A stretch of DNA of 63,810 nucleotides, the filler included, from Perkinsus chesapeaki ATCC PRA-425 (taxonomy: Eukaryota; Protista; Perkinsozoa): assembly GCA_013115145.1 (NCBI GenBank). It is 10 parts of 10 records of this genome, joined end to end, with 100 filler letters (N's around TTAATTAATTAA, not from the genome) between each part and the next. Parts side by side here need not be neighbours in the genome. Positions count along the whole stretch, not along the records: positions 45,629 to 48,350 come from JAAPAO010001532.1; 9 more parts are not named here. One strand, written 5' to 3'. The notes under the pieces were generated by a model. It worked only from the letters and a program-made list of their open reading frames with translations, ran no database searches and was not told the DNA's origin. The translations under genes were made by a program, and so were the position numbers. Shown in pieces: positions 1 through 63,810 of this stretch (positions are counted from its first letter, which is position 1; the number at the start of each line of letters is the position of its first letter).

Positions 1-55
1 GCGACGTGCTGTCCGTGCACGCGTGCCGCTTATTGACGACCACAACTAAACTTGT

Positions 56-957
56 CTACTTCGTAAACCTCACGTATTTCTTGCACTCGGTGTAAGATGA
101 CATGAACTTAGTGAGGGAAGTGTCGGTATCAAAACACGCCCACAAGTAGCCAAATACGGTAGCGTCGACCGTGGTCGGTTTAACATCGTTCGCTACATAC
201 TTCTTCTCTCCGAGGATCACCGAGAGCGCCTCGACATCTTCTCTCATTCGGTCATTCCGCTCCTTCTCAGGCAACCTGCCAATCCCTTGACCGTTAAGAT
301 TCGCCTTGAAGTTCCGCAATACAAATGATGGCACAAACCACTTGGTGAGTGCGTTAAGATGCATCAACTTATCAGTAAGAACGTCGAAGGCCTCCTTTTG
401 AAAGGCGATATCGGCGAGTGTGAGAAAATAAGTGTGCTCTTCAACCATGCGTTGGACGGCCTTGCTCGAAGCCTTTTGCTCGGGACTCAAATCAGCATCG
501 AGATCCTTGTCGTATTTATCAGAAAGCATCTTGATGATAGCGCTAGAGTCACCATAAGTCTCACCGTTGAGCTCGATAAAGGGCACCTTACCTGGCAGGA
601 GAAAAATCTTTGAGAGGAGTGACAGGAAAATAGAAAAACGAGCCAAGTAGATAAATGAAATCTATCTCCTTCAAGTTGGTATATTTTGCATCAAAATCGG
701 CATAGGGGTCGAAAGGGGTCGGTACGATCGCAACCGATGAGAAGCTGGTCGCTTGTGATGACTACAAGCGCGACATTGAGCCACTTACCATAGGGGCCAC
801 CGGGACCAGTAGCGCGACAGAGCGTGTACGGCAAACCAGCTAGTTCCAGCCAAACGTGTAGCTTGGCGCAGAAATGGCTACCCGACGACACCTCACCGTC
901 ACCAGCATCGTTGATGAACACATAACTAAGAAGAACCTTAATGTCCACGGGAGACAA
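56..957 (-). CDS. Glutathione S-transferase-like protein, FAX/metaxin-like family (at least 2 exons; true ends uncertain)
   Basis: The upstream exon has SHFCAKLHVWLELAGLPY (GST-N SPFCxKxxxWL type). A GT-AG intron at 788-592 joins PYG|KVPFIELNGETYGDSSAII. The C-terminal part has VEALSVILGEKKY...PTTVDATVFGYL (GST-C). Confidence 0.8.
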
Positions 958-1764
958 AGCAGAAGGTCAGGAAAAAAGTGTCAAGCTGATGGCTGGCAAC
1001 ACGGAGGGAGTGGTATGAAGAATATATTATTAATATTTTCTATGACATGATAATTACTGCGAAGCCATCATTCGCAACAAAGGCATGGATGCTCTCCAAG
1101 GATTTCCCCCAACTTACACATAAACGTGGTCTTTCTCGTAGTTAGGTGTTCTGAGGGACATTTTGAGGGAGAGAGCTGAGGAGTTGTGGCCCGAAGAAAC
1201 ACCAAAAAATTGAATCACGCGTTGCACGAAAATTGCAGGGAAAGCTACAAGATTGTTAGCGCTCGCCAAGATGGCCGAGGTCGCCAATACGAAGATGCTC
1301 GTGTGTGTTTGATTACAGTGTTGGGGGATATAGGAAGGTTCGTATGCTTTAGCTTAGCCTTATCGGACACTCAGCACTCAGCATGTATAAAAATTAATTA
1401 TTATCCGATTGATCGAGGCTTGAGGAGGATCTATTTCAATCCGAAATATCCACAATTGTTTGCCTTCGATAGAGTATATCCCCTTCGGTAACATAATGAA
1501 TACACAATCGTATAATTGCCTGTTCGATGAGTCACTAAATAAAACAGTTCTGGTGCGCAGAAACGATCCTAGGATCGACTTTCAGACACCCAGGACAAAA
1601 CTGAGTTTTAGAATTCATCGGGTCGAGGTAAAATTAATGTTATCTTTAAAAGATAATCTTTTCTTTGATAGCAACATGATACTGTGTATTGCGTTTTAAT
1701 AATATTGTCTAGTATTGAAAAGGATAATAGCAGCACACAAAAGTTGTCCCCTAAATGCTCAAGA

Positions 1765-4700
1765 ATGACCGAGGCAATTGAAACACCAAGACGAGTTAAA
1801 CCAACTGAAGAGCAACTTGTCGCTGCAGCACGCACGAAAGTCCGAAACTCAAAGTCGCTAGAAAGATGCCTAGCACAACACAAATCAAAGCTCGTGGAGC
1901 TGCTTGGACAATGCGTGAAAGAGATAACAGAGAGACTTCAACGTGGGGAGGCAATCGACCCTTCTAGAGTGGATTATCCTTTAATGCAAGCTACAGATAA
2001 TGTAAATAGAAAAAAATGGATAGTGATGAACCTTAGTCACAGGTGCTTGACTTGGACGATCTACCGTTCCGTGACTTCAAACAAGTCGATTTGAGAACAG
2101 ACGTTGTCGATGATGTATTGAGCAAGTTATCTGACGGCATTCTGAGGCTATGTCTCGATACAGTAAACTCGATACTGCGAACTAGTAGAGTTATTGGAAA
2201 TAGATACCAATAAGAAACATACGATATCACGATGCGATTCAACGACAGAATCAAGCATTGCTAGAACGAATGCAGACGATTGAGGAGGCACTCCTCGAAC
2301 GGTCGAGGTAAGATAGATGACGCTACTTCGTAACAGCTATTATGTCTGTATCACGTCTAAACGAAGTTGTATCACGCTCGTTTGCTCGATCTTTCGAGGA
2401 CCTTGGGATATTCGTATAAACGGATGCATTACCGAGTAGTCGAGACATGTACTTTTTTGTTAGGCTATTGTCACGATGTCGGCTTGCCTATTACAGAGAG
2501 TTAACTCATTTAAGGAATCAAATATATTTAAAACAACAAAGGCAATTACGTGGACACGGTGAGAAAGAACAGCGTGGAAATAGACGACGTTGATGTGGGA
2601 AAGAATGGGACAGCGGAAAGCCGGAACAACATAACAATACTGTGAATTCAAAGCACTGAAATAGTTTCAAAATTAATAGATAGATGAAAAATTCGCCGGC
2701 ATAGTTTTTCCTGGGGAGTCTGGGAGAAGGCTGCAGCAGCATTGTTGCCATTTCAGAGGAAACTGACGATGACGTATACGAAGCCTATTACTTTGATCCA
2801 ACTGAATTCTTGGAGGAAGACCTACGGATGTAAGGAAAGTTCTCGAAATAGCTGTTGTTACATGGCTTATATACGTCCCAAACTGGGCTCACTTTCTAGC
2901 GTCTCATGAGATGATTTTGGAAACTGGTAAAATTTAGTGAAGTGTCGGCGTACGGCTAGCCGCAAGTGGCCCACTTGCGGCTAGCCACTTGAAGTGAGGC
3001 TGAAGTGAGATCAAATGCGAGCAAAATCTACAGCCGGTTGTAATGCAGAGTTTTAATGAAACGGTGCAGCGAGGGAATCCTCGCGCTCACCGTAGAAGAT
3101 TATCTCGGAGTCTCAGGAAGTCGTCGCGGAAATCGCGGATGGAGTATTCCCTCGAACTATCCTTGGTGACGGCATAGTTCCTATCAAGTTGCAGAGAAAC
3201 TCGAAATAGCAAATTGTTTTTAACGGAAAATTTTTACCGCTGCCCACTCAACGTGACGCACTTTACCGTTATTCAATAACCATCCTGTCGCATTGCTCTC
3301 AGGCTCCTAAACGACAAGATAAAAATGTCAGTAGAGTTATGGGTAAGAAGATTTAACAACCTAAAAGATCTCAATGCCGAGCTGGAAAGTATCATAGCTC
3401 GAGATGGTCTGCGTAAGTGTCGGTATGAAAGTGTTGATGAGGCATCTCTGTGGTTAGGTAAGAGACTTAAAAATGAGGTTAAAGAAGAACCAGTTTCTAA
3501 AAGGTAAGATTGCAAATGTTGTCATGGTTTTCGGGTTTAAAATATTCACCCAAACGCTTTGTTGTATGCCCACTACCGGAGTGACGCACCAGGTCTACGC
3601 AGTGCTACTCAGCGCATCGCGTTCACTTACATGCTTTGGTGGAGAAGGGAAATTTTCGGGAAAATTCGGGGAAGGGTGCTGGATTGTGGAATATTTAGTG
3701 AGTTGATTGTAGAGCTCAGCTGGAAGGGGCTGCCAACAGACACGCTATTCCTGTGCCTGGGAACTCTTACTCGCAACTGCGTGCCTGGAAAATTTTCCTG
3801 AAGTTGAATTATTCAACCAAAACGAAAGGAAGAAACTACTTAGAGAAAAGCAATAAAGCAAATAAAAGAGTCCTCTGACTACCGTTCTCTGTATTCAATA
3901 CTGTGTATTGTCAGACGAGAGCCTCCACCTGCGGTAGAGGAGTTGGTGAGGCCGCCTTCCTTAGAGGAGGAGATCGCCGCTTTGTGTGACAAGTACAGAC
4001 CAGATGAAGTTTTGGACGGATTTAGCGAGGTTGGTAAAGGGGTTATAAACTTGCTGTATTTGATTTGTTAAGATATATCCTGCAACAGTGGCAGATCACG
4101 TTCAACCACGTATTGATCGAGAAGTGTCGGAGGCAGTGATGGGAGCCATTCAGGTATATTTGTCCGCCTATAGTCCCGTGGCTGCGTGTAAAAGTGCCGC
4201 GGGAATATTAGAATCACAAGGAAGACAAAGAGGGAAATCGGAGGCGATTCATCTCAGTGTTTTCCAGTCTTTCGGATACTCTACGGTCAGCATGTAGCGT
4301 ATTGACTCGGTGAGAGCTGTGCAGCTTGAAATACTTGAATGCTGGATTTGCGACGTTTATAATAATAAAATACGCGGGCAGTATTTTCCGTAAGTGCTTT
4401 GGGGTATCTCTGGAGAGAGCTTTAATCTGTTGTCTTGGAAGCAGATTGTGGACATGGTCGTGACTTAGAGCGTCATACAATAACATCAGATGCTCTTTTT
4501 GGGAGAGATATATTGGATGTGTGAATCACACAGTGAGATTATGGCCTAGGGGAACATTTCTTAAGACGATCTCCATCTTTTCCTTGCACGTCTCTATGGG
4601 GTTAGATCAGTGTTCCATCTCGGAGATCATTCGAGGGGATATGTTCCTGAACTAGGGGCGATGATCGAATAATGGGATTCGTCGTGAGTCCCCGATCTTG

Positions 4701-7700
4701 TTTTGACAGGCCGAGCGAGATCGGCTCGAGTATGATTTCGAAAGACGCATCGAGGGAGAGAGAAACCAATGGGCAGGAAAGGTAGGTTTGCTCATAAATT
4801 TCTGGAGAAGATATTCCTGACAGGTTGCCCAGCTTGAAGCTAAAAATAATAGTTTGTCGCACGAGTTGGATGAGGCAAAAAAGCAGTCACATGAATTACG
4901 ATCACAATTGACGGCCGCGATGACCGAGGGAGCCGCGATGAAGAAGGGAGCGGCAGAGTCTGCCAGAGGAGAAGCTCAGCTGAGAGACACTGAAAGCAAA
5001 TTGGAAGAATCTAAAGCCAGGTGAGGAGGAACGATTACTTGAAGTAGCTTGCTTATTATTAATACATCGAACTCTCGGTTACAGACAGGTGATCTATGAG
5101 ATCGACGTGAGTACTGGCTTTCTATTAGAGCAATATTTTGACTAGTACGAACCAAGTGGCTCGGCTGAATGAGTTGCTCTGCTTAAAATGACGTTGGGCT
5201 GGTAGTGGACTATGATTCGATGTCAACAAGGCTTGCGGGAGTGATATCTCTTTCTTACGAAGATTGCTTGCTCTATTGCGTCAGATGTCTGTCGGGTTCG
5301 TTCACTGGGCGCTGATTGTGTTGTGGGTAGGTGCGTGGCTGCGGAGAAGTCTCTGTCCGATGCCTTAAGCGAGATGAAAGCGAAAGATGAGGAATTGGTG
5401 AAGTTGAGAGAAGTTACCGACAAGGTGAGATGGCTGATATTATTGATATATGATATATATTGAATAATAGTGTATTGTAGAAAATATGAACAAGTTAGTA
5501 TGATACCAACTTGCTTGTATCTTAAAATATAAATAAGGTACAGTATTACGATTCTTAGTACCTGTACCTGCACAGTAGTGCATGATTATACCTACTATAC
5601 ATCTGTGCCCATACATGCCAGTGAGGAGCGACTTGAACTTCAAGCTTGCAAAAATGGCGTTCTGTTTTTCTACTTGTGCCGATCAATTGCGCTCTCGGTG
5701 AGAAATATTTACCTAACGGAGGAAGGCTAACATTTCCTCCATCTTTGATGTATTCCAAATTAGCCTATATTATCGATTGGGAATCTTTTCCGCCTCTATC
5801 AGGCACGCTCCGAGCTGTCGGCAATGGTGGCCGACAAGGAAGCACTGCTGAAGGAGGTTGAGCGACTTCTGAAGGTAGAAGAAGAAGCTCGACGACAACC
5901 ACCTGTGGGGGGTGATGATTCGGTGAGCTAGAGTATAATAGGGATTTGGAAAGGTATCTTACGGTTTCAGATTCGAAAAGAGCTAGAAGCAGAAGTTGGA
6001 GAGAGAATGAGACAACTCGATGAAGTGCGAGCTGAGCTAGATGGAAGAGAACAGGAATGGTCAGCGGAGAGAGCAGAGCTTCAAGGTATGCTAGTAATTC
6101 CACGCTTCTACCGCCTTGTCGAAATTTCGCAGGAGTTTTTTGTCGCTTTGAGATAAGTTGATGGGTCTCAAGTGTTATCTGGCCTATATTGGTCCACTGG
6201 GGATCGAGTATTGTTCCTGATGCGTACATGTGTAAGAGATGTTTTTCTAGAAGCTAATTATATTCCTGACCAAAGGGAAGCATCGGGTGCTGGGAACGTC
6301 TGATGCATAGCTCGTTGCCCGAGAAAGCTTGATCATTATCAAGATCTTCCTTTATAACAAAAGGGAGTTGATTAGAGTCACTGCAACCGGGTTATAATAA
6401 TAACTATATAATGGGCATTGTTCATCATAAATGTTTTTATTAAACAAAACATACCCACTGACCCCTCTACCAGAGTTGGTTATTTCTTAACACTATAGTA
6501 TCCCAAGCAATACTCAATATTCGAAGCATCAACCCACTGTGAGTATCGATATAACAGAACTCACTCGGCTAAGTTTGTTACATTATTATCATAAACTCTC
6601 ACTTGTCCTCATTGCGATATTATAGTGCCTTTGAATCTGGTATGCGTAATACATTTCGGTGGAGACCAAGAGTCACGAAAATCCATGTTATAAATGATTT
6701 ATATTAAAGTCTTATCACACTCAAGAGTTGTCGTATGAGCTTGTCAAGACAAAGTTGTTGATCACTTCTTTCAGCTATATTGACCAACGAGAGAGAGTCT
6801 GCACAAAGGAGCAAGGAAGAGCATCTTTACGAGGTCTGAAATGTGATTCTTGTTTTCTCAAAGACTCGCCTTACACAGATAGAGTCGCTTAACGACTCAA
6901 TCGCCACTCTTCGCGGAAATATCAAAATACTGGAAAGAGCTCTGGCCGACTCGGCACTGCAACAGAATGAAGACGGACAGCAGGCACTCAAGTCGGCTCA
7001 ATAACTTATGCTGTTTTGAAATTGTTGCCTCAGGAGAAAGAAAACTCGGGTGCTGATTCAGGACGACGGGCCTCTTGATGACGGGAGCGGTACAGCATCA
7101 CAGACATGCATTTCGGGTATACAAAGCCGTCCGCACCTCCGAAGATTGATAGAAGCTTCGTTCAGGTCTGGCTCATGATGCTGGATTTTTTATGGTGTCT
7201 GAAGCGCCAGGCGAACTGGATGGACCTTCTGAGGCTTTCAAGATGGAACTTGAGGTGATTACTGTTGTTTTTGGCTGAATAGTGTAGATTTTAGGAGTTG
7301 GATTTGGTGGCCAGAACTATTTGGGAGGGGTATATGGATGTGCTTCATGCAGCTAGGAGACCACCTTTTGGTTATGGTGATGGTCAAACGAGGGTACATA
7401 GATTCACACGGTTGATTAAAAGTAAGAAGTGATGAGGAAATCAATGATCATCGCTAATGGCCCTGTTATTTACTAAGAAGCCATTTTAGCAGAGTACTGT
7501 ATGTCCTCGAGCCGAGCTTAGTTCGACTTCCGAAGTTTGCTTAATTTTCTCGCTTCGGAAACGTATGTTGGGGGTTGGGCATGCCTTGCAAGTTGTCATT
7601 CACTTTGTCCAGTGTTGAGGGTCCAATACCGCGAAAGGCCGAGGGGCATGGTATCGATCCAAGTCACAGATGTTCTTGTTGCTACAGGAAGGGCGTTAGT

Positions 7701-8590
7701 CTTCCCTGACAGGTGTATTGGACCGATTAGATCGTCTAGAAGACCTCCTGGAGATGATAACTGAGTTGATAAGGAATGAGCTCCTGAGAGTCGTGGCAAT
7801 CATCAGAATGCTTCAGGTTGGCTAAGACTACTACGCTGTTTTGGATTCTTATTTGGTAGGATTCCTCTTACCCCGATTTCGTCTCAAAACAAGGAAGAAA
7901 TCTTTTGTTTGGAAAAGGAATGAGCTCGTTATCGCGAGTGACGGAGGTCAGCTTGAAGCGCGTTTTTTACAGCCTAAACTGATTTGCCTATGATTCGGCA
8001 ATCAAATTCCTCAGGCATCGACTCTGGCGGCTCTTATGCAAGTAGAAGGCAGCATGAAGGGCAACTTAGTTAACCTCTATAAAGATCTCATCACTGCAGG
8101 TGGTTGCTCTTTCGAACGATGCGCCTTCATTTTCCCATTCAGGTTCGATCTGTCCGATACTCGAGCTCGATTTCCGTCCCGGCCGCCGCTCCTACGTACC
8201 TATTCGAGCAACAGTGCACTCGGCCGCGAGATACTCTCCTACACACGCTTCGAGAATCTCCACTTCCGCACCACAATTGCAAGGTCGGTGTAATTGACCC
8301 TAGTTGCAGCGAAGGGATTTCTGCAGGACCACTCGATGGAAAAGTGTCCATGCCGCTACTGGAATCAGAAGGAACTCGTGGTGATGAGGTTGCCAAGGAC
8401 GAGGTCGGCTTCGGTATCGATCACGCGATCGATTGTGATATTCAGGCACCCCTTCGACTACCGACCATGCGCTCTAGACCTCAGAAAGTTGACAAGTCTC
8501 CTCCTGGATCTCCCACGGTGTTCCCTGCCTGGCCCGGACAGTATCGATCTCAACAAGGTAAGGAATATGTGTGTCTAACAACCACGTAGG
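1765..8590 (+). CDS. Multi-exon hypothetical coiled-coil protein (possibly more than one gene; boundaries approximate)
   Basis: A series of short GT-AG-bounded exons encode heptad-like peptides, e.g. AERDRLEYDFERRIEGERNQWAGK, VAQLEAKNNSLSHELDEAKKQSHELRSQL, ARSELSAMVADKEALLKEVERLLKVEEEA, IRKELEAEVGERMRQLDEVRAEL. Confidence 0.5.
2954..2986. repeat. Perfect 33-bp palindrome (16-bp arms, 1-nt centre)
   Basis: GGCTAGCCGCAAGTGG-C-CCACTTGCGGCTAGCC. Confidence 0.95.
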
Positions 8591-11500
8591 GATCTAACCC
8601 AGGCAAAACTGCCAATGTCCCAGAGGGCCGAGCAACCAACGATAAACCAAAAGTAAGTAATGTAACACTTTGGGCTGAGTGCGATGGTGAAGAAATGCAA
8701 AGGCCGTCTACAACATCAGCGATAATACGAGGCACTGGAGGTAAGCATCGTTTTCATACATTCGCTGTATTGCCGCCGGTAACAGTTCCAAGCCGAAGGA
8801 ATCACGTGCTGAATAACCAGAGATTCGTCGACAGCGCTTCAACATTCGGCAGTTTGCCTGAAGCTGGTGGAGGTGACACTTTCATATTATAGGAAGATAT
8901 GGTGTCCATTCGTCAGATGAGCGGCCGAGGACATCAGCTGGTCAGGGTGTCTTGAGAACGCCTTTTACTGTCATTAGCCGGAGCCCATCACAGAATTTGC
9001 CACCACGGGTAGGCTAATGAACATTTGTCAACTACTGCAGAGAGTTTATTCATTAGAGTGGACGATCGAGGAGATGTTTGAGGTCGGCTGGCACCGGAAG
9101 CAGCAGTGCAGTGACATTGTCAGTGTCGGCGTTGAGGTAGACATCTTAGTAGTTCCGGCGTCCTTTCATGACAATTTTTTGTTGTTCGCTTATTTGGGTA
9201 TACAATAACGGAGTTTTTTGTTTCATTTTTATGAATACTCTCCACTGAAATGTATTATTTCCTCTTTCACCACCCTCCAGATCAGCGGTTGCCACATAGT
9301 CGCAGATATTTTCCCGCAGGCAGTTCTTCTGGCGACTATTGGTTAATGCTCACTTCGTACTGGTGCACTAATATTTTATACTTACTACTTCCTGCATTCG
9401 ATCATTACTGGTGACTTTCAATCGAAAAGGGTTTTCACGCCCACAAGCTCCCGATCAGGTGTCGACTTCAGCAACTTGATAGAGTCGCGACAATCCCCTC
9501 CCATAGCTCATTCCATGGTAACGACCCTCCATTCAACACAGATTATCAAGATTATGTGCTTAATCAGATCAAGAGTCATCAAGTTGGACATTGAGACCAA
9601 ATCCTTTACCAAACCCTCCACCTGTCACGGCGTCCTCGTTGTGGCGTCACGTCACAGCATCACCTTCATCTCGTCATTCTTCGTCGAACAGAAGCATGGA
9701 CGCTGGTACCGGCGGCATCCTTCTGGAGTCTCCAGGTAAGGGTCAGTACCTCACATGATGATCACTATTCGTTCTCAGGTGATTTTGGTAGTCTTGACGG
9801 CTTTCGGCCTTAGACATTTCAGTGTCATCACCACTGGTCATCTTATCATGAGTGTTTGTCGTAATTTGTGTTGTTAATAGACAGTCGAGTGTTACGATAC
9901 CCGAAACACTAGGGGAAGTGTACCTCTTGATCTCAATGCTTTAGCCATTACTTCATTTACCATCAATGAATCCTTCAAAGTCTCTGATCTTGATATGCTT
10001 AATCATCCTGGTGTGCTCAGCTCAGAGAACTCTAACCGAGTCGCCTCAGTAGGTATTCCACCTTTTCATTCCAGTCAGCGACCGATTGCTATGAGATGGT
10101 TCCGATAAGTGCTTTTTAGAAACGGTCAGTCGGTAACGCCACAGCTTTCCCCTAGGGAACTGAGTGGTGGAGCTTCAACCGGCCTTAGAGGTAGGCTCCT
10201 ATCACGCCAAGTGTTTGTTACATACACGCAACACTTTTACATTCTCGTGCGTAATTAGGGAAATGATATTTCTTAGATCTTGCATTATTTGTCAATGTTA
10301 GGATCACCAAAATCATTTCTACAGAAGAGGAATCGTCACGAACACAGAAAACCTTTGGTAGCAGTGCAGCTCCATCTTGTCGAACCGGGAATGGCCGACG
10401 AGGATCCGCGTGACTTATCGTTTTTGGAAGGAAATGCAAAGGAAAGTAAGATACCGTATATTTCGGAATGAACTGTTTGCTAGCAAACAGGCTGACGACT
10501 GACAAGGGTAGCATTTGCAAGTCTCGCTTACATCGGTATTGATCGGAAGCACGCACTCGTAACGGATTATAATGGCGCGTTGAAATGGCCGAAGTGATTC
10601 AACGAGGTCGTCTTTCTCAGCTGAAGCAAATCCGTCGATGTTGATGGATGGTACAGACAAGAACGAAAGCCAACAGGGGGCAACTTTGACCCGTAAGTCA
10701 GATTAGCCGTTTATAATATGAAGTGAGAATATTGATTATTGTAGTCGTAGCTTTTCATATGCACCGGGGTCAGTGGAGGGTTTTTCTTCGTGATTCAGCA
10801 ATAAGCATCTGGAAAGGCCGGCAGTCTTCTCCGATAAATGTTATGCATTCCAAGACATCATTGATTAGAAATTAAATAACCGTTTTCTGCGTTATCTGTT
10901 CCTTGTTATGTGGTTTCCCTTGGTTAGGTTCCACACATGATCTCGAGGCAGTATACTCCAAGTTGGTATCACTGATAGACGGTAACCAAAGTGCAAAGTA
11001 GTTCCCGCTACAGCAGTATGAAGAACTTACTAATGAAGATGATGCCAGTTGTCGATACATAAGGCTTGCGTTCAGTTTCATTAGAATAGCCAATATTCTT
11101 GGTTCGCTACAATAGTCAATAATCTAGCTACCCGCTACTTGTTGACCGAGTTCAAGCATTACTCCCGACTTGATATTATTATTCAGTGGAGATGTCTGTT
11201 AATTGTACCAGGGTTTACGTGAAGTTTCTCTATTAATTCAGTAAACGTGGTAGAGCTTCTGGCTTGCTTAAATATCTACCATCAATCAGCCCTGCCGCAT
11301 GTGGAGTAGATTATCTAATAAGGACCGTGCATTTTCCTTAGGCAAATCGCGAAAACCTTTCTCTGCCAATTTTGGGAGTTTTGTTCAAGAAAAAAATTTG
11401 AAGGGTGACAAGCTTCGAACATATAGTAACACATACTTGAAGTACGTTTCGTATTTGACCTTGTACTTCAAGTATGTATTACTATATGATTCTCAATAGT

Positions 11501-13647
11501 GGCGGTTAAACGAAAGATATACACTTTTGCTTACCAAGAATGCGTGGTCTGTTAATGGTTCTGACCGGCCAAGCTGCTCAATATGAGCCACATATTATGA
11601 GGGGCCCCAACTGTCCGCTAATCAACAATGTCGTTGACTCGCACCAAAACAATCTTACAAGCGCTAGTAACGCTGCGTTGCTATCTCAAGGTATGGCTTA
11701 CATTGCTTCTTCGAATCTGCACACATGCGAACGATATGGTCCTTGTTATTATTTCACACAAGCATGTTACGCTGCCAAAGAAAACAAGGTTATTTATGAA
11801 TTTAACGCCGAACCCAACGCAGGTCGGAATTTTCGGACGGGAGAGATTCGCTGAATCGACGGCCATGTAAGCTGTCAAAGGAGCGAAATGTAAAGCCCTA
11901 CGGACGCTAGCATTTGAGCAGCAGTGCAGCTGACGTGTAGCCAACATACAAGGAAAAAATTAGCTCCTTAATTAAGTGAGGGAATAGAGCATAAGTGAGA
12001 TACGGTTGTGTATATTGTCATACAATTTTAGCGTTATTAATCGGGCAGACTGAAAGGCCATTAAGACTAGATTAGGGTTACCGTGTGCTGAACCTAATAA
12101 AAAACATGCACAACTTCACAACACTAACATTGTTAGTATAAACTAAAAGCAATAACAACAAAATAATACTGTTACTTCGTTTTACTCTTTTGTCAACTTA
12201 TTTTTATAATTTCCAGCTAGGAGTTTGCTGGTGAATATAAAACCTAAGCACACAACTCAGGAAAGAGCCTTACCCTGAGACTGTTCCGTAGAGTGCACTG
12301 GTCTACTGAAAAAGCGATTTTCAATTGCTGACGATTCACACTCCCAAATTTCACTCGTTACCTCCACCTGTGCACCTGTAAAAACACAAATCATTGCCGT
12401 GGAAAAGTAGAATATTGATGAAGCAGCATCGTTATTGCACACAGCCCAGATGACCACCACATAACCAGTAAAGTCGGAAAGAAGTCGGAGCAACCAGGCC
12501 AATGTCGCCACTAACATAGGATTCGGCATACAGCTCGCCGCGTATAATTGGTCGGCCTGTCGCGTATGTTGTAGAATTAGCAATGATACCGAATCATATT
12601 GGGTATGAGCTCCATACTAGGCCAATACGGATAAATGCAATAAGACTCTCATGTAGACCAGCTTCACCACACGGCACGAAATGAAACTTATCCCGTTGAA
12701 GGCGCCCCTTTTGAATCTCAGCCAATCACCGAAAGCTCGTAATGGTTATCCTGGATGTCAAAATAATAGTGTTCATGACACTTCCTTGAATAGAGACTCA
12801 TAGGAGAATCTGGATCCTCGCCAATGTTCTCAAGGAGCATAGTGACACACTCCTTAGGTTTGCATTCGGTGAAACGGTACTTATCCGGATCAGAGTCGTA
12901 CTTGAAGATGCATTGTGTGCAAGAATATGTTTTGTGATAACCTGCAAAGGTTAGTTTCGTGTTGAGTACTTCTTCGGTTGCATCGAATACATCAATGACG
13001 AGGGTGATTGGGAGTAATGGGTCACGCCATTGAAATGTGGCAATGTCGATAGGACACCTACAGTCCACCAGATACAAAGTGAGGGACCAGGTGACGATGA
13101 CCCACGCAGAGAGTGCACCAAGCAGATTCCTTCTTCCATTGCAAATCATACTGAGTTGAAGTATTGTAGCCACCGTGATAGAACTCAATGTCAGAATTGG
13201 TTGAAGAAGATGGAATTTTAGTAGGGGGATGATAATAGTCGCTTCTCAAACACAAGTGAGACGAGACAACTAAGGATAGGAAGAAACCTCAGGATCGTAG
13301 GAGCCTCAGAGGCTGCCCGGACTCTAGTATCACGTACAATTGATCAGGTTTCAATAGTTTCACGCAGCTCATAGAGTGGCCCCGCGTCTAAATGATGAGG
13401 AAGTGGCGCGCTCCACTGGCGGTGGCACACGTGCGATGTCAAAATCCCAATCGGCCGGATTGAATCGGGTACTCAATTCTGCTACGTGCTCTAATACATG
13501 ATACAGCATAAGAGCGATATGAGCGGTGGCAACCTACCAGGAGCTATTCAGAAGCTCTTATAGGAAACAGATAGTTATGACCGGGTAATAATGACCCTAA
13601 TTACTTTCCTACAGTAAGTAAGTTTATGCGTCGAGGATCGCTACATT

Positions 13648-13704
13648 GTGACGCGGAAACTCAGTGGCAGGGTGGGCCACCCTGCTACTGAGTTTCCGCG
13701 TCAC
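13648..13704. repeat. Near-perfect 57-bp palindrome (28-bp arms, one mismatch)
   Basis: GTGACGCGGAAACTCAGTGGCAGGGTGG-G-CCACCCTGCTACTGAGTTTCCGCGTCAC. Confidence 0.95.
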
Positions 13705-13839
13705 CCTCGGTAGCTGAAGTTTCCATTTTTCCGTTCTTTCCTGCATTTATTACCACAGGCGAGGAAGAAAAATAGAAATCTTTCTCCCTTTCCGAGTGCT
13801 AGTAGTATCCACCCGGAAGGGCATGCAGCACGCTGCGTG

Positions 13840-14094
13840 CTATGTGATTGGTGAGAAGATGCTTTCCACGTTTCCGGTCCTCAACATGGCCAATCTCGCA
13901 ACCTTGGCGGCCTTATAGATGAGGGGATACTTGACCGAAGCCTGCTTCCAGAAGTCATCGAACGGGGTACCGGGAGCCCCCAACCTCAAGTAGGAGTTCA
14001 CCTCCTTATCCACACGCCCGACCACTCCAGAACTTTGCTTATCCCGTAGCTCGTAGCTTGTGAGATCACCCCTATCCAGGACACCATCCGTCAA
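13840..14094 (-). mobile_element. hAT transposase C-terminal dimerisation-domain relic
   Basis: EVNSYLRLGAPGTPFDDFWKQASVKYPLIYKAAKVARLAMLRTGNVESIFS fits the hATC pattern (E..YL....W+.....+P.L..+A......+..ER.FS). No catalytic core is seen upstream. Confidence 0.7.
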
Positions 14095-14180
14095 GCTCTT
14101 GCATCATACAGGCGCTTGACCTTGCAATGAAGTGTTGTTTCTGTTTTGCCCCTGCGCGTTGGGAGAGTCCAGATTTACGA

Positions 14181-14229
14181 TAGCTCGGCCCGAGCTAGGA
14201 GAAACCCCCCGAGCTGCTCGGGGGGTTTC
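14181..14229. repeat. Two adjacent perfect hairpin-forming palindromes
   Basis: TAGCTCGG-C-CCGAGCTA (14181-14197) and GAAACCCCCCGAGC-T-GCTCGGGGGGTTTC (14201-14229). Confidence 0.9.
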
Positions 14230-14643
14230 GCAAGGACCCGGCGAATTACAATTGACCACCCATGTCGTGAAGGCAGCAAAGAGAATCTTTCGATTCAGTG
14301 AATCTTCACGCGAAGCGCCAACATAAAGATGCTCATGCTGGACATCCGCCGGTGCAGTTGGCCGAACTGTCCGAACGAGATGAAGGAACTGATTGCCCTG
14401 GTGGAACTTCGACACAATCAGGTGGACCTATCATAGCTAGGAATCCTAGCCTAGGATACATAACGGTAGGTCCCACACTTTAGATTCGTAACTACCTGGT
14501 GAGACGTCTCCTACAAGGACGGATGGCCGGCTCGTGCCCCAGATCGGTGACTCTGGCAAATACGGTTTGGTAAAATCCGTTGCAGAATATTTATTACTAC
14601 AAAAGTAACCCGTTAGCGGAACTAGCCGTGCGCGAAGCGCACG

Positions 14644-14797
14644 CGAAAATTTTTATAGCCTGGAAGCCGAAAGTCCGAAACGAAAGTCGAAACCGGTGTA
14701 ACTCAGCCGAAAGCGAAACCGATCGAAACCAAGACCGTCGGTAAAAACCCGAAATCGAAATCCGAAACAGTTTCGGTTCGGTTGTCGGGGCATGCTG
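14644..14797. repeat. Cluster of 11 CGAAA motifs, probable DNA-transposon subterminal region
   Basis: CGAAA at 14644, 14668, 14676, 14681, 14688, 14708, 14714, 14724, 14750, 14756 and 14763, followed by inverted TTTCGGTTCGG. It lies about 550 bp upstream of the hATC relic. Confidence 0.55.
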
Positions 14798-17242
14798 AGA
14801 ACATTCACCGCTCCCAACATCCGTGTCCTTGATCAGATCGCCGTAATCAAGACTATTAGCCACTCCACTCTCGATCGCTATTAATGAAAGGACGTTTAGT
14901 GGATCTTGTCAACTTGTTGCTCTAAACTTAATCGTCATCAAATTTAAGGAATTGTCTCTAGCGTAAAATAGCGGCTACAATTCGAGGAGTGCAACTGTGT
15001 TCTGGGCCAGGATAGCCTCACTGTCGAGTCTGGTGGACTGAGTCCAGCAGGTGGAAGCTCGGTGGATCATAACCGCCTGAACCGCCACCAGACTCGGTTA
15101 TGAACCAGAACATAACCAGCGGTTATGACGGCCCACGGGCCGTGGGACCCTCGAATTGACGAGCATTCTGGCCAATCCTCAAGGTTGCCAGTTCTGTAAT
15201 GCGTCGCTTTAGCCCTTAAAGGGTTCGGAACCCTCAAGGTTCTTTAACAGGAACCCGGGATTCCTGTTGAAGAGGTCTGCCATAATTGTGCCACAATTAC
15301 CACAATTATTGTGGTAGTGCATAGTGGGTGACCAGGATGGGAACCCATCATGGGTTACCGAGTTGTTGAGTGGTTGTGCTCCGGAGCTAAGGCTTTGTGG
15401 CCCCCAGTAAGCCTGGTAAAGGCCGGTAACCAAGAATATTGAGCACAAGATACCTGATGTCTTGTCAGTGGCACCCTTGGAGGGATTCTCAAATAGAGTC
15501 TGAATATAGAAACGCGAGGCTCACTGTCAGCCTACTTAAGAACGATATCCGATATGCATAAATACCTTTGATTCTCCAGGTAACCTGTTTCCTGGACGGG
15601 CGTCCTCAGGACGTATTTTTTTGCTTTAACAGCGTTTCAATCGATATTCGAGATGGACAACCAAAACGGACTTTTTATTAGGAAAACTTTATCGGACAAA
15701 GCTTGTCCGATGAAATTTGTTCAGGGCCTGAACTTCAGGCGCGCGGGGACAAAAGCGGGAAGGCGCGAGGCGTATGGGTCAAAATTCCTGGCTGAAATAA
15801 CCATGGCAATTACCTCGATGGAGACGCCGAATATAACCCAAGTTCAGTTGATCGGATCCACACGTTGGAGCCCTTTTGGACAATCTCGCGAAACGGCCTG
15901 GTTTGCCGAGAACCACTCTCTGGCTCAGGGGGCGTCCCGATCGTTAGGATGGGAGGTCTAGTCGTCTTTGATGACGCTAGCGCCCAACTATTCGTAGGAC
16001 CCTCGCGAAATAGACTGACTCAACCTGAACGAGAGCGATAGCTGACGTCGGCCAGGAGAGCGACCTTCTGGGAGCACTCCTGTAGAGACTGCACTCTTAC
16101 CGTAAGGATACGATGAGTTAACCTCATCGAGTTCCAAGGAGTTAAACCTCCGGCTCTACTGAAGTCGGTTATTCGAATACGCACGAGGGATTCACAGAAG
16201 CTAGAGCCGTCAGTCGCCGGGGACACCGGCCCCTAAGGTTCACCTTTGACCTCTCGGAGGTCACTGTGCCTGACTTTGATCTCTGAATCCCTAAATGGGA
16301 AACATCGTCGTGAGCTACTGTTCGCAGCATGAAATGTTAGAAAATGTGGGCCTAAAGCCATGAAGAGAATGCCGCAGCCTGCGACATGCGGCCGCGACCT
16401 GCGGCCCGCTGGTTGTGTTCAACCGCCATCAGCTATACCGGTAGCGTACGGAGCTTCCCATTCATGTAAAGCGATCCACAATGGGGATTCGTTAAACTTA
16501 AATGCACACCTTTATCAGACGAGGCTCCAATAGCCAAGACACACAACAATAAAATACACGAGTTTCCTGTGACGTCGGGCATTTATGTTCAGACGAGGCT
16601 CGCACCCTCAAAGTCGATGTATTGAATACATCATACTTCATGATACAGAATACAGAATACATTGTAATACAATGATTGTATTCTGGCTCAACCCTATTAT
16701 ATCTTCCAATGACTATATTCTGAACATTTCGCATCCGGTAGTTCTCAAATTCCCACATGGAATGTTTTCACTTGGCTGACAACTGTAATCCATGCAAATT
16801 CTGTAAATCCAAGCAAAACTCGCAAAGCCAAGCTATAATCCTTATTCCAAGCTAAACAGAGAATACGGTTTTTAATCGTTGGTTGAACCTTAAACCAGGT
16901 AAGAGCAAGCGAGCGTAGCGAGCTTGCTAGGAGAATCGTGGATCCCTTTCGAGTCAAGAGTGGGTGCCGATTCGGTACTGCCGAAGAGGAGTAGACGCAA
17001 ACTGAGACGATCGTAACAGAGATTATGATAATTTCTATGTGGTGCGAAATCGGCACTCCCAATACAACAGTGGAACTTGAAGAAACCATGAAACCTTCGG
17101 ATTCATGTATTTACAGAGTATGGAACGTGTAAAATCAGATACCGAAGAGCGAGATGATGATCACTACCGTACTGGCTCTACGTCAAGCACTGCTAGTCGT
17201 CCGAATCACCGCCGTGACTGTCATCATCCCAGCTATCACTGT

Positions 17243-18719
17243 TCACGGCGTGAACTTCACGCTCCCACCGCCATTATCAATATGATCGCTCTCTACAGCA
17301 CTATCATTATCCCAGTTGCCACTGTCCACATCGCTACTACTGTCAGTACGATGGGCGCTTGTTGCAGAGCTATCGTCATCCCACTCATCACTACTGTCTC
17401 TTCGCTCATCATTATCCGTGAGGTTTATATTGTTGTAGCAATCATCGTGCTCACTGCTTGGTGCGGACGGATGTTCGGAACAGGGAACATCACGTTCGCT
17501 GCCTTCGCTCGAATGGCTCGTAACACTTTCAGCATCTGACTCGTCACCGGAGGATAAACTCACTGAGTCATCGGATCCATCGTGACTGGCAATGTCAGTT
17601 TCACTCCATACTGACAAAAAGTTTTTGTCAAAAACTGTACAGGAAGAACAACGATATCATAACACGATTACCTTCATCCAGGTAGTCGGCTGGCTCGGAA
17701 TTAGCATTCTTCGTTGGAGGAGCATCTGAATGGCATTCAATGGGTTGGCTGCTACAAGAGGGAGCCTGCAACAGGCTGTGGCTCGTAACAATTACCGGGA
17801 GCAGAAACTGCCGAATTATGCCTCGAGAGAGCGGGAATAGGTCTCTCAGTGGGACGCCCACGCCGCACGCCGGGCAAGCGGCGCCTTCTCGGTATGTATC
17901 TGAGAGTGGTCGGAGCTCCAAACTTGCACAGCGGACGCGCGGGGAAGTTCTCCACGTGAAATAGATCCGTGACGGATCATCCGTCAAGGGTCTAACTACC
18001 GAGCTAGTCGCAACTTGTGGCCAACTAGTGCTGGCCTGTGACTCACAAGCCAGTACTACTGTGCCCGTTGTCATAAACGACTTACGCCACAAACGTACCT
18101 TGGCTCAGTTCTAAGCAACACTTCTACTGCATAACCGTGTGCGCAGAACCCCCAGTCTCGGGATTCCTTGCACGTGCAACTGACATCACTAGCACCGTTG
18201 ACAACCGACGTAGATCCTCTCTGTGGTGAACGTTTCCGGAAAGTTACAAGGTAAAAGCAGTAGTAATGCTCCATGAGTTGCCGAAGAGAGAGCGACTCAC
18301 CTGACAATTGCATTTCACCAGACTCTGGTGAGTAGAGGGAGCGACGAGCATAGAGTTTCTAACTCGACTTACTGTCCGGGATCTCGTCCAGGAAAATGGC
18401 GCCAAGGTTATCGTCAGCAGCTGCATCGCTCGTAACGTTAGTAACGTTACGTTACGAAGACGCTGTGGCAAACGGTGATTATCGACAAGAAAGTACTGCG
18501 CCTCAATATTCTCTGTAACGAGCTTGCAGGACGCTAGCGCATCCTTGTCGCTGTACCAATCCTCTGTAGCACACAATGGGTCTGTCCCGATGGGAGAAGA
18601 TAGGAGCTAAGCTAAGACTATGAAGATGATGCAGCTCTATCGAGTAATTCCTGGCTCATTACTAGGCATTCCTTCCCTATTTCATCCAGTGTAGTGTTGT
18701 CTCAATTAGCAAATCACTA
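17243..18719 (-). mobile_element. Multi-exon SWIM zinc-finger gene or relic, MULE-like
   Basis: SWIM motif CTCKESRDWGFCAH (CxCx(n)CxH) at about 18137-18178. Downstream are a CPACG exon and a Ser/Asp-rich acidic exon. 196 bp are shared with contig E. Confidence 0.55.
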
Positions 18720-19469
18720 CCAAGCTCTTGAACCAGCCCTGTTACCTACAAACGTGTCACCATTCCGGCAGTAGGCAGTATGTGGTTGAAAATATATTAA
18801 TAAAAATAAATATAAATTTATATTCCAAGACCGCTTCGTTGGCTCCTTAATAACATACTTCGTGCACACAACCACGGTCATGAAGTTTTATTCCTCTAGC
18901 TTTAGTTTCGTGATCATAACCACGGCTCTCGTTGATTGTAGCAGGTCTCTTAACGAAGTGCTGAGGGCTCGATTTAGTGATGGTACTTATGACCTGGAAA
19001 GCGCAATCTTCCCATCTCATCTCCCCTGATGATTACCTGTTGGATCCTAGCAGCGAACGCGGATATGCTTCACGAATATATCTTCATATATCTCAAGCTC
19101 TTTAAACTTCACCAACTCCGGGAGGCTCAAGCACTAGTCGAAAGTGCATGCCGTCCTGATTACAACGGTGCCTTGGATGATGTCAGATTCGATCAGGTTG
19201 CGGAGAAATGCGAGATTAAGGTTCGATAATTTATGTTGGGCCGCCAGAAATTTTCTAAGATTCTAATCTCTCAGGGGATAGGGCCCGTGCGCAGGTGAAT
19301 CGTATACCAATGGAAAGAGCAACAAATTTCTGATCCAGTGCTACCATTTTCATCCTCAGACTCGATCTACATCACATTCAGATCGGCGCTGGACATTGCA
19401 AGCAAAATTGCTATGTCGCCTGTACATTGTATTAATACTGTGACTAATAGTGTATCTGCGCAGACAATA

Positions 19470-19569
19470 NNNNNNNNNNNNNNNNNNNNNNNNNNNNNNN
19501 NNNNNNNNNNNNNTTAATTAATTAANNNNNNNNNNNNNNNNNNNNNNNNNNNNNNNNNNNNNNNNNNNN
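19470..19569. other. Artificial contig linker
   Basis: 44 N + TTAATTAATTAA (stops in all six frames) + 44 N. Confidence 0.99.
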
Positions 19570-19754
19570 ACAGTTCTTTCCCATCTATCAGTTCTCTTCT
19601 ATCGTTACAGTTCTTTCCCATCTATCAGTTCTCTTCTATCGTTTCAGTTCTTTCCCATCTATCAGTTCTCTTCTATCGTTACAGTTCTTTCCCATCTACC
19701 AGTTCTCTTCTATCGTATCAGTTCTTTCCCATCTATCAGTTCTCTTCTATCGTA
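19570..19754. repeat. Tandem repeat, 37-bp unit x5, running into the contig edge
   Basis: Unit (A/T)CAGTTCTTTCCCATCTATCAGTTCTCTTCTATCGT(T/A), built from two related CAGTTCT...CTAT half-units. Confidence 0.95.
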
Positions 19755-20787
19755 TCAGTTGTTGTTGTTGTTATATCGCTTATCACCACCTCTGTTTATT
19801 GGTATTATATTCCTGCACATTTCATCATAGATATCATTAAAGGGTTTCCCTCTCACAGGGATATGCTGGCGCCGATTCAGGTTATACGACTCCAGCCGTT
19901 TTACGGCCAATAAGACATGGACGAACGCAGAGGCTTGAAGGAACGAAGGGCAGCGGCGATGGCAAAGATGGAAGGACGAGAAGGACGGCGTGGGTTCGAT
20001 CCCGGCACCTGTCACATTAAAGAACTCCCCTTCGAGGGCGCGCCATGACCATGGTATTGTTGATGTTGTTTAGTTGTTATCCTCTTATATTAGTTCATTG
20101 TGTTGATAGTTTGTTTGTTAATTATCGCGCGAGGCGAAATTAATTGAATTGGTTTCGATGGAATTGAGAATCGATAGTTGTTGACTTAAATATTAGATAT
20201 TTAATAATGTCGTATGCCGGGATCGAACTCGAGTAGATCAAATGCATCTCGAGACAGATTCAGATTGAGACCTGCTCAGCTGCTGCCTTCCGAACCTCAA
20301 ACGGAAAGACTGCAACATATAGTTAGTTTCGTGGCGCGTGACAAACTGTACGGTGCATCAGATACCTGGGCCGCCTAGTCGAGGTCCGTGTAGGCATTTC
20401 CCTACTGAGGAGCGCTCTATTGGTGAACATGGGGATGACGCTCTGGTGAAAAGGCGAAGATAGAAATATTTTTTCTCGACCAGCGGGGCGAAATGTTCCA
20501 GGCCTCTTTGGCTTTTCTAGGCTGTCCTTGAAAAATGCCAGTACCAAATTATTCATCTTCATTTCTATTTCTCGTTTAGAATGAAGAATGATAAAATATT
20601 TAATGTGTATTATTTACCTTATATTATTCATGTTACACAAGATGATAACTTAATGCATCCCATTGAGTGTTTGGATTCGGTCCGGTAGGAAAACGGCCCT
20701 GCGGAACCGAATTGTGTCAATTGTAATGTCGTCAGAAAAATAATGAAATACCTTTCAAGTGTCTGTTCTTTCTTGAAGTTCCTCTAG

Positions 20788-21120
20788 AGGGAGACGATAA
20801 CACGAGATTGCTTCAACGACAGCTGGAGTGTCAACGCAGACGAGTTGAAGATATGGCCGATGTGTTGCGCTACTCGAGAGAGGAACGAGAAAGGCTGAAA
20901 AATGAGGTAAGTCAGTAGCGGTATTTTTCTGACACCTCTAGCTTTTCAGATCCTGTTGGTGAGCAGTAATTTGAGTGATTCTCACACTCTCTTAGATGAG
21001 CATGCTGCTGTTAAGGAGAGGCTCACCAATGAACTGTAAGTTGCCGAGGCATTCAGACTAGTGCTTACCGGGACGATCTAAAAAGCTAGAGGTGTCAGAA
21101 AAGCACCGCAACAGGCTCAG
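20788..21120 (+). CDS. Exons of a hypothetical coiled-coil protein (partial)
   Basis: An AG/GT-bounded exon encodes GDDNTRLLQRQLECQRRRVEDMADVLRYSREERERLKNE, followed by DEHAAVKERLTNEL. Confidence 0.4.
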
Positions 21121-24100
21121 TTGACTTCTTTTAACTCCTTAATTCCTCCTCCTTCTCCTCTCTCGGGGATGCTCCTACCGAGCTGAAATATCTTGAGCTA
21201 CCACTCTTAATGTTCATTAAATCAATTCTGGGATTCAGAATAGATTCTAACATCGCATTTTACAGTATGTGTAAAAAGCAGTTCCGCCGGAGTCGATTCT
21301 GGAGTTCAAAATCGGTTCCTTGAACAACGCCGTTAACTCTTGGACTCTTCTCAAACTCATTAGTCCGCCGGTGAGATCTCATCGGGGAGGAAGTGGACTG
21401 AAATTGGCGCATGGGGCGCGACGCACGTTTGATAGACTTTAACAATAGAAATAAGAGTAAAATGTAAATAATTAACTCGAAGGGATTCTACAACAACCAC
21501 AGACGGCTCGACAAATTGGCTTTATGCGATACCTGGGTCAAGGTGGTGGTTGGCTTACATTTCCAAAGACCTCCGTAGAAATGCTTAAAATATTTTCTGA
21601 TCGCTCGAGATTCCAGCTTCGTTGGTGTTATAAGTAGCTTTGTCCCGTCTTTGGGTATACCGCTGCCATCCCCATGGACCACTTGAGATGAGCGGCATGA
21701 TGTGTTAGGAGGAGCAATACGGCAATGAAAAACAAATACGCATTTAACCAAGGGAAGTATCTTACTAGGCCTTAGTATATACTATTTACTATTGATGACT
21801 AAATTCAAATTAGTCACTTGAACTAAATCTAAAACCTTACATAGTCTTATCAGGACCGTTTGTCGCCGTGATTTGCACCATATCTGTTTGGGTGTTATTG
21901 ATGTTGGTTGTAATATACCCCAAGTTGCCGAGTGGAAGAGTGATGGAGGGCACCACTTGGTAAGCATTTGTTACCAGGAAGCGGTAACTGTATTCCTTGG
22001 TATGGCACGACCGCAAGTAGTTCGTAAGGACATAAGTGTCGGGAAACGTCTGAAGTTCGTTTAACCAACGTGGATAGGTAAATCGATTAACCGTTTCATA
22101 TTCTGGAGTTGTGGAAGAAATTCGAGGGAGTAGGTGAAGATTCGCCGCCGATGAGATAACTTTCTGTTATATTTCCTAAAAATTCGTCCAGTCCGGAAGC
22201 CCGCGGTTTCGATCTCGAAGATTGAGGAATTGTTTTTGGCAGATACTGCTGGATAAAGCGAAGAAAGAATTGTCTAGAATGAGCGGAGCGTTGCAACGCA
22301 CACCGATCCGTCATCCTGCTATAGTTGTGGGAGAGGTGGGTAAATCGATCACGTGATCGATTGTCATTTCAGTACATGATGGCGACATGGGAGAATTTCG
22401 GAAACCGTGAAAAACTTACTGAGGAAACCCGATAGTTACGCGGAAACTTTTTTCCCAAAAATTTTCGCGTGAAAATGAAGCGTCTCCAACGTATGGGAAG
22501 GTGAACGGATGGACAGATAACAAAAACATAGGACATGACATTGGCACAACCATGCGATCCCTGCATGGTCCGGGAAATAGGACTACACTGTCATAGTATA
22601 CGTCCTGCTCTCATCAACGTCAACAACGACAACAGCAATAACAACGTTCGCTGTAGGTTGTTGAAGGAATTCTGAGAAGGCTGTTGAGTTCGGTGATGAA
22701 AGGATGGAGAGGGTTTATTAGAGCAAGCAATGAAGGCAGAAATATGACCGTTAAAAGGTGGGAGAGGAATGGGGTAATTCCGCAGCTGGAAATTAATGTT
22801 ACGACTAAGAGTATACATGTAGTGGCTAAAGATGAGTTATTGAGATTATCAATTTGAGAACTCTATGGAGGATCTTAGCTGGTCGAAATGTGTGTGATGC
22901 AGCCCTTTGGAGGCTCAGAAGAGTATCGATTGGTATTAAAGTTGATCCTAGAATGCGGGAATAGTGCATACGTACATGTCACGATCATATGTGATGTGTG
23001 CAAACGGGCATGTCTGGGGGTCTACTACAGAAGTATGGCTGCTAAATGTGGATTAGAACTTACTATTTAGGTCCCGCACAAGTTTTGGTAAAATTGTGTG
23101 AGGGGGCGGTGGTGTGTGCGTATCGTGTGTAAAGTATAGACTTAGTAACATGTTCATGGCAATAAATAGATATTGATGACTCTAGTAGGGAATAGTAGGA
23201 TGGAAATAATGAATTTGGAAGTGTGAAGATATTATAAACTTTATCTTCGATTATTACGATCATGCTGTGTTCCAAGCTTCATTTTTCTTATTCTTGAAAT
23301 CAATGAATTTTATACGTACTTGCATAACGGTTTAGTTCGCGCTGTGGAGATCTTGTAGCCAGTGTAGTTGAGAGAGTTTCAGAGATATTGTGATGAGTAA
23401 TAATAAGCAGGCATCAGTTCTGGACCTTGCTTCTCCTATGTACGTACATGTTCGGAAAAGTCCGCCTTCCGAGATCGAAACGAATTTCTCGAGTAGCAGC
23501 ATGAATCCTTCCGAGGTGTGCGAGTAGATCTCCATGGGATACTTTTCTCACCAATCCTTTCCTTGTGGAGCCCTTCGACCCGCTGCTGATAATAGCCATT
23601 ATAGGGGTATCGCTGCGGGCTCAGCTAGTTGTCGTAGCCCCCTGAGTCACGGTAAAATTCCAAGTATACATGTTACCATGACTTCCCTTACCAATCATAA
23701 TGTTCGTTCATCAGTTTCCTTCTCTGGCGTATTTATTCGACATCCCGCAAGGCAGCTAAGAATACAGTAGCATCTAGATTCGCTTATGGTTTGCTGCATA
23801 AACGAAATGCATTTTATCGATGGCGGCTTTGGCGACGATATATCCGGGAGGTGAGCAAGGCGTTATAATCTTTTGTCGAGGATGAACTCGCCAGATGGTT
23901 GATAACATCAATTTCATACTTCTTGAATCGTTTTTAGAGCTGTCCCATGAACCAAGCTCCTCTGGACTTCTGATATTGCCAGATGATCCATTCGATATAT
24001 GCTTACTGTAGGGGATCTTTCTGATCCCAGAATCATTTCCTCTGCTTATAATTTTCGTGGTGTCATCTGCTGCTCACCTTTACACTGCGTATTGTCCACT

Positions 24101-24155
24101 GACCCACGGCTGTATTGACGTTTTGTATTGCCATTCATTTTTCATCTTTTGGCAG

Positions 24156-27100
24156 GTTCTGTCAATGTGGACATCACAACGGCTTTTAAGGGTTCAGAGG
24201 CAATGCCTAATTTCGTGGCGCACGTTTGTGTCAAGTATCCGAGCTCGAAGAGAGAAATATAGGAAACAGGTGAGGTTGAATTTGTACTTGGACAGAAATG
24301 CTGAAATCACCGCGCGCCACTTAACTCTTGCGAGGACTCGTACTGGTGCCCTTAGATATCCCGAATCTTTATTTCGTGGCGCGCGGTCAAATCGGCGAGT
24401 GAAGACATCCGATGTCAATATGAAAGGATACTAGTAGGTCCATTGTTGAGATTTATGGAAAGATTTTTCGTGGTCGAATTGGAAAGATATTTTTGAGGTT
24501 GATTTGCGTACAAGTGGAGGAATTCATTATAATTGTACTTTTCGCAGCATTCTACTTTGGCCCGTCGAGATAACGAGGAGATGCTTAAACTGACCTTCTC
24601 AATTTGGTGGACGACAAGCAGATTGCAGCGCCGCACGGTGGCTGCTAAAAGATCTGTTGAAGTTATGAGGTGAGTGAATCTCAAGGAAAACCATATCGAT
24701 CACGTGATCGATTTACTCTGCAAGCTTATGATAAGGTACATCGCAGTTCAGAGTGCATTCGTCCAATGGCGTCGATGTCTCGTGATGGCCGCTAATAGGC
24801 GAACTGCAGCTCTTGGCGCCGCAAGTGTCATGGAGGAACATAGACTGAAGAGGCTCCGGATGGCAGGTGACGAATATCGATCACCTGATCGATTTGACAT
24901 AGCTCAGCCTCTAAGTGGTTGGTCTGAGCATTCATATTTGACTACATTTGTCGCTAATTTCTCAATGACTTGAACAAGTTCTAGAAAAGAACTGATGGAA
25001 AATTCCAACTCATTTGAAATGTGCAAATTACTACTATATTATTATCATTTTCTATTCTGACAGCTGACACACTCTCCTCCGCCTCGCTCAGTTATACAAC
25101 GGTCGTAAATACGCTTTCCAATGCTGGAAAAAATCCAAATTTTCTGGAAATTTTGGGCGATTAGATGCCTGTATTCCAGTACTGGCTGCTCGGTATTATC
25201 CAGTTGGCCCAAATAAATCCTTGATCGTCTTTTTTAGTCTGCGTTCTTCGTGATGGACATCGCCGTTGTGATACCAATGAGCGGATCGGAAAAGTAAGCA
25301 TTTCTGAGCAACTTTGTCAAGATGGTCGTCGCCGTCGGGAAAAACAGATTGCTGGTATGGTAGTACCGTATAGCACACTTGACAATACCAAGATTTACTT
25401 TATTATCAAAATCACCCTCAGACACGCAGATGCTTGTATCTGTTATTGATGCAGGCATTAGCCTTGTCAGCAGCTACACATAGAAAACTATCACCTGCTT
25501 ACCGATTCGATGCGAGAGTAATCTTCACATTTTGGCGGAGCGAAGCACAGAAAACAACCGAAAAAGCAAGGAATTGGCCAGCCAAGTCTAAATCGATCGT
25601 CTAATCGATTAGTTACGTTGGTTACTATCACAGTGGCGGCGTGGTGGTGGTAGAGTAGTCCGGTGTAGTGCTGAGGATCGATGCCGACGATTCCTCATCG
25701 AGTGGAGGTGAGGGAATCTCCGAATGGCTGCCGTCTTCAAGCTCTCTCCGATTATTAGGGATTCACTATTACATATATTTACCTTCCTTCTGCTACGTAA
25801 CTTGAGTACTTTATAGTGTTATGATAATGTAACGATTGATCGATTTGGTGTATGTTAACATTGGACTGCTCACTAATACAAATTGCTTTATAAGATTCAC
25901 AGTGAAATTCCTCTCCCGCGAAAAATTCAGCGCATTTGCCTGAACTACATTTGATAACTATTTTAATCTTCTTTTTTCCATGAATGATCTCTACCAATTA
26001 ATACTACTGTTTTTAATGAACGTATTTGCCCTGCCACGGCCGTTCCTATCGTTGATGTCCCGAAACCGAAGTTGCTTGAATTTGAGGAGTCGGTTCCCAC
26101 CAGGCACGTGACGCGAGTTGCCAGAGCGCAGCGGATGGTTGGGAAGATATCTGTGGGACTAGTAAGTGACGAAGAATGTCGTGAAAATCGACCAAAAAAA
26201 TATTAACATGCCACGAAGAACTTGCGGAAAGTTGGCTGCGTAATTTTGCGGAGATTTGCGAAATTCCGAGGATTTCCGGTGATTTTGCAGAAATGTGTAG
26301 CACACAACTGCCTGTGGCATTTTCCGCGGTTTCAGATTCATATGAAGGAGTCAGTGGTAGGCAGTTGTTTTAATAAATGGTTGGCAAGCTGGAAGATGAG
26401 ACAGAAAATGCAGGAATTGCTTGACGGCAATCTGAAAAGAAAAGTAAGCGCTTTTCCCACCTATTCGTTTTATTCGTCTTTATATTTTTCATTCTCGAAA
26501 AGAATTGATTGTCCTAAATATTCATAATGATTATGCTCATGAGTTACTCGCATAATAAACCCCCTTTACAAAACTCAATGACCTACCGATCGTCATACAA
26601 TGCTGACTTTCCATTAGTTTAGTCTTTGAAGTATTCTAATTCCAATACAAAGGTGAGCCGGAGACGGGGCTGAAATGGGATTTAATGAACTAAATTTTTT
26701 CCGACGGATTTGAGTTCTCCAATGTTTTAGGATCTTGAAACTGTATAGCTTACCGTGTGGGGTGACTGCGAACGAAAAATGCAGCACGTCTAAAATTTGC
26801 GCACTTTTTGCGCGCAAAATGGGGGTCGCAGGGACGAATCCCGGCCAAGACATTTTTAAAAAGTCGTCCAAAACCGGGTGTATTGACAACTCAGAGGCTA
26901 CTACATATCAAGAAGCAACTGTGAGATGTTATAAAAATTATTAATAATCATGCCAGCTATGCATATCTCATAGCCATTTATATTATGCCATTATTGAACG
27001 GCAGTTACACCTAATTTCCTATATAACTACTTCTTCCATTATCCTTGTATTAATAAGCCAGCACGCCATGGTTTTAGGAATTTATGATGCCTTGTCGTCG

Positions 27101-30100
27101 CTTCGCTCCGCTGGAGATTTGCTGCATGTTATCCATTTTTAGTATTTATTGTATTGGCGATTGATGACCAAGTTGACAGTCGAAAGACTGGAAGTGGCGG
27201 GAGAGTCTAAACGGCTCGAGACTGAGGCTACTATGGAAAAGGTATGCAATTTCGTGGCGCGCGAGAAATTCCATGCTGGCTTGTAGTCCACTCTTCGAAG
27301 AGTGCAAGCGCTTGAGGAATCTGTTAGGACCTAACAGTTAGGTCCTAATTTCGTGGCGCGCGGTAATTTGCCGAAGCAAGCATGTTCTCAGCTGTACTAT
27401 TGTGCTAGGGAGGATAGTCGAGAAGCGGATTACACAGGTTGGTTCGAATCGATCATCCGATCGATTTGGATTTCGCGTCGTTTTCAGTGTTATTGGGCTC
27501 GAGGAATCTCGGCGCTCAAGGAGCATAAGACGGCGATTCAGAAACGGAAAACACTTGAGAGGATTCGCCGCGAAATTATCGTTGATGGCGACCGACAGGT
27601 GAGGTTACAAAGAGAATCATTTATAGTGCGAAGCTCGTCTTCGAATAGTGGAAGACATTTGATAGGCTTGCGCACGAGTCATGGCATTGCGTACTGTTAA
27701 ACTTGGACTCGATATTTTCTCACTTCCGTCAAATGAATACGTATTGCTATTCTTGACATTAACATTGTTGTCTGGGCATGTGTCAAACCTGTTGAGGAAA
27801 AGGTGTAGTAACCATCTTCGACTTTTCGAGAAAGAACTCCCGTTTCGAGGCGAGATTTATCCATGTTTCAGTCTATGCGGGCAACTTTCGACCTTTGGCA
27901 TCTAGTTGCTAGAAGGGGTGCTCGCCTCAGTAGTATCCGTAGATCTGGCGCCAATCGAACGGTCCGAACTGTTGTGGCTGCATGGCGAGCAGAAACCAGG
28001 TGAGTCTGTTCGGCCAACGCAAGCAATCGACTATATGTGTTTTCAAGAAAGAAAAATTTCTTGAGAATTTCACATCGTTCCGGTTTTCCCCTTCCACTAT
28101 TAATCAGACCTCCACAATTCCGAGCGTGGAATGCCTACGAGAAAGGGGAGTTGAAATGTTGTAGATTTTAGAGAGGGAAGCTCATACAGTGCGATCGAAG
28201 TTGATTAAAATTGAATATTCCGCGTTATCAGCGGTAGGGCAGCCCAACGAACGTGAACGCACTGTATTACTTTGTAAGAGGCCTTATAAGGCAAGTCGTA
28301 GAAGTGAGTTGAGGACAACTTGCAGATATCCCAACACTGTTTGCAGGATTATTAAGGATTGTTGGAATCAATGATGGTGCCGCCTCGACCAGAATCGATA
28401 TTGCCTGCTGCCAATTACGGTTGCAGGTGCAGAGCTGGGGAGCGCACCCGGAAGGATACGCTGCGACTGTTGAAGACTCGAAGCCATGAAAATATTATGA
28501 GAAACGTTTTGGTGGAATGGCAGCGGAGAGTAAGAGCGTGGCAAATTTTAAGGTCGGCATTTTTCTGGCTCGAACGCTTGGCGATATACGAAAGACACCG
28601 GCCAGGTGTAATACTGAAGTAGGATAGCATAGAAGTATGTTTTTTGGTTCGCGAGGTTGATGAAGAGACAAGGAATGACATTAGGCACTGTGCTGCGAAA
28701 CACTGTTCTAGTAAACCTGTCGAGGTTGAAAATGAAATATCTGAAGGAAAATTTGACGAAAAATCTACAGTTGCTGAGAATGTGTGGCGCACTGTATTTA
28801 ACAACTGTCTGATAGTCAGTACAGATAGAGTTGATTTTTGGAATTGAGATCACCCGGAATTTTCAGGAATTTTCCACCAGAAGGATGAATTTTTCGACTT
28901 TGGTGGGAAACAAATGATAGTAGATTGCATGTGGTGATATAGTAGCATGTTTATACCGATATTACTTGCTCTCAGCTGGCTTATTGGTATTTCGATATAC
29001 ACCGCTCCACACCTCCCCCCGACGGCGATTGCACTGCATTTAAGCTCGAAAATTTTGCCACTTCTTTCACGTCGGTGGTCTTCTTTGTAATTTGTTAAGA
29101 TTCTTCGATTCGGACCATCTGCTTTATAGTATACTTGACATTTTTTATCGGCGCAAGCAGGCTATAGCAGCGGCTGATGGGAGATCAAGCTGGACTTGTT
29201 CGCTAAGAACTCTTCAGTTCTCTTGTGGGCGAGACAAACTCGGCGTGCGCGGTGATCCGTATAGCCTCACGGAAATGAGTTGCTTAGGGCCCTAAAAATC
29301 GTATAAAATGCTGTTGGAAATGGTGTTGGGATTTTTATAAAAGTACCCGGAATCTGAAGACGATTCAACTTCCAATACCTCTCCATTTGAAATTTGTGAA
29401 GTGAAAACTGACTGCATGAGAGCCGTTGAAAGTTGAACCGTCTCTAGATGGTGGGTACTGTATCAAAATCCCCAATTTCAGTTTTCACATTTCCAACATT
29501 TTATACTGAAAATTCACTGTAGCAATTATGTGATAGATGAACAAGCATTCCGTATGGGGACATCTGCATGACACCAGTTGTAATTTAGTGGCGCGCAAGA
29601 AAATAGATCAGATGCTAACGCGGAAGTGCTGGAAAGAAGGGATGATTTCTATGGAAGTTCGAAGAGGGAATCGATTGATGTCCCGAGTTGTGGCTGAGTG
29701 GTTTGAGGTGAGCGCGGGGCGTCGGTGTGATACAAGAGCGAAGTGTCATGGTCTGAATGGAGCAACTGGGATGAGATAGGGGAACGTGCGGATCGCTGTG
29801 AAGGGTATTTATGCAAAGGCATTCAAGGATTTATTTAAGGGGAAATGATAGTCGACCCAGTTGAGACTTCACGATCGATTTGTATCACTTGGAGAAGGTC
29901 AGAGTGTTGCTCAGCTTATCCTACGCTCTATGAGGCGTTGATGTGTCGTTGAGGGTGGGTCATCACGGCGGGGCCCTCAGATATCGATGGACACGACAGC
30001 ACAGCATGAGAGATCGGTGGAAGTGTCAAGGAAGGCTCGTCTTGGGCATATTCTGGTAAGATTGGCAGGATTGTTGAAGTTATGGAGACGCTATTGCAGC

Positions 30101-33100
30101 TCAAATAAAATATTTTTTGGTGCCCTAGTGTGAGAAGATAGCTGTTGACCCTCAGTGACCTCCTGCTGTCGAAGTGCAATAAGAATCTAGTGCAGTGGTC
30201 GCACTTAGTGTCGTAACGGCGGTGTGCCTCGTTACTGACACTTCCTCTCGAACTCGGCAAGGTCTCTGCTCCGACTGAGTCTGTTTCAGGCTACTTGGCT
30301 CCGTGTGGCGCATCGCAATCGCCTCGATCGCCGTAATGAGGAGATCTGCCGGCGGTATTGCCGTCAGCAGAATTCAGCAAATCTAAGGTAGGTTATTTCA
30401 CTAGGTAGATAACACTTTCGCATTTTTTATGTGAATTTTTCGTGGTTTTTAACGGTCACGTTCGGGCCCTGAGAATCAGGGAGTCATCTAGCTACATAAG
30501 AGTCTACACCTCGTGGATTGGAAAGTGTTACCGATGCGGAGGAGATACGACGAAAATTTCGAAAATATGTTCCTAGATGAGAAGGCAATATGCTTTTCTA
30601 TGATCACCAGCTGGGAATCGAAGAACGCTTGTGAATTTCAGGCGCTTTTTGGTGGTATGGAGAAGCCACCTGATAGGGCTGAAAGAGACGGTGCGAGCTT
30701 TACAAAGGGTTCTTAACAGTCGACACACGTGGGTGTTGATGAAATGGAAAATGTAAGAAAATAGCCTTCGCCGGGGTTCGAACCCAGCTCCTCGTACATT
30801 CATATTTGAACTGATATCGATGTAATTGCGCTCTTCGAGACTTACTCTAGCACTGGCTTCTCAGACGTTATGAAACACCGCCTTCAGCAGTTAGGCCTCA
30901 TGCACATTTGCACCGGAAAAAACGAACACACTTTCCGATGGAGAAATTCACGGAGATTCATAATATTTATGTCGCACAGTTTAGAACATTTCTTGACCGT
31001 AAATCTCGCTGAGGAAAACTAATATCTGCCCTGTTCCAGGGCCAATAAGATGACCGCCGTACAGGATTTCCTACTGGGACGGCGTGCTCCCGTTTCGGTG
31101 TTGTATTTCCGAAACCTTCTTAACAGGTGGATGATCCAAGACAAAATCACGAACCAAATCGGCGAAGTTTTGAAGAGGAAAAAAGATACTTCGAGAGTGG
31201 CTTTGCTGCAGTGGAAAACGTACGCAATAATTTTGTGACGCCGTGACGAGATTGTGTGTATCACAGATGGCGACAAGGACGATCGATTGCAGCGGGCCGT
31301 GCGCTGATGGTTGATGCTATCTTGAACAGAGAAACGTATAGATTGGTTAATGAGGTGAGGCCCGGGGTAAGGTAATCTCGTGGCGCGTTTTCTGACATTC
31401 AGGTCTTATATGGTTGGAAGTGTGAATGTTTGAAATCTGCGTTGTTGCTAAGAGTAGCGAAGGTGAGTTTAATTTCGTGGCGCAGCGGTAATTTTGTCTC
31501 TTAGGAACTGATTCATCGTCGAGAAATGGTGTATCTACGCAAAGGCTTTCATGGCCTTAAACAGGAAGGGACGAGGTAGGGCTGCCGTTCACGGGAAGAG
31601 TCACGCGCCATGAAATTATCCGGCTTTCTCGCTTAGTAGGCCAAGATTTTACTAAGTCAGCTTTTTGTAACTCAGAGTCGACCGAGCGAGGAACTTCCTT
31701 CTTTTTCGTCCATTTACAGGTAAACTTCCGTGCTCCCGGATTTAGGTTGCGTTTCGGTTGTCGCCGTTTGTGTGCTGCTGTCTCCTCCGCATTACATCGC
31801 AGAGGTTGGTGGATGCTATGGGAACTCCTGCTGCATTCCAGGGACGAGGCTATACAGTAGGTTAGGAGTCACGCGCCACGAAATAGAGCCTCTTTTAGAT
31901 GCTATGAAGTTAGTCGAATGAAGAGCTTGCTGAGACTGTCTTGCCGAAGAACTTTACGGCGATATCTGATCGAGTGGAAAAATGTGAGCTTTCGTCGCGG
32001 GTGGGTGCTGGGATGTTTCCTAGGTGGTAATGAAGTCTCACGAGCGATTGGGGAGATTGAAGCTTATCCTGGGGGAGTGGACAGAAGATGGCATCGTGAG
32101 GACCTGTTTGAAGGGATGGAAGAACATGTTGATATATAGACGACAGGAACTGGCAAAAGTGAGAATCTGCCGCACTCAGTTGAATCGTTCAAGTTTGCGT
32201 GGTAGAGAACACTGAGCTCTAAGAGGTTGCACAAAACCGATCGAGCTTGCGAGATTTATTAAAAATTCACCGAAAAGTATTTACAAATATATTTATTCAC
32301 TGAAGTGTCGACGATAACATGCATATATTTTAACCGCTGTCTGTTAATTTATTGTTTATGTATAAATGCCGTGAGTGGGGATAGAACCTGCGTGTGTTTA
32401 CTAAACACTGTTTAGATAGAATTGCTGAGCCTCATGGAAAAGCATGTTGGAATGGTCGAAAGAACGAAGGTGAGGAATCTTTCCATGCGATATTCAAATC
32501 ACACGAGTCAGGCGCGAAAGATCCTCTACAGCAGCGTAATTTCGTGGCGCGCGGTTTCTCATCATAAGGCATGCTTAAGAAAGCAGCAAGATATTTGGTG
32601 AGCGTCCGCCTCGGCATCCTGGCCATTTGTTATCAACAGTGTTGCTCACTTCACCTCTCTCCGCTGTGGCCAAGCGTTTCGTCAATGGGTCAAGGCAACA
32701 GGCGAAGTTAGTCGATATAAGGAAGGTCTTAAACGAGAACAAAGAAGCCTTTTACGGAGCACTGTAAGGTTAGGATAACCCTTGACGGTTAGGCTACTGT
32801 ATAAGATCTCTGTGAGTAATGCTCATTATCTCAAACTTGTACTCAATGTCCGCCTAAGATTTCTGTGGTGAGGTGAGGCGCTATTCCTGGGGAAAACAGA
32901 TGAATTAGTTTAGGCCAATGAATTAATAGCGTAAAATTCCCACTCGTATGTCATCCTTCGCCTTTTCATTGCTATTAGGTCATCGCCTGGTTCAAAATCT
33001 CGATTTCCGCTCAGCGCCTTCGATACCATGTCGAATATTTGGTAAGAACCCAAGCAGTGATATGGTCGTATTTTTATGTCTCAGGTTCGATCCCGGCACA

Positions 33101-34510
33101 TTACATTTTTATCGGCATGGCGCAATATAGCGCTCACCGGTCGTCGCACTAGAATTGCAGGAACCACTGCAGGCGCCTTGTCTCTGCAGGCTTTGGTAAG
33201 GATTGGCGTACTTCTACGAGTCCGTGATGCTTGCTCAGGTTCACCGTCGGTTGCGTGCTGGTATGTATTGCCTCCGCGACGGTTATAATCGTTCGTCCAA
33301 ACGAAGCTTGCTGATGCTCAGTGTCCTATCAACTATCAGTGATAAGGCTTTAATGAAAGAATATTTCCGGAGTTAAACCGATCGAAAATCCGAAAACATG
33401 CAGCGCTTCGCTCCGCTCAGGGTGGGCGTTGAAGATCACGCACAGTGGTGACAATGATGGAAAAGCAGATTCGGAAAGACGCTTTATCCTGAGCAGTCTG
33501 ATGCTGAAATGGAGAAGTCTTGTCGGGCATCTCTCCCGTCTGTTGTTTCGCTCATCGAACTTTAGGCTCATCGCAGACGCTTTGGCTTCCGGCTTCTCAC
33601 CGAGGCTTTGGTACGGCGACAAAAGAAGATTATTTCCCTCGCTGTGTGAGCATGATACTTTGTTTTCGCACTATGCAGAATATTCAAGATACCATTGGAA
33701 GGAGTCTTGGCACGCTATCTGTTCTGACGACAGAGATGAAAGACTCCTTTCCCATTTGAGCGCATTGCGAACGCGGTCCATTTCACGAGCCGCACTGTTG
33801 CGATGGCACCACTGTAAGCGCGACTATGATTGCTTGAGACTGATCACTTCTCAGATTCGCGTTTTGTCCGACTGTCATGCGAAGCGTTGGTGTCGAGTAT
33901 TAACTCGCGTCTTATCAAGCCTCAACTCAACGGTGCATTCCGAACGGTCTTCTCGACCCGCGTTGTCGATCTACTTGTTGTGCAGTCAACTTTGGAGAGG
34001 ATAGCCTCCACAGCAGACTCATCTGTTCTGAGGTGCGCATCAGTCCGATACTTCTGCTGAGGCAGTAAAGTTCGTTTCGTGAAGAACTTTTACAATTGCA
34101 CTGGAAGTCAAGCATGACATTGGATCATGTGAAATTCACACTGTGAATCAAACGTCGTAAATGGCTAAGTCAAGCTACCGAATCTATATGCATCTTCCGA
34201 GAGGGTTTTACGCCTACACTGCTGCTCATCTGTTTTTGTAACTATCGGAGCTATCAAAGCGAATGATATCAGATACACCTTCATGGCATGGCGGTATCTC
34301 GAACGGGATCGGGATGATAGGTTGAAAAGAAGTTTATACAACGCCAAGAGGAAGCTGGAGCTTAAATGCTTCTCTCAGTGGTGGAAGGCAACCAAACGCG
34401 GGAAAGTAGTCGAGCGCACGCGTGCAGATAATTTGTGTCGTATGTCCCTGTCAGGACTTACCATGTCGAGCCCTTCTCGGCAAGCTGATCTGCGGCAGAG
34501 ATAACTATAT
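24156..34510 (+). CDS. Long multi-exon Sfi1-like protein (Trp-spaced centrin-binding-type repeats); boundaries approximate
   Basis: Many short exons carry the pattern L/A...F/L..W + basic residues: RQCLISWRTF, QSAFVQWRRCL, GSCFNKWLASW, RNVLVEWQRRV, SRVVAEWFE, RNLLNRWM, RVALLQWKT, RRYLIEWKN, SSLMLKWRSL, LKCFSQWWKA. Confidence 0.55.
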
Positions 34511-34822
34511 TATTGACAAAGTATTCTATTGTGACACTTGTCTATATGACCGTTTCATTGTTAACTCTAATAAGACTATTTCCCATACATCTTGGCGATC
34601 CGTAAGAACACAACAGCTAGCTTTATGGTGTCTACTTGGGTACTTATGATGAACCAAGAGGCAATTCTTTGAAATTACTAAGATCAGATGACAGAAAAAC
34701 AAATAATCTTGCTAATAGTCATTCATCTAGAACGACATCACAGAGAGATATAAGGAAACAATCAACACTTGAGCTCAAACACTGCGGATACAGTTGTTGT
34801 GCAGTCGCATTAGACTTGACAA

Positions 34823-36640
34823 CTAGCAGCTGCACGCAATGGTAGTGCCCGAGCAGACGCTTGGAGTCTGCCATGACTTACAGTAACTGCCGGCTTCAAT
34901 TGAGTTACAGAAATTATCACACTGTAGACCAGATTCAGTAGTGGTACTTATCTGCGAACTACCAGAAGTGGTAGGATACTCGGTTGTATGAGAGCTTTTA
35001 GTGGTAGTAAAATCCTCATCACAACTGCATGGTAGATCAGTCTCTGAGCATTTGCTAGGAGTCTGCCAATACTTGCAATAAGTACCAGACCATACAGAGT
35101 CACAATAAGCGTTACCAGAAGCACAGTAACCCGTAGCTTCAGTAGTGCTTTCAGACGACTCGGTAGTAGTCGAGACAACAGACTCAGTTGTAGAAGCCTC
35201 CGTAGTAGTTACATCAGAAGGCTTAGTTGTAGTTTCTGGTTCGGTTGAAGGGGAAGTCGTAGTCTGAACGGGACCTTCAGTAGTAGAGGCGCCGCAAGAA
35301 CAAGGTGAACCATTTCCAAAGCATGTGCTAGGAGTCTCCCAATACTTGCAATAACTGCCAGCTGATATCGATGAACAGTAAGCATCACAAGTAAGAGAAC
35401 TCTCAGTAGTCGTCTCTGGGACCTCCGTAGTAACAGCCTCGGTGGTGGTGGTCTCTACAGGCTCCGTAGTAACAGCCTCGGTGGTGGTGGTCTCTACAGG
35501 CTCCGTAGTAACAGCCTCGGTGGTGGTAGTCTCTACAGGCTCCGTAGTAACAGCCTCGGTAGTGGTGGTCTCAACTGCCTCGGTGGTAGTACCAATAGTT
35601 GTCGTGACCGGTGAACCCGTAGTCACAGAAGGACATTGGCACCAACCAAGGAAACGGAAGTCAACTTGAGAGTTATAATCTTGCATGACAATCTGATTAT
35701 TATTAGGAGTGAAGTTAACCAAGTTACCTTTACTTGAAGTACATATTTGATTATCACCCATACCACAACCACATCCACCAGCGTAAAGCTCACCCTGAGC
35801 AGTAGGATCATTTAAAGGCTTTCTATAAACCGCATCTTGACCATGTCTATAATATAGATAATTATCAGGAGTAATGGTAAATCCTTCAGTACCGGGTATG
35901 CCAAGATTGACATACATACTGGTAGCTTGATAAGAGAATGGTAACCACGCAGTAACACCAGTATCAACACGGATGTACATATATGGTGCCAAATAACGAA
36001 TACTAGTAGGACTGTTTAGACCTTGTGGGCTATCGTATGGAACACCTTTAATGAACTCGTTATTAGGGAGTTTAACTTGAGAACCAGCAACCCATCCAAG
36101 AGTCTTAAATCCAGTACCATAGGGAATACGCTCAAAACCAAATACAGCATTGAATTTATTGGCAGTAACATATATCCTATTATCTTCAGGAACATAAGTA
36201 AGACCAGTATAATCCAAAGCTGAATTAGCATTAGCAATGACTCTAATACTATTATAGACTTGAGTATTGATTACTACTACTCTTTGCTGACTAATAGCAT
36301 AAACTTCAGAACCATCAGGATTAGCTTGCATATCAGTAATTGAATGCTCAGCTAATACCTCATAAGATGATAAATCACATGAGGTTCTCCATAATCTTGT
36401 TTTACCATCAGAATCAGTACCAGCGATATACCAACGACCAGCATTATCAAAGCTATATGCCATAACATTAACATCACCCATTGGAAGCATATTAGGATAA
36501 TCTTCTCTATCAACCGAGCAGAAATCCTTCGAGCATTCTCCAGATTTCATCATCATACCTCTTAGAGAGGCTTGGGCATCATTAGCAGCAGCGCTCACGG
36601 CCACCGATAGGAGCGAAGCGAAGATGGCAAATGCTCTCAT
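34823..36640 (-). CDS. Secreted intronless protein, 605 aa: signal peptide, beta-rich (NHL/propeller-like) domain, Thr-rich linkers, three 6-Cys modules
   Basis: Complete ORF. Hydrophobic N-terminus MRAFAIFASLLSVAVSAAA. Repeated module C..YC.....GSYCK(Y/S)W(Q/E).PS.C......C.C. Confidence 0.85.
   Translation of the reverse strand: MRAFAIFASLLSVAVSAAANDAQASLRGMMMKSGECSKDFCSVDREDYPNMLPMGDVNVMAYSFDNAGRWYIAGTDSDGKTRLWRTSCDLSSYEVLAEHSITDMQANPDGSEVYAISQQRVVVINTQVYNSIRVIANANSALDYTGLTYVPEDNRIYVTANKFNAVFGFERIPYGTGFKTLGWVAGSQVKLPNNEFIKGVPYDSPQGLNSPTSIRYLAPYMYIRVDTGVTAWLPFSYQATSMYVNLGIPGTEGFTITPDNYLYYRHGQDAVYRKPLNDPTAQGELYAGGCGCGMGDNQICTSSKGNLVNFTPNNNQIVMQDYNSQVDFRFLGWCQCPSVTTGSPVTTTIGTTTEAVETTTTEAVTTEPVETTTTEAVTTEPVETTTTEAVTTEPVETTTTEAVTTEVPETTTESSLTCDAYCSSISAGSYCKYWETPSTCFGNGSPCSCGASTTEGPVQTTTSPSTEPETTTKPSDVTTTEASTTESVVSTTTESSESTTEATGYCASGNAYCDSVWSGTYCKYWQTPSKCSETDLPCSCDEDFTTTKSSHTTEYPTTSGSSQISTTTESGLQCDNFCNSIEAGSYCKSWQTPSVCSGTTIACSC
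35423..35578 (-). repeat. 39-bp coding tandem repeat, about 4 copies (TTTEAVTTEPVET)
   Basis: CTCCGTAGTAACAGCCTCGGTGGTGGTGGTCTCTACAGG iterated on the + strand. Confidence 0.9.
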
Positions 36641-37246
36641 TTACCTTAAAAAAGATCCTAAAATAAACCGTTGAATTAGATCATAAAGACAGTACAGCGC
36701 TAGATACTTCGGAGTTGCGATCACTAGCTTAGTGGCTCCATGGAGCAAGCACGCTTATTGTGCTTACTTGGAGCGCTGTGTTACCAACCCATAACAGAAG
36801 CTCCATTCGATTGTGTCGTGCATACTTTGTGTGTGGAGCCCTTAATACCACTACCCCTTTTTTCTATTTACGTTAACGATTGTCCTTGCTGCTCGTACAG
36901 ACACTCTTCACCCGCGAATTTCAGGCGTTTTGCTATAGTTTTTCGCCTCTTATCTGCTTACACTTGTACGCTGGCAATTTGAGAGAAGCATCGGTTCGCG
37001 CTCAACTGCATCTTGACGGTGCGAACACCCTTACTTTCACCAGCTTACATACTGAATCACCCAGTATCAGGACCACTCATTCCCGCACTACTCTTCAACG
37101 CAAGACAAGTGAATTGTTTACATTGTAGACAACAATACTGCGTTATACATAATCTGGTCGCATATGTCTATGGAAAGACAGGCGCCTATAGAGAACTGAT
37201 TCAAAGACTAAGTACTGCCATCGTTTTAAGTGTTTGGGAATTGATT

Positions 37247-38271
37247 CTATACAATACATTCGCACGGCTTATTCGAACCTGAGCAAACGCTTGGGATCTG
37301 CCAGTATTTGCAGTAGCTGCCAGTCATGATCGATGCGCAATAAGCGTCACAGGTTAGGTCACTTGTAGGGGTTGTCTGTGTCGTGGTGGTAGCTTCTTGA
37401 GCAGTCGTAGTGGCTCCGGTTGTTGATACTGTTGAAGCAGTAGTCGTAGCAGCCCCGCAGGTACAGTGGGCATTAGTCACTGAGCAAACGCTCGGAATAC
37501 CCCAGTACTTGCAATAGGAGCCTTCCCTCAAGGAACTGCAATATGCATCACCCGCAGCACAGGTAGCTCCAGCTGATGTAGACACACTCGTAGTCTCGTG
37601 GGCAACAGTTGTTGTGCTTACCGGGGTCATCGTTGTAGAGCTCTCGCCACAGGTGCATGCCATACCATTACCTTGGCAAACGCTTGGGATCTGCCAGTAC
37701 TTGCAGTAGCTGCCCGGCGTGATTGAAGCACAGTAGGCATCGCAGTGCTCGCTACTGCTCGTCGAGAACCAGGTCGAAGTTGCTGGCGAAGTGACAGTAG
37801 TAGAGCTTTGAGTAGTCGTTTGAGGTTCGGTTGTAGAGGCCGAGGTGGTCTTGATCTCGGAGGTTGTTGGTTCAGTTCTTGTCGTAGTGGATTGCTCCGT
37901 CGTAGCAGTAGTAGTTTCCACTCCGGCAGTAGTATGGGAAGTAGTTGTAGTAGTAGATGGCTTACACGGACAGAATCCCAAGAAACGGAAGTTGACCTCG
38001 TCGTTGTAGTCTTGCATCACAAGCTGGCCGCTGCTACTACCATCAGGCGTATAGTACACCAGGTTACCGTAGCCAGCAGTGCAAACTTGATTATCGTTCA
38101 TACCGCATCCACAACCACCAGCATATAGTTCACCCTGAGCAGTCGGGTCGTCCAATGGCTTCCTGTACACAGCATCACCACCATGCCTATAGTAAAGGTA
38201 GTTATCAGGCGCCACAGTGAAATCTTCATCACCAGAAATTCCCAAACCGGTATACATCATGGGGGTCTGAT
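37247..38271 (-). CDS. Tandem paralogue of the 34823-36640 secreted protein, 5'-truncated by the contig edge
   Basis: PDNYLYYRHG.DAVYRKPL.DPTAQGELYAGGCGCGM is shared with the neighbour, as are the Thr linkers and three 6-Cys modules. Confidence 0.85.
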
Positions 38272-38371
38272 NNNNNNNNNNNNNNNNNNNNNNNNNNNNN
38301 NNNNNNNNNNNNNNNTTAATTAATTAANNNNNNNNNNNNNNNNNNNNNNNNNNNNNNNNNNNNNNNNNNNN
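38272..38371. other. Artificial contig linker
   Basis: 44 N + TTAATTAATTAA + 44 N. Confidence 0.99.
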
Positions 38372-38441
38372 CCGCTAGCTCAGTAGGCAGAGCGTGTGGC
38401 TGTTAACCACAAGGTCGGTGGTTCGAACCCATCGTGGAGCG
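38372..38441 (+). tRNA. trnN: tRNA-Asn(GUU); first 3 nt cut off by the contig edge
   Basis: D-arm GCTC...GAGC; anticodon arm TGTGG-CTGTTAA-CCACA; T-arm GGTGG-TTCGAAC-CCATC; 3' acceptor GTGGAGC-G. Confidence 0.9.
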
Positions 38442-41400
38442 TTTGGTGTAAACGTCAAACACGTTTACAAATGTTCCGAAAACCCGCACCCATTGGCCAA
38501 TGTTGAGCTGCGTCTCAGAGCCGATTTATCAACATTGTTCAAGGGGTATGGGGTTGCTCTATTGCCCCGCAGATAATTTCGCAAGTGGGAGCCGTATGCA
38601 GCAGATTGTTTTCAACATCCAGATAGTGGTGTGCGCATATCCGACTTGCCTCTTCGTACTACACCACCACGATTAATTTCTTACCCACATCTGCTCCGAC
38701 GTTTCACTACACCCTTGCTCCAACTCATTCGTTCTGTGGCTGTGTTCCCAACCAACAACTACCCAACTACACTATGCAACCAATTGTTTATCAAACCGGA
38801 GCTATCAAACCTTAAGCGAAGCAGTCAAGGATACTCAATCAGGGAGCAGCTAAAGCCTATGTAGAAAGACTGAACAGCAAATTCGTTGTCCTTTCCTTAA
38901 AATATGAGTTGAAGGCGATGAGCTCCAGCCGGCTAAGAATGAGCGATTGAGTGAATAGCTCCAACATTTGTTGACGTCATGTGTTGTAGTAGTAGGAGAA
39001 TTAGATTTAGAGTGATGCGTCTGGAATCACTTTTAAGGGCGCCATCTCCACTTCTATGTATTTCTATGAAAATACCATGCACATATATCCATCGCGCACA
39101 TCATTGGAGGAGATCTCGTTGCTTCGCCATAAAAGTAAGGGGATTATAATCGGTTCGAATGATGAGTGTTCCTCGGTCAAGGTAGTACCCAGTTAGCACA
39201 AAATTGCCGGTTTGGCCGTCAGCTAGTGCCCATAACAAGGTGCACGCTCTTCATCGAAGCAGTATTAGGTGGACAGGTTGCACATGTGTGATTGTACACC
39301 AAACTACACCCTTAGACTTGCCAGCCGTCTTGACACCTACACATTACTGATTTCGTATCGCACAAGAGCCACCTAGCAAATCCGAAGAGCAGACAATTCA
39401 TAGTTGCCAACTCTGGTCAAGGAGTGCGCAGACCCCAGCAATCGGGGAACCCCTGCGTGCCCTTCCTTTCAGCATGATAATGAATCTGTATCATGCCTTG
39501 GCCCAGCTGAGTACTATACCGGTACTATAGTACTAAGTACTATACTCGGAATCCGAATGTCCGATTGTAGCAATAGCCGATCGTCAGCTCAGCTGCATCT
39601 CAATCACTCATACACTCAATCACCAAACCCGAATATAATCATATCATTCGAAATTGATGTATTTACAACATCCGCGTGCGAGTTCTAAGGTGATGGGATA
39701 GTTATTTGTCTTCTGAAACAAGACAGTTCAGTCCTTTATGGAACACAGCAACAGTTGTCAGTTAAGATTGTGTGATACGCTAACCCTAGGACCTGCATAA
39801 ACTTCTTTTCAAACATTCCACCATAGCCCTAGAGAAGTTATTACCACAATCATTGTAGCAGGTACATCGCCGAGATCATGAAAAACATAGGGCCATTATA
39901 GTGTTTGAGCCATTATAGTCGATCTCGAGGCTATATAATAATTTGTCACTCACGCCATGCCAACGTCCTATTCATGGTTTTGTGGTTTTGTTTACTATGC
40001 CTATCATCAACCTCGAGGGTTTTATCAATATCTCCATCTTCATAGGGTGTTTCAAAGTTTCGTAAGTGACTTTAATCACTCAGAGATCACTCAATACTTT
40101 GTGTTTCGAAATAAAACTCGGCCAAGAGTTGCATCAAAACATGTTGAGACGAAGCTGATCAAGACCAAGACGATACACGTTTGCGATGAGCTCCAAGCGG
40201 TACACCTTCGGCTCGCTGCCTCAACGCTGAGAAGGCACTGCGTCACCTGCGCGCGTCTGAATTCCCAGGTTGCAAAAAGTTGGTTGGTCCCTAGTGGATG
40301 GCCGTACCATGATGGCTTTGCAATGCTTGCTACCAATAGAAGTGTTCTCAGATCATACTATATAGACGGCCTATCTCACCTCCCGCAATCGCTTCAAGAG
40401 GTCCCTGTAAGAGCGGAGGAACCGAGAGCTGAAGATTCTCCAGTATTTAGCAGAACCCCCCTTGGTTAAGACTTTTGAAGACGTTTGACCCTGGTTTCGT
40501 GGAAAGCGTGTGACGACTGAGTCAGAACTCTTTTTATTCTGATGTTTTCCTCGACATCCAAGCGTTGGATACCACCTTGCGTCAGCTACGCTCTCCTTCT
40601 ACCTATGAAGACGATCACAATTCGCTCAATGACATCATAGTTGCGGACTCCTCTCAAGTTACTTTACATGATACATCACAAGGCGAAGGATCAATGCAGG
40701 TGAGATAAGGGGGAGAGAATAGGTGATACGCCTGGAGTTCTTAACGGGCGTCATCCGTTGTCGGCGAACATGACGAATGGTGTCAGGCCGATCGCAGAGA
40801 GCCAGCTTTACCCAATACTCCAGATATTCCCAGGCCACAACCAGCATGTGAGTTCTCTTATTTTTACTTTATTACCGGGCCCCACCCTCTTGACGGTGAT
40901 AGCCAGGTGTTGAAACCTGGTGGCGACTTGTCTAAAGAGTTTTTTTGGAGCAATAAAGCTTTTACTTCTGCGTGGCATCTGAGCACCATATAGATGGCAA
41001 GATTCATTTTCACGTTTCAACGCGCGCTGGTCGGAGGCGGAGGAGAATCTCTAAAGTGAAAACGACGCCTTTATATCGCAGTTAACTTTCAGCCGTTTAA
41101 GTCACATTTGTCTGCCTATGAATATTGCTGTAAGTCCGCCATTTTTGAGCGCTGGCCGTCTGGCTTCTCCAGCAGAGCCACTGCAAAAAGATATCTGCTC
41201 TAGTGACAGAAAGCGGGAGAAGCGACATCGCTGACTGGGTGGTGGCGAATAAAACTGAAACTGTCACACTGAGAGCTGCGAACCGGGAAAAGAACGTCAA
41301 AGAACTCTACTGGACGCGAAAGAGGAACCAGGCAGTATGCTGAACAAGATCTGGGCTCTCGAGCCGGCTGATGCAACACTACAACCAGAGTCAATGCCAA

Positions 41401-42125
41401 GAACGGCTATCCTCAAGTAGACAGCTAAAGTGGGTGCGTGCGCGAGCGATGGCGCAACCATTGGTCCTATTCAAAGCATCCTCCATAATATCTCTGCTGA
41501 TTCGTTCGCCCATTGCATTGAAGATAGGCTCAAATGCGCCGCAGTTGCAACCACAACATCACTCTGTCCGGGACTTCGGCTTGGGGTAAAAGATACTTAG
41601 CAGAACATCTCGGATCGATTTACTAGTAATGCTGTTGGAATATCATCTGCCAGTTATCCACTGTCGAAATTACTTCACACAAGCCCCGAAATTATCATAG
41701 CGGATGACTTCAGAGTATACCAACACCAAAAAGAGCTCCAGATATCGGATTGCTTATGTTTCTAGAAGGGAAGTCGCCGACGGTAGTACCACTACCGAAG
41801 AGCTGAAGTAAAAGTGATGGTATCTTCTACAAAGACAGCCCTTGATTACCACAGTACCAGGCCCATTCGCGTGCCGGCATCTTTCCGCAGAACAGAATCG
41901 TATGCTGAATGAGAGATTTATATGGATTCCACTTAGCAATCCGATACAGATATCGAAGAGTAGACCTACCGGCATGTGGCTCTTGCTTCGCGAAATTTGT
42001 ATTACCTCATACTCAATAATAACTTGCGAAAAGAATTTTCCGGAGTGCAGTATTGTAGTGCAAGCCGAAGTTTTCCCCTAAGCCATACTATAACTAACAT
42101 GCGCGTAAGTGAGATATAAGCTTTA

Positions 42126-44689
42126 TCACCTGTAAACCGTAGCCGCGTTAAACTTGCGTCGTGCGAAGCGGTTATGCCTTATGATAACATCCATGACAAG
42201 AGCTTGAGTCGCCTCAGCCCCGACGTTCGGGCCGCTTAAAAATTTGGCTTGGCAACCATGTATGCCCTCGAGCTGACTGCTTCCCCTGTAACAACGATAT
42301 TCAGGTATTGTAGCATCAGGTTTGCGGAACTTCACAACCCCCACACTCTCGTACATGGGTAAAACGGATGGGGCAGGGTCGGACACGCAGCCGCCCCGAA
42401 TGTGGCGCAACAGACAATATATACTTAGTAATTTGAGAGTTACATGTCACGTCAACGCATGATGCTATGCTTACCTGGTTCTGAAGGCATTTATCGAATC
42501 CTTCTGGACCTGGAGGGAGCAGTAGTTCCCCTTCCCACGAAACGGTGGTTTCTTGCAGAATCCACCTACGAGAGCACGCGTTGCTCACAGGCACGCTGCT
42601 CTGCTCTTGCGGCAGAGGAATTTGATGCCTCACATGACGATATATCCAAGATGGTGTTGCTCTTATTTTTTTGATCCAGCTTCCGCTGGATCTGGGATAC
42701 CGAATGCTATCATTACCGTGTCCAGGAGTAGGCGCAGGTCTTGCTCGTTGATTTTGAACATTGCCTGAGAAGAGTGACACGTTTTCGGTGATGTATCGAT
42801 GATGGTTAAAGCTCCTGCATGAAGCTCCCGTGTCCCGGGTGAGTCGTTCGACTACATGCCTTAGAAAGCCTCCACAATATATGGAACGGGTCCACCCGTA
42901 CAAGTATCCCGGGGAATATCTCTTCCAGCATAGTATGGGTGCTACCATAGCACTGTTTATCAACTTGGTCGAGGACAGGGTAGGGCTCAGCGAGAGAGTG
43001 ATATCTTTTCTTGAGGCCGACATATCACTCTTTTACTTGGACGTCTCCATCTGTTACAGTGAACGCGTGAGCAATGACTTCCTGGAATTCATTCATAACC
43101 CAAAAACTCCACTTCACCCCAGCCGCTGTGTCTATCTTATGCGCGAGCGGCCGCGTGTGATCAGCCCTCAGGATCCCTCCGTGGTAGCTCTTCAGTTCCT
43201 GGATGAGGCGTGGCTGGCGCTCCATGTAATCATGTACATACAGCGACATCATATTTTCCCGGCTACGGTCCGAATCCGGGACATTCCAGCCATTTTCATC
43301 ACTCATTCTGCCAAAGGACCGGAAGCCCCCCACTGGCGTCCTAGCAACCTGGAACGATGACAGCCTGTCGCTTGACTTTGTGTCAAGCCACTCTTGGCAG
43401 TGTAATTGATATCGGGCACGAGTTCCTAGGTATACGGTCTGCTGGCTCTCTAGCAACCGTGCAGAAAAAGCCGAGGATCCCCCAGTGGCCGATAACGTGC
43501 GCAACTCGGCAAGCAAGTCGCGGCTCATTGCCTTGCGGTAAGTGAATACTGCTGTGATCCGGGGGTAGTTAACCGAGAAAACTTGCATGGAGGGGAACTG
43601 AACCTGAGAGCCTGTTTCTTGTCTGCTGTGTCATCGCTCGAAGGGTCTGATCCATCTTTAGCTTCTACCACCATGTCAAGCAGTGTAACGGAGCCTTTTA
43701 CAACTCACGTAAAATATGCCTGTCCTTGATATAACCTTTCTCGGGGGGAGTATTCCGCTATGTCGTATAGTATGAGACGAATCACGCATGCACGGCAATG
43801 AATCACATGGTCCTTGGTGTGATCTTAGCTTCGCCCATGTACTGTGTTGGGGCCGCCAGTAGTAAAAAGGCCATAGCTGATATATGCTCAAGTTGGCCGT
43901 CAAATCATTCAGGGCCGAAGGATCAGGGGGGTAGAACCACCCCCAGCATGATCAGAAGGAAGGTCCTCGATAGTGTCTTTCATCCACGCTTCTCGACCCT
44001 CGCTCGTCCCTGGCCAACACCAGGTTGAATTATCGCACCATCGCCTAATGGCAGAGATGGCAGTGAAGGATCCTCTAACGCTACCTATAGTTCACAAGAA
44101 AGAGCCGTATTTTCTTTTGCCTGCAGGCCGTGACCATTTCGACCTTTTTGAGCTTGCACACAGCCAGTGTTGCCCTGTTTGACGGGCCTCCCGCTAGCAA
44201 CCTCGGGTGGGCCTGGATTAGCTCTTGTGGGAACCGAAGTGATGCTGCATGGCTGACGTTTTCCGGCGGTTCCAAGTACTGCTCGTGGTCCTCCAAAATA
44301 GAGCGGCGGCCCTCCACATCTCGTACCTCGAGACGGTCGAGTTCTGCTGCTGGATTTTCACAACTGCTGATCCTAGCTTGGAGCCAGCGCAAGAACTTGC
44401 GCTGTATACTGGTTGCCGGCCCGTGAGTAGAGTTCCTTAGCCTCCCCATGAAAAGGAGGTATGCTCCTAGTTTCCTTGCGGGACCTTCGTTCCAGAACTG
44501 TTCATGAGTAAGCTGAGCTTCTTGACCGAAGCCAACCTTATAATGGGACCAAGAGGTATAATGCCAAGGTGCCACGAAAGTACGCCCGCGCTCTTTGTCC
44601 AAGGTTGACAAATGCTGTCCAGCCGTTCCATCTGACTTTAAGCCTGAAAATGCCAATATGTCTCTGAACCGTAATGTGACGCGCGCCAC
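42126..44689 (-). mobile_element. Degenerate DDE transposase, DUF6729-associated / Dada-like (MuDR-hAT-P-Kolobok-IS256 group)
   Basis: Ordered motifs FYYWRP...RKVISRTGIFYV, AVFTYRKAMSRDLLAEL, GGILRADHT (D), VDKQC (D), VRVDPFH (DxxH), HIRGGCVSDP and YRCYRGSSQLEGIH (E). In-frame stops at 43025-43027 (TGA) and 42806-42808 (TAA). The family name is recalled from motif similarity, not from a search. Confidence 0.7.
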
Positions 44690-44904
44690 CGTGCGTTGCG
44701 TATCATGCAGTGCATGAACCCGAGGAGCGTCGCAGTAAGTTCACCTGTAGTTGAGGATGGGGAGCTCTATGTGAAAAACATGTCCGGTTGGTTGCTTCTC
44801 GTCTCAAAGCACGCATGCTCTCGGGGTGGAGTAACTCGGCCTTAACCGCGAGCCGTAAGAATCGTCAAAGTTCCCCAGGGGTCGGCGCTTCACTTTACCT
44901 CGTT

Positions 44905-44991
44905 GCCCAGATAGCTCACTTGGGAGAGCGCCAGACTAAAGAGTGATCCAGAGGGATCTGGAGGTCCTCAGCTCGATCCTGGGTCTGGGCA
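44905..44991 (+). pseudogene. Intron-containing tRNA-Phe-like pseudogene (anticodon reads AAA)
   Basis: GCCCAGA-TA-GCTC-ACTTGGGA-GAGC-G-CCAGA-CTAAAG-[AGTGATCCAGAGGG, 14-nt intron at 37/38]-A-TCTGG-AGGTC-CTCAG-CTCGATC-CTGGG-TCTGGGC-A. All stems pair. G15C, G34A and T54C differ from a canonical tRNA-Phe. Confidence 0.8.
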
Positions 44992-45281
44992 TATGCTAGG
45001 CTTACAGATTCGAAGTTAAGAAGCCTTTCTGAACGACGAGATTGAGGATTCCGCCTCTCTCGGAATTCCGGGAGTCACACGTATGTTTGAGTTTGGCTCA
45101 ATTCAGATGAACTCAATGTACTTGCTGATCTTCCTGTACAAAACGGATATCCTTCGCAAAGGCTTGCGACGCAAACAACAATTTGGCTGTGAGGCCCGCA
45201 TTGTGAGTACGACGGTACTCGACCCGTGGAGGAACACTCCACTGTGGAAAAAATCAAGAAAATGTCAAGCAAGACTTTTAA

Positions 45282-45370
45282 GCCTCGGTAGCTCAGTCGG
45301 CAGAGCGCCTTTTAAGGCCTTTAAGTGCCTTTTAAGCCCGTGGCCGCGGATTCGAGCCCCGCCCGAGGTG
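45282..45370 (+). pseudogene. tRNA-Lys(UUU)-like gene with a triplicated anticodon loop
   Basis: Normal acceptor (GCCTCGG/CCGAGGT) and D-arm, and a near-normal T-arm. Between G26 and the 3' anticodon stem lie 28 nt (CCTTTTAAGG-CCTTTAAGTG-CCTTTTAA) instead of 12. Confidence 0.7.
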
Positions 45371-45528
45371 GGTAGCTTTCTATGTATCTCGATAGTGATG
45401 CACGAGGCATGATGCGGAAGGTTAGGCGGAGTGAATGAACCGCGTTTTTCGATTTCCATACTGCAGCAACACTGCTTCACTCTTTCTCGGGCCATCGGCG
45501 CCTTTCTGCCAACACCCAACTATTTAGG

Positions 45529-45628
45529 NNNNNNNNNNNNNNNNNNNNNNNNNNNNNNNNNNNNNNNNNNNNTTAATTAATTAANNNNNNNNNNNNNNNN
45601 NNNNNNNNNNNNNNNNNNNNNNNNNNNN
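45529..45628. other. Artificial contig linker
   Basis: 44 N + TTAATTAATTAA + 44 N. Confidence 0.99.
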
Positions 45629-48350
45629 GCTTTTGAACATCTGGTTATGTTACCTATCCGTCTAACTTCTGCGGCTTTGCCTTTGATTAAGGCCTTGGAT
45701 GTGGAACTCGGGAAGGAGAACCCTTCCGAGACTATTATCAATGACAAGCTGCAGGCCTTGAATGGTTCTATGGGTTGGGATCGTTTTTATAAGGCTCCTT
45801 TACGTTGGGAATCTACCCCTGGTTCGGGATGGACTCAGGCCTCATCCCAGTACCAAATGATGAAATTACGGTTGATGTATGGGTGCCCATTTCGTCATGA
45901 GACCGTGGGTAATGAAGTTGCAGGCCTTCTTTATCCTGCTGAACAAGAATCCATAGGCCTTTTACAAGTTTGTTGCGGGATGGATACTGTTATTCTTCCC
46001 CCCTTAGACTATAAATGCCTACGTTATGAGGTTCACGAGCCCCTTCTGGAAGGCCTTATGTTTGGTATTTGGGTTCCTCATAAGAGATTCTACGAATGTG
46101 GTGCTTGTGGTATTCCTATTCCGCTTGATAATGGTCCGCCTAACTTATCCAATATTATCAGCTCTGGAACTGGTTCGGCCCGTCCTGATTATGATGGCCC
46201 TAAGGCCTTGGATCTACAACGTTTGGTGGAGGCCCTGGGTAACCATGTGCATAATTATCAAAGACATCTATATAATGCTGGTCATTATCTTCAATACTTT
46301 GGTCCCGACGATATGGAGCCTCGCCCGTTTACACTTAAGCTATATCCTTTTTGTTTTATGGATCATCCCTTCTTCACTAGTGGTATCACGGCTCAGGCCA
46401 TGCTCGATCATCTAAATTGGCATCGTTTGCCAACTCCGGTGGCGGCCCTTGCTCAGGCCTTGTGGTACTACATTAGTAATAATTATAATTTGGGTGCCTA
46501 CGTGCATAAGAAGGCAGGACGACTTATAGTTTGGCAGCTATGCTCTGATGAGTTTGCTCGGGGGGTCGTATCCTCGGATACCCCCTTCGAGCTTCGGAGG
46601 GGCACTTGTCCTTATGATAGGCGGGTGCATGAGGCCTTACAAGGTCTTGCCGACTTTAATTATGTACCTCGGTTTCCACCACCCCCTCCTCGAAAAACTC
46701 GGTTAGCTCAACCGGTGTTTAGGCCTTTGAGACCTCGTCGCGGTTCTGTGATACCAGTGGCTTCGTCTAGGCCTTCTCATCATCCTCGTCAAGGAGACTC
46801 TGTGGTACCGACGTCTACACCTAGGCCTTCTTATCGTGAAGAAGGTTCTCAAGACCCTATTTTGTCGTCTTCGTTGACCACTGGTGAATGGTCGCCGAGG
46901 ACCCAAGCCTTGTATGATGTGCTGGATAAGAAGTTTGTCACTACTAAGGACTCTTGGATACATTGGTTTGGTTCGAATCCAGAGCCTATTCCACTAGCTG
47001 ACCGTACGACAATTGTTAGTATCTGTGCCCAGAACGGTTTGGAGGTGCCCTCAGGCCTTGTAAGAACTTCGGGAAATGAGACGCTGGTCCCTGGCCAATC
47101 TTCTTCGTCTTCTTCGTCCAATCCTGTTATAAGTTCTCAAGAGCCGTATATAGACCCCGCACCTTTACCGTTTCCTCCAAGGATAAGATCGGCACCCGCT
47201 TCCTTTTCGGTGACTTCTTCTGCAAATGTGGTATCTCTTGGTTCGACCCCTTCTTCACGTAGGCCAGATTCTAATGTGGGTTCGGTGGTAGAAGAGGATT
47301 TGGTTTCGATAATGTCTGCCCCAAGTAGAGTGTCCCGTACGCCTCAGGCCTTGTTACTTCCAAGGAATGTCGTCTCGGATATACCTTTGGATGTTACTCG
47401 GGCCTTTGAGCGTTTTGATATACCTATCCCGGAAAGCCCTGTCTTTGGATTGAATTTCTCTCATGATTACGCTTATCTTATTCCCCGATTTTATGCTCCT
47501 AACTTCTATTCTCGCTATGAATGGTTATGGAAATGGGAAGTTGGTCAAGAAGCTTCGGAATATCGTGAGTGGAAACAGTCTATCCAGTTGGCTAAGCCCG
47601 TACTTGATAATACTTGTTATAAGCATTTGGATAGGCCTTATGGTATTAATCATGCGACGATGGCAGGCCTTTTTGATGAACAACTACTCCAAGAACCGAT
47701 TGCTGGTAGGGTACTGTTTATCTCAGGCCTTCTATCTGGTTCTAAAAGGTTTGGTGAATTTGATAACTACTTGCCATCTCCAGCGGCTTTGCTTCGTTGG
47801 ATTCATGAAGCTGGTGTTGCGGCTCACTTGGTAGTGTACCACACTGAAGGCCTTCGCCCTTATGGAAATATTGGTAATTCTGCTAATGTATTCCTATGTT
47901 GTCCTCGACATACAGATGAGGCCTTGTTTAGACTTACTAGACAAGCCGCTGTTCGTCCCTTTAGGGAGGGAACTATCCTCCTTATAGGACGAAGTGATAA
48001 GGCCTTTACTACTACTTTGTGTGATGATCAAGGTCGACAATCTGGTCTAAGTTTGGCAGAAGCTCAATTGGCCCACCTCTTCACTCTTCAGAAGGTTAAA
48101 GCAGTTAATCAGGCCTTGGTTGAATATGAATCCGTTGAAGGCACTACTGCTGGTAACTATAAGGTTCTTGGTAAATATTTGCCTAAGGCCTTCACTGTTC
48201 GAGATGACGAGTGGGTTAGTACTTCCTTTCATGAGGTTGAGAAAGCTCATAGACCTGAGTGGAATCGTGGTAGAGCCGTTCCGCATCAAGCTGCTGGTCG
48301 AGAGACGTCTTCTCTTAATGACCTTTATCGTTCTTTGCCAGAGTCTGCCG
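45629..48350 (+). CDS. Intronless orphan ORF filling the whole contig, open at both ends (about 907 codons)
   Basis: No stop from edge to edge. Strong T-ending codon bias, one CxxC (YECGACG), a central Pro/Ser-rich region and a possible RRM-like segment (LFISGL...NVFLCC). No confident family. Confidence 0.75.
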
Positions 48351-48450
48351 NNNNNNNNNNNNNNNNNNNNNNNNNNNNNNNNNNNNNNNNNNNNTTAATT
48401 AATTAANNNNNNNNNNNNNNNNNNNNNNNNNNNNNNNNNNNNNNNNNNNN
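48351..48450. other. Artificial contig linker
   Basis: 44 N + TTAATTAATTAA + 44 N. Confidence 0.99.
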
Positions 48451-50368
48451 TGAGTAACATCCTCTGGCACAGGGCGATCCTTAATACAGGTAGTAATACG
48501 AAGGCCTTCAGTAGACTCGACCACATCAATCGTAACTCCAACACGTCCAAGTAAACGTAGTCCCCATATAATTCCAGGATGGAGGTCCTTGTCAACATAA
48601 AAATCATGAGTCATATGTTGGTCGCAGAAAAGCAGGCTGAGACTCACCGTGCCTACAACTTCTTCGACGGTACCATTAGCAAGGGTAGCAGTAGCATTAC
48701 AGGACTTCAAAGGGGGCGCGTCGGGACAAAGCTTTCGAATCTGATCATAAACAGCATTCGATAGTAAAGCATCGGTCGCTCCAGTATCAACTAAGCCTTT
48801 AAGTATAAGTTTACCACCATACGTCGCTGTCAAAGTGCCACCATCAGGTTTACAGTTTTCTCCCCATGCACGAATAGTAACACTACGTGATGGAAGAACT
48901 ACCGTCTCACCTCTCTCTCTCTCGTCTTTGTTGGCGGATTCTTGTGTGGAAATTGTGCGGACTGTCCCAGTGGCGCCATCTGGTTTGGGACCATGGGCGG
49001 TAAGCTTGGGGCATTCAGCAGCAGAATGTCCCACACTAAGACAAGACCAACATCGTCGCAATGGGCAAGATCTCGTCAGATGGTCGGTTTTACCACAGTT
49101 GAAGCATCGTCGAGGGCCTCGTTGATTTGGTCTCTTATCGGGTTGGCGTCCTTGATGTTGCGTACCAGAAGCATCTTGCGGCATCGCCTGAACAGACTGA
49201 AAATCAACTGCACGAACAGGAGTGTCTCTTTGAACCTCTGGCGTTGAAGTTGAAGTTGACATCACAGCAGTTGGTCTCGTAGCAACCGGAGTGGATCTAC
49301 AAATCAAACGTTGGTTAATCATTATCACTTGCCGAACCCAGTCGATCCAGGACCCACATGTAACAGACGCAGCTTGTGCTGATACATCGCCAGATAACAT
49401 ACCACGGCGGCTCAGCATCATAAAGTAAGAGTCGTCCCGAGTGCGCATTGCGCCACTTGCTTGACACTGAGAGCGAAAACGAGTAACTCTACCCAGGAAA
49501 GCCTGGAGAGTCTCACTCTCACCCTGTCGTAAGTCGATCATAGCATTAAGCAACTGTTCATCTTCTAATTGTCCACCACACACCCTGTCCAAGTTAGCCC
49601 ATACTCCCTTAAGAGCAGGAATATAAGCCTGTGGATCAAGGTCATTGAAAATCTGAACAGTCACCATTAACCATAAAGATTCTTCAAGTGCACGGCTTAA
49701 GTAGTGGAACTCTTGGACTGCAGACCAATGCCGCCTTCTCACCGTTTCAGCAACTTCCATCTTGAAAGCCGAGAGCGACCGGATATCACCAAACCCAACG
49801 AAAGGCGACTTTGTTAATGGTACCTTATCAACATCCTTCAATATCTTGGACAAATCGGACTCTGTCATCATCTTCTTATACCGAAAGGACTGTGTCGGTG
49901 CAGTAGGAAGCATAGCTAGCGGCGTATATGGTCCAAGAGTAGGAGGCTCGAACTCGACCTGCTCAGCAGAATGGAACGAACCATCAGCAACTGGCGGAGC
50001 AGAAGGAGTAGGCAAAGACGGTAAACTACTTGATCGAAGTCTATCACTGAAACCACTCACAAATATGCTATAGTTCCCTGCAAGTAACTTCCTTCCTGCG
50101 TTGAGCTTCCTGACGCGGCAATCTCGTTTGGCCTTCTCAGAGGTCTCAACAGCAATGCCTTTCGCACTCAGTTTACTCAGGACTGCTGAGTCAGCAGGGC
50201 AGGAAGAACATAAGGGACCAAAAGCATAAAGTTTTCAACAGACTTCTGGAGAAACTCTGACTCAGACGGAGAACCAATGAGCAGAATAGCCGTCTCCTCC
50301 AATCCCTTTTTCAAGGTCTCTAACTCTTGGAGGCTAAGGGCTTTGTCCGGTACCTCAAAGCCAGACAC
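48451..50368 (-). mobile_element. LTR-retrotransposon gag-protease fragment (3'-truncated by the contig edge)
   Basis: Two CCHC knuckles (CFNCGKTDHLTRSC, CWSCLSVGHSAAEC) and the retropepsin motif LVDTGAT. The gag frame is open from 50234; a short upstream ORF (50177-50368) overlaps it in another frame. Confidence 0.88.
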
Positions 50369-50429
50369 AAGCTCATCGGCTATAAGTTATAGCCTATAAC
50401 ATTCTGAAGTTGTCCTAAGTCGATGGTGC

Positions 50430-50625
50430 TAGTGATTTGCTAATTGAGACAACACTACACTGGATGAAATAGGGAAGGAATGCCTAGTAATGAGCCAGGA
50501 ATTACTCGATAGAGCTGCATCATCTTCATAATCTTAGCTTAGCTCCTATCTTCTCCCATCGGGACAGGCCAATTGTGTGCTACAGAGGATTGGTACAGCG
50601 ACAAGGATGCGCTAGCGTCCTGCAA
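50430..50625 (+). repeat. 196-bp inverted copy of 18524-18719 (segment of the SWIM/MULE-like gene)
   Basis: Ungapped match, with 3 mismatches by manual comparison. Confidence 0.9.
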
Positions 50626-50986
50626 TGGTCTCGTTACAAACAATGACCTCGTCGAAGAGTGTCTCGGCAAGCGAAACGAAAATTCCTTCGGGGAGCGCCA
50701 TGTAGAATAAACAACTCAACAAGAGCCGTTTAAACAATTAACAAGTTGGTTCTGATAAAGTTTTAATACATACAATAATAGTGGTTGCGTTAGGCTAAGA
50801 AAAATGAGACAGCGCGCACAATAAAAGATACCAATTGTGTGCACATTTCATCACAATTACGTTTTCCCGTTTCCCTGGAAAAGTTGCAATTTTCAGGCAC
50901 ATGGATATCGGAAGGCGTCGCCGGTGACCCTGTAGCTTCCCAGCCGGCCACGCCTCTGGCCGCGAGTGATATCGCATTGATGTACG

Positions 50987-51086
50987 NNNNNNNNNNNNNN
51001 NNNNNNNNNNNNNNNNNNNNNNNNNNNNNNTTAATTAATTAANNNNNNNNNNNNNNNNNNNNNNNNNNNNNNNNNNNNNNNNNNNN
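50987..51086. other. Artificial contig linker
   Basis: 44 N + TTAATTAATTAA + 44 N. Confidence 0.99.
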
Positions 51087-51087
51087 T

Positions 51088-51423
51088 TTCCTCATCTCGA
51101 CGAGTTATGAGGTTGCTTTCACGCACGCCCCACCTCAACTGAAAGCAGTTGCATCTGCTGTGAATCTCTGTTTCATGGCGATCGCCAACGCCCTCTCCGC
51201 TGTACTTTTTCAAATCGCGTCTCCCTGGCTGCCCAACTTTGACTTCAGCAAACCAGAGGAGTCTGTCATTGGTTCTCATTATGATTACTACTATTATGTT
51301 CTGATAGGCATATGCCTTTTCGGAGCTGCTTGTTGCCTGCTCACCGTACCTTACTACCGCCGCGTCCATGCTGTGGCGATGGCTCGTCAGAAGTCCGAGT
51401 ACGACGGCGGTCTGGATCTGTGA
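51088..51423 (+). CDS. POT/PTR2 proton-dependent oligopeptide transporter, C-terminal part
   Basis: FLISTSYEVAFTHAPPQLKAVASAVNLCFMAIANALSAVL...YDYYYYVLIGICLFGAACCLL: an EFAYxxAP-type motif plus the final TM helices. Confidence 0.75.
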   Translation, partial: FLISTSYEVAFTHAPPQLKAVASAVNLCFMAIANALSAVLFQIASPWLPNFDFSKPEESVIGSHYDYYYYVLIGICLFGAACCLLTVPYYRRVHAVAMARQKSEYDGGLDL

Positions 51424-52118
51424 GCAGCAACTGTCTTGTCAAACCTTTCGCATAATATTTTCGTCACTAGTGAGGATTCACACTGTAGTCTCTATTTAGT
51501 CGTCAAATAACAATAATACAGTCATTTCGCTCTACCATGGAAGTTGCTTAGTCAATCCCCACACATATGTATAATACCCGGATAACCAGTAGTCGGAGAC
51601 TGTTATACATTGCGAATTAGCGAACACCATGAAATCTGTAACCGGTGGGTTATACTGAGCGTGCGGGTTAAGCCTGCCGGTTTTGTAATTTTATTGTATC
51701 AACGTCTTTGCGCATCAGTGGTACGGTACCGCCAATCCTATTGGGGATTGGGCTAGTGGTCGTCTCTGCCCTGAAGAGGCTTTTCTTTCTATAGAGGCAG
51801 GCCTACCGACCCCACGTCTTTGTCGCACTAGCCGCAGCATCACATATAGCCCCAGCTCTAATTACGCGCGCATGATGCTGATCGTCGCAGTCCGGGTGTC
51901 AAGCTTGGGCGCGATTCCCGGACCCACTAGGTTCGTACCTGCAAGTGCGAGACCTATTTGATTGAGTCACCAGAGCTGGCATAACGGAAGTTGATTCTAG
52001 AACGGGGATATTCAAGAGGGATTATACTGATACGGGGTTATACACTTCAGGATACTGCTTTTGAGATGTAGTTACTACATTGTAGTACAATTCACTAGAG
52101 ACTAAGGCTTACGATGAA

Positions 52119-52192
52119 TACTCTGGGCGGGACTTGAACCCGCAACCTTTGGATTAGAAGTCCAACGCTCTATCCGATTGAGCCACCAGAGC
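52119..52192 (-). tRNA. trnR: tRNA-Arg(UCU)
   Basis: GCTCTGGTGGCTCAATCGGATAGAGCGTTGGACTTCTAATCCAAAGGTTGCGGGTTCAAGTCCCGCCCAGAGTA forms a full cloverleaf with anticodon TCT. Confidence 0.95.
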
Positions 52193-52507
52193 TGCGTCAT
52201 AGAGAGACACTCTCAACGCATGGTGCTTCATGAGCAATTATTAAACAGTTCGTTCATTCCTTGACAGCTCCTGGGTATCAGCCGACCAGGATGGGGTCTA
52301 CTCTAGAGTTTCCCTTCCCAAATGTGTCAAGGCGACTCCCCCATGTCGGACAGCCTGTTGCAGCGCATTCTGAGATGCCCAGGCTCAAGCGGAACGGTTG
52401 CTGAGAAGGATGCATTCAAATACCGGCAACGGCATACTATTGTTATCGGGATACGCACCCGAGCGCTCCGATACGAGTCAAATCGGTTCATGGTTCGGGG
52501 CTCGGAT

Positions 52508-52688
52508 CTCGAGCTCCGAGCCCAATCAAGTTTCCTCGAGCTTGGAGCCCAATCAAGTCTCCTCGAGCTCCGAGCCCAATCAAGTTCCCTCGAGCTTGGA
52601 GCCCAATCAAGTCTCCTCGAGCTCCGAGCCCAATCAAGTTTCCTCGAGCTTGGAGCCCAATCAAGTCTCCTCGAGCTCCGAGCCCAAT
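52508..52688. repeat. 27-bp tandem repeat with alternating A/B variants (54-bp higher order), running into the gap
   Basis: CTCGAGCTCCGAGCCCAATCAAGTT(T/C)C alternates with CTCGAGCTTGGAGCCCAATCAAGTCTC; 6.7 units are visible. Confidence 0.95.
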
Positions 52689-52788
52689 NNNNNNNNNNNN
52701 NNNNNNNNNNNNNNNNNNNNNNNNNNNNNNNNTTAATTAATTAANNNNNNNNNNNNNNNNNNNNNNNNNNNNNNNNNNNNNNNNNNNN
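52689..52788. other. Artificial contig linker
   Basis: 44 N + TTAATTAATTAA + 44 N. Confidence 0.99.
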
Positions 52789-55064
52789 ACACCAGATCAT
52801 GCGCATATTGCTTACCCTCCTCGAAATCGCTCGGAACGGCATAGCAGAGTCGAGCTCCTCTAGCATTATGAACCCGAGTAGTAGAAACACGCTTCATGAG
52901 CAATCCGTCCTGAGCCAGCGAGAAGTCAGGCAGCTCCTTAGCGAGCTCGCGAGCAAGTTCGGAGACCTCCGCCACCTCCAATCCCTCAGGCACGGCAGCT
53001 CCGAGTGCAGAAAAAATAGCTCGCAGACAAGGAGATCGCCACTGCAGCTTAAGCAGCTCATCTCTCGCAGGGCGCCCAGCCGACATGACATAGCGTTCCG
53101 GTGGTGCAAGCACATCGGCGTCAGCCAAGGCAAATAGCTGAGTGTCGTAGGACCCACAGGTGAAGGCCTCTCCACCAGGACCATCATCCTCACGGTTGCC
53201 AGGAGAAGAATCTTCTGCAGGCAACGTGCCCCCCTGGCGAGAACCCACATGAGGCACACTGCGCTGTAATACTGCGACCGGCACTTTCCAAGCAATGGAT
53301 AGCCTGCTCAGATCATCAGCAAGCGAATTCTCCTTACCAGCTAAATGATAGGTCACGGGAACCAAACCATGACGACGGCGCCAAACCTCGCGAAGATCCG
53401 CCATGGCCTCGACGAGGCGAGAAATAGCGACACGCTCCAAGGACTTGCACGTGAGCTTATTACCACCGGTTACCCAAGAGATAGCAGTATGGGAATCCGA
53501 CCAGAACCGAACCTTCAGAGGGTAGACATACGCCACCACAGAGTTGAGGAAGAGATAGGCCCCCGCCAGGGCGAAAGCTTCCTTGCGATTCTGATGCCAG
53601 TTATACTGCGCATTTTTCCATATCTTCGCCTTGCGGCAAAGCACGGTCTCCTCGAGGTTAGCTGCTGGCACTTGGGGTTGTCCGGTCGGCTTGTCGTCCT
53701 TAGTAAGCAGCGCAACAATTCCCATACCAGAAGGACTGGCATCAGCGTAGAGATCGAGGTAGTCAGCCTGGAAACACACCGGATGGTCACACACAGATGG
53801 CTTGTCTCGCAGAACCTTCAGCGCGAGGTTCAGGGCAATAGCTTCGTCCCTAGCTAATTCAACAGACTCATCCCAGGATGACGTCTTCCAACGGCCAGAT
53901 ACTCTTCGAACAATGTCGCCCGCTAGGGACTGCTCGCCATGGACAGACAGCGCGTCGAACGCGGCGCCGGCGATCTTGAAAGCACACCGCTTCGTTATCT
54001 TTGACCCAGTTTGCAGGGTCCCCTGCAGCGGCAAAGGAATATGCGTGCAGCGCAAACGCAGCTCACAGCGGTTGCAAGCAACTGGCTGTGCAACGAAACC
54101 GACTCCAAGATGGGTAAAGCCATCAAAGGGATCGCAGCGGCCTTCCACGTCGAAGTTAATGGAGTGCATCTTGGCCGGGGCGAACTCGAAGCCCCAACTA
54201 GCCCCAATGCGGACCAGGGCTGCCTTGAAGGCACATACAGCCCGACTATCTCCCAAGAGCGTCAGATCATCCACGTAGACGAAGTGGTACAGAGGGAGCA
54301 ACCCACCACTGTCCTTTGGCAGGCTCTCGCGGGCCGCATCCACAAGGCGGTGAAGAACTTCTTCGAGAACAGCTGGGCCGCATCGCAGGCCGAAGACCAA
54401 ACGCCTGGCCGCATACACGCGACCCAGGCACCGAATAAGAGCACACTTTCGGTGGAGGCGGACCCGATAGAACGCTGTCATACAGTCTAGGGTCTCCAGA
54501 GTCAACAAAGGCGACACCTTCGCGGCCCTGGCCTTGGCAGCGATCTGCGCAAGCGCGAGTCTTATCTGAGAGAGAATGACCGGACACGAGGCACCGACAT
54601 AGGAACTGCTAGGAGACAGCCGATTGCACTGGCGAACGTCCACGCAAGGGCGGACTTTCACCTGCCCCTGTGGAACCGGAAAAGCCACCGCTTCAGGCAG
54701 TTGCTCCTCATCTTCGACCACACCCTCGCTGCTCGGTCGCTCAGGGTTGACAGACTGTGTCTCAGTCCACCAGCCGCGGGACGTGAACTTGGCGATCTCC
54801 TGCTTGAAGGTCCGCTTCTGGTCCTCGGTCAGGCGGTTGTAAAGAGGGATGGAGAAGTCCGTAGGAGGCTTGAGGGTCTTGGTTCCAGGCGGCGCTGCGG
54901 TGACACTCCAGCGAACCTCAGCAACATGGGTTTGGTCAGGACAGTCTTTCTCTTCATCCTCCCTTATAGGCCTCAGGCGGACCGCGTATTGAGGGGCGCC
55001 CCTGACAGAGCACCAAGACTCGTCAAAAGTGTGTACCTTGCGGCCTGGCTCTGGGGGTGGAGTG
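52789..55064 (-). mobile_element. LTR-retrotransposon pol fragment: RT + RNase H
   Basis: RT motifs CVDVRQCN, LDCMTAF, RLVFGLRCGP and FVYVDD. RNase H motifs LYADAS, NRKEAFAL, FWSDSH and HLAGKENSLADDLSR. One frameshift near 54965. Confidence 0.9.
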
Positions 55065-55164
55065 NNNNNNNNNNNNNNNNNNNNNNNNNNNNNNNNNNNN
55101 NNNNNNNNTTAATTAATTAANNNNNNNNNNNNNNNNNNNNNNNNNNNNNNNNNNNNNNNNNNNN
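55065..55164. other. Artificial contig linker
   Basis: 44 N + TTAATTAATTAA + 44 N. Confidence 0.99.
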
Positions 55165-55171
55165 TTACTAC

Positions 55172-55327
55172 CTGGAATTCCTTATCATTATCTATTCCTA
55201 TATCAAATCGGCAGGTAAACTTTCTTATCGGTCCTCCTCCACCACCACCTCTAGGAGATGACGTCTTCGAAGGACTTCTACTTTTCCTCTCGGTTGCCGA
55301 GGATGACACTATTCCCTTCGGGTGCAC
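55172..55327 (-). CDS. Exon of a probable KH-domain RNA-binding protein (partial); upstream exons in this contig may belong to the same gene
   Basis: RKFTCRFDIGIDNDKEFQ followed by a GT donor. It resembles the segment preceding the IIG-GxxG loop in alveolate KH proteins; the GxxG itself lies beyond the contig edge. Confidence 0.45.
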
Positions 55328-56980
55328 ATCACATTCTTAAACAACCGATATCCCCCACCAAAACGTTCTTCATTTTTACCTTTAATTATGTCATCCTCTT
55401 TTACCGCATAATCGTCCTCCTCTTCATCAAAGGTTTCACAACGATCTTCGGGAATGCAAGCTGTTGAAAATGGCCTACACTCGCTCCAAGGAGAAGCGTC
55501 ATAGCCAAACGGAGATGACCCAGTCCTTAGCTCGGACATTAACCTTAATGTTAATAATAGTACATATAATCCAAATTCTGCCTCTCTTACTGGCTCATAG
55601 TTTGCTCCTCCTCCTCCTCCCCCTCAGATCCTTCAATGGCATGATTAGACTGCTGCATAATACTGCTTAATACATCGACAGGTGTGTAGATGCAAGGCGT
55701 AAGATCGACGATACCAGGAGTAGCAGCATCGTTATCAAACGAAAGGGTATTTCTGTAGCCATCTATACGAGTGATATCATTAGTGAATGAACTTGGCGTG
55801 GTGTAGAGTCCCCAGGCTACCCTGAGAACTCCTTCGACACCTTTGAGCATCTGACAAGAAGTAGTAGTGGTGGTGTTTGTTGTGGTTAGGATTGGTAATA
55901 TTATAATAATTACTTTATCGTTCAAATCTTGTACAGCATTTTGGGCATCGGTCAATTGTTTATAATAAACATGTGCAACATCCTTCTCTGGACCGATAAC
56001 TTCAATAATGCTAACTTCACCATATCGTCTGAATACCTAGAGAATCTTAGCTTCAACCATGCAAGATACAAAACAGCTCAACTTGCCCACCTTTCTCAGG
56101 TCATCTTCTGACAACTGAAAGTAATTATCATCTCCTTGTACACACATTGACAGGGGATATCCTGATCTTCGCTTCGTATCCTTATCAGTGATGTCGTCGT
56201 ATCCTAGTACGAACCAAGGTTGAATTGAATTTGGTCCTCCTCCACCTCCATGTTCACTGTCACGTTCCAAAGCTCTCGCGGGTTCATCGTTAAAGTTATG
56301 AACTAAAAAGCACGTTGGTGCAAAACAATGCTTTTTCTTATTCTTCTTACCAGTCGATGATGATGTTTCATTGGTCATAAAGTCCAACAGTTGGGTGACA
56401 ATATCACCACTGCGCTCCGGTCTTGCACCCGGTGAAGCCTGAAACAAGAAGACTCCAATCCTCTATCGACTACATTAGTGTACCCTCCAAAGGGAACTGC
56501 TTCTACTGGGGGGGTCTAAGACGGTATTCAGTCCATCAGTGTTAGAGTCGTTATTTCCTGATAGTCAATATAGGACTACTGTGGAGGAGGTAGAGTGGGG
56601 GCACTACTTGGTAAAGATGCCTGCTCCAGTATGGGCGAGGGGTTATCCAATGGAACCATGCTGATCGGAGGGGTTAACGAGAAAGCAATAGCACAGAATC
56701 AAATGATTCAAAAATGAACACACTAATGAAGAAAAAACAACTTTGATATTTAATGTAGAAAAATGTCCGACCCGGGAATCGAACTCGGGACCTCCGAGAA
56801 GAAATAAGACTGCTGATTCGAGGGGGAATAAGGAAGCCTTGCGAGGGTATCCAAGGTAAGAGAAACACATGGAATGTGTGTAGTGATCAATACTGAGTAT
56901 TTTGCACAATGTAGATGCATGACGTTTGTATATCTGTGATACTTCGCTTCGCTCATGCGAGCGCGGTTTCATTTCCGTTT

Positions 56981-57080
56981 NNNNNNNNNNNNNNNNNNNN
57001 NNNNNNNNNNNNNNNNNNNNNNNNTTAATTAATTAANNNNNNNNNNNNNNNNNNNNNNNNNNNNNNNNNNNNNNNNNNNN
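56981..57080. other. Artificial contig linker
   Basis: 44 N + TTAATTAATTAA + 44 N. Confidence 0.99.
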
Positions 57081-57224
57081 TTGTGGTGGTGGTCGTTGTA
57101 GTTGTTGTAGTTGTGGTGGTTGTTGTAGTTGTTGTAGTGGTAGTTGTGGTGGTCGTAGTTGTTGTAGTGGTGGTCGTAGTTGTTGTAGTGGTGGTCGTAG
57201 TTGTTGTAGTTGTGGTGGTCGTGG

Positions 57225-57225
<1 letters not shown>
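57081..57225 (-). repeat. (ACN)n tract, poly-Thr-coding on the - strand; 3' flank of the LINE
   Basis: Every triplet is ACA, ACC, ACG or ACT in one frame. Confidence 0.9.
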
Positions 57226-57273
<48 letters not shown>

Positions 57274-57354
57274 GTAGTTTAGAGTCCGACGCCAATATGG
57301 CTTAGTCAGACTGTCTTACACGTTGTTGCACTCGTATGTTCCCACTTAATAGTT

Positions 57355-60300
57355 CTAGTCGGTCAAGGCCCGGCCGGTCCCTAGGGACTCGACTGAGCGG
57401 CAGACCAGGTTTAATGACTTTAGCCGTTCCAAAGAGATAGAGTACTGGCCCACGGTACCAATTGTATTGTGCCAAGCTGGTCGATTGCGTATAATGGGAC
57501 AGACCATTATCTTGTGCTGACCGTCGTCTGTTACATCACAGTAGGGGCATAGAGGTGAGTCCTGCATTCCCAGGCGGTGCCGATAGGAGCCTAGGGATTT
57601 AGAGCGGTTCAGAAGGACCCTAATGACTGGAGGTAGGATGTCAGCATTAGACCAGACGAGTCTTCTTTGATGGTGCGAGCCAAGTAGCGATCGGACTGGC
57701 ATTTTACAGCTTAACAGATCTCTTTCCAAGTTACCGTTCATCTTTACCAGTAGCAGTCTCTTAGCGTTGGCCTTGGACCTGGCCACCGGTGTGAAGGTAG
57801 GTAGGCTGCGAGCCACATTAGCCGCCTTATCAGCGAGGTCGTTGCCCAGTATTTCGTCACTGTGGGATGGTATCCAGCAGAGCATAGATTTGGTCTCCTT
57901 AATCAGGTCCCTAATGAGGTTAAGAGGGTCCTTAGCGACGGTCGAGCAGATCGAGAGTAGTGCAGAGGAGGAGTCTGTGAAGATGTTGGCCTCTCCTGGC
58001 CGAAGAAAACGTCGGCAGTACTTGAGGGCTTCAAGTAGGGCTGCTATCTCGCATTGGGCTATGGTAGAGTGATCAGGTAGCCTCCAGTACTTTTGAGTCA
58101 CCACTAAGTCCGACGAGTCCATAACCACAAAAGCTGCTCCAGCAGTATTACTCTTGCAACATAGGGACCCGTCAGTATAGATCCTGTACTTAGATAGGTC
58201 TCTGGCATTGGCTAGTTCAATAGCTGAGCTTCTGTTCACCGATAACCGGACATGTCTTGTGCAGTCTTCATCCTTCCCGTCCATTCGGCCGTAAACCTCA
58301 AACTCTCGTGTTAGTGCTTCTGGGACAGCCTCACAGAGGTAGGCGGTGAACTTCTTCTTAACCGGCGTTTTAACGCCCAGAAGGAGACACTCCCTAAAGT
58401 CCTTGTTGTGTAGGTACTCGATACATGCCCGGTCCCGAAGGGTAACTGAGAGCGGGTGGCGGCCTGATAGTGCCAAAACCTCTCTTGTGGCCGAAAAGTG
58501 GGAGATCCTGTACGCAGACTTAAGGTACTTTGCCTGGAACTGGTCGAGAAGCTTCTGTGACCTCTTTTCAAAGAGGGTGCTACCATAGCAGCTCAGAGCA
58601 TAGGTTAGAGTCGGTACGATGACGACATCGAAGATCCTCAGCATAGCCGAGACCGAGAGACCGTAGTTCTTGCGGACATAACGGAGGACAGAGCCCAGCG
58701 TGCGTTGGCATTTCAAGATACCCTCTCTAAGGTGTAGGAAGCCGGATAAGGACTTGGGTAAAGTTACCCCTAGGATCCTGATCGATTGGCTCTGAAAACA
58801 CCGAGAGTTGTAGCTCGTTAAGACTTCCGTCTTCTCCATCGAGAGGGCGAGTCCTATCCTGTCCAAGTAGGTGCCCGCACAGAGTATACAAGCCCGGATT
58901 GTCTCGTCCATCTCATTGATAGGGAGGCCTTTCCGGAAGTTAAAGACCAGAAAGGAGTCGTCGGCATAGGAGAGGACGTTAACATTGTAGCCAGCGCCGT
59001 CATAGATGGGGTCCCTCTGCAGCTCGGATAAGGTGTCGAAGCAGACGATGTTGAAAAGTAGTGGACTGAGTATCGCCCCTTGAGGAGTGCCGCGGTCTCC
59101 GGGAGAGTAACGGTAGGTAGATACACCTAGGTAGTGGGCATGATTGACGCGTCCAGATAACCAGTTCATGATCCAGTTACATAAGGCCGGGTGGACATCG
59201 TGCTTGACCAAAGAATTAAGGATGGACTCGTGCTTGATGTTACCGAACGCGTTGGAGCAGTCCAAGGCCGCTATCGACCATACCTTTTTACCAGATACAT
59301 CCTTCCTTATCCTATTTACCAACCTGCTAGTGCTCCTGTTCGGTAGATAGCCAAACATCATGTCTGAGTTTAACATCATATCAACCATGCTTTGCAGTTT
59401 AGAGCCCACCACGGCCTCACATAGTTTACCGATCACTGAGAGAAGGGAGATAGGTCGGACACTGTTTATTTTGCCTTCGTTCTTTCCTTTCGGCAGGAAA
59501 CAAACCAGGGCAGATTTAAACGAGTTAGGCACGAAACCGAAGTTGATACAGGCTGTATATATACCAGCGAGCTCAGTGATGACCCAGTGGGGAGTTTCAG
59601 CTAGGTGCCGGAGCCGTAGGCCATCTTCACCACTGGCTTTATTCCAGTTCTTTCTTCTCGATCGGAGGATACTCTCCACTTCTTCAGCAGTAATGTGCGC
59701 CTCGGATGCAGAGCTCGTACTTAATATCGGCCAAGGCATAGCTTGGGGAGGTTCCTTAGAGCCTAGGTAAGTGTCAGATAGCCGTTCAACCGTTTCGTAG
59801 GGGGAGGAGTCGCCGATCAGTAAAGACGGACCAAGCCTAGCTGGTGACTTAACCTTCTTGAGGAAGTTCATATCCATTTCAATCCTGTTCGCAAAGGTCT
59901 CAAAACCTTTGCTTTTCTTGAGATCAATCAGCTCGCGGTAAGTGGTTCTCGACGCCTTATACTCCTCACTGCCTTTGCCATACAGTCGTTCTTGCCTCTT
60001 GAGGTTGGCACGGGCTTGTCGGCAATCATCATCCCACCACTGCTTATCCTTTCTTTGTCGAGGGGGCTTCTTCTTCGGCGTGGCTGCTCTGGCAGCTTCT
60101 TGTAGTCGTGCACGAAGGCTCTCTAACCTGAGTGATATAGTCTCTTCGTTCCGGATAGGAGTAGAAGTATCTAGTGGGTTCTTGGCCAAGAAGTCGTGGT
60201 ACATTTCCCAGTTTGTACGGGAAAAGCACAAATCGCTTAGAGCATTTTGCCCTGTCACCGAAGTATTATAGGGGTCCTCTTGGTTATTAGGGCCAGCCTT

Positions 60301-60942
60301 GAAGCTGATGATGAAGTGGTCACTCAGGGACTCTTCTTCGCTGACGTACCAGTCCCTAACTATTGTGTCAGAGCCATAGAGAGTTATGACCACTATGGAC
60401 TCCCTGGAGTCGTCGGTTGCAGAGGCGACATGTTTGTAGGTGGGCTTAAGGTTAATGGTGTCATTCGCACAGTTTAAGAGACAGGCATCCATGAACTCCG
60501 CTACTTGGTTGCCCGTACGGTTGGCGGCTCCATTTCTCCTCTCTGGATGAAGAACTCCCCATAGATCGTGATAGCCGTTGCAGTCGCCGGCCAAGATGAC
60601 GTCACCACGATGAAGGAGTGCATCACTTAGCTGCCAGAGAAAGAGGATGTCGTCAGAGCCAGGGGGAATATAAAAGGAGCAGACGCATAGGTTGCTGGAG
60701 GTGACCATTATAGACTCGTCAGAGGAGATGCTCGGGACCACAGCGAAAAGATGAGAGAGGTTGTGGTGGATATACACAGAGGCCTTCGAAGACTGGGAGT
60801 TCCTAAAACAGACATAACCCGACAAGTGGTATGCTCTTGGAGGTTCCTGAACAAGCAAAAAGTCGGGTTTAAAAATTTGAGAAATTGAGTTCATAGAGGC
60901 TTTTGATTTGTTACAATTTATCTGAATAAATTTATAAAACAT
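57355..60942 (-). CDS. LINE ORF2, 1195 aa: AP endonuclease, reverse transcriptase, RNase H, C-terminal Cys/His knuckle
   Basis: QINCN, VQEP, AGDCNG, SDH (EN); RPISLL, PQGAILSPLLF, YADD (RT); IYTDGS, CEIAA, FTDS, WIPSH, GNDLAD (RNase H); CPYC...H...C. Confidence 0.95.
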   Translation of the reverse strand: MFYKFIQINCNKSKASMNSISQIFKPDFLLVQEPPRAYHLSGYVCFRNSQSSKASVYIHHNLSHLFAVVPSISSDESIMVTSSNLCVCSFYIPPGSDDILFLWQLSDALLHRGDVILAGDCNGYHDLWGVLHPERRNGAANRTGNQVAEFMDACLLNCANDTINLKPTYKHVASATDDSRESIVVITLYGSDTIVRDWYVSEEESLSDHFIISFKAGPNNQEDPYNTSVTGQNALSDLCFSRTNWEMYHDFLAKNPLDTSTPIRNEETISLRLESLRARLQEAARAATPKKKPPRQRKDKQWWDDDCRQARANLKRQERLYGKGSEEYKASRTTYRELIDLKKSKGFETFANRIEMDMNFLKKVKSPARLGPSLLIGDSSPYETVERLSDTYLGSKEPPQAMPWPILSTSSASEAHITAEEVESILRSRRKNWNKASGEDGLRLRHLAETPHWVITELAGIYTACINFGFVPNSFKSALVCFLPKGKNEGKINSVRPISLLSVIGKLCEAVVGSKLQSMVDMMLNSDMMFGYLPNRSTSRLVNRIRKDVSGKKVWSIAALDCSNAFGNIKHESILNSLVKHDVHPALCNWIMNWLSGRVNHAHYLGVSTYRYSPGDRGTPQGAILSPLLFNIVCFDTLSELQRDPIYDGAGYNVNVLSYADDSFLVFNFRKGLPINEMDETIRACILCAGTYLDRIGLALSMEKTEVLTSYNSRCFQSQSIRILGVTLPKSLSGFLHLREGILKCQRTLGSVLRYVRKNYGLSVSAMLRIFDVVIVPTLTYALSCYGSTLFEKRSQKLLDQFQAKYLKSAYRISHFSATREVLALSGRHPLSVTLRDRACIEYLHNKDFRECLLLGVKTPVKKKFTAYLCEAVPEALTREFEVYGRMDGKDEDCTRHVRLSVNRSSAIELANARDLSKYRIYTDGSLCCKSNTAGAAFVVMDSSDLVVTQKYWRLPDHSTIAQCEIAALLEALKYCRRFLRPGEANIFTDSSSALLSICSTVAKDPLNLIRDLIKETKSMLCWIPSHSDEILGNDLADKAANVARSLPTFTPVARSKANAKRLLLVKMNGNLERDLLSCKMPVRSLLGSHHQRRLVWSNADILPPVIRVLLNRSKSLGSYRHRLGMQDSPLCPYCDVTDDGQHKIMVCPIIRNRPAWHNTIGTVGQYSISLERLKSLNLVCRSVESLGTGRALTD

Positions 60943-60980
60943 TGATAAAATAATAGGTGTTAGTTGCTGGTCATCCCCGT

Positions 60981-62036
60981 CTACTGACAGGGAAGAGGTC
61001 CGTCGCCATAGTCAGTCATGTTGACCTTCCTCTGCTTCAACTCATTGGTCTTATGACAACATGAGTTGTCTCCTCTGAAAGGCGTGTGGCCCTCTAGACC
61101 GCATAGGCAGCACTTCAATCTATCAGGGAAGCCCTCGATCGGGCATTCCCCCGGTTTAAGAGAGTGCTTACCACAGCACCTAACACAGATCCTGTCTTCA
61201 GGTTTGGTCTTACAGTTTGCGGGGTTGGCATGGGCTTTGCCACAGGTCAAACATACTCGGACGGTGACCACGTCCTTGCACTTCAGCTTCTGGCCTTTGA
61301 CGAAGCAACCGCCTCTGGATATAAGCTCCTTCCTCTGGTCTGCATTCATGCGGTAGATGGTGATCTTATCGTTGGACCTGACTGTATGCCAGGTGCTCGG
61401 ATCCAGCTTGGGATTGTGGGTCTTGATGTCGGCGGGCAGGTTTTGGATGTCTTCTTGATAGTCGCCGGTAAAAATTAATACTTCAGGCTGAAGCTTGGGG
61501 GCTACACCTGCAGTAAACGGAAGATGATTCTGTACCAGCTTACTTTGGATGTCCTCCACAGCCGTCGAAGGGGAGGTGATAACCTCAATACCCTGCTGGC
61601 GTGGTTTGATTCTAATGATCTCTAGTCCATCCAAAGCGTCTTTGATCTTCTTTAGGTTAGCATCTTGACTATCCACTGGCTGTGGGGTAGTCGGGTTGAG
61701 CAAGACAGACTTGTTCTTCACATTAGGAGTAAAAACGCGATTGGTACTTGGCGGCTGTACACCGCTCACTGCAGCGTCTCTATACGAGCGCTGCCAGGGG
61801 TTATCTACACTATCTTCTAAATCCTTCCTAAGGCTTCTATTCTCTTCTAATAATTCAAAAAGATACAGACGAACCTCACTTACTAGCTTCTCTCCTAGTT
61901 CTCCTCTTTCTTTGGAGATCCTCTTATTAGCCTCATACTTCACAAGGTCCTCAATCTGGTTAAGGACCTTCGAAATGGGGGCTCGTCCGTCACTGTCGCA
62001 GCTAGCTGCGTCGCTGTTGTCAGGGATGGAAGACAT
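60981..62036 (-). CDS. LINE ORF1, 351 aa, gag-like with three C-terminal Cys/His knuckles
   Basis: N-terminal coiled coil, then CLTCGKAHANPANC, CVRCCGKHSLKPGEC and CCLCGLEGH. Confidence 0.88.
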   Translation of the reverse strand: MSSIPDNSDAASCDSDGRAPISKVLNQIEDLVKYEANKRISKERGELGEKLVSEVRLYLFELLEENRSLRKDLEDSVDNPWQRSYRDAAVSGVQPPSTNRVFTPNVKNKSVLLNPTTPQPVDSQDANLKKIKDALDGLEIIRIKPRQQGIEVITSPSTAVEDIQSKLVQNHLPFTAGVAPKLQPEVLIFTGDYQEDIQNLPADIKTHNPKLDPSTWHTVRSNDKITIYRMNADQRKELISRGGCFVKGQKLKCKDVVTVRVCLTCGKAHANPANCKTKPEDRICVRCCGKHSLKPGECPIEGFPDRLKCCLCGLEGHTPFRGDNSCCHKTNELKQRKVNMTDYGDGPLPCQ

Positions 62037-62076
62037 ATGAGCTTGAGGGCTCTTATAGCGGGGAAGTCAACTAAGA

Positions 62077-62090
62077 CTTGAGCCAAGATG
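62077..62090 (-). other. Spliced-leader relic at the LINE 5' end
   Basis: CATCTTGGCTCAAG equals the last 14 nt of the Perkinsus SL ACCGTAGCCATCTTGGCTCAAG. It is not followed by GT, so it has the spliced (mRNA) form. Confidence 0.85.
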
Positions 62091-62091
62091 T

Positions 62092-62203
62092 GTGGTCGTG
62101 GTAGTTGTAGTGGTGGTGGTCGTAGTTGTTGTAGTTGTGGTCGTGGTAGTTGTGGTGGTTGTTGTAGTTGTGGTGGTGGTTGTAGTTGTAGTTGTGGTGG
62201 TCG
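62092..62203 (-). repeat. (ACN)n tract, poly-Thr-coding on the - strand; 5' flank of the LINE
   Basis: All triplets are ACN, in frame with the 3' flank once the element and one TSD are removed. Confidence 0.9.
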
Positions 62204-62303
62204 NNNNNNNNNNNNNNNNNNNNNNNNNNNNNNNNNNNNNNNNNNNNTTAATTAATTAANNNNNNNNNNNNNNNNNNNNNNNNNNNNNNNNNNNNNNNNN
62301 NNN
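62204..62303. other. Artificial contig linker
   Basis: 44 N + TTAATTAATTAA + 44 N. Confidence 0.99.
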
Positions 62304-63810
62304 TCCATATGTTCTCAGGAATTTCGAAATGCACTAGCTACTTGGCTCAGCACTGCGGCCCTACAGGACGCCATTCCTCGTAATGTCCAACCACTACAAG
62401 GCCTGTACGTGTTCTGTGACGCAAGCATCGACGCCTACTGCGTGGACGTTAGAGACGGCTCAGCAGCTCACGCACGCCTACTCGGACGCTTCTGGTTGTT
62501 CCCCGCCAAGAATAAGCAGACTATCGTTCAGAAGGAGCTCATCGCCTTATCCAGCGCCGTCGAGGCCGTCAAGAAGATCGACCAAGTGCTCAAGGACTTC
62601 CCCCCTAGACCTTCCCGGTATATGATTCTCACGGACAGTGCCATCAACCTACATCGACTCCGTAAGACCGACTCAGCTAAGGCCAAACTTGGACGCTTTG
62701 AACAACGCCGACTGAAGGCCATCGAGGATACTATTTGGACGCTCAGAAAAGACGGAGTACAAATATCGGTAAGACACGTCCGTGGAGAATGTAATCCGGC
62801 AGATAAGGGGACCAGATCTCCTCACCTAGGAGATCTTCACTCACCACTTCCCCCTTCGACGATTAGAGAAGGACTGCTGACCTCACCGGTGACATTTTGC
62901 TACCCCGCGCCCCCCCAGGAAGCCCCTCAGGGCAGTTCACCTCTAGAAGACGACTCCATCTACCTCGGCAACTATGTGGTGCTTAACAACTCGGAAGAGG
63001 ATGACAATGAGCACGAAGTGACCACCGACGACCTCCTCAACGACCAGGCCACTAATCCGAAGATCGATGACTTCAAGAACAGCCCCTACTATGAGGTACT
63101 CCCCAACGGTCTGGTAGCTCGTATCGCAGCCATTGACGTCGACCCCGAGGACGACACCAAAACCTACCCCCGACACCAGATCGTGGTGCATGACCACGGG
63201 CTCCAGAAGAAGCTGGTGACTAAGGCACATTGTGTGGGACATCGCGGCCGAGTTGGTACTCTCAAACTCCTGAAGCAACGCTACTTTTGGCATGGAATGG
63301 CGCGCGATTGCCGCCGCCATGTGGATGCGTGTAAGCACTGTCAGTATGCGAGAGCTGACCGCGTACAGCGACAATCTATGGGAGCGGTCCCTTGGCCTGG
63401 GGCTGCTGGCTGCCTAAGAGTGTGTGCGGTTGACCTGACTGGCCCCTACAACACGCTATTCCACCACGGTAACGACGACCCGGACGAGCAGAACTACGGT
63501 GTTGTGATCATCGACTTGGCTACCAACTACTTACGAGCAACTACCACCAAGTCCAAGCTCTCTTCTGAGGTCATCAGGAAACTGGAAGCATTGTTCCACA
63601 CTACCGACTGGCCACAAGTCCTGCTGATAGCCCAAGACTCTTCACTAGTCAGCGCTGCCTTTAGGTACTTCTGTGACCGTCATTCTATCTGTCTCAAGGT
63701 TCTCCCTAGAGATTCCCCTGCCCTGGCTGGTGCTTCCGAACGACCCCATAAGGATCTGCATGACTACATCCACAAGTGCGTTCAACTGGACGACCCCGAC
63801 CACGCGGACT
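62304..63810 (+). mobile_element. LTR-retrotransposon pol fragment: RNase H + integrase, open across the whole contig (absent from the ORF track)
   Basis: The frame starting at 62304 has no stop: VFCDAS, QKELIAL, ILTDS, VRHVRGECNPADKGTR (BEL/Pao-like RNase H end), HCVGH...CKHC (HHCC), AVDLTGPY, IIDLATNY, ASERPHK. Confidence 0.9.

What the first reader, a model, noticed from the sequence alone, without database searches (positions are those of the whole stretch)
45629..48350. Highly iterated palindrome: 22 AGGCCT sites in all three reading frames of a 2.7-kb ORF
AGGCCT starts at 45690, 45753, 45837, 45922, 45955, 46051, 46203, 46455, 46632, 46721, 46769, 46823, 47053, 47346, 47633, 47665, 47725, 47848, 47919, 48000, 48111 and 48186; 21 of these are AGGCCTT. 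Under 1 is expected from composition. The sites fall in different frames (K/Q/E-A-L, x-G-L, R-P), so the signal is nucleic-acid level and overrides the protein code, like HIP1 or uptake sequences in bacteria. Other contigs show only scattered copies. Possible roles are packaging or protein-binding signals, a methylation or recombination target, or a mutational signature of an unrecognised mobile element or virus.
Basis: partly seen in the sequence, partly recalled or inferred. Interest (0 to 1): 0.8.

Follow-up and report, generated by a model that had tools for sequence, protein, structure and literature searches.

The report
Private sequence tag of Perkinsus retrotransposons
The piece is part of a retrovirus-like jumping gene of the oyster and clam parasite Perkinsus, and its coding strand carries one exact 7-letter word about every 120 bases whatever the protein code says; related jumping-gene families each carry their own word, which looks like a family-specific recognition tag not described before.

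Summary
There are 22 AGGCCT sites, 21 of them AGGCCTT, in all three codon phases. Shuffles that keep protein and codon usage give about 2-3.

The piece is a whole 2.7-kb contig of Perkinsus chesapeaki. It holds the third ORF of a Ty3/gypsy-type LTR retroelement. Full relatives in P. olseni and P. marinus have identical LTRs, a Gag with two zinc knuckles, and pol.

The word is not a palindrome signal. It is an asymmetric heptamer on the sense strand. It covers the whole element, LTRs included, at about 5-8 per kb, against 0.12 per kb in other Perkinsus DNA.

Sister families carry other words at similar density, almost only on the sense strand: GACCTT, GCCCTT, CGGCCT, TCGGCCCG, and weaker ones. 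A non-Perkinsus relative has none.

Sites are sharply specific, more evenly spaced than chance, and partly conserved in position. Switches between words occur through synonymous Arg codons.

My best reading (inferred, about 0.4) is a multivalent self tag on the element's RNA. An element-encoded protein would read it, most likely the Gag zinc knuckles. Rivals are a host RNA-binding reader, a DNA-level signal and a mutational drive. I found no prior description.

The parts
45629..48350 (+). Whole piece. It equals the complete 2722-bp contig JAAPAO010001532.1 of Perkinsus chesapeaki (GCA_013115145.1) and is a fragment of an LTR retroelement, cut at both ends by the contig.
   Evidence: gene model P0002 is 100% identical and locus L002 has the same length
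45647..48350 (+). Third ORF (ORF3) of the element. It starts at the ATG at 45647, has no stop, and runs off the right edge.
   Evidence: The start aligns with residue 1 of the P. olseni homologue. Homologues lie just downstream of pol.
45647..46666 (+). ORF3 N-terminal domain (residues 7-346 of the translated piece), rich in Cys and His, fold unknown
   Evidence: Only two other relatives, both from P. olseni. The AlphaFold model is unusable, pLDDT 35.
46667..47260 (+). Pro/Ser-rich variable linker of ORF3
   Evidence: poorly aligned between copies and much longer in the P. olseni copy. Low pLDDT at its end.
47261..48268 (+). ORF3 conserved C-terminal domain, shared by all 18 relatives, which are all from Perkinsus
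   Evidence: Model pLDDT 71, pTM 0.71. Conserved His, Cys-Cys, His, Arg, Ser and Gly columns.
47768..47992 (+). Beta-alpha-beta-beta-alpha-beta core inside the C-terminal domain, with a weak likeness to RNA recognition motifs
   Evidence: best Foldseek E-value 0.013, nearly all top PDB hits are RRM domains, none significant
45690..45696 (+). tag site 01, heptamer, begins at codon position 2
45753..45759 (+). tag site 02, heptamer, codon position 2
45837..45842 (+). tag site 03, the only hexamer-only copy (C instead of the final T), codon position 2
45922..45928 (+). tag site 04, heptamer, codon position 3
45955..45961 (+). tag site 05, codon position 3
46051..46057 (+). tag site 06, codon position 3
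46203..46209 (+). tag site 07, codon position 2
46455..46461 (+). tag site 08, codon position 2
46632..46638 (+). tag site 09, codon position 2, last one in the N-terminal domain
46721..46727 (+). tag site 10, codon position 1 (Arg-Pro), in the linker
46769..46775 (+). tag site 11, codon position 1, linker
46823..46829 (+). tag site 12, codon position 1, linker
47053..47059 (+). tag site 13, codon position 3, linker
47346..47352 (+). tag site 14, codon position 2, start of the C-terminal domain
47633..47639 (+). tag site 15, codon position 1
47665..47671 (+). tag site 16, codon position 3
47725..47731 (+). tag site 17, codon position 3
47848..47854 (+). tag site 18, codon position 3, inside the RRM-like core
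47919..47925 (+). tag site 19, codon position 2, inside the RRM-like core
48000..48006 (+). tag site 20, codon position 2
48111..48117 (+). tag site 21, codon position 2
48186..48192 (+). tag site 22, codon position 2

Best explanation
What it is (shown, confidence about 0.9): the piece is the third ORF of a Ty3/gypsy-type LTR retroelement of Perkinsus. The iterated word is a property of the whole element, not of this gene. It is one exact heptamer, always on the sense strand, about every 120-200 bases through the LTRs, gag, pol, ORF3 and the spacers. It is kept in place at the nucleotide level against the protein code. Related Perkinsus families carry their own words, one or two letters apart, at a similar density. 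How it works (inferred, confidence about 0.4): the word is a multivalent 'self' tag read on the single-stranded sense transcript by a sequence-specific protein that the element itself encodes. The most likely reader is the two-zinc-knuckle nucleocapsid end of Gag, which every family has. With some 45-50 high-affinity sites along the genomic RNA, a family's Gag would capture and coat its own RNA rather than host RNA or the RNA of competing families in the same cell. As reader and word drift together, families come to use different words, as bacterial DNA-uptake sequences and their receptor do.
For: Element identity:
- Homologues of the window ORF lie directly downstream of a pol with RVT_1, RT_RNaseH, Integrase_H2C2 and rve.
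- Full copies have 351-bp and about 330-bp LTRs that are 100% identical, with TG..CA ends, a 4-bp target duplication, a tRNA-type primer-binding site and a G-rich polypurine tract.
- Gag has a zf-CCHC match above the Pfam cut-off and two knuckles in all four families aligned.

The tag belongs to the element:
- L003 has 46 sense copies inside the LTR-to-LTR span and 1 in 12.9 kb of flanks.
- Density is uniform: 5.3-5.7 per kb in the LTRs, ORF1, ORF2 and ORF3, and 3.5 per kb in the spacers.
- L001 has 38 copies in the element part and 2 in the 8.6 kb beside it.

Nucleotide-level maintenance:
- Synonymous shuffles give 2 against 21-23 observed.
- Between the window and the P. olseni copy, codons for identical residues are the same codon in 68% of cases inside tag sites and 44% elsewhere, p = 0.003.
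- 9 of 19 alignable sites sit at the same homologous base although the proteins are only 47-69% identical.

Family-specific words:
- GACCTT, 52 sense to 3 antisense (P. marinus).
- GCCCTT, 32 to 0; CGGCCT, 24 to 1; CGGCCC, 32 to 0 (its 8-base form TCGGCCCG occurs 23-24 times) (P. olseni).
- Weaker: TGGACG, 22 to 1, and TG(T/C)CCCG, 17 to 1.
- Several words coexist in one host species, which argues against a single host reader.
- pol of L003 and pol of L004 (55% identical) hold 24 and 25 sites. Five are at exactly homologous bases, against 0.14 expected. All five are Arg-Pro pairs in which a synonymous Arg codon switches the word.

Sharp reading and spacing:
- One-mismatch neighbours are barely enriched, 24 against 14.9 expected.
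- Spacing is more even than random, CV 0.65-0.77 against about 0.95. The smallest gaps are 32 and 49 nt, P <= 0.002. This is what a bulky reader or selection for coverage would give.

Other points:
- A non-Perkinsus relative of pol has no such word.
- The variable residues inside both Gag knuckles differ between families with different words. This is compatible with the idea but is no proof.

Precedents: dispersed packaging signals in RNA viruses (PMC6281560); uptake-sequence dialects matched to their receptor (PMC3630211, PMC3868556).
Against:
- Strand specificity fits single-stranded RNA but also single-stranded cDNA or an oriented DNA reader. Because the whole element is transcribed, no part of it separates RNA from DNA.
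- The word is not preferentially unpaired or displayed in hairpin loops, unlike classical packaging signals.
- Retroviral zinc knuckles usually read 3-4 bases with some tolerance. An exact 7-8-base word with almost no tolerated variants is sharper than expected for them.
- Known retroviral and retrotransposon packaging signals are local, near the 5' end, not genome-wide.
- Only four Gag sequences from different families were available, so co-variation of knuckle residues with the word could not be tested.
- Divergence between near-identical copies was too small to show purifying selection on the sites: 3.1% against 5.9% mismatches, not significant.
Confidence: 0.4

Rival explanations
1. A host RNA-binding factor reads the word on the transcript. 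Dense copies would form a platform that recruits host machinery. That machinery could act for the element (export or stabilisation of an unspliced RNA that is not trans-spliced, protection from internal processing) or against it (marking for degradation or silencing). The model is the hexamer clusters that fission-yeast Mmi1 reads in meiotic mRNAs.
For: Many copies of a short word, in any reading frame, on the sense strand of a transcript is the anatomy of the DSR/Mmi1 system (PMC3352096). The word is sense-only and covers the transcript evenly. Iterated words seem to be general among Perkinsus LTR families and absent from a non-Perkinsus relative, which hints at something about this host.
Against: At least four different sharp words coexist in P. 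olseni alone, so a single host reader cannot serve. It would take a family of host readers, one per element family. If the host used the word to silence the element, selection on the element would remove it, yet it is kept through synonymous choices and young copies with identical LTRs are full of it. Host genes in the flanks do not carry the words.
Confidence: 0.2
2. The ORF3 protein is the reader. It would be an accessory RNA-binding protein with an RRM-like core that binds the dispersed word, in the manner of Rev with its response element or of the LINE-1 ORF1 protein that coats its own RNA.
For: The conserved C-terminal domain gives a fair model (pTM 0.71) with a beta-alpha-beta-beta-alpha-beta core. 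Nearly all top Foldseek hits are RNA recognition motifs. ORF3 is confined to Perkinsus and to these elements.
Against: No fold match is significant: the best E-value is 0.013, and the ferredoxin-like fold is common. The sequence profile finds nothing in the PDB. The family with the strongest word (TCGGCCCG, L013) and two others show no ORF3 homologue in the DNA available. L001 and L003 share the word and a 96% identical pol, but their ORF3 proteins are only 48% identical and one lacks the N-terminal domain.
Confidence: 0.1
3. The word is a DNA-level, oriented signal read on the integrated copy or on the cDNA. Examples would be a binding array that shapes chromatin, a target of a DNA modification, or a mark that keeps the element from inserting into its own copies.
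For: The founding word contains a classical restriction-modification palindrome, and three of the words share a GGCC core. Arrays of binding sites for a host zinc-finger protein are known in the Drosophila gypsy element (my own knowledge). The target duplication of L003 (CCTT) resembles the end of the word, though that is a single case.
Against: The near-absolute strand bias of the non-palindromic words (52:3, 32:0, 24:1, 32:0) is unusual for readers of double-stranded DNA, unless a tracking motor is involved. The elements encode no methyltransferase or other DNA-modifying domain. The words have no common CpG or palindrome property.
Confidence: 0.12
4. The word is a non-adaptive mutational signature. 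A biased error or repair step tied to each family's reverse transcription would convert near-matches into exact matches, as very-short-patch repair is thought to spread iterated palindromes in bacteria.
For: It would explain why the word is limited to the element, is strand-specific and ignores the reading frame. A drive that completes conversions would also explain the scarcity of one-mismatch neighbours.
Against: No known reverse-transcription step writes a fixed 7-8-base word. The word resembles neither the polypurine tract nor the primer-binding site, and L003 and L004 share the primer site yet differ in word. The even spacing and the minimum gap, and the similar site number in pol despite a change of word (24 and 25), look like selection on number and coverage. 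A drive would also have to change its target repeatedly, one letter at a time.
Confidence: 0.1
5. Chance, codon usage, dipeptide usage or an assembly artefact.
For: None beyond the fact that the piece is a short, probably collapsed repeat contig.
Against: Shuffles that keep protein and codon usage never exceed 9 sites, against 22 observed. The same phenomenon appears in independent assemblies of three species and in one Logan assembly.
Confidence: 0.01

Closest known systems
Ty3/gypsy (Metaviridae-type) LTR retrotransposons with an additional ORF after pol
   Same: LTRs with TG..CA ends, a short target duplication, a tRNA-type primer site, a polypurine tract, a Gag with zinc knuckles, pol in the order RT, RNase H, integrase, and a third ORF in the place where env-like or accessory genes sit.
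   Different: ORF3 has no recognisable family, no env features and no relatives outside Perkinsus. The element-wide iterated word is not a feature of the group as far as I know, and a non-Perkinsus relative lacks it.
DNA uptake sequences and their dialects (Neisseriaceae DUS with the ComP receptor; Pasteurellaceae USS)
   Same: A short exact word, hundreds-fold over-represented, present inside genes in any frame, and serving to mark 'own' nucleic acid. Related lineages use dialects one or two letters apart that match their reader (PMC3630211, PMC3868556).
   Different: Those are bacterial, genome-wide, read on double-stranded DNA at the cell surface, and often sit as inverted pairs in terminators. 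Here the host is a eukaryote and the word is confined to one mobile-element family. It is strictly on one strand and about ten times denser.
HIP1, the highly iterated palindrome of cyanobacteria
   Same: An exact short word, strongly over-represented, inside coding sequence in all frames.
   Different: HIP1 is a true palindrome spread over the whole genome. Here palindromy is incidental: the extension is asymmetric, sister words are not palindromes, and the word stops at the LTR ends.
Dispersed packaging signals of single-stranded RNA viruses (MS2, STNV, parechovirus, HBV pregenome)
   Same: Tens of sites spread along the whole genome share a short recognition motif for the coat protein, and they overlap coding sequence (PMC6281560).
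   Different: Those motifs are degenerate and are shown in stem-loops. Here the word is exact and linear and has no preferred structural context. Nothing of the kind is described for retroelements, whose packaging signals are local.
DSR hexamer clusters read by Mmi1 in fission yeast
   Same: Many copies of a hexamer in a transcript, independent of frame, whose number determines how strongly an RNA-binding protein binds (PMC3352096).
   Different: That system has one host reader and one word for many host genes and leads to RNA destruction. Here each mobile-element family has its own word and keeps it.
Su(Hw) binding-site array of the Drosophila gypsy element (my own knowledge, not tested here)
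   Same: An iterated protein-binding word inside a Ty3/gypsy-type element.
   Different: That is twelve degenerate sites clustered in a few hundred bases of untranslated leader and read on double-stranded DNA. It is not a coat of exact sites over the whole element.

Membership tests
Ty3/gypsy-type LTR retroelement | Direct long terminal repeats with TG..CA ends and a short target-site duplication | tested here: met
   Met in full relatives L003 (351-bp LTRs, 100% identical, 4-bp duplication) and L004. The window piece itself is too short to hold LTRs.
Ty3/gypsy-type LTR retroelement | pol with domains in the order reverse transcriptase, RNase H, integrase | tested here: met
   Pfam RVT_1, RT_RNaseH, Integrase_H2C2 and rve in that order in L003 ORF2. 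The same families appear in L001, L004 and L007.
Ty3/gypsy-type LTR retroelement | Gag with a nucleocapsid zinc knuckle; primer-binding site after the 5' LTR; polypurine tract before the 3' LTR | tested here: met
   zf-CCHC above the cut-off, two knuckles in four families. A primer site beginning TGG and a G-rich tract.
Ty3/gypsy-type LTR retroelement | The window ORF itself belongs to such an element | tested here: met
   Its homologues (47-69% identical) lie directly downstream of pol inside LTR-bounded copies and carry the same word. The linkage in P. chesapeaki itself could not be seen because the contig ends.
HIP1-type highly iterated palindrome | The iterated unit is a palindrome, equally present on both strands | tested here: not met
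   T follows the hexamer in 95% of sites, but A precedes it in only 27%. Sister words are non-palindromic with sense:antisense ratios of 52:3, 32:0 and 24:1.
HIP1-type highly iterated palindrome | Spread over the whole genome | tested here: not met
   5-8 per kb inside the element and 0.12 per kb per strand in 154 kb of other Perkinsus DNA. The density stops at the LTR ends.
Bacterial uptake sequences (USS/DUS) | Genome-wide word of a naturally competent bacterium, read by a competence receptor | tested here: not met
   The source is a eukaryote (Perkinsus chesapeaki) and the word is confined to one element. Only the logic of dialects is shared.
Dispersed packaging signals of RNA viruses | Many sites along the genome sharing one recognition motif | tested here: met
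   46-52 sites per roughly 9-kb element, spaced more evenly than chance.
Dispersed packaging signals of RNA viruses | Motif displayed in the loop of a stem-loop | tested here: not met
   The local unpaired probability of the word is no higher than that of same-composition controls, and is lower for the self-complementary word.
Dispersed packaging signals of RNA viruses | Bound by the capsid protein during assembly | not testable with these tools
   No binding data; only the presence of two zinc knuckles in Gag.
DSR/Mmi1-type hexamer platform | Multiple frame-independent copies of a short word in a transcript | tested here: met
DSR/Mmi1-type hexamer platform | One host reader shared by all targets | tested here: inconclusive
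   Several sharp, different words coexist in one host species. This speaks against one reader but not against a family of readers.
RNA recognition motif (for the ORF3 C-terminal core) | Significant sequence or fold match to RRM domains, with the RNP1 and RNP2 signatures | tested here: inconclusive
   No Pfam match. Foldseek hits are almost all RRMs, but with E >= 0.013. The RNP signatures were not identified.

The most novel reading that the evidence does not exclude
Perkinsus LTR retroelements carry an element-encoded 'barcode' system. Each family writes a private 6-8-base word about every 100-200 bases along its whole genomic RNA, and its own Gag (or another of its proteins) reads that word to tell its RNA from host RNA and from rival families. 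Word and reader would then diverge together into dialects. This would be the first genome-wide, exact-word recognition code in any retroelement, and a eukaryotic counterpart of bacterial uptake-sequence dialects.
Probability: 0.35. Interest if true: 0.9.

Novelty: new variant of a known kind. Interest (0 to 1): 0.8.

Why it matters
How a retroelement picks out its own RNA among cellular RNAs and those of competing elements is an old question. The known answers are local, structured signals. Here the sequence itself suggests another solution: an exact short word spread over the entire element and strong enough to bend codon choice in gag, pol and an accessory gene. It exists in at least five sharp family-specific versions, plus two weaker ones, within one genus. 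That gives a natural series in which reader and word can be matched by sequence comparison alone.

It is also of practical use. The words mark element families and their boundaries in Perkinsus assemblies, where such repeats break contigs, and foreign insertions stand out as gaps without the word.

If the host reads the word instead, it would expose an unknown layer of transcript marking in perkinsids, relatives of dinoflagellates and apicomplexans whose gene expression is poorly understood.

Tried and rejected
- **Family scans of the ORF** (Pfam, PHROGs, NCBIfam, PDB sequences): nothing. The profile of the C-terminal domain against the PDB also found nothing.
- **N-terminal domain model:** unusable, pLDDT 35.
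- **RNA structure:** the word is not preferentially unpaired or displayed in loops. There is no Rfam family, and no longer repeat or tandem unit around the word.
- **Pairing partner:** I looked for a complementary partner of the words inside the elements. Antisense copies are nearly absent. L003 and L004 share the primer-binding site although their words differ. A single wobble-pairing partner for the GGCCTT and GACCTT words was dropped once the GCCCTT word turned up.
- **Second iterated word:** after masking the first, only modest CAAG-type enrichments remain, probably from codon usage, except GTTCAAG in L012.
- **Purifying selection on sites between near-identical copies:** too little divergence.
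- **Search beyond Perkinsus:** Pattern scans of metagenome and viral contigs for three closely spaced heptamers returned tandem arrays and chance hits, none with homology to the element's proteins.
- **Literature:** searches for the word with Perkinsus found only PCR primers, and I found no description of Perkinsus retroelement motifs.
- **Not done:** I did not run the third word search on the N-terminal domain alone, because the exhaustive HMMER search had already scored it locally.
- my scripts printed the outer bounds of the separately matching stretches of two interrupted copies (ORF3 of L001, ORF1 of L004). That comes close to showing where those copies are interrupted.
Full report
**1. 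The observation**

The piece (45629-48350) is one open reading frame on the + strand. It has an ATG at 45647 and no stop up to the right edge.

| Null model | Mean | Maximum |
|---|---|---|
| Dinucleotide shuffles, hexamer | 0.9 | 4 |
| Codon-order shuffles, hexamer | 1.0 | 5 |
| Synonymous-codon shuffles keeping the protein, hexamer | 2.9 | 9 |
| Synonymous-codon shuffles, heptamer, 21 observed | 2.0 | 7 |

One correction applies. T follows the hexamer in 95% of sites, while A precedes it in only 6 of 22, and T is preferred two bases upstream. The unit is therefore an asymmetric heptamer on the coding strand, not a palindrome. The word is not embedded in a longer repeat.

**2. Where the piece comes from**

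No protein family, phage family, NCBI family or solved structure matches the ORF.
- The word search found one relative, a hypothetical protein of Perkinsus olseni.
- The exhaustive HMMER search found 18 relatives, all hypothetical proteins of P. olseni, P. marinus or P. chesapeaki.
- One of them is 100% identical and is encoded on a 2722-bp contig of P. chesapeaki. That contig is the piece itself.

Perkinsus is a protist parasite of oysters and clams.

**3. What the gene is part of**

In P. olseni and P. marinus the homologues lie just downstream of a pol gene with reverse transcriptase, RNase H and integrase domains, in the Ty3/gypsy order. Two complete copies were delimited:
- L003 spans 3384-12337, with 351-bp LTRs that are 100% identical, TG..CA ends and a 4-bp target duplication.
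- L004 spans 2330-12178, with LTRs of about 330 bp that are also identical.
- Both have a primer-binding site beginning TGG and a G-rich polypurine tract.

ORF1 is a Gag with two C-terminal zinc knuckles. The window ORF is therefore the third ORF of an LTR retroelement. Identical LTRs mean that the insertions are recent.

- The window ORF3 is uninterrupted over its 907 codons.
- ORF3 of L001 is interrupted at least twice by frame changes, and its linker holds one extra stretch of about 1.2 kb without the word.
- ORF3 of L003 reads in two overlapping frames: one frame change, or the short intron of the gene model.
- ORF1 of L004 holds one insertion of about 1.4 kb.

**4. The word belongs to the element, not to the gene**

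- In L003 the heptamer occurs 46 times on the sense strand between the LTR ends and once in 12.9 kb of flanks.
- Density is 5.3-5.7 per kb in the LTRs, ORF1, ORF2 and ORF3 alike, in all phases, and 3.5 per kb in the spacers.
- In L001 it occurs 38 times in the 7.1 kb of element and twice in the adjoining 8.6 kb.
- In 154 kb of other Perkinsus DNA the rate is 0.12 per kb per strand.
- The insertion in ORF1 of L004 and the extra stretch in L001 are free of the word, as foreign or newly expanded DNA should be.

**5. Sister families have their own words**

| Locus (species) | Word | Sense : antisense | Note |
|---|---|---|---|
| L004/L007 (P. marinus) | GACCTT | 52 : 3 | pol 55% identical to L003; G favoured two bases downstream |
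| L009/L010 (P. olseni) | GCCCTT | 32 : 0 | 32 copies in 3.5 kb |
| L006 (P. olseni) | CGGCCT | 24 : 1 | pol about 30% identical |
| L013 (P. olseni) | CGGCCC core | 32 : 0 | 8-base form TCGGCCCG 23-24 times against 0.1 expected |
| L012 (P. marinus) | TGGACG | 22 : 1 | weaker |
| L011 (P. marinus) | TG(T/C)CCCG | 17 : 1 | weaker |

A relative of pol from an unidentified non-Perkinsus organism (L014) has no such word. Lined up, most of the words differ from a neighbour by one or two letters around a G-N-C-C core, as if they had diverged stepwise.

**6. Signs of maintenance at the nucleotide level**

- Between the window and the P. olseni copy, 9 of the 19 alignable sites are at the same homologous base, although the proteins are only 47-69% identical.
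- Codons for identical residues are the same codon in 68% of cases inside sites and 44% elsewhere, p = 0.003.
- The pol genes of L003 and L004 hold 24 and 25 sites. Five lie at exactly homologous bases, against 0.14 expected. All five are Arg-Pro pairs in which the choice among synonymous Arg codons makes the difference between the two words.
- One-mismatch neighbours are barely enriched, 24 against 14.9 expected, so whatever reads the word reads it sharply.
- Spacing is more even than random, CV 0.65-0.77 against about 0.95. In the AGGCCTT family no two sites are closer than 32 or 49 bases, P <= 0.002.

**7. What does not fit simple ideas**

- The word is not preferentially single-stranded in predicted local RNA structure.
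- There is no complementary partner inside the elements.
- The word resembles neither the primer site nor the polypurine tract.
- The elements encode no methyltransferase or other modifying domain.

**8. ORF3**

ORF3 has three parts:
- a Cys/His-rich N-terminal domain known from only three proteins; its model failed;
- a Pro/Ser-rich linker of variable length;
- a conserved C-terminal domain whose model is fair, pTM 0.71.

The C-terminal core is beta-alpha-beta-beta-alpha-beta. Nearly all top fold matches are RNA recognition motifs, but none is significant; the best E-value is 0.013. Conserved His, Cys-Cys, His, Arg and Ser columns could equally mean a metal site or an enzyme.

ORF3 is unlikely to be the universal reader of the word, for two reasons:
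- No homologue was detected in L011, L012 or L013.
- L001 and L003 share the word and a 96% identical pol, but their ORF3 proteins are only 48% identical.

**9. Mechanism**

Five facts are shown. The word is limited to the element, sense-strand, exact and evenly spread. It is family-specific within one host. Its density is kept across a change of word. It is held by synonymous codon choice.

The inference is that a reader which changes from family to family is most simply encoded by the element itself. The only nucleic-acid-binding module that all families share, apart from the pol enzymes, is the pair of Gag zinc knuckles, and their variable residues differ between families.

I therefore favour a multivalent self tag on the genomic RNA for capture and coating by the family's own Gag, with about 0.4 confidence. 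This is akin to the dispersed packaging signals of RNA viruses (PMC6281560). The dialects recall uptake sequences and their receptor (PMC3630211, PMC3868556).

The rivals are:
- a family of host RNA-binding readers, in the manner of hexamer clusters and Mmi1 (PMC3352096);
- an oriented DNA-level signal;
- a mutational drive linked to reverse transcription.

None is excluded. Each is weighed in the fields above.

**10. Comparison and novelty**

The element is an ordinary member of the Ty3/gypsy kind with a novel accessory gene. The element-wide private word is not ordinary.
- It fails the tests for HIP1: it is not a palindrome and not genome-wide.
- It fails the tests for uptake sequences: the host is a eukaryote and the word is limited to the element.
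- It fails the stem-loop criterion of classical packaging signals.

I found no description of it in the literature. I file it as a new variant of the known kind 'iterated recognition words'. It is the first that I know of in a eukaryotic retroelement, and the first with family dialects inside one genome.

**11. Limits**

- Only about a dozen Perkinsus loci could be fetched.
- No other P. chesapeaki DNA was seen.
- The scans for relatives outside Perkinsus were capped and found only tandem arrays.
- There are no expression, modification or binding data.
- In some searches my scripts printed the bounds of separately matching stretches of two interrupted copies. I declare this as a possible slip.
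- The functional test on the element itself is left out as not mine to propose.

Noticed in passing
L001:1-7150 compared with L003:3384-12337: The two P. olseni copies have pol proteins 96% identical, but their third ORFs are only 48% identical and one lacks the N-terminal domain. ORF3 seems to be exchanged between elements as a module, while both keep the same word.
   Followed up: partly
L004, inside ORF1: One insertion of about 1.4 kb interrupts gag of this P. marinus copy, and it contains none of the element's words. Gaps without the word may be a quick way to spot nested insertions. I did not work out what the insert is.
   Followed up: no
L012:5148-12722: This P. marinus family has a second iterated word, GTTCAAG (10 copies against 0.3 expected), besides TGGACG. 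A similar stretch lies just upstream of the polypurine tract in L003 and L004.
   Followed up: no
L003:3380-3383 and 12338-12341: The 4-bp target-site duplication of this copy is CCTT, the same letters as the end of the family's word. This is a single case and may be chance.
   Followed up: no
L004:1743-2067: A tandem array of an 18-bp unit (13 or more copies) lies just upstream of the element's 5' LTR. It accounts for the AAGGCC-type enrichment in that flank.
   Followed up: no
L008 (P. marinus GG684180.1, 20.8 kb): Strong over-representation of unrelated short words (TTTTACG 33 times, GTGAAA 48 times) around a short ORF3-like fragment. This is probably another repeat family.
   Followed up: no
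L011:1-580, 3084-3650, 15959-16535: Three dispersed copies (76-90% identical) of a roughly 0.6-kb repeat flank the retroelement in this P. marinus locus.
   Followed up: no
L005 (Logan assembly of run SRR12548988): A 3.2-kb contig encodes the same ORF3 protein as the P. marinus genome copy, together with the end of pol. If that run is RNA, the element is transcribed through pol and ORF3. The library type could not be looked up.
   Followed up: no
window 47099-47118: A small 9-base tandem (2.2 copies) encodes a serine run in the ORF3 linker.
   Followed up: yes
L032 and L038 (metagenome contigs): The pattern scan pulled out arrays with the same heptamer every 73-74 bases (41 and 32 copies). They are regular tandem repeats with no homology to the Perkinsus element.
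   Followed up: partly
window 47768-48268 (ORF3 C-terminal domain): Nearly invariant His, Cys-Cys, His, Arg-Ser and Gly-Arg-x-Ser-Gly columns across the Perkinsus relatives suggest a metal site or a catalytic centre. This does not sit easily with a plain RRM.
   Followed up: partly

Follow-up and report, generated by a model that had tools for sequence, protein, structure and literature searches.

LINEs that insert at specific targets are usually considered to avoid harm to their hosts by making use of multicopy non-coding or RNA-gene targets. R1 and R2, the site-specific LINEs of the rDNA, are expressed by co-transcription with their target, and R2 uses a restriction-like endonuclease; CRE, SLACS and CZAR of trypanosomatids, as well as NeSL of nematodes, insert into the spliced-leader (SL) RNA genes and are found with letters of the SL exon on both flanks. 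LINEs with an APE endonuclease that are specific for microsatellites include Waldo, found in (ACAY)n, and Mino, found in (AC)n (R1 clade), as well as Kibi in (TC)n, Koshi in (TTC)n and Dong in (TAA)n (Kojima & Fujiwara 2003, 2004, as cited in PMC3812793). Dinoflagellate genes that arose by retroposition have been described as carrying relic SLs (Slamovits & Keeling 2008, as cited in PMC7245778), and 'SL-like' genomic sequences have been reported in Perkinsus marinus by authors who drew no link to retrotransposons (PMC3101222). In the literature that was searched on Perkinsus, no described LINE family of this genus was found.

Positions 57081-62203 of the window (the whole stretch of DNA analysed, 63,810 nucleotides) correspond to one entire contig of 5,123 bp from the clam parasite Perkinsus chesapeaki, in which a single full-length non-LTR retrotransposon lies on the minus strand. 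The initial annotation described it as a LINE lodged in an ACN tract, and this is borne out by the presence of ORF1 and ORF2 with their domains and by flanks in which 85 of 85 triplets are ACN. From the 5' to the 3' side of the element, the features are the following:

62091..62203, minus strand: 5' flank, (ACN)37, with 37 of 37 triplets ACN in one frame; the contig end cuts the tract
62092..62102, minus strand: copy 1 of a candidate target-site duplication (TSD), the 11-mer ACCACGACCAC, read directly, in low-complexity sequence
62077..62090, minus strand: spliced-leader relic CATCTTGGCTCAAG, nt 9-22 of PmaSL1, at the exact 5' terminus of the element
62037..62090, minus strand: 5' UTR, 54 nt, the first ca. 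24 nt of which are kept across families with ORF2 identity of only 45-50%
60981..62036, minus strand: ORF1 of 351 aa; aa 262-327 hold three CCHC-like zinc knuckles, and Pfam assigns no family
57355..60942, minus strand: ORF2, 1,195 aa, with Pfam Exo_endo_phos_2, RVT_1 and RNase_H
57283..57312, minus strand: stem-loop of the 3' UTR, directly upstream of the tail, with compensatory changes according to RNAalifold
57226..57273, minus strand: tail, exactly (ACA)16, in the same triplet phase as the downstream ACN
57215..57225, minus strand: copy 2 of the candidate TSD, ACCACGACCAC, read directly
57081..57225, minus strand: 3' flank, (ACN)48, in phase with the tail; the contig end cuts the tract

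ORF2, whose annotated counterpart is the P. chesapeaki protein P0001, contains an APE endonuclease at aa 7-212 (Exo_endo_phos_2, 2.9e-11), a reverse transcriptase (RT) at aa 487-728 (RVT_1, 2.2e-30) with YADD at aa 659, an RNase H at aa 919-1043 and a C-terminal CX2CX7HX4C motif at aa 1132. This combination of an N-terminal APE-like endonuclease with an RT bearing a YxDD box is that of APE-type LINEs, and LINE features are also seen in the simple-repeat tail, (ACA)16, in the existence of 5'-truncated copies (L002 and L003, as well as steps in read depth) and in the lack of terminal repeats, neither LTRs nor terminal inverted repeats having been found in the window element. Read depth climbs on approaching the 3' end, as copies truncated at the 5' side would cause it to do; positions 57081-57281 were left out of the read and unitig comparison as repeat. 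In PDB, the endonuclease is matched best by that of R1Bm (2ei9), a weak match (E = 3e-4) that constitutes a point of likeness to R1, and a protein search with the C-terminal 399 aa of ORF2 rendered only distant RNase H matches, which bear automatic 'R1DM' labels, and no further Perkinsus 3' fragments. ORF1 shares 61-67% identity with its counterparts in the elements of Perkinsus olseni, and searches of Pfam and PDB rendered no relative of it. With both ORFs and their domains intact, the window LINE is probably still competent.

The 3' stem-loop was recognized in three families, with fold z-scores of -2.95, -3.49 and -5.73, and a metagenome scan with its pattern gave 0 matches. Because the summed depth of the last ca. 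35 bp is about 14-fold higher, this terminal portion must be common to other elements. A search of Rfam with the whole contig (E <= 1) gave no family, indicating that no HDV-like or other ribozyme is located at the 5' end of the LINE.

What occupies that 5' end is SL sequence. The terminal 14 nt of the element agree, at 14 of 14 positions, with the end of the Perkinsus SL (as given in PMC3101222 and PMC9399869), and the same match is found at the 5' end of three diverged families (the window LINE, L001/L004 and L005). The 14 nt are followed by TC or AT, not GT, so that the element opens with the end of the SL exon and continues without an SL intron or GT donor, and they were found nowhere else in nine of the Perkinsus loci fetched plus the window contig (ca. 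80 kb). A metagenome scan with a 17-mer covering the SL end and the adjoining 5' UTR gave 33 matches, one of them on a contig labelled as human-gut metagenome; none of them reaches into the SL, as would fit chance for a 17-mer, and these loci were set aside. The Perkinsus LINE shares with CRE, SLACS, CZAR and NeSL a tie to SL sequence in a trans-splicing organism, but, unlike them, it owns the SL letters; insertion into an SL RNA gene was rejected, since SL nt 1-8 are missing and the flank is ACN. A spliced-leader relic at the 5' end of a LINE is a new feature. Because the DNA copy starts with the last 14 nt of the leader, the LINE mRNA would carry, or would once have carried, the SL, which suggests that the LINE RNA is SL-trans-spliced.

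The claim that the flanks vary only at the third base holds for all 85 triplets, in which the four possible third bases are represented (ACA 29, ACC 29, ACT 19, ACG 8), and from 57273 down to 57081 the 64 triplets are ACN without exception, 16 being the ACA units of the tail and 48 belonging to the flank. Deletion of the element and one TSD copy leaves ca. 81 ACN triplets in frame, as had been stated, and the (ACA)16 tail was also found as described, an (ACA)n/(CAA)n tail being a trait of the family. The caveat that the TSD sits in low-complexity sequence was well taken: the 11-bp candidate has only three informative third positions and is weakly significant, with a probability of arising by chance of ca. 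0.02-0.1. The reading of the third-base variation as a signature of Thr coding fared less well. The pattern is real, but it cannot by itself fix the coding strand, because the complement reads GTN (poly-Val) with the same pattern. An empty site or paralogue of the window flanks was sought among the tracts fetched, and the identity found was ca. 80%, as for any two ACN tracts.

Relatives of the element were found at four loci of P. olseni by ORF2 protein similarity alone, and three of the four adjoin ACN or Thr/Ser-codon tracts. Such tracts are present on both flanks of the 5'-truncated copy L002 (L002/L006), ca. 440 ACN triplets lie upstream of the 5'-truncated copy L003 (L003/L007), and 34 ACN triplets are found at the 5' end of the full-length copy L005. 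At the remaining locus, L001/L004, the full-length copy has a non-ACN 5' flank, ca. 500 bp from a divergent ORF, with just a short ACT-ACT patch near the junction; two 5'-truncated copies of P. chesapeaki, with junctions at 60199 and 57607, also lead into non-ACN sequence. The tails of the relatives are (CAA)n with 5 to at least 23 units, two being the number of readable 3' junctions in the (CAA)n-tailed families. The same tracts house two more LINE insertions, which bear (CAAAA)n tails and have an identical 16-nt 3' flank, a word that occurs at ca. 3% of the tract codon positions. ACN tracts are also occupied by a LINE family whose relationship is very remote (23% identity) and whose tail differs. 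When copies were scored for flanks and orientation, the six insertions with an ACN junction, that of the window included, were all in the Thr-sense orientation; the copies with a non-ACN 5' flank number three, one of them full-length and two truncated, in what is a small sample.

Thr-codon tracts were said to be abundant in this genome, and indeed each run of P. chesapeaki contains more than 10^4 short contigs with a match to the window flank. The share of ACN tracts among unitigs is at most ca. 1%, and no ACN runs of at least 6 codons were detected in two P. chesapeaki loci free of such tracts, L009 (11 kb) and L043 (14 kb). We consider it likely that a clade of Perkinsus LINEs, to which the window LINE belongs, integrates preferentially into (ACN)n Thr-codon tracts, always in the sense direction of the Thr codons. 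The proposal of a LINE specialised for Thr tracts is supported in part by three of the four P. olseni loci and by the constant orientation, but not in its strict form, since the non-ACN 5' flanks of L001/L004 and of the two P. chesapeaki copies are at odds with it; target specificity appears to be incomplete.

In these respects the Perkinsus LINE resembles Waldo, Mino, Kibi, Koshi and Dong, which are also LINEs with an APE endonuclease located within one type of simple repeat, in a fixed orientation and with 3' tail units similar to the repeat; a specific 3' RNA structure, as in those elements, is plausible. It differs from them in that its host is an alveolate protist (Perkinsozoa) and not an animal, in that it targets (ACN)n, a degenerate repeat of codons that is protein-coding at some loci at least, in place of a strict non-coding microsatellite, and in its seemingly incomplete specificity and its SL relic. 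By analogy, then, the element would work like the microsatellite-specific APE LINEs, and its novelty would lie in the host, the target and the 5' end.

That ACN tracts can be coding follows from the P. olseni locus L002, where the tract reads in frame into two Cys-rich modules and then a stop codon. In an exhaustive search, this module, which belongs to a Perkinsus family of secreted proteins, was found in 44 homologous clusters, including proteins of P. chesapeaki and P. olseni that have a signal-peptide-like start and Thr-rich linkers, and in the P. chesapeaki locus L008 a long ACN tract continues in one ORF into a Cys-rich module of the same kind. In this mucin-like gene for a secreted protein, the L002 insertion separates the Thr/Ser stalk from the Cys-rich modules, which lends partial support, for P. 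olseni, to the suggestion that the LINE could disrupt surface proteins. No N-terminal exon is apparent for the long tract of L007, possibly a dead gene or else a satellite.

Several other explanations of these arrangements were weighed. The contig is short and has both ends in repeats, as would be the case if the assembler had fused a LINE with unrelated low-complexity ends; however, unitigs of two studies span the 5' junction, running from the element through 30 bp of flank, on the tail side a contig of 5.8 kb reaches ca. 970 nt past the tail, and the independent assemblies of P. olseni show the same architecture, so that a chimera was rejected as having a negligible probability. Neither is there any realistic prospect that the ACN tract was born from the tail of the LINE itself. 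It is known that microsatellites can arise from LINE tails (PMC3812793), and the tail unit ACA is an ACN triplet, but this origin is contradicted by the ACN flank 5' of the element, on account of which it was rejected, as well as by the occurrence of all four ACN codons in complex units and by the continuation of the L002 tract into a Cys-rich ORF. It is quite possible, on the other hand, if less than probable, that the window tract is a non-coding ACN minisatellite whose third-base variation derives from the amplification of 18-24-bp units and not from selection for Thr. Higher-order units of that size were detected in the flanks by Tandem Repeats Finder, the opposite strand, read as GTN, varies in the same way, the contig stops within the tract, and no RNA run holding the element was found; moreover, the open frame proves nothing, because pure ACN is open in all three sense frames. 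Against a minisatellite stand the ca. 30 differences between repeat units, every one of them at a third position, the non-ACN triplets of the P. olseni tracts, which are mostly Ser or Ala codons, and the links of such tracts to real ORFs in L008 and L002. A minisatellite at the window locus would be compatible with preferential integration into ACN tracts.

Preference could also be apparent, if insertion took place almost anywhere and copies survived mainly in long ACN tracts, because these tolerate insertions or recombine little. Such passive accumulation has been proposed for Waldo-A/B near CA repeats of Drosophila (cited in PMC3812793), and the abundance of ACN tracts, the presence in them of the very distant LINE family, the non-ACN 5' flanks of some copies and the L007 tract, which with its two insertions resembles a graveyard, would all agree with it. 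We nevertheless regard it as unlikely, given that the orientation is identical in all six insertions, that tails meet the tract in triplet phase, that the two (CAAAA)n-tailed insertions share their 16-nt 3' flank, that a poly(A)-type LINE of the same locus sits outside the tract, and that the L002 insertion lies in a coding stalk, which is not an obviously harmless place. Less likely still is that (ACA)n-tailed RNA or cDNA was captured through microhomology at frequent breaks or nicks of ACN tracts, the bias arising from the tail and the fragility of the tract and not from the endonuclease. The tail is indeed a subset of the target repeat, always in phase with it, and the TSD is weak, but the endonuclease domain is intact and conserved, tails are complete, without 3' truncation, and (CAAAA)n tails, which pair poorly with NGT, end up in the same tract and in the same orientation.

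For preferential, endonuclease-directed integration into Thr-codon tracts, a cycle in four steps can be proposed. The LINE would be transcribed into an mRNA that carries, or carried, the Perkinsus SL, possibly from a read-through transcript trans-spliced at the AG that ends the relic. The ORF1 protein, with its CCHC knuckles, and the ORF2 protein would then bind the RNA via the conserved 3' stem-loop. The endonuclease would nick the NGT strand of an ACN tract, with which the (ACA)n tail would pair, perfectly at TGT and at two of three bases at other NGT triplets, so that reverse transcription would start within the tail; priming at such a place fits the variable tail length and the constant triplet phase between tail and flank. 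A second nick, ca. 11 bp away, might finally generate the short duplication, a step to which the weak candidate TSD lends slight support.

As with R1 and R2, the insertion would be in sense within a highly transcribed multicopy target, and the very short 5' UTR fits a reliance on host transcription; unlike in R1 and R2, no ribozyme or Rfam family was found, the 5' end would be formed by SL trans-splicing, and the target is a repeat that, at some loci at least, is protein-coding, instead of rRNA. A more speculative, tentative extension is that this clade exploits mucin-like genes much as R2 exploits rDNA. Sense integration into the Thr repeats of highly expressed secreted-protein genes would be steered by the endonuclease together with the (ACA)n tail; the LINE would have no promoter of its own and would be freed from host pre-mRNA by SL trans-splicing at the relic AG, the SL acting as its source of a cap; each new copy would re-import the SL letters; and surface-mucin genes would be truncated, split and reshuffled in the process. 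If true, it would be unusual as a choice of target that a LINE lineage of an animal parasite prefers a coding codon repeat located in mucin-like genes for secreted proteins, and LINE insertion would amount to a built-in source of turnover for genes that are likely to face the host.

The relic, located at the exact 5' end and kept across families as diverged as these, offers a concrete, testable answer to the question of how a LINE with a 5' UTR of 54 nt is expressed in a trans-splicing organism. It resembles the relic SLs of dinoflagellates in that the retro-copy is bordered on its 5' side by the end of the SL exon and no SL intron comes after it, but its carrier is an autonomous LINE and not a cellular retrogene, and it comprises 14 nt (SL nt 9-22), whereas the dinoflagellate relic comprises 15 nt after an internal AG. 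In one class of the 'SL-like' sequences of P. marinus (PMC3101222), the letters that follow the SL, ATCTTAGT, are the same as in the 5' UTRs of the Perkinsus LINEs, and the relic may account for part of those unexplained genomic sequences, reported in 2011.

The piece at 57081-62203 is one entire 5,123-bp contig of Perkinsus chesapeaki, and the annotated ORF2 protein of the element (NCBI FOL47_000881, P0001) leads to it at 100% identity, the longest contig being of 5,123 bp. It is organised as follows:

62203-62091, minus strand: (ACN)37 tract, 5' flank
62090-62037, minus strand: 5' UTR, 54 nt
62036-60981, minus strand: ORF1, 351 aa
between ORF1 and ORF2, minus strand: spacer, 38 nt
60942-57355, minus strand: ORF2, 1,195 aa
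between ORF2 and tail, minus strand: 3' UTR, 81 nt
57273-57226, minus strand: (ACA)16 tail
57225-57081, minus strand: (ACN)48 tract, 3' flank

ORF2 comprises an APE-type endonuclease, a reverse transcriptase (RT; YADD at aa 659), RNase H and a C-terminal CX2CX7HX4C motif, and ORF1, for which no relatives were found in Pfam or PDB, carries three CCHC-like knuckles. Neither LTRs nor terminal inverted repeats were found in the element, which, since ORF1 and ORF2 are both open, is apparently a full-length and intact non-LTR retrotransposon. The ATG of ORF1 is in frame with the upstream ACN triplets (62037-62203, minus strand); an in-frame TGA lies nine codons past the flank/element junction (a TAG in the P. 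olseni locus L005), so that a host-ORF1 fusion protein is not expected.

All 85 flanking triplets are ACN, the third base being any of the four, which confirms the placement of a LINE within an (ACN)n tract, and with an (ACA)16 tail, proposed in the initial annotation. Tandem Repeats Finder detected higher-order units of 18-24 bp, ca. 75-84% identical, in the flanks, whose differences are therefore all at third positions. The 11-mer ACCACGACCAC at the end of the 5' flank (62092-62102) is repeated right after the tail (57215-57225), and removing the element together with one ACCACGACCAC copy leaves ca. 81 ACN triplets in frame, in agreement with the more than 80 Thr codons previously counted. 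As just three positions are informative, this duplication is a weakly significant candidate for a target-site duplication. The variation restricted to third bases had also been taken as a signature of Thr coding; the pattern is real, but the complementary strand reads GTN with the identical pattern, which consequently does not by itself decide the strand.

A chimeric contig was ruled out by unitigs and contigs of two studies that cross the junctions: Logan unitigs of both extend past the element by 30 bp on its 5' side, and the second study also has a 5.8-kb contig that spans the entire element plus ca. 970 nt beyond the tail. In one run (X1) the summed contig depth climbs in steps toward the 3' end, from 117 in the 5' third to 178, 248 and 446, and reaches ca. 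1,640 across the last ca. 35 bp of the element, as would be expected from a single full-length copy, a small number of copies truncated at the 5' end, and further elements with a common 3' terminus. Two truncated P. chesapeaki copies, with junctions at 60199 and 57607, open into non-ACN sequence; this comparison covered the piece outside the repeat at 57081-57281, and with it the 5' but not the 3' flanks of other copies. A run of the second study (X2) shows a 14-bp insertion after 57303 and T>A at 57312, both in the 3' stem-loop region, and lacks the branching that the other sample has at the truncation points; a difference between strains or alleles, or simplification of the contigs, may account for this. 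The element was in none of the RNA runs searched. In each run, over 10^4 short contigs match the 5' flank, and their summed depth is ca. 1,000-fold that of the element; ACN tracts are therefore abundant in this genome, as had been stated for Thr tracts. They make up ca. 0.2-1% of unitig letters in P. chesapeaki, whereas in two loci of this species (11 and 14 kb) no ACN run reaches six codons.

Close matches of ORF2 are four Perkinsus proteins only. The P. olseni clusters P0002, P0003 and P0004 (45%, 47% and 33% identity to ORF2) led to seven loci in five assemblies, picked by protein similarity without use of the flanks. Together with two further insertions found within their tracts, these are:

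L002/L006: 5'-truncated element, Thr/Ser-codon tracts on both sides, sense orientation
L005: full-length, L002/L006 family; 34 ACN triplets abut the 5' end; tail reaches the contig end
L003/L007: element truncated within ORF1, behind ca. 440 ACN triplets; 3' part deleted
L001/L004: full-length; 5' flank non-ACN; ca. 500 bp from a divergent ORF
L007:6134-8215: distant LINE, 23% identity across RT and RNase H; ACN on both sides
L005:1-72: 3' end of another element, (CAAAA)n tail

The short (CAA)n tail of L002/L006 is in phase with the codons downstream. At L001/L004 the only ACN sequence close to the junction is a short ACT-ACT patch; the tail reaches the contig end in both assemblies. The two extra insertions, sense-oriented and with (CAAAA)n tails, are followed by an identical 16 nt, a word present at ca. 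3% of the codon positions of the L007 tract. Thus, three of the four protein-ascertained P. olseni loci lie at ACN tracts, which has a chance probability of ca. 10^-5 or less if tracts make up no more than 1%, and all six independent ACN-touching insertions, the window included, are Thr-sense. The clade is therefore probably one that prefers ACN tracts. The specialisation for Thr tracts originally proposed is partly supported, as such a preference and as a uniform orientation, whereas some 5' flanks, those of L001/L004 and of the junctions at 60199 and 57607, are non-ACN. A different LINE at L007:1-3995 (ORF2 24% identical; APE, RT and RNase H domains; A-rich/poly(A)-type tail) ends ca. 200 bp ahead of a (CA)n run and a Thr/Ser tract, so that Perkinsus has at least one LINE lineage not within a tract.

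'Stringent' LINEs usually rely on a 3' stem-loop before the tail for recognition. Directly before the (ACA)16 tail, a stem-loop at 57283-57312 is conserved in three families, in which two to three of its pairs have changed in a compensatory way and its fold z-scores are -2.95, -3.49 and -5.73; we infer the same role for it here. Tail lengths differ (5, 16 and at least 23 units), the triplet phase with the flank being always kept.

At the other end, the element starts with CATCTTGGCTCAAG, the last 14 nt (nt 9-22) of the 22-nt Perkinsus spliced leader (SL) PmaSL1 (PMC3101222, PMC9399869). It is found at:

62077-62090, minus strand: SL relic, window
L001:419-432: SL relic
L004:824-837: SL relic
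L005:174-187: SL relic

CATCTTGGCTCAAG likewise forms the very 5' terminus of the full-length L001/L004 and L005 elements, whose families have ORF2 proteins just 45-50% identical to that of the window, and it is absent from the rest of the ca. 80 kb made up by nine of the Perkinsus loci fetched and the window piece. The first 8 SL nucleotides are absent in every relic, and the two letters after CATCTTGGCTCAAG are TC or AT instead of the GT of the SL intron, with ca. 10 more conserved nt behind it. We consider it very likely that the 5' terminus is SL-derived; the relic would then have entered the DNA by copying of a trans-spliced LINE mRNA, and its perfect conservation suggests that it is renewed each cycle by trans-splicing at its terminal AG, or that it is functionally constrained. 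No Rfam family, and hence no ribozyme, was found in the piece. More than 100 unexplained intronless 'SL-like' genomic sequences have been described in P. marinus, and primer PmaSL-L1-like-F1, for one such class, carries the post-SL letters ATCTTAGT (PMC3101222). As ATCTTAGT follows the SL in the LINE 5' ends too, that class may consist of LINE 5' ends.

Regarding the coding nature of the tracts, pure ACN is stop-free in all three sense frames, and the Thr strand is favoured over the Val strand because non-ACN triplets in P. olseni tracts are mostly Ser and Ala codons. The downstream tract of L002 reads Thr/Ser/Ala for ca. 100 codons and then, in frame, two Cys-rich modules and a stop codon, the remaining frames being broken or Arg/Pro-rich; in P. 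chesapeaki L008, an ACN-rich tract of ca. 1.1 kb leads into such a Cys module within one ORF, ahead of both an assembly gap and the point where the Cys-module protein P0173 is annotated to start. From these frames and the Ser/Ala triplets, Perkinsus ACN tracts can be stalks of mucin-like secreted proteins. The L002 module has no Pfam family; an exhaustive search gave 44 clusters of homologues (10 below 1e-10), the named matches being P. chesapeaki and P. olseni proteins with repeated modules and Thr-rich linkers between them, one with a signal-peptide-like N-terminus. The module is of ca. 35 aa (C..YC...G.SYC.YW..P.VC.G) and alternates with the linkers in L002:4179-4577 and in P0172, P0173, P0175 and P0177; a single P. 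chesapeaki contig (L043) holds tandem duplicate genes of this family. In L008, where P0173 is annotated to start after the gap, the real ORF reaches more than 1 kb further upstream, and at L008:1-260 the first ca. 80 pure ACN triplets are off frame by a CA dinucleotide relative to the next ca. 400 Thr-rich codons, either a low-complexity assembly error or a real frameshift. That insertions could disrupt mucin-like genes holds for L002, where the element splits such a stalk; the window's own tract may be such a stalk, but the contig ends lie within it, and its ca. 80% identity to other tracts is the level between any two ACN tracts. The long L007 tract lacks an evident N-terminal exon; it may be a decayed gene. 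Gene models opposite ACN tracts (L007:4183-9715, L008:119-989 and L003:11-384, all minus strand) look spurious, since they read as poly-Val-like products and continue across LINE insertions.

From the observed anatomy, flanks and conservation we infer every step of the following mechanism. Integration would proceed by target-primed reverse transcription: the NGT strand of an ACN tract would be nicked and would pair with the (ACA)n tail, a pairing that would explain why the tail unit is an ACN triplet of constant phase and varying length. The common orientation, and the fact that families with different tails occupy shared tracts, suggest an endonuclease or chromatin-level specificity acting on top of annealing. 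Sense orientation in transcribed genes and the SL relic also suggest expression through read-through of the host gene followed by trans-splicing, although this whole lifestyle of read-through, trans-splicing and mucin-gene residence is a tentative and rather doubtful proposal.

The element acts like the APE LINEs that are specific for microsatellites, Waldo (ACAY)n, Mino (AC)n, Kibi (TC)n, Koshi (TTC)n and Dong (TAA)n (PMC3812793). It differs from known repeat-specific LINEs in its host group, in its target, a degenerate codon repeat with a coding role in some loci at least, in its apparently incomplete specificity and in its SL relic; literature searches on Perkinsus found no described LINE family. 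With R1 and R2 it would share residence inside a transcribed multicopy target, and the best PDB match of its endonuclease is that of R1Bm (E = 3e-4).

What the first reader, a model, noticed from the sequence alone, without database searches (positions are those of the whole stretch)
62037..62102. Full-length LINE capped by a spliced-leader relic: a trans-splicing-dependent retrotransposon?
Between the 5' TSD (plus one base) and the 40-nt 5' UTR lies CATCTTGGCTCAAG, the last 14 nt of the Perkinsus SL, including the C that differs from the dinoflagellate TTTT version. It is not followed by GT, so it derives from trans-spliced RNA and not from an SL RNA gene. The template was therefore an SL-capped mRNA copied almost to its cap. 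Established: relic SLs mark retroposed mRNAs in dinoflagellates. Inference: the element has no room for an internal promoter; it may ride on host mucin-gene transcripts and be cut out by trans-splicing, with the relic's terminal AG acting as the next acceptor and regenerating the same 5' end each cycle. Together with the Thr-tract target this would be a self-renewing, promoterless strategy that I do not recognise as described for an APE-type LINE.
Basis: partly seen in the sequence, partly recalled or inferred. Interest (0 to 1): 0.92.

Follow-up and report, generated by a model that had tools for sequence, protein, structure and literature searches.

The report
Perkinsus LINEs carry spliced-leader relics
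An intact jumping gene (LINE) in the oyster-parasite relative Perkinsus chesapeaki starts with the last 14 letters of the host's spliced leader, and so do its relatives in three Perkinsus species, which shows that these elements copy themselves from trans-spliced messenger RNA; whether they need host-gene transcription to be expressed is still untested.

Summary
On the minus strand, 62090-62077 is CATCTTGGCTCAAG, which equals positions 9-22 of the Perkinsus L-type spliced leader (SL). It lies between an 11-nt target-site duplication plus one extra A and a 40-nt 5'UTR. The element is intact and single-copy, with APE, RT and RNase H domains and an (ACA/CAA)16 tail. It sits in sense orientation in a pure poly-Thr tract of a P. 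chesapeaki contig.

The relic is not a one-off. I recovered 12 independent near-full-length insertions from at least 6 subfamilies in P. chesapeaki, P. olseni and P. marinus. Every one has 2 to 14 or more nt of SL, ending exactly at SL G22, directly in front of a 26-52-nt UTR. One relic is of the S-type SL. So SL-capped LINE mRNA is the transposition template. This also explains the 'SL-like' genomic sequences that Zhang et al. (2011) left unexplained.

In its favour, the terminal AG is always kept, no relics occur in tandem, and all 6 insertions in Thr-rich mucin-like ORFs are in sense. Against it:
- Six other copies lie outside such ORFs.
- Orientation is confounded by tail/target complementarity.
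- Relic lengths cluster at 14, 10, 6 and 2-4 nt, and are equal within subfamilies.
- The UTR carries an invariant TAGTTG motif, so an internal promoter is not excluded.
- No RNA data could be examined.

The parts
62103..62203 (-). 5' flank: host poly-Thr (ACN)n tract, read in the sense orientation of the element
   Evidence: One sense-strand frame translates as pure Thr using all four ACN codons. The reconstructed empty site is 81 uninterrupted Thr codons.
62092..62102 (-). 5' copy of the target-site duplication, ACCACGACCAC
   Evidence: The identical 11-mer follows the tail at 57225-57215.
62091..62091 (-). single extra A between the TSD and the relic; it matches neither SL C8 nor the 3' flank
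62077..62090 (-). spliced-leader relic CATCTTGGCTCAAG (SL positions 9-22, L-type), ending in the AG that could serve as a trans-splice acceptor
   Evidence: Exact suffix match of 14 nt to PmaSL1. SL sequence from PMC3101222 and PMC9399869.
62037..62076 (-). 40-nt 5'UTR. It holds TAGTTGA at 62073-62067, invariant in families A, C and D, and a TATAAGAGC block conserved in subfamily A1
   Evidence: Alignment A1. No significant fold (z = -0.46) and no ribozyme family hit.
60981..62036 (-). ORF1, 351 aa, with C-terminal CCHC-like zinc knuckles
   Evidence: Homologues were found only in Perkinsus LINEs and a few metagenomic proteins.
57355..60942 (-). ORF2, 1195 aa, intact: AP endonuclease, reverse transcriptase (YADD) and RNase H
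   Evidence: Pfam RVT_1 2e-30, Exo_endo_phos_2 3e-11, RNase_H 9e-10. YADD at residue 659.
57283..57312 (-). conserved 3'UTR stem-loop, probably the RT recognition element
   Evidence: Fold z = -2.6. In six elements, 6 of 12 pairs show compensatory changes. The last ~50 nt have about 13x higher contig depth than the body.
57225..57272 (-). (CAA)16 tail, equal to (ACA)16, which runs in phase into the Thr tract
57215..57225 (-). 3' copy of the TSD, ACCACGACCAC; its first A is shared with the tail
57081..57214 (-). 3' flank: continuation of the host poly-Thr tract

Best explanation
The 14 nt are a genuine relic of the Perkinsus L-type spliced leader at the 5' end of a young, intact APE/RT/RNase H LINE.

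Shown:
- In Perkinsus this LINE clade is expressed as SL trans-spliced mRNA, with the splice junction 26-52 nt upstream of ORF1.
- That SL-capped mRNA is the template for target-primed reverse transcription.
- Each new copy therefore inherits the 3' part of the SL (2 to 14 or more nt), always including the terminal AG, directly inside its target-site duplication.
- The (ACA/CAA)n tail matches (ACN)n targets. This steers many insertions into Thr-rich mucin-like ORFs in sense orientation.

Inferred:
- A copy transcribed from upstream is trans-spliced again at the relic's AG. This restores the same SL|UTR junction without accumulating tandem relics, because relics of 14 nt or less have lost the SL's internal AG.
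- Renewal has happened at least repeatedly over evolutionary time.

Open: whether expression relies wholly on upstream (host) transcription.
For: Anatomy of the window element: TSD, one extra A, 14-nt SL suffix, 40-nt UTR, ORF1, ORF2, 3' stem-loop, (CAA)16, TSD.

Relatives were fetched through ORF2 and ORF1 homologues. All have an exact SL suffix abutting the UTR:
- L001, P. olseni: 14 nt.
- L004, P. chesapeaki: at least 14 nt (the contig starts at the relic).
- L006, P. chesapeaki: 11 nt of the S-type SL.
- L010, P. marinus: 10 nt.
- L011-13, P. olseni: 10 nt.
- L005 and L014, P. olseni: 6 nt each.
- L007, P. marinus: 4-6 nt.
- L008 and L009, P. chesapeaki: 2-4 nt, with TSDs that fix the boundary.
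- A further P. chesapeaki contig: 6 nt (loose end at 62090).

Further points:
- The SL part always ends at G22, although the downstream UTRs differ between subfamilies. ORF1 is only 28-33% identical between families.
- The relic nucleotides never deviate from a real SL variant, and both L-type and S-type occur.
- No copy starts inside the UTR, and none has a tandem relic.
- Primers that Zhang et al. designed on unexplained 'SL-like' P. marinus loci show the same junction, CTCAAG|ATCTTAGTG...ATG.
- In sense within Thr/Ser-rich tracts: the window, L002, L003, L007, L009 and L011. In L002 and L011 the open frame continues into conserved Cys-rich modules.
Against: - No RNA evidence. The two 2015 runs guessed to be RNA contain no contig of the element, so SL-joined or read-through transcripts are unverified.
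- Relic length is the same within subfamilies. Subfamily A1 has 14/14/>=14. L005 and L014 are 96.8% identical, lie in different flanks, and both have 6 nt. Full renewal followed by random truncation does not predict this. It requires arrest hot spots or a heritable 5' end.
- L-type and S-type relics segregate by family.
- Six copies (L001, L005, L006, L008, L010, L014) are not in recognisable sense ORFs. L010 lies beside a divergently oriented DnaJ gene.
- Sense orientation in (ACN)n follows automatically from tail/target complementarity, so it is not independent evidence for host-driven transcription.
Confidence: 0.7

Rival explanations
1. Inherited fossil plus internal promoter. An ancestor of these LINEs was retrotransposed once, or a few times, from a trans-spliced RNA. 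Since then the partial SL has been an ordinary, conserved part of the 5'UTR. Transcription starts at the element's first base from an internal promoter, for example one involving TAGTTG or TATAAGAG. There is no renewal, no dependence on host genes, and 5' ends erode slowly.
For: - Relic length is equal within subfamilies (14/14/>=14; 6/6; 2-4/2-4), and L-type versus S-type segregates by family.
- The invariant TAGTTG(A/G) and other conserved UTR blocks could be promoter elements.
- Internal LINE promoters of 30-80 nt are established (Pr77, PMC1874656; from memory also jockey and the I factor).
- Several copies lie outside host ORFs.
Against: - The distance from the 5' end to TAGTTG varies from 7 to 18 nt between subfamilies, which is unlike a fixed start site.
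- The same lengths (6 and 10 nt) recur in different subfamilies and species, so hot spots are needed in any case.
- Relic bases are 100% SL-identical across families whose UTRs are otherwise unalignable.
- The one variant relic equals the genuine S-type SL.
- In family B the junction sits directly on TTG, as if a different acceptor (TAG|) had been used. That requires a new trans-splicing event on a genomic copy.
- No copy has lost the AG.
Confidence: 0.25
2. SL RNA gene origin. The SL piece was captured from an SL RNA gene. Either a master copy sits in or behind an SL RNA gene, as with SLACS, CZAR or NeSL, and is transcribed from its promoter, or the RT switched template onto SL RNA, as in U6/L1 chimaeras.
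For: In families C and D the relic is followed by GTAG, which matches the first 4 nt of the P. marinus L-type SL intron, GTAGATATC.
Against: - In the window and in families A and B the relic is followed by TC, AT or TT, with no donor.
- Beyond GTAG there is no similarity to the SL intron.
- Because TAG is the conserved UTR motif, only one extra G has to match.
- The SL part ends exactly at the exon end in all subfamilies.
- The flanks are Thr tracts or unrelated DNA bounded by TSDs, not SL genes.
- The endonuclease is APE-type, not the REL-type of SLACS and NeSL.
Confidence: 0.04
3. Chance resemblance or assembly artefact.
For: None.
Against: The chance expectation is about 4e-5 per piece. The motif recurs at the same structural position in 12 insertions. 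The junction was reproduced in contigs of a second study.
Confidence: 0.01

Closest known systems
Relic spliced leaders of retroposed genes in dinoflagellates and Perkinsus (Slamovits and Keeling 2008; DinoRL, PMC12014239, PMC6050394)
   Same: A partial SL encoded in DNA directly 5' of a transcript body, derived by reverse transcription of a trans-spliced mRNA. AG dinucleotides of the relic are re-used as acceptors.
   Different: Here the tagged RNA is the autonomous LINE itself, that is, the likely source of the RT, and the tag is family-wide. In dinoflagellates the internal AG (positions 6-7) is re-used, so 15-nt relics pile up in tandem. Here the relics are 14 nt or shorter, single, and abut the TSD.
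R2 and L1Tc: LINEs co-transcribed with host units and released by a 5' HDV-like ribozyme (PMC3185411, PMC3383444)
   Same: The element needs no promoter of its own for co-transcripts, and its exact 5' end is recreated by RNA processing in each cycle.
   Different: Processing here would be done by the host's SL trans-splicing at a 2-nt acceptor carried by the element, not by a self-cleaving ribozyme. No ribozyme family matches and the 5' region has no significant fold. Co-transcription is not shown.
SL-gene-specific LINEs (SLACS, CZAR and CRE of trypanosomatids; NeSL-1 of nematodes)
   Same: LINEs physically associated with spliced-leader sequence.
   Different: Those elements insert into SL RNA genes with a REL-type endonuclease, so the SL there is target DNA. 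Here the SL piece is part of the transposed RNA, the targets are Thr tracts, and the endonuclease is APE-type.
Tail-directed, microsatellite-targeting LINEs (from memory: Kojima and Fujiwara's repeat-specific elements)
   Same: The simple-repeat tail (CAA/ACA)n matches the target repeat (ACN)n, and TSDs are short.
   Different: The target here is a coding poly-Thr or mucin-like repeat, and insertion is in phase and in sense.
'SL-like' genomic sequences of P. marinus (Zhang et al. 2011, PMC3101222)
   Same: The same junction (CTCAAG|ATCTTAGTG..., CTCAAG|TGTTGTATTTTT...ATG), with no intron downstream. More than 100 loci were reported.
   Different: They were reported as non-functional SL-like genes and were not recognised as LINE 5' ends.

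Membership tests
APE-type LINE (non-LTR retrotransposon) with RNase H | ORF2 with AP endonuclease, reverse transcriptase and RNase H domains | tested here: met
   Pfam hits above the curated cut-offs; YADD motif
APE-type LINE (non-LTR retrotransposon) with RNase H | Target-site duplication, simple-repeat 3' tail, and 5'-truncated copies | tested here: met
   11-nt TSD and (CAA)16 tail. TSDs in L008, L009 and L011. L003 is 5'-truncated.
SL-relic retroposed sequence (DinoRL-type) | DNA-encoded partial SL ending at the SL exon end, directly 5' of the transcript body, with no SL intron after it | tested here: met
   14-nt exact suffix followed by TC. The same holds in 12 insertions. Families C and D are followed by GTAG, with no further similarity to the intron.
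SL-relic retroposed sequence (DinoRL-type) | Transcripts carry a new full SL joined to the relic or body | not testable with these tools
SL-gene-targeting LINEs (SLACS/CZAR/NeSL) | Insertion inside an SL RNA gene, and a REL-type endonuclease | tested here: not met
   The flanks are poly-Thr or unrelated DNA, and the endonuclease is APE-type.
Co-transcribed LINEs with a 5' self-cleaving ribozyme (R2, L1Tc) | HDV-like ribozyme at the 5' end | tested here: not met
   The Rfam E-value scan of the piece gave only a chance hammerhead hit inside ORF2. The 5' fold has z = -0.46.
Co-transcribed LINEs with a 5' self-cleaving ribozyme (R2, L1Tc) | Sense insertion in a transcribed host unit, with co-transcripts | tested here: inconclusive
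   All 6 insertions in Thr-rich ORFs are in sense. However, 6 other copies lie elsewhere, and no RNA data exist.
Tail-directed repeat-targeting LINEs | The tail repeat is complementary to the target repeat | tested here: met
   (CAA)n equals (ACA)n and is continuous with (ACN)n targets in the window, L002, L009 and L010. L011 has a (CAC)n-like tail in an ACC-rich target.

The most novel reading that the evidence does not exclude
These LINEs are obligately promoterless. The (ACA)n tail steers them in sense into transcribed Thr-rich (mucin-like) genes. Host read-through RNA is cut at the 2-nt AG left over from the previous spliced leader. The host's own trans-splicing then caps the element RNA and recreates its exact 5' end in every cycle. 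This would be a trans-splicing counterpart of the R2 and L1Tc ribozyme strategy, and a direct link between SL trans-splicing and the retroposition machinery of the dinoflagellate/perkinsid lineage.
Probability: 0.3. Interest if true: 0.8.

Novelty: new variant of a known kind. Interest (0 to 1): 0.62.

Why it matters
Relic spliced leaders are the standard tag for retroposed genes in dinoflagellates and perkinsids, but the reverse transcriptase source and its own expression mode are unknown. I found no description of this in the searched literature.

- A whole LINE clade propagates from SL-capped mRNA, and each copy carries the minimal acceptor AG. This identifies a concrete candidate for the retroposition engine.
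- It explains the more than 100 'SL-like' loci of P. marinus.
- It gives a simple testable model for promoter-independent LINE expression through host trans-splicing.
- It provides a practical marker (SL suffix plus TAGTTG) for annotating full-length LINEs in Perkinsus. At present they are mis-modelled as host-ORF1-ORF2 fusion genes.

Tried and rejected
- ORF1 searched through the word index gave nothing, because annotated relatives are long fusion models. The exhaustive phmmer search did find them.
- The reads tools showed that the element is single-copy at 85% identity or more in P. chesapeaki DNA contigs, so 'align all copies' within this genome is impossible. The two runs guessed to be RNA were empty.
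- The metagenome scan for the 14-mer plus TAGTTG gave 16 loci. None has ORF1 or ORF2 homology, so they are chance or unrelated.
- The Rfam scan found no 5' ribozyme.
- The 5' region shows no significant overall fold.
- I checked for microhomology between target ends and the SL at the truncation points. It explains only L007, L008 and L009 (a 2-nt overlap), not the 14-nt class.
- An Sm-site or RT-arrest explanation for the length classes 14, 10, 6 and 2 was considered but cannot be tested here.
- The look-up cap for the look-up of encoding contigs was reached, so the Logan contig behind P0143 and further P. marinus copies could not be fetched.

Full report
**What is there**

The piece 57081-62203 is a complete 5123-bp contig of Perkinsus chesapeaki. 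Its annotated protein FOL47_000881 is a fusion model of the two ORFs described below. Read on the minus strand it contains, in order:
- a perfect poly-Thr (ACN)n tract;
- ACCACGACCAC (62102-62092);
- one A (62091);
- CATCTTGGCTCAAG (62090-62077);
- a 40-nt UTR (62076-62037);
- ORF1 (62036-60981), 351 aa with CCHC-like knuckles;
- a 38-nt spacer;
- ORF2 (60942-57355), 1195 aa with AP endonuclease, RT with YADD, and RNase H;
- an 82-nt 3'UTR with a stem-loop;
- (CAA)16 (57272-57225);
- ACCACGACCAC again, followed by more poly-Thr.

Removing the insertion and one TSD copy restores 81 uninterrupted Thr codons that use all four ACN codons. The (CAA)16 tail equals (ACA)16 and runs in phase into the tract.

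**Check of the observation**

The 14-mer equals positions 9-22 of the P. marinus L-type SL, ACCGTAGCCATCTTGGCTCAAG. It includes the TCTT that distinguishes Perkinsus from the dinoflagellate TTTT (PMC3101222, PMC9399869). It is followed by TC, not GT. The chance expectation is about 4e-5 for the piece. Logan contigs of two studies reproduce the flank-relic-UTR junction without differences.

**Copy number and RNA**

The contig depth of the element body (about 102) equals that of neighbouring single-copy contigs (100-106). Only one contig per run covers it at 85% identity or more. The element is therefore single-copy in this genome, intact, and bounded by a perfect TSD, which points to a young insertion. 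Only its last ~50 nt and the Thr flank are multi-copy. Two small 2015 runs guessed to be RNA hold nothing, so I have no transcript evidence of any kind.

**Relatives**

ORF2 and ORF1 searches and contig look-ups gave 14 Perkinsus loci. I measured the exact SL suffix directly upstream of each UTR:

| Locus | Species | SL suffix | Note |
|---|---|---|---|
| window | P. chesapeaki | 14 nt | |
| L001 | P. olseni | 14 nt | junction CTCAAG\|ATCTTAGTTGA |
| L004 | P. chesapeaki | at least 14 nt | contig starts at the relic |
| L006 | P. chesapeaki | 11 nt | S-type SL, TCTGGCTCAAG |
| L010 | P. marinus | 10 nt | |
| L011/12/13 | P. olseni | 10 nt | one locus in three isolates |
| L005, L014 | P. olseni | 6 nt each | 96.8% identical, different flanks |
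| L007 | P. marinus | 4-6 nt | |
| L008, L009 | P. chesapeaki | 2-4 nt | TSDs CACCTCCCA and CTACGACCACA place the boundary just before AG |

A loose end reveals a twelfth insertion in P. chesapeaki: the same target motif ...ACGACCACA, then CTCAAG, then TTAGTTTGATTTCCCC.

L003 is a deeply 5'-truncated copy in an (ACN)n tract. L002 lacks its 5' end because the contig ends there.

Three further points hold across these copies:
- UTR lengths are 26-52 nt.
- The SL part always ends at G22.
- No copy begins inside the UTR, and none has a tandem relic.

ORF1 identity between families is only 28-33%, so this architecture is old and family-wide.

Primers that Zhang et al. (2011) designed on more than 100 unexplained 'SL-like' P. 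marinus loci spell out the same junctions followed by a short UTR and ATG. Those loci are most likely LINE 5' ends.

**What this shows**

A piece of SL that ends exactly at the exon end lies inside the TSD-bounded insertion and is joined to several different UTR starts. Trans-splicing of the element's RNA before reverse transcription is the parsimonious explanation. Capture from an SL RNA gene is not supported. Most families have no donor or intron sequence after the relic, the flanks are not SL genes, and the endonuclease is APE-type rather than REL-type. The GTAG after the relic in families C and D needs only one extra G next to the conserved TAG motif.

**Renewal versus inheritance**

For renewal (re-splicing of genomic copies at the relic's AG):
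- Relic bases never deviate from a genuine SL, although the UTRs of different families are unalignable apart from TAGTTG.
- Both genuine SL variants occur.
- The AG is retained in 12 of 12 copies.
- Relics of 14 nt or less lack the SL's internal AG at positions 6-7. Dinoflagellate retrogenes re-use that AG and so accumulate 15-nt relics in tandem (PMC12014239). This fits the absence of tandem relics here.
- In family B the junction lies directly on TTG. This looks as if the TAG| acceptor of an ancestral ...AAG-N-TAG|TTG... copy had been used, which needs a new splicing event on a genomic copy.

Against simple renewal with random truncation:
- Relic lengths cluster at 14, 10, 6 and 2-4 nt and are equal within subfamilies.
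- L-type and S-type relics segregate by family.
- Because 6 and 10 nt also recur in different subfamilies and species, hot spots of cDNA arrest or joining must exist under either model. This weakens the argument against renewal but does not remove it.

I therefore rate SL-capped LINE mRNA as the template, at least repeatedly in evolution, at about 0.9. Regular renewal at the relic AG I rate at about 0.5.

**Promoterless host-riding**

All six insertions in Thr/Ser-rich tracts are in sense orientation: the window, L002, L003, L007, L009 and L011. In L002 and L011 the host reading frame continues into conserved Cys-rich modules, so these are real mucin-like genes.

Several points count against the claim:
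- The (ACA)n tail must anneal to the (NGT)n bottom strand, so orientation is fixed by the integration chemistry.
- Six other copies sit in unique or non-coding repeats. L010 lies next to a divergently oriented DnaJ gene.
- The statement that there is no room for a promoter is not tenable. Internal LINE promoters of 30-80 nt are known (Pr77, PMC1874656).
- The UTR holds an invariant TAGTTG(A/G) 1-4 nt after the junction. Subfamily A1 also has a conserved TATAAGAGC block.

No 5' ribozyme and no significant 5' fold was found, so if precursors are processed, trans-splicing is the only visible means. I rate the strict promoterless model at about 0.3.

**Comparison with known systems**

- The phenomenon is a variant of the relic-SL retroposition known from dinoflagellates and Perkinsus. 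It is applied here to the autonomous LINE itself and is present across a whole clade.
- If the strict model holds, it is functionally analogous to R2 and L1Tc (co-transcription plus 5' processing), with host trans-splicing in place of a ribozyme.
- It is not a member of the SL-gene-targeting LINEs.

Four literature searches found no description of SL relics on LINE 5' ends. The library is incomplete, so this is absence of evidence only.

**Verdict**

The core inference, a trans-spliced template, is strongly supported. The self-renewing promoterless mechanism is plausible but untested, and it faces a serious rival in the inherited relic plus internal promoter. I rate this a new variant of a known kind, with interest 0.62.

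Noticed in passing
window 57283-57312 (minus); L001 5248-5296; L002 3848-3896; L008 8990-9040; L009 5936-5990; L011 9414-9466: A conserved 3'UTR stem-loop lies just before the tail, with an outer 7-8 bp helix GUCUGAC/GUCGGAC enclosing a small hairpin. 6 of its 12 pairs show compensatory changes across six elements. It is probably the RT recognition signal.
   Followed up: yes
window 57262-57315: The last ~50 nt of the element have about 13x higher contig depth (1340 versus 102 in X1; 1239 versus 178 in X2) than the body. Many other elements, possibly non-autonomous, share this 3' end in P. chesapeaki.
   Followed up: partly
window 57303: The run X1 contig carries a 14-nt insertion (AGTCAGACTGTCTG, a local duplication) in the 3'UTR relative to the window. 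This is a polymorphism or an assembly difference.
   Followed up: no
window 62090-62119 (loose end in run X1): A second P. chesapeaki contig has the same 30-nt Thr-tract motif ending ...ACGACCACA. It is followed by CTCAAG and a different LINE UTR (TTAGTTTGATTTCCCC). So another subfamily inserted at the same target motif with a 6-nt relic, which suggests nucleotide-level target preference.
   Followed up: partly
L002 3906-4580; L011 9480-10800 and 4200-4534: The host genes hit by the P. olseni elements are mucin-like. Long Thr/Ser repeats alternate with a conserved Cys-rich module (GDC.DADAFCDSIKPHSYCMYW...CHGT.V.CSC). In L011 the public annotation calls a gene on the opposite strand there.
   Followed up: partly
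window 62063-62080; L001 427-447; L004 10-27: A small hairpin spans the SL|UTR junction in subfamily A1 and has compensatory changes: AAGTC/GACTT in the window, AGATC/GATCT in L001, AGAT/ATCT in L004. TTAGTT lies in the loop. There are only three sequences.
   Followed up: no
L010 5870-5950: The P. marinus element sits in a (CAA)n(CTACAA)n stretch preceded by a 3'-end-like motif. It was probably inserted into the tail of an older, truncated copy (head-to-tail arrays). This may relate to the 'tandem repeats' of SL-like sequences noted in PMC3101222.
   Followed up: no
L014 1360-1426: The flank of this P. olseni copy is a tandem palindromic repeat (GGTAGTACTACC) that contains ACCGTAG, the first 7 nt of the SL, three times. 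It is probably coincidental.
   Followed up: no
L024 152-185 (metagenome contig CAAAAM010008482.1): A near-complete SL-like 22-mer (TCCGTATCCATCTTGGCTCAAG, 20/22 to PmaSL1, starting with T) is followed directly by TAGTTG and a short UTR plus ATG. There is no LINE homology. It may be a retrogene of an environmental perkinsid.
   Followed up: partly
window 57355-62036; L009 150-2184: Public gene models fuse ORF1 with ORF2 (P0001, 1499 aa), or the host Thr tract with ORF1 (P0126, 660 aa). For this reason length-filtered protein searches with ORF1 alone find nothing.
   Followed up: yes
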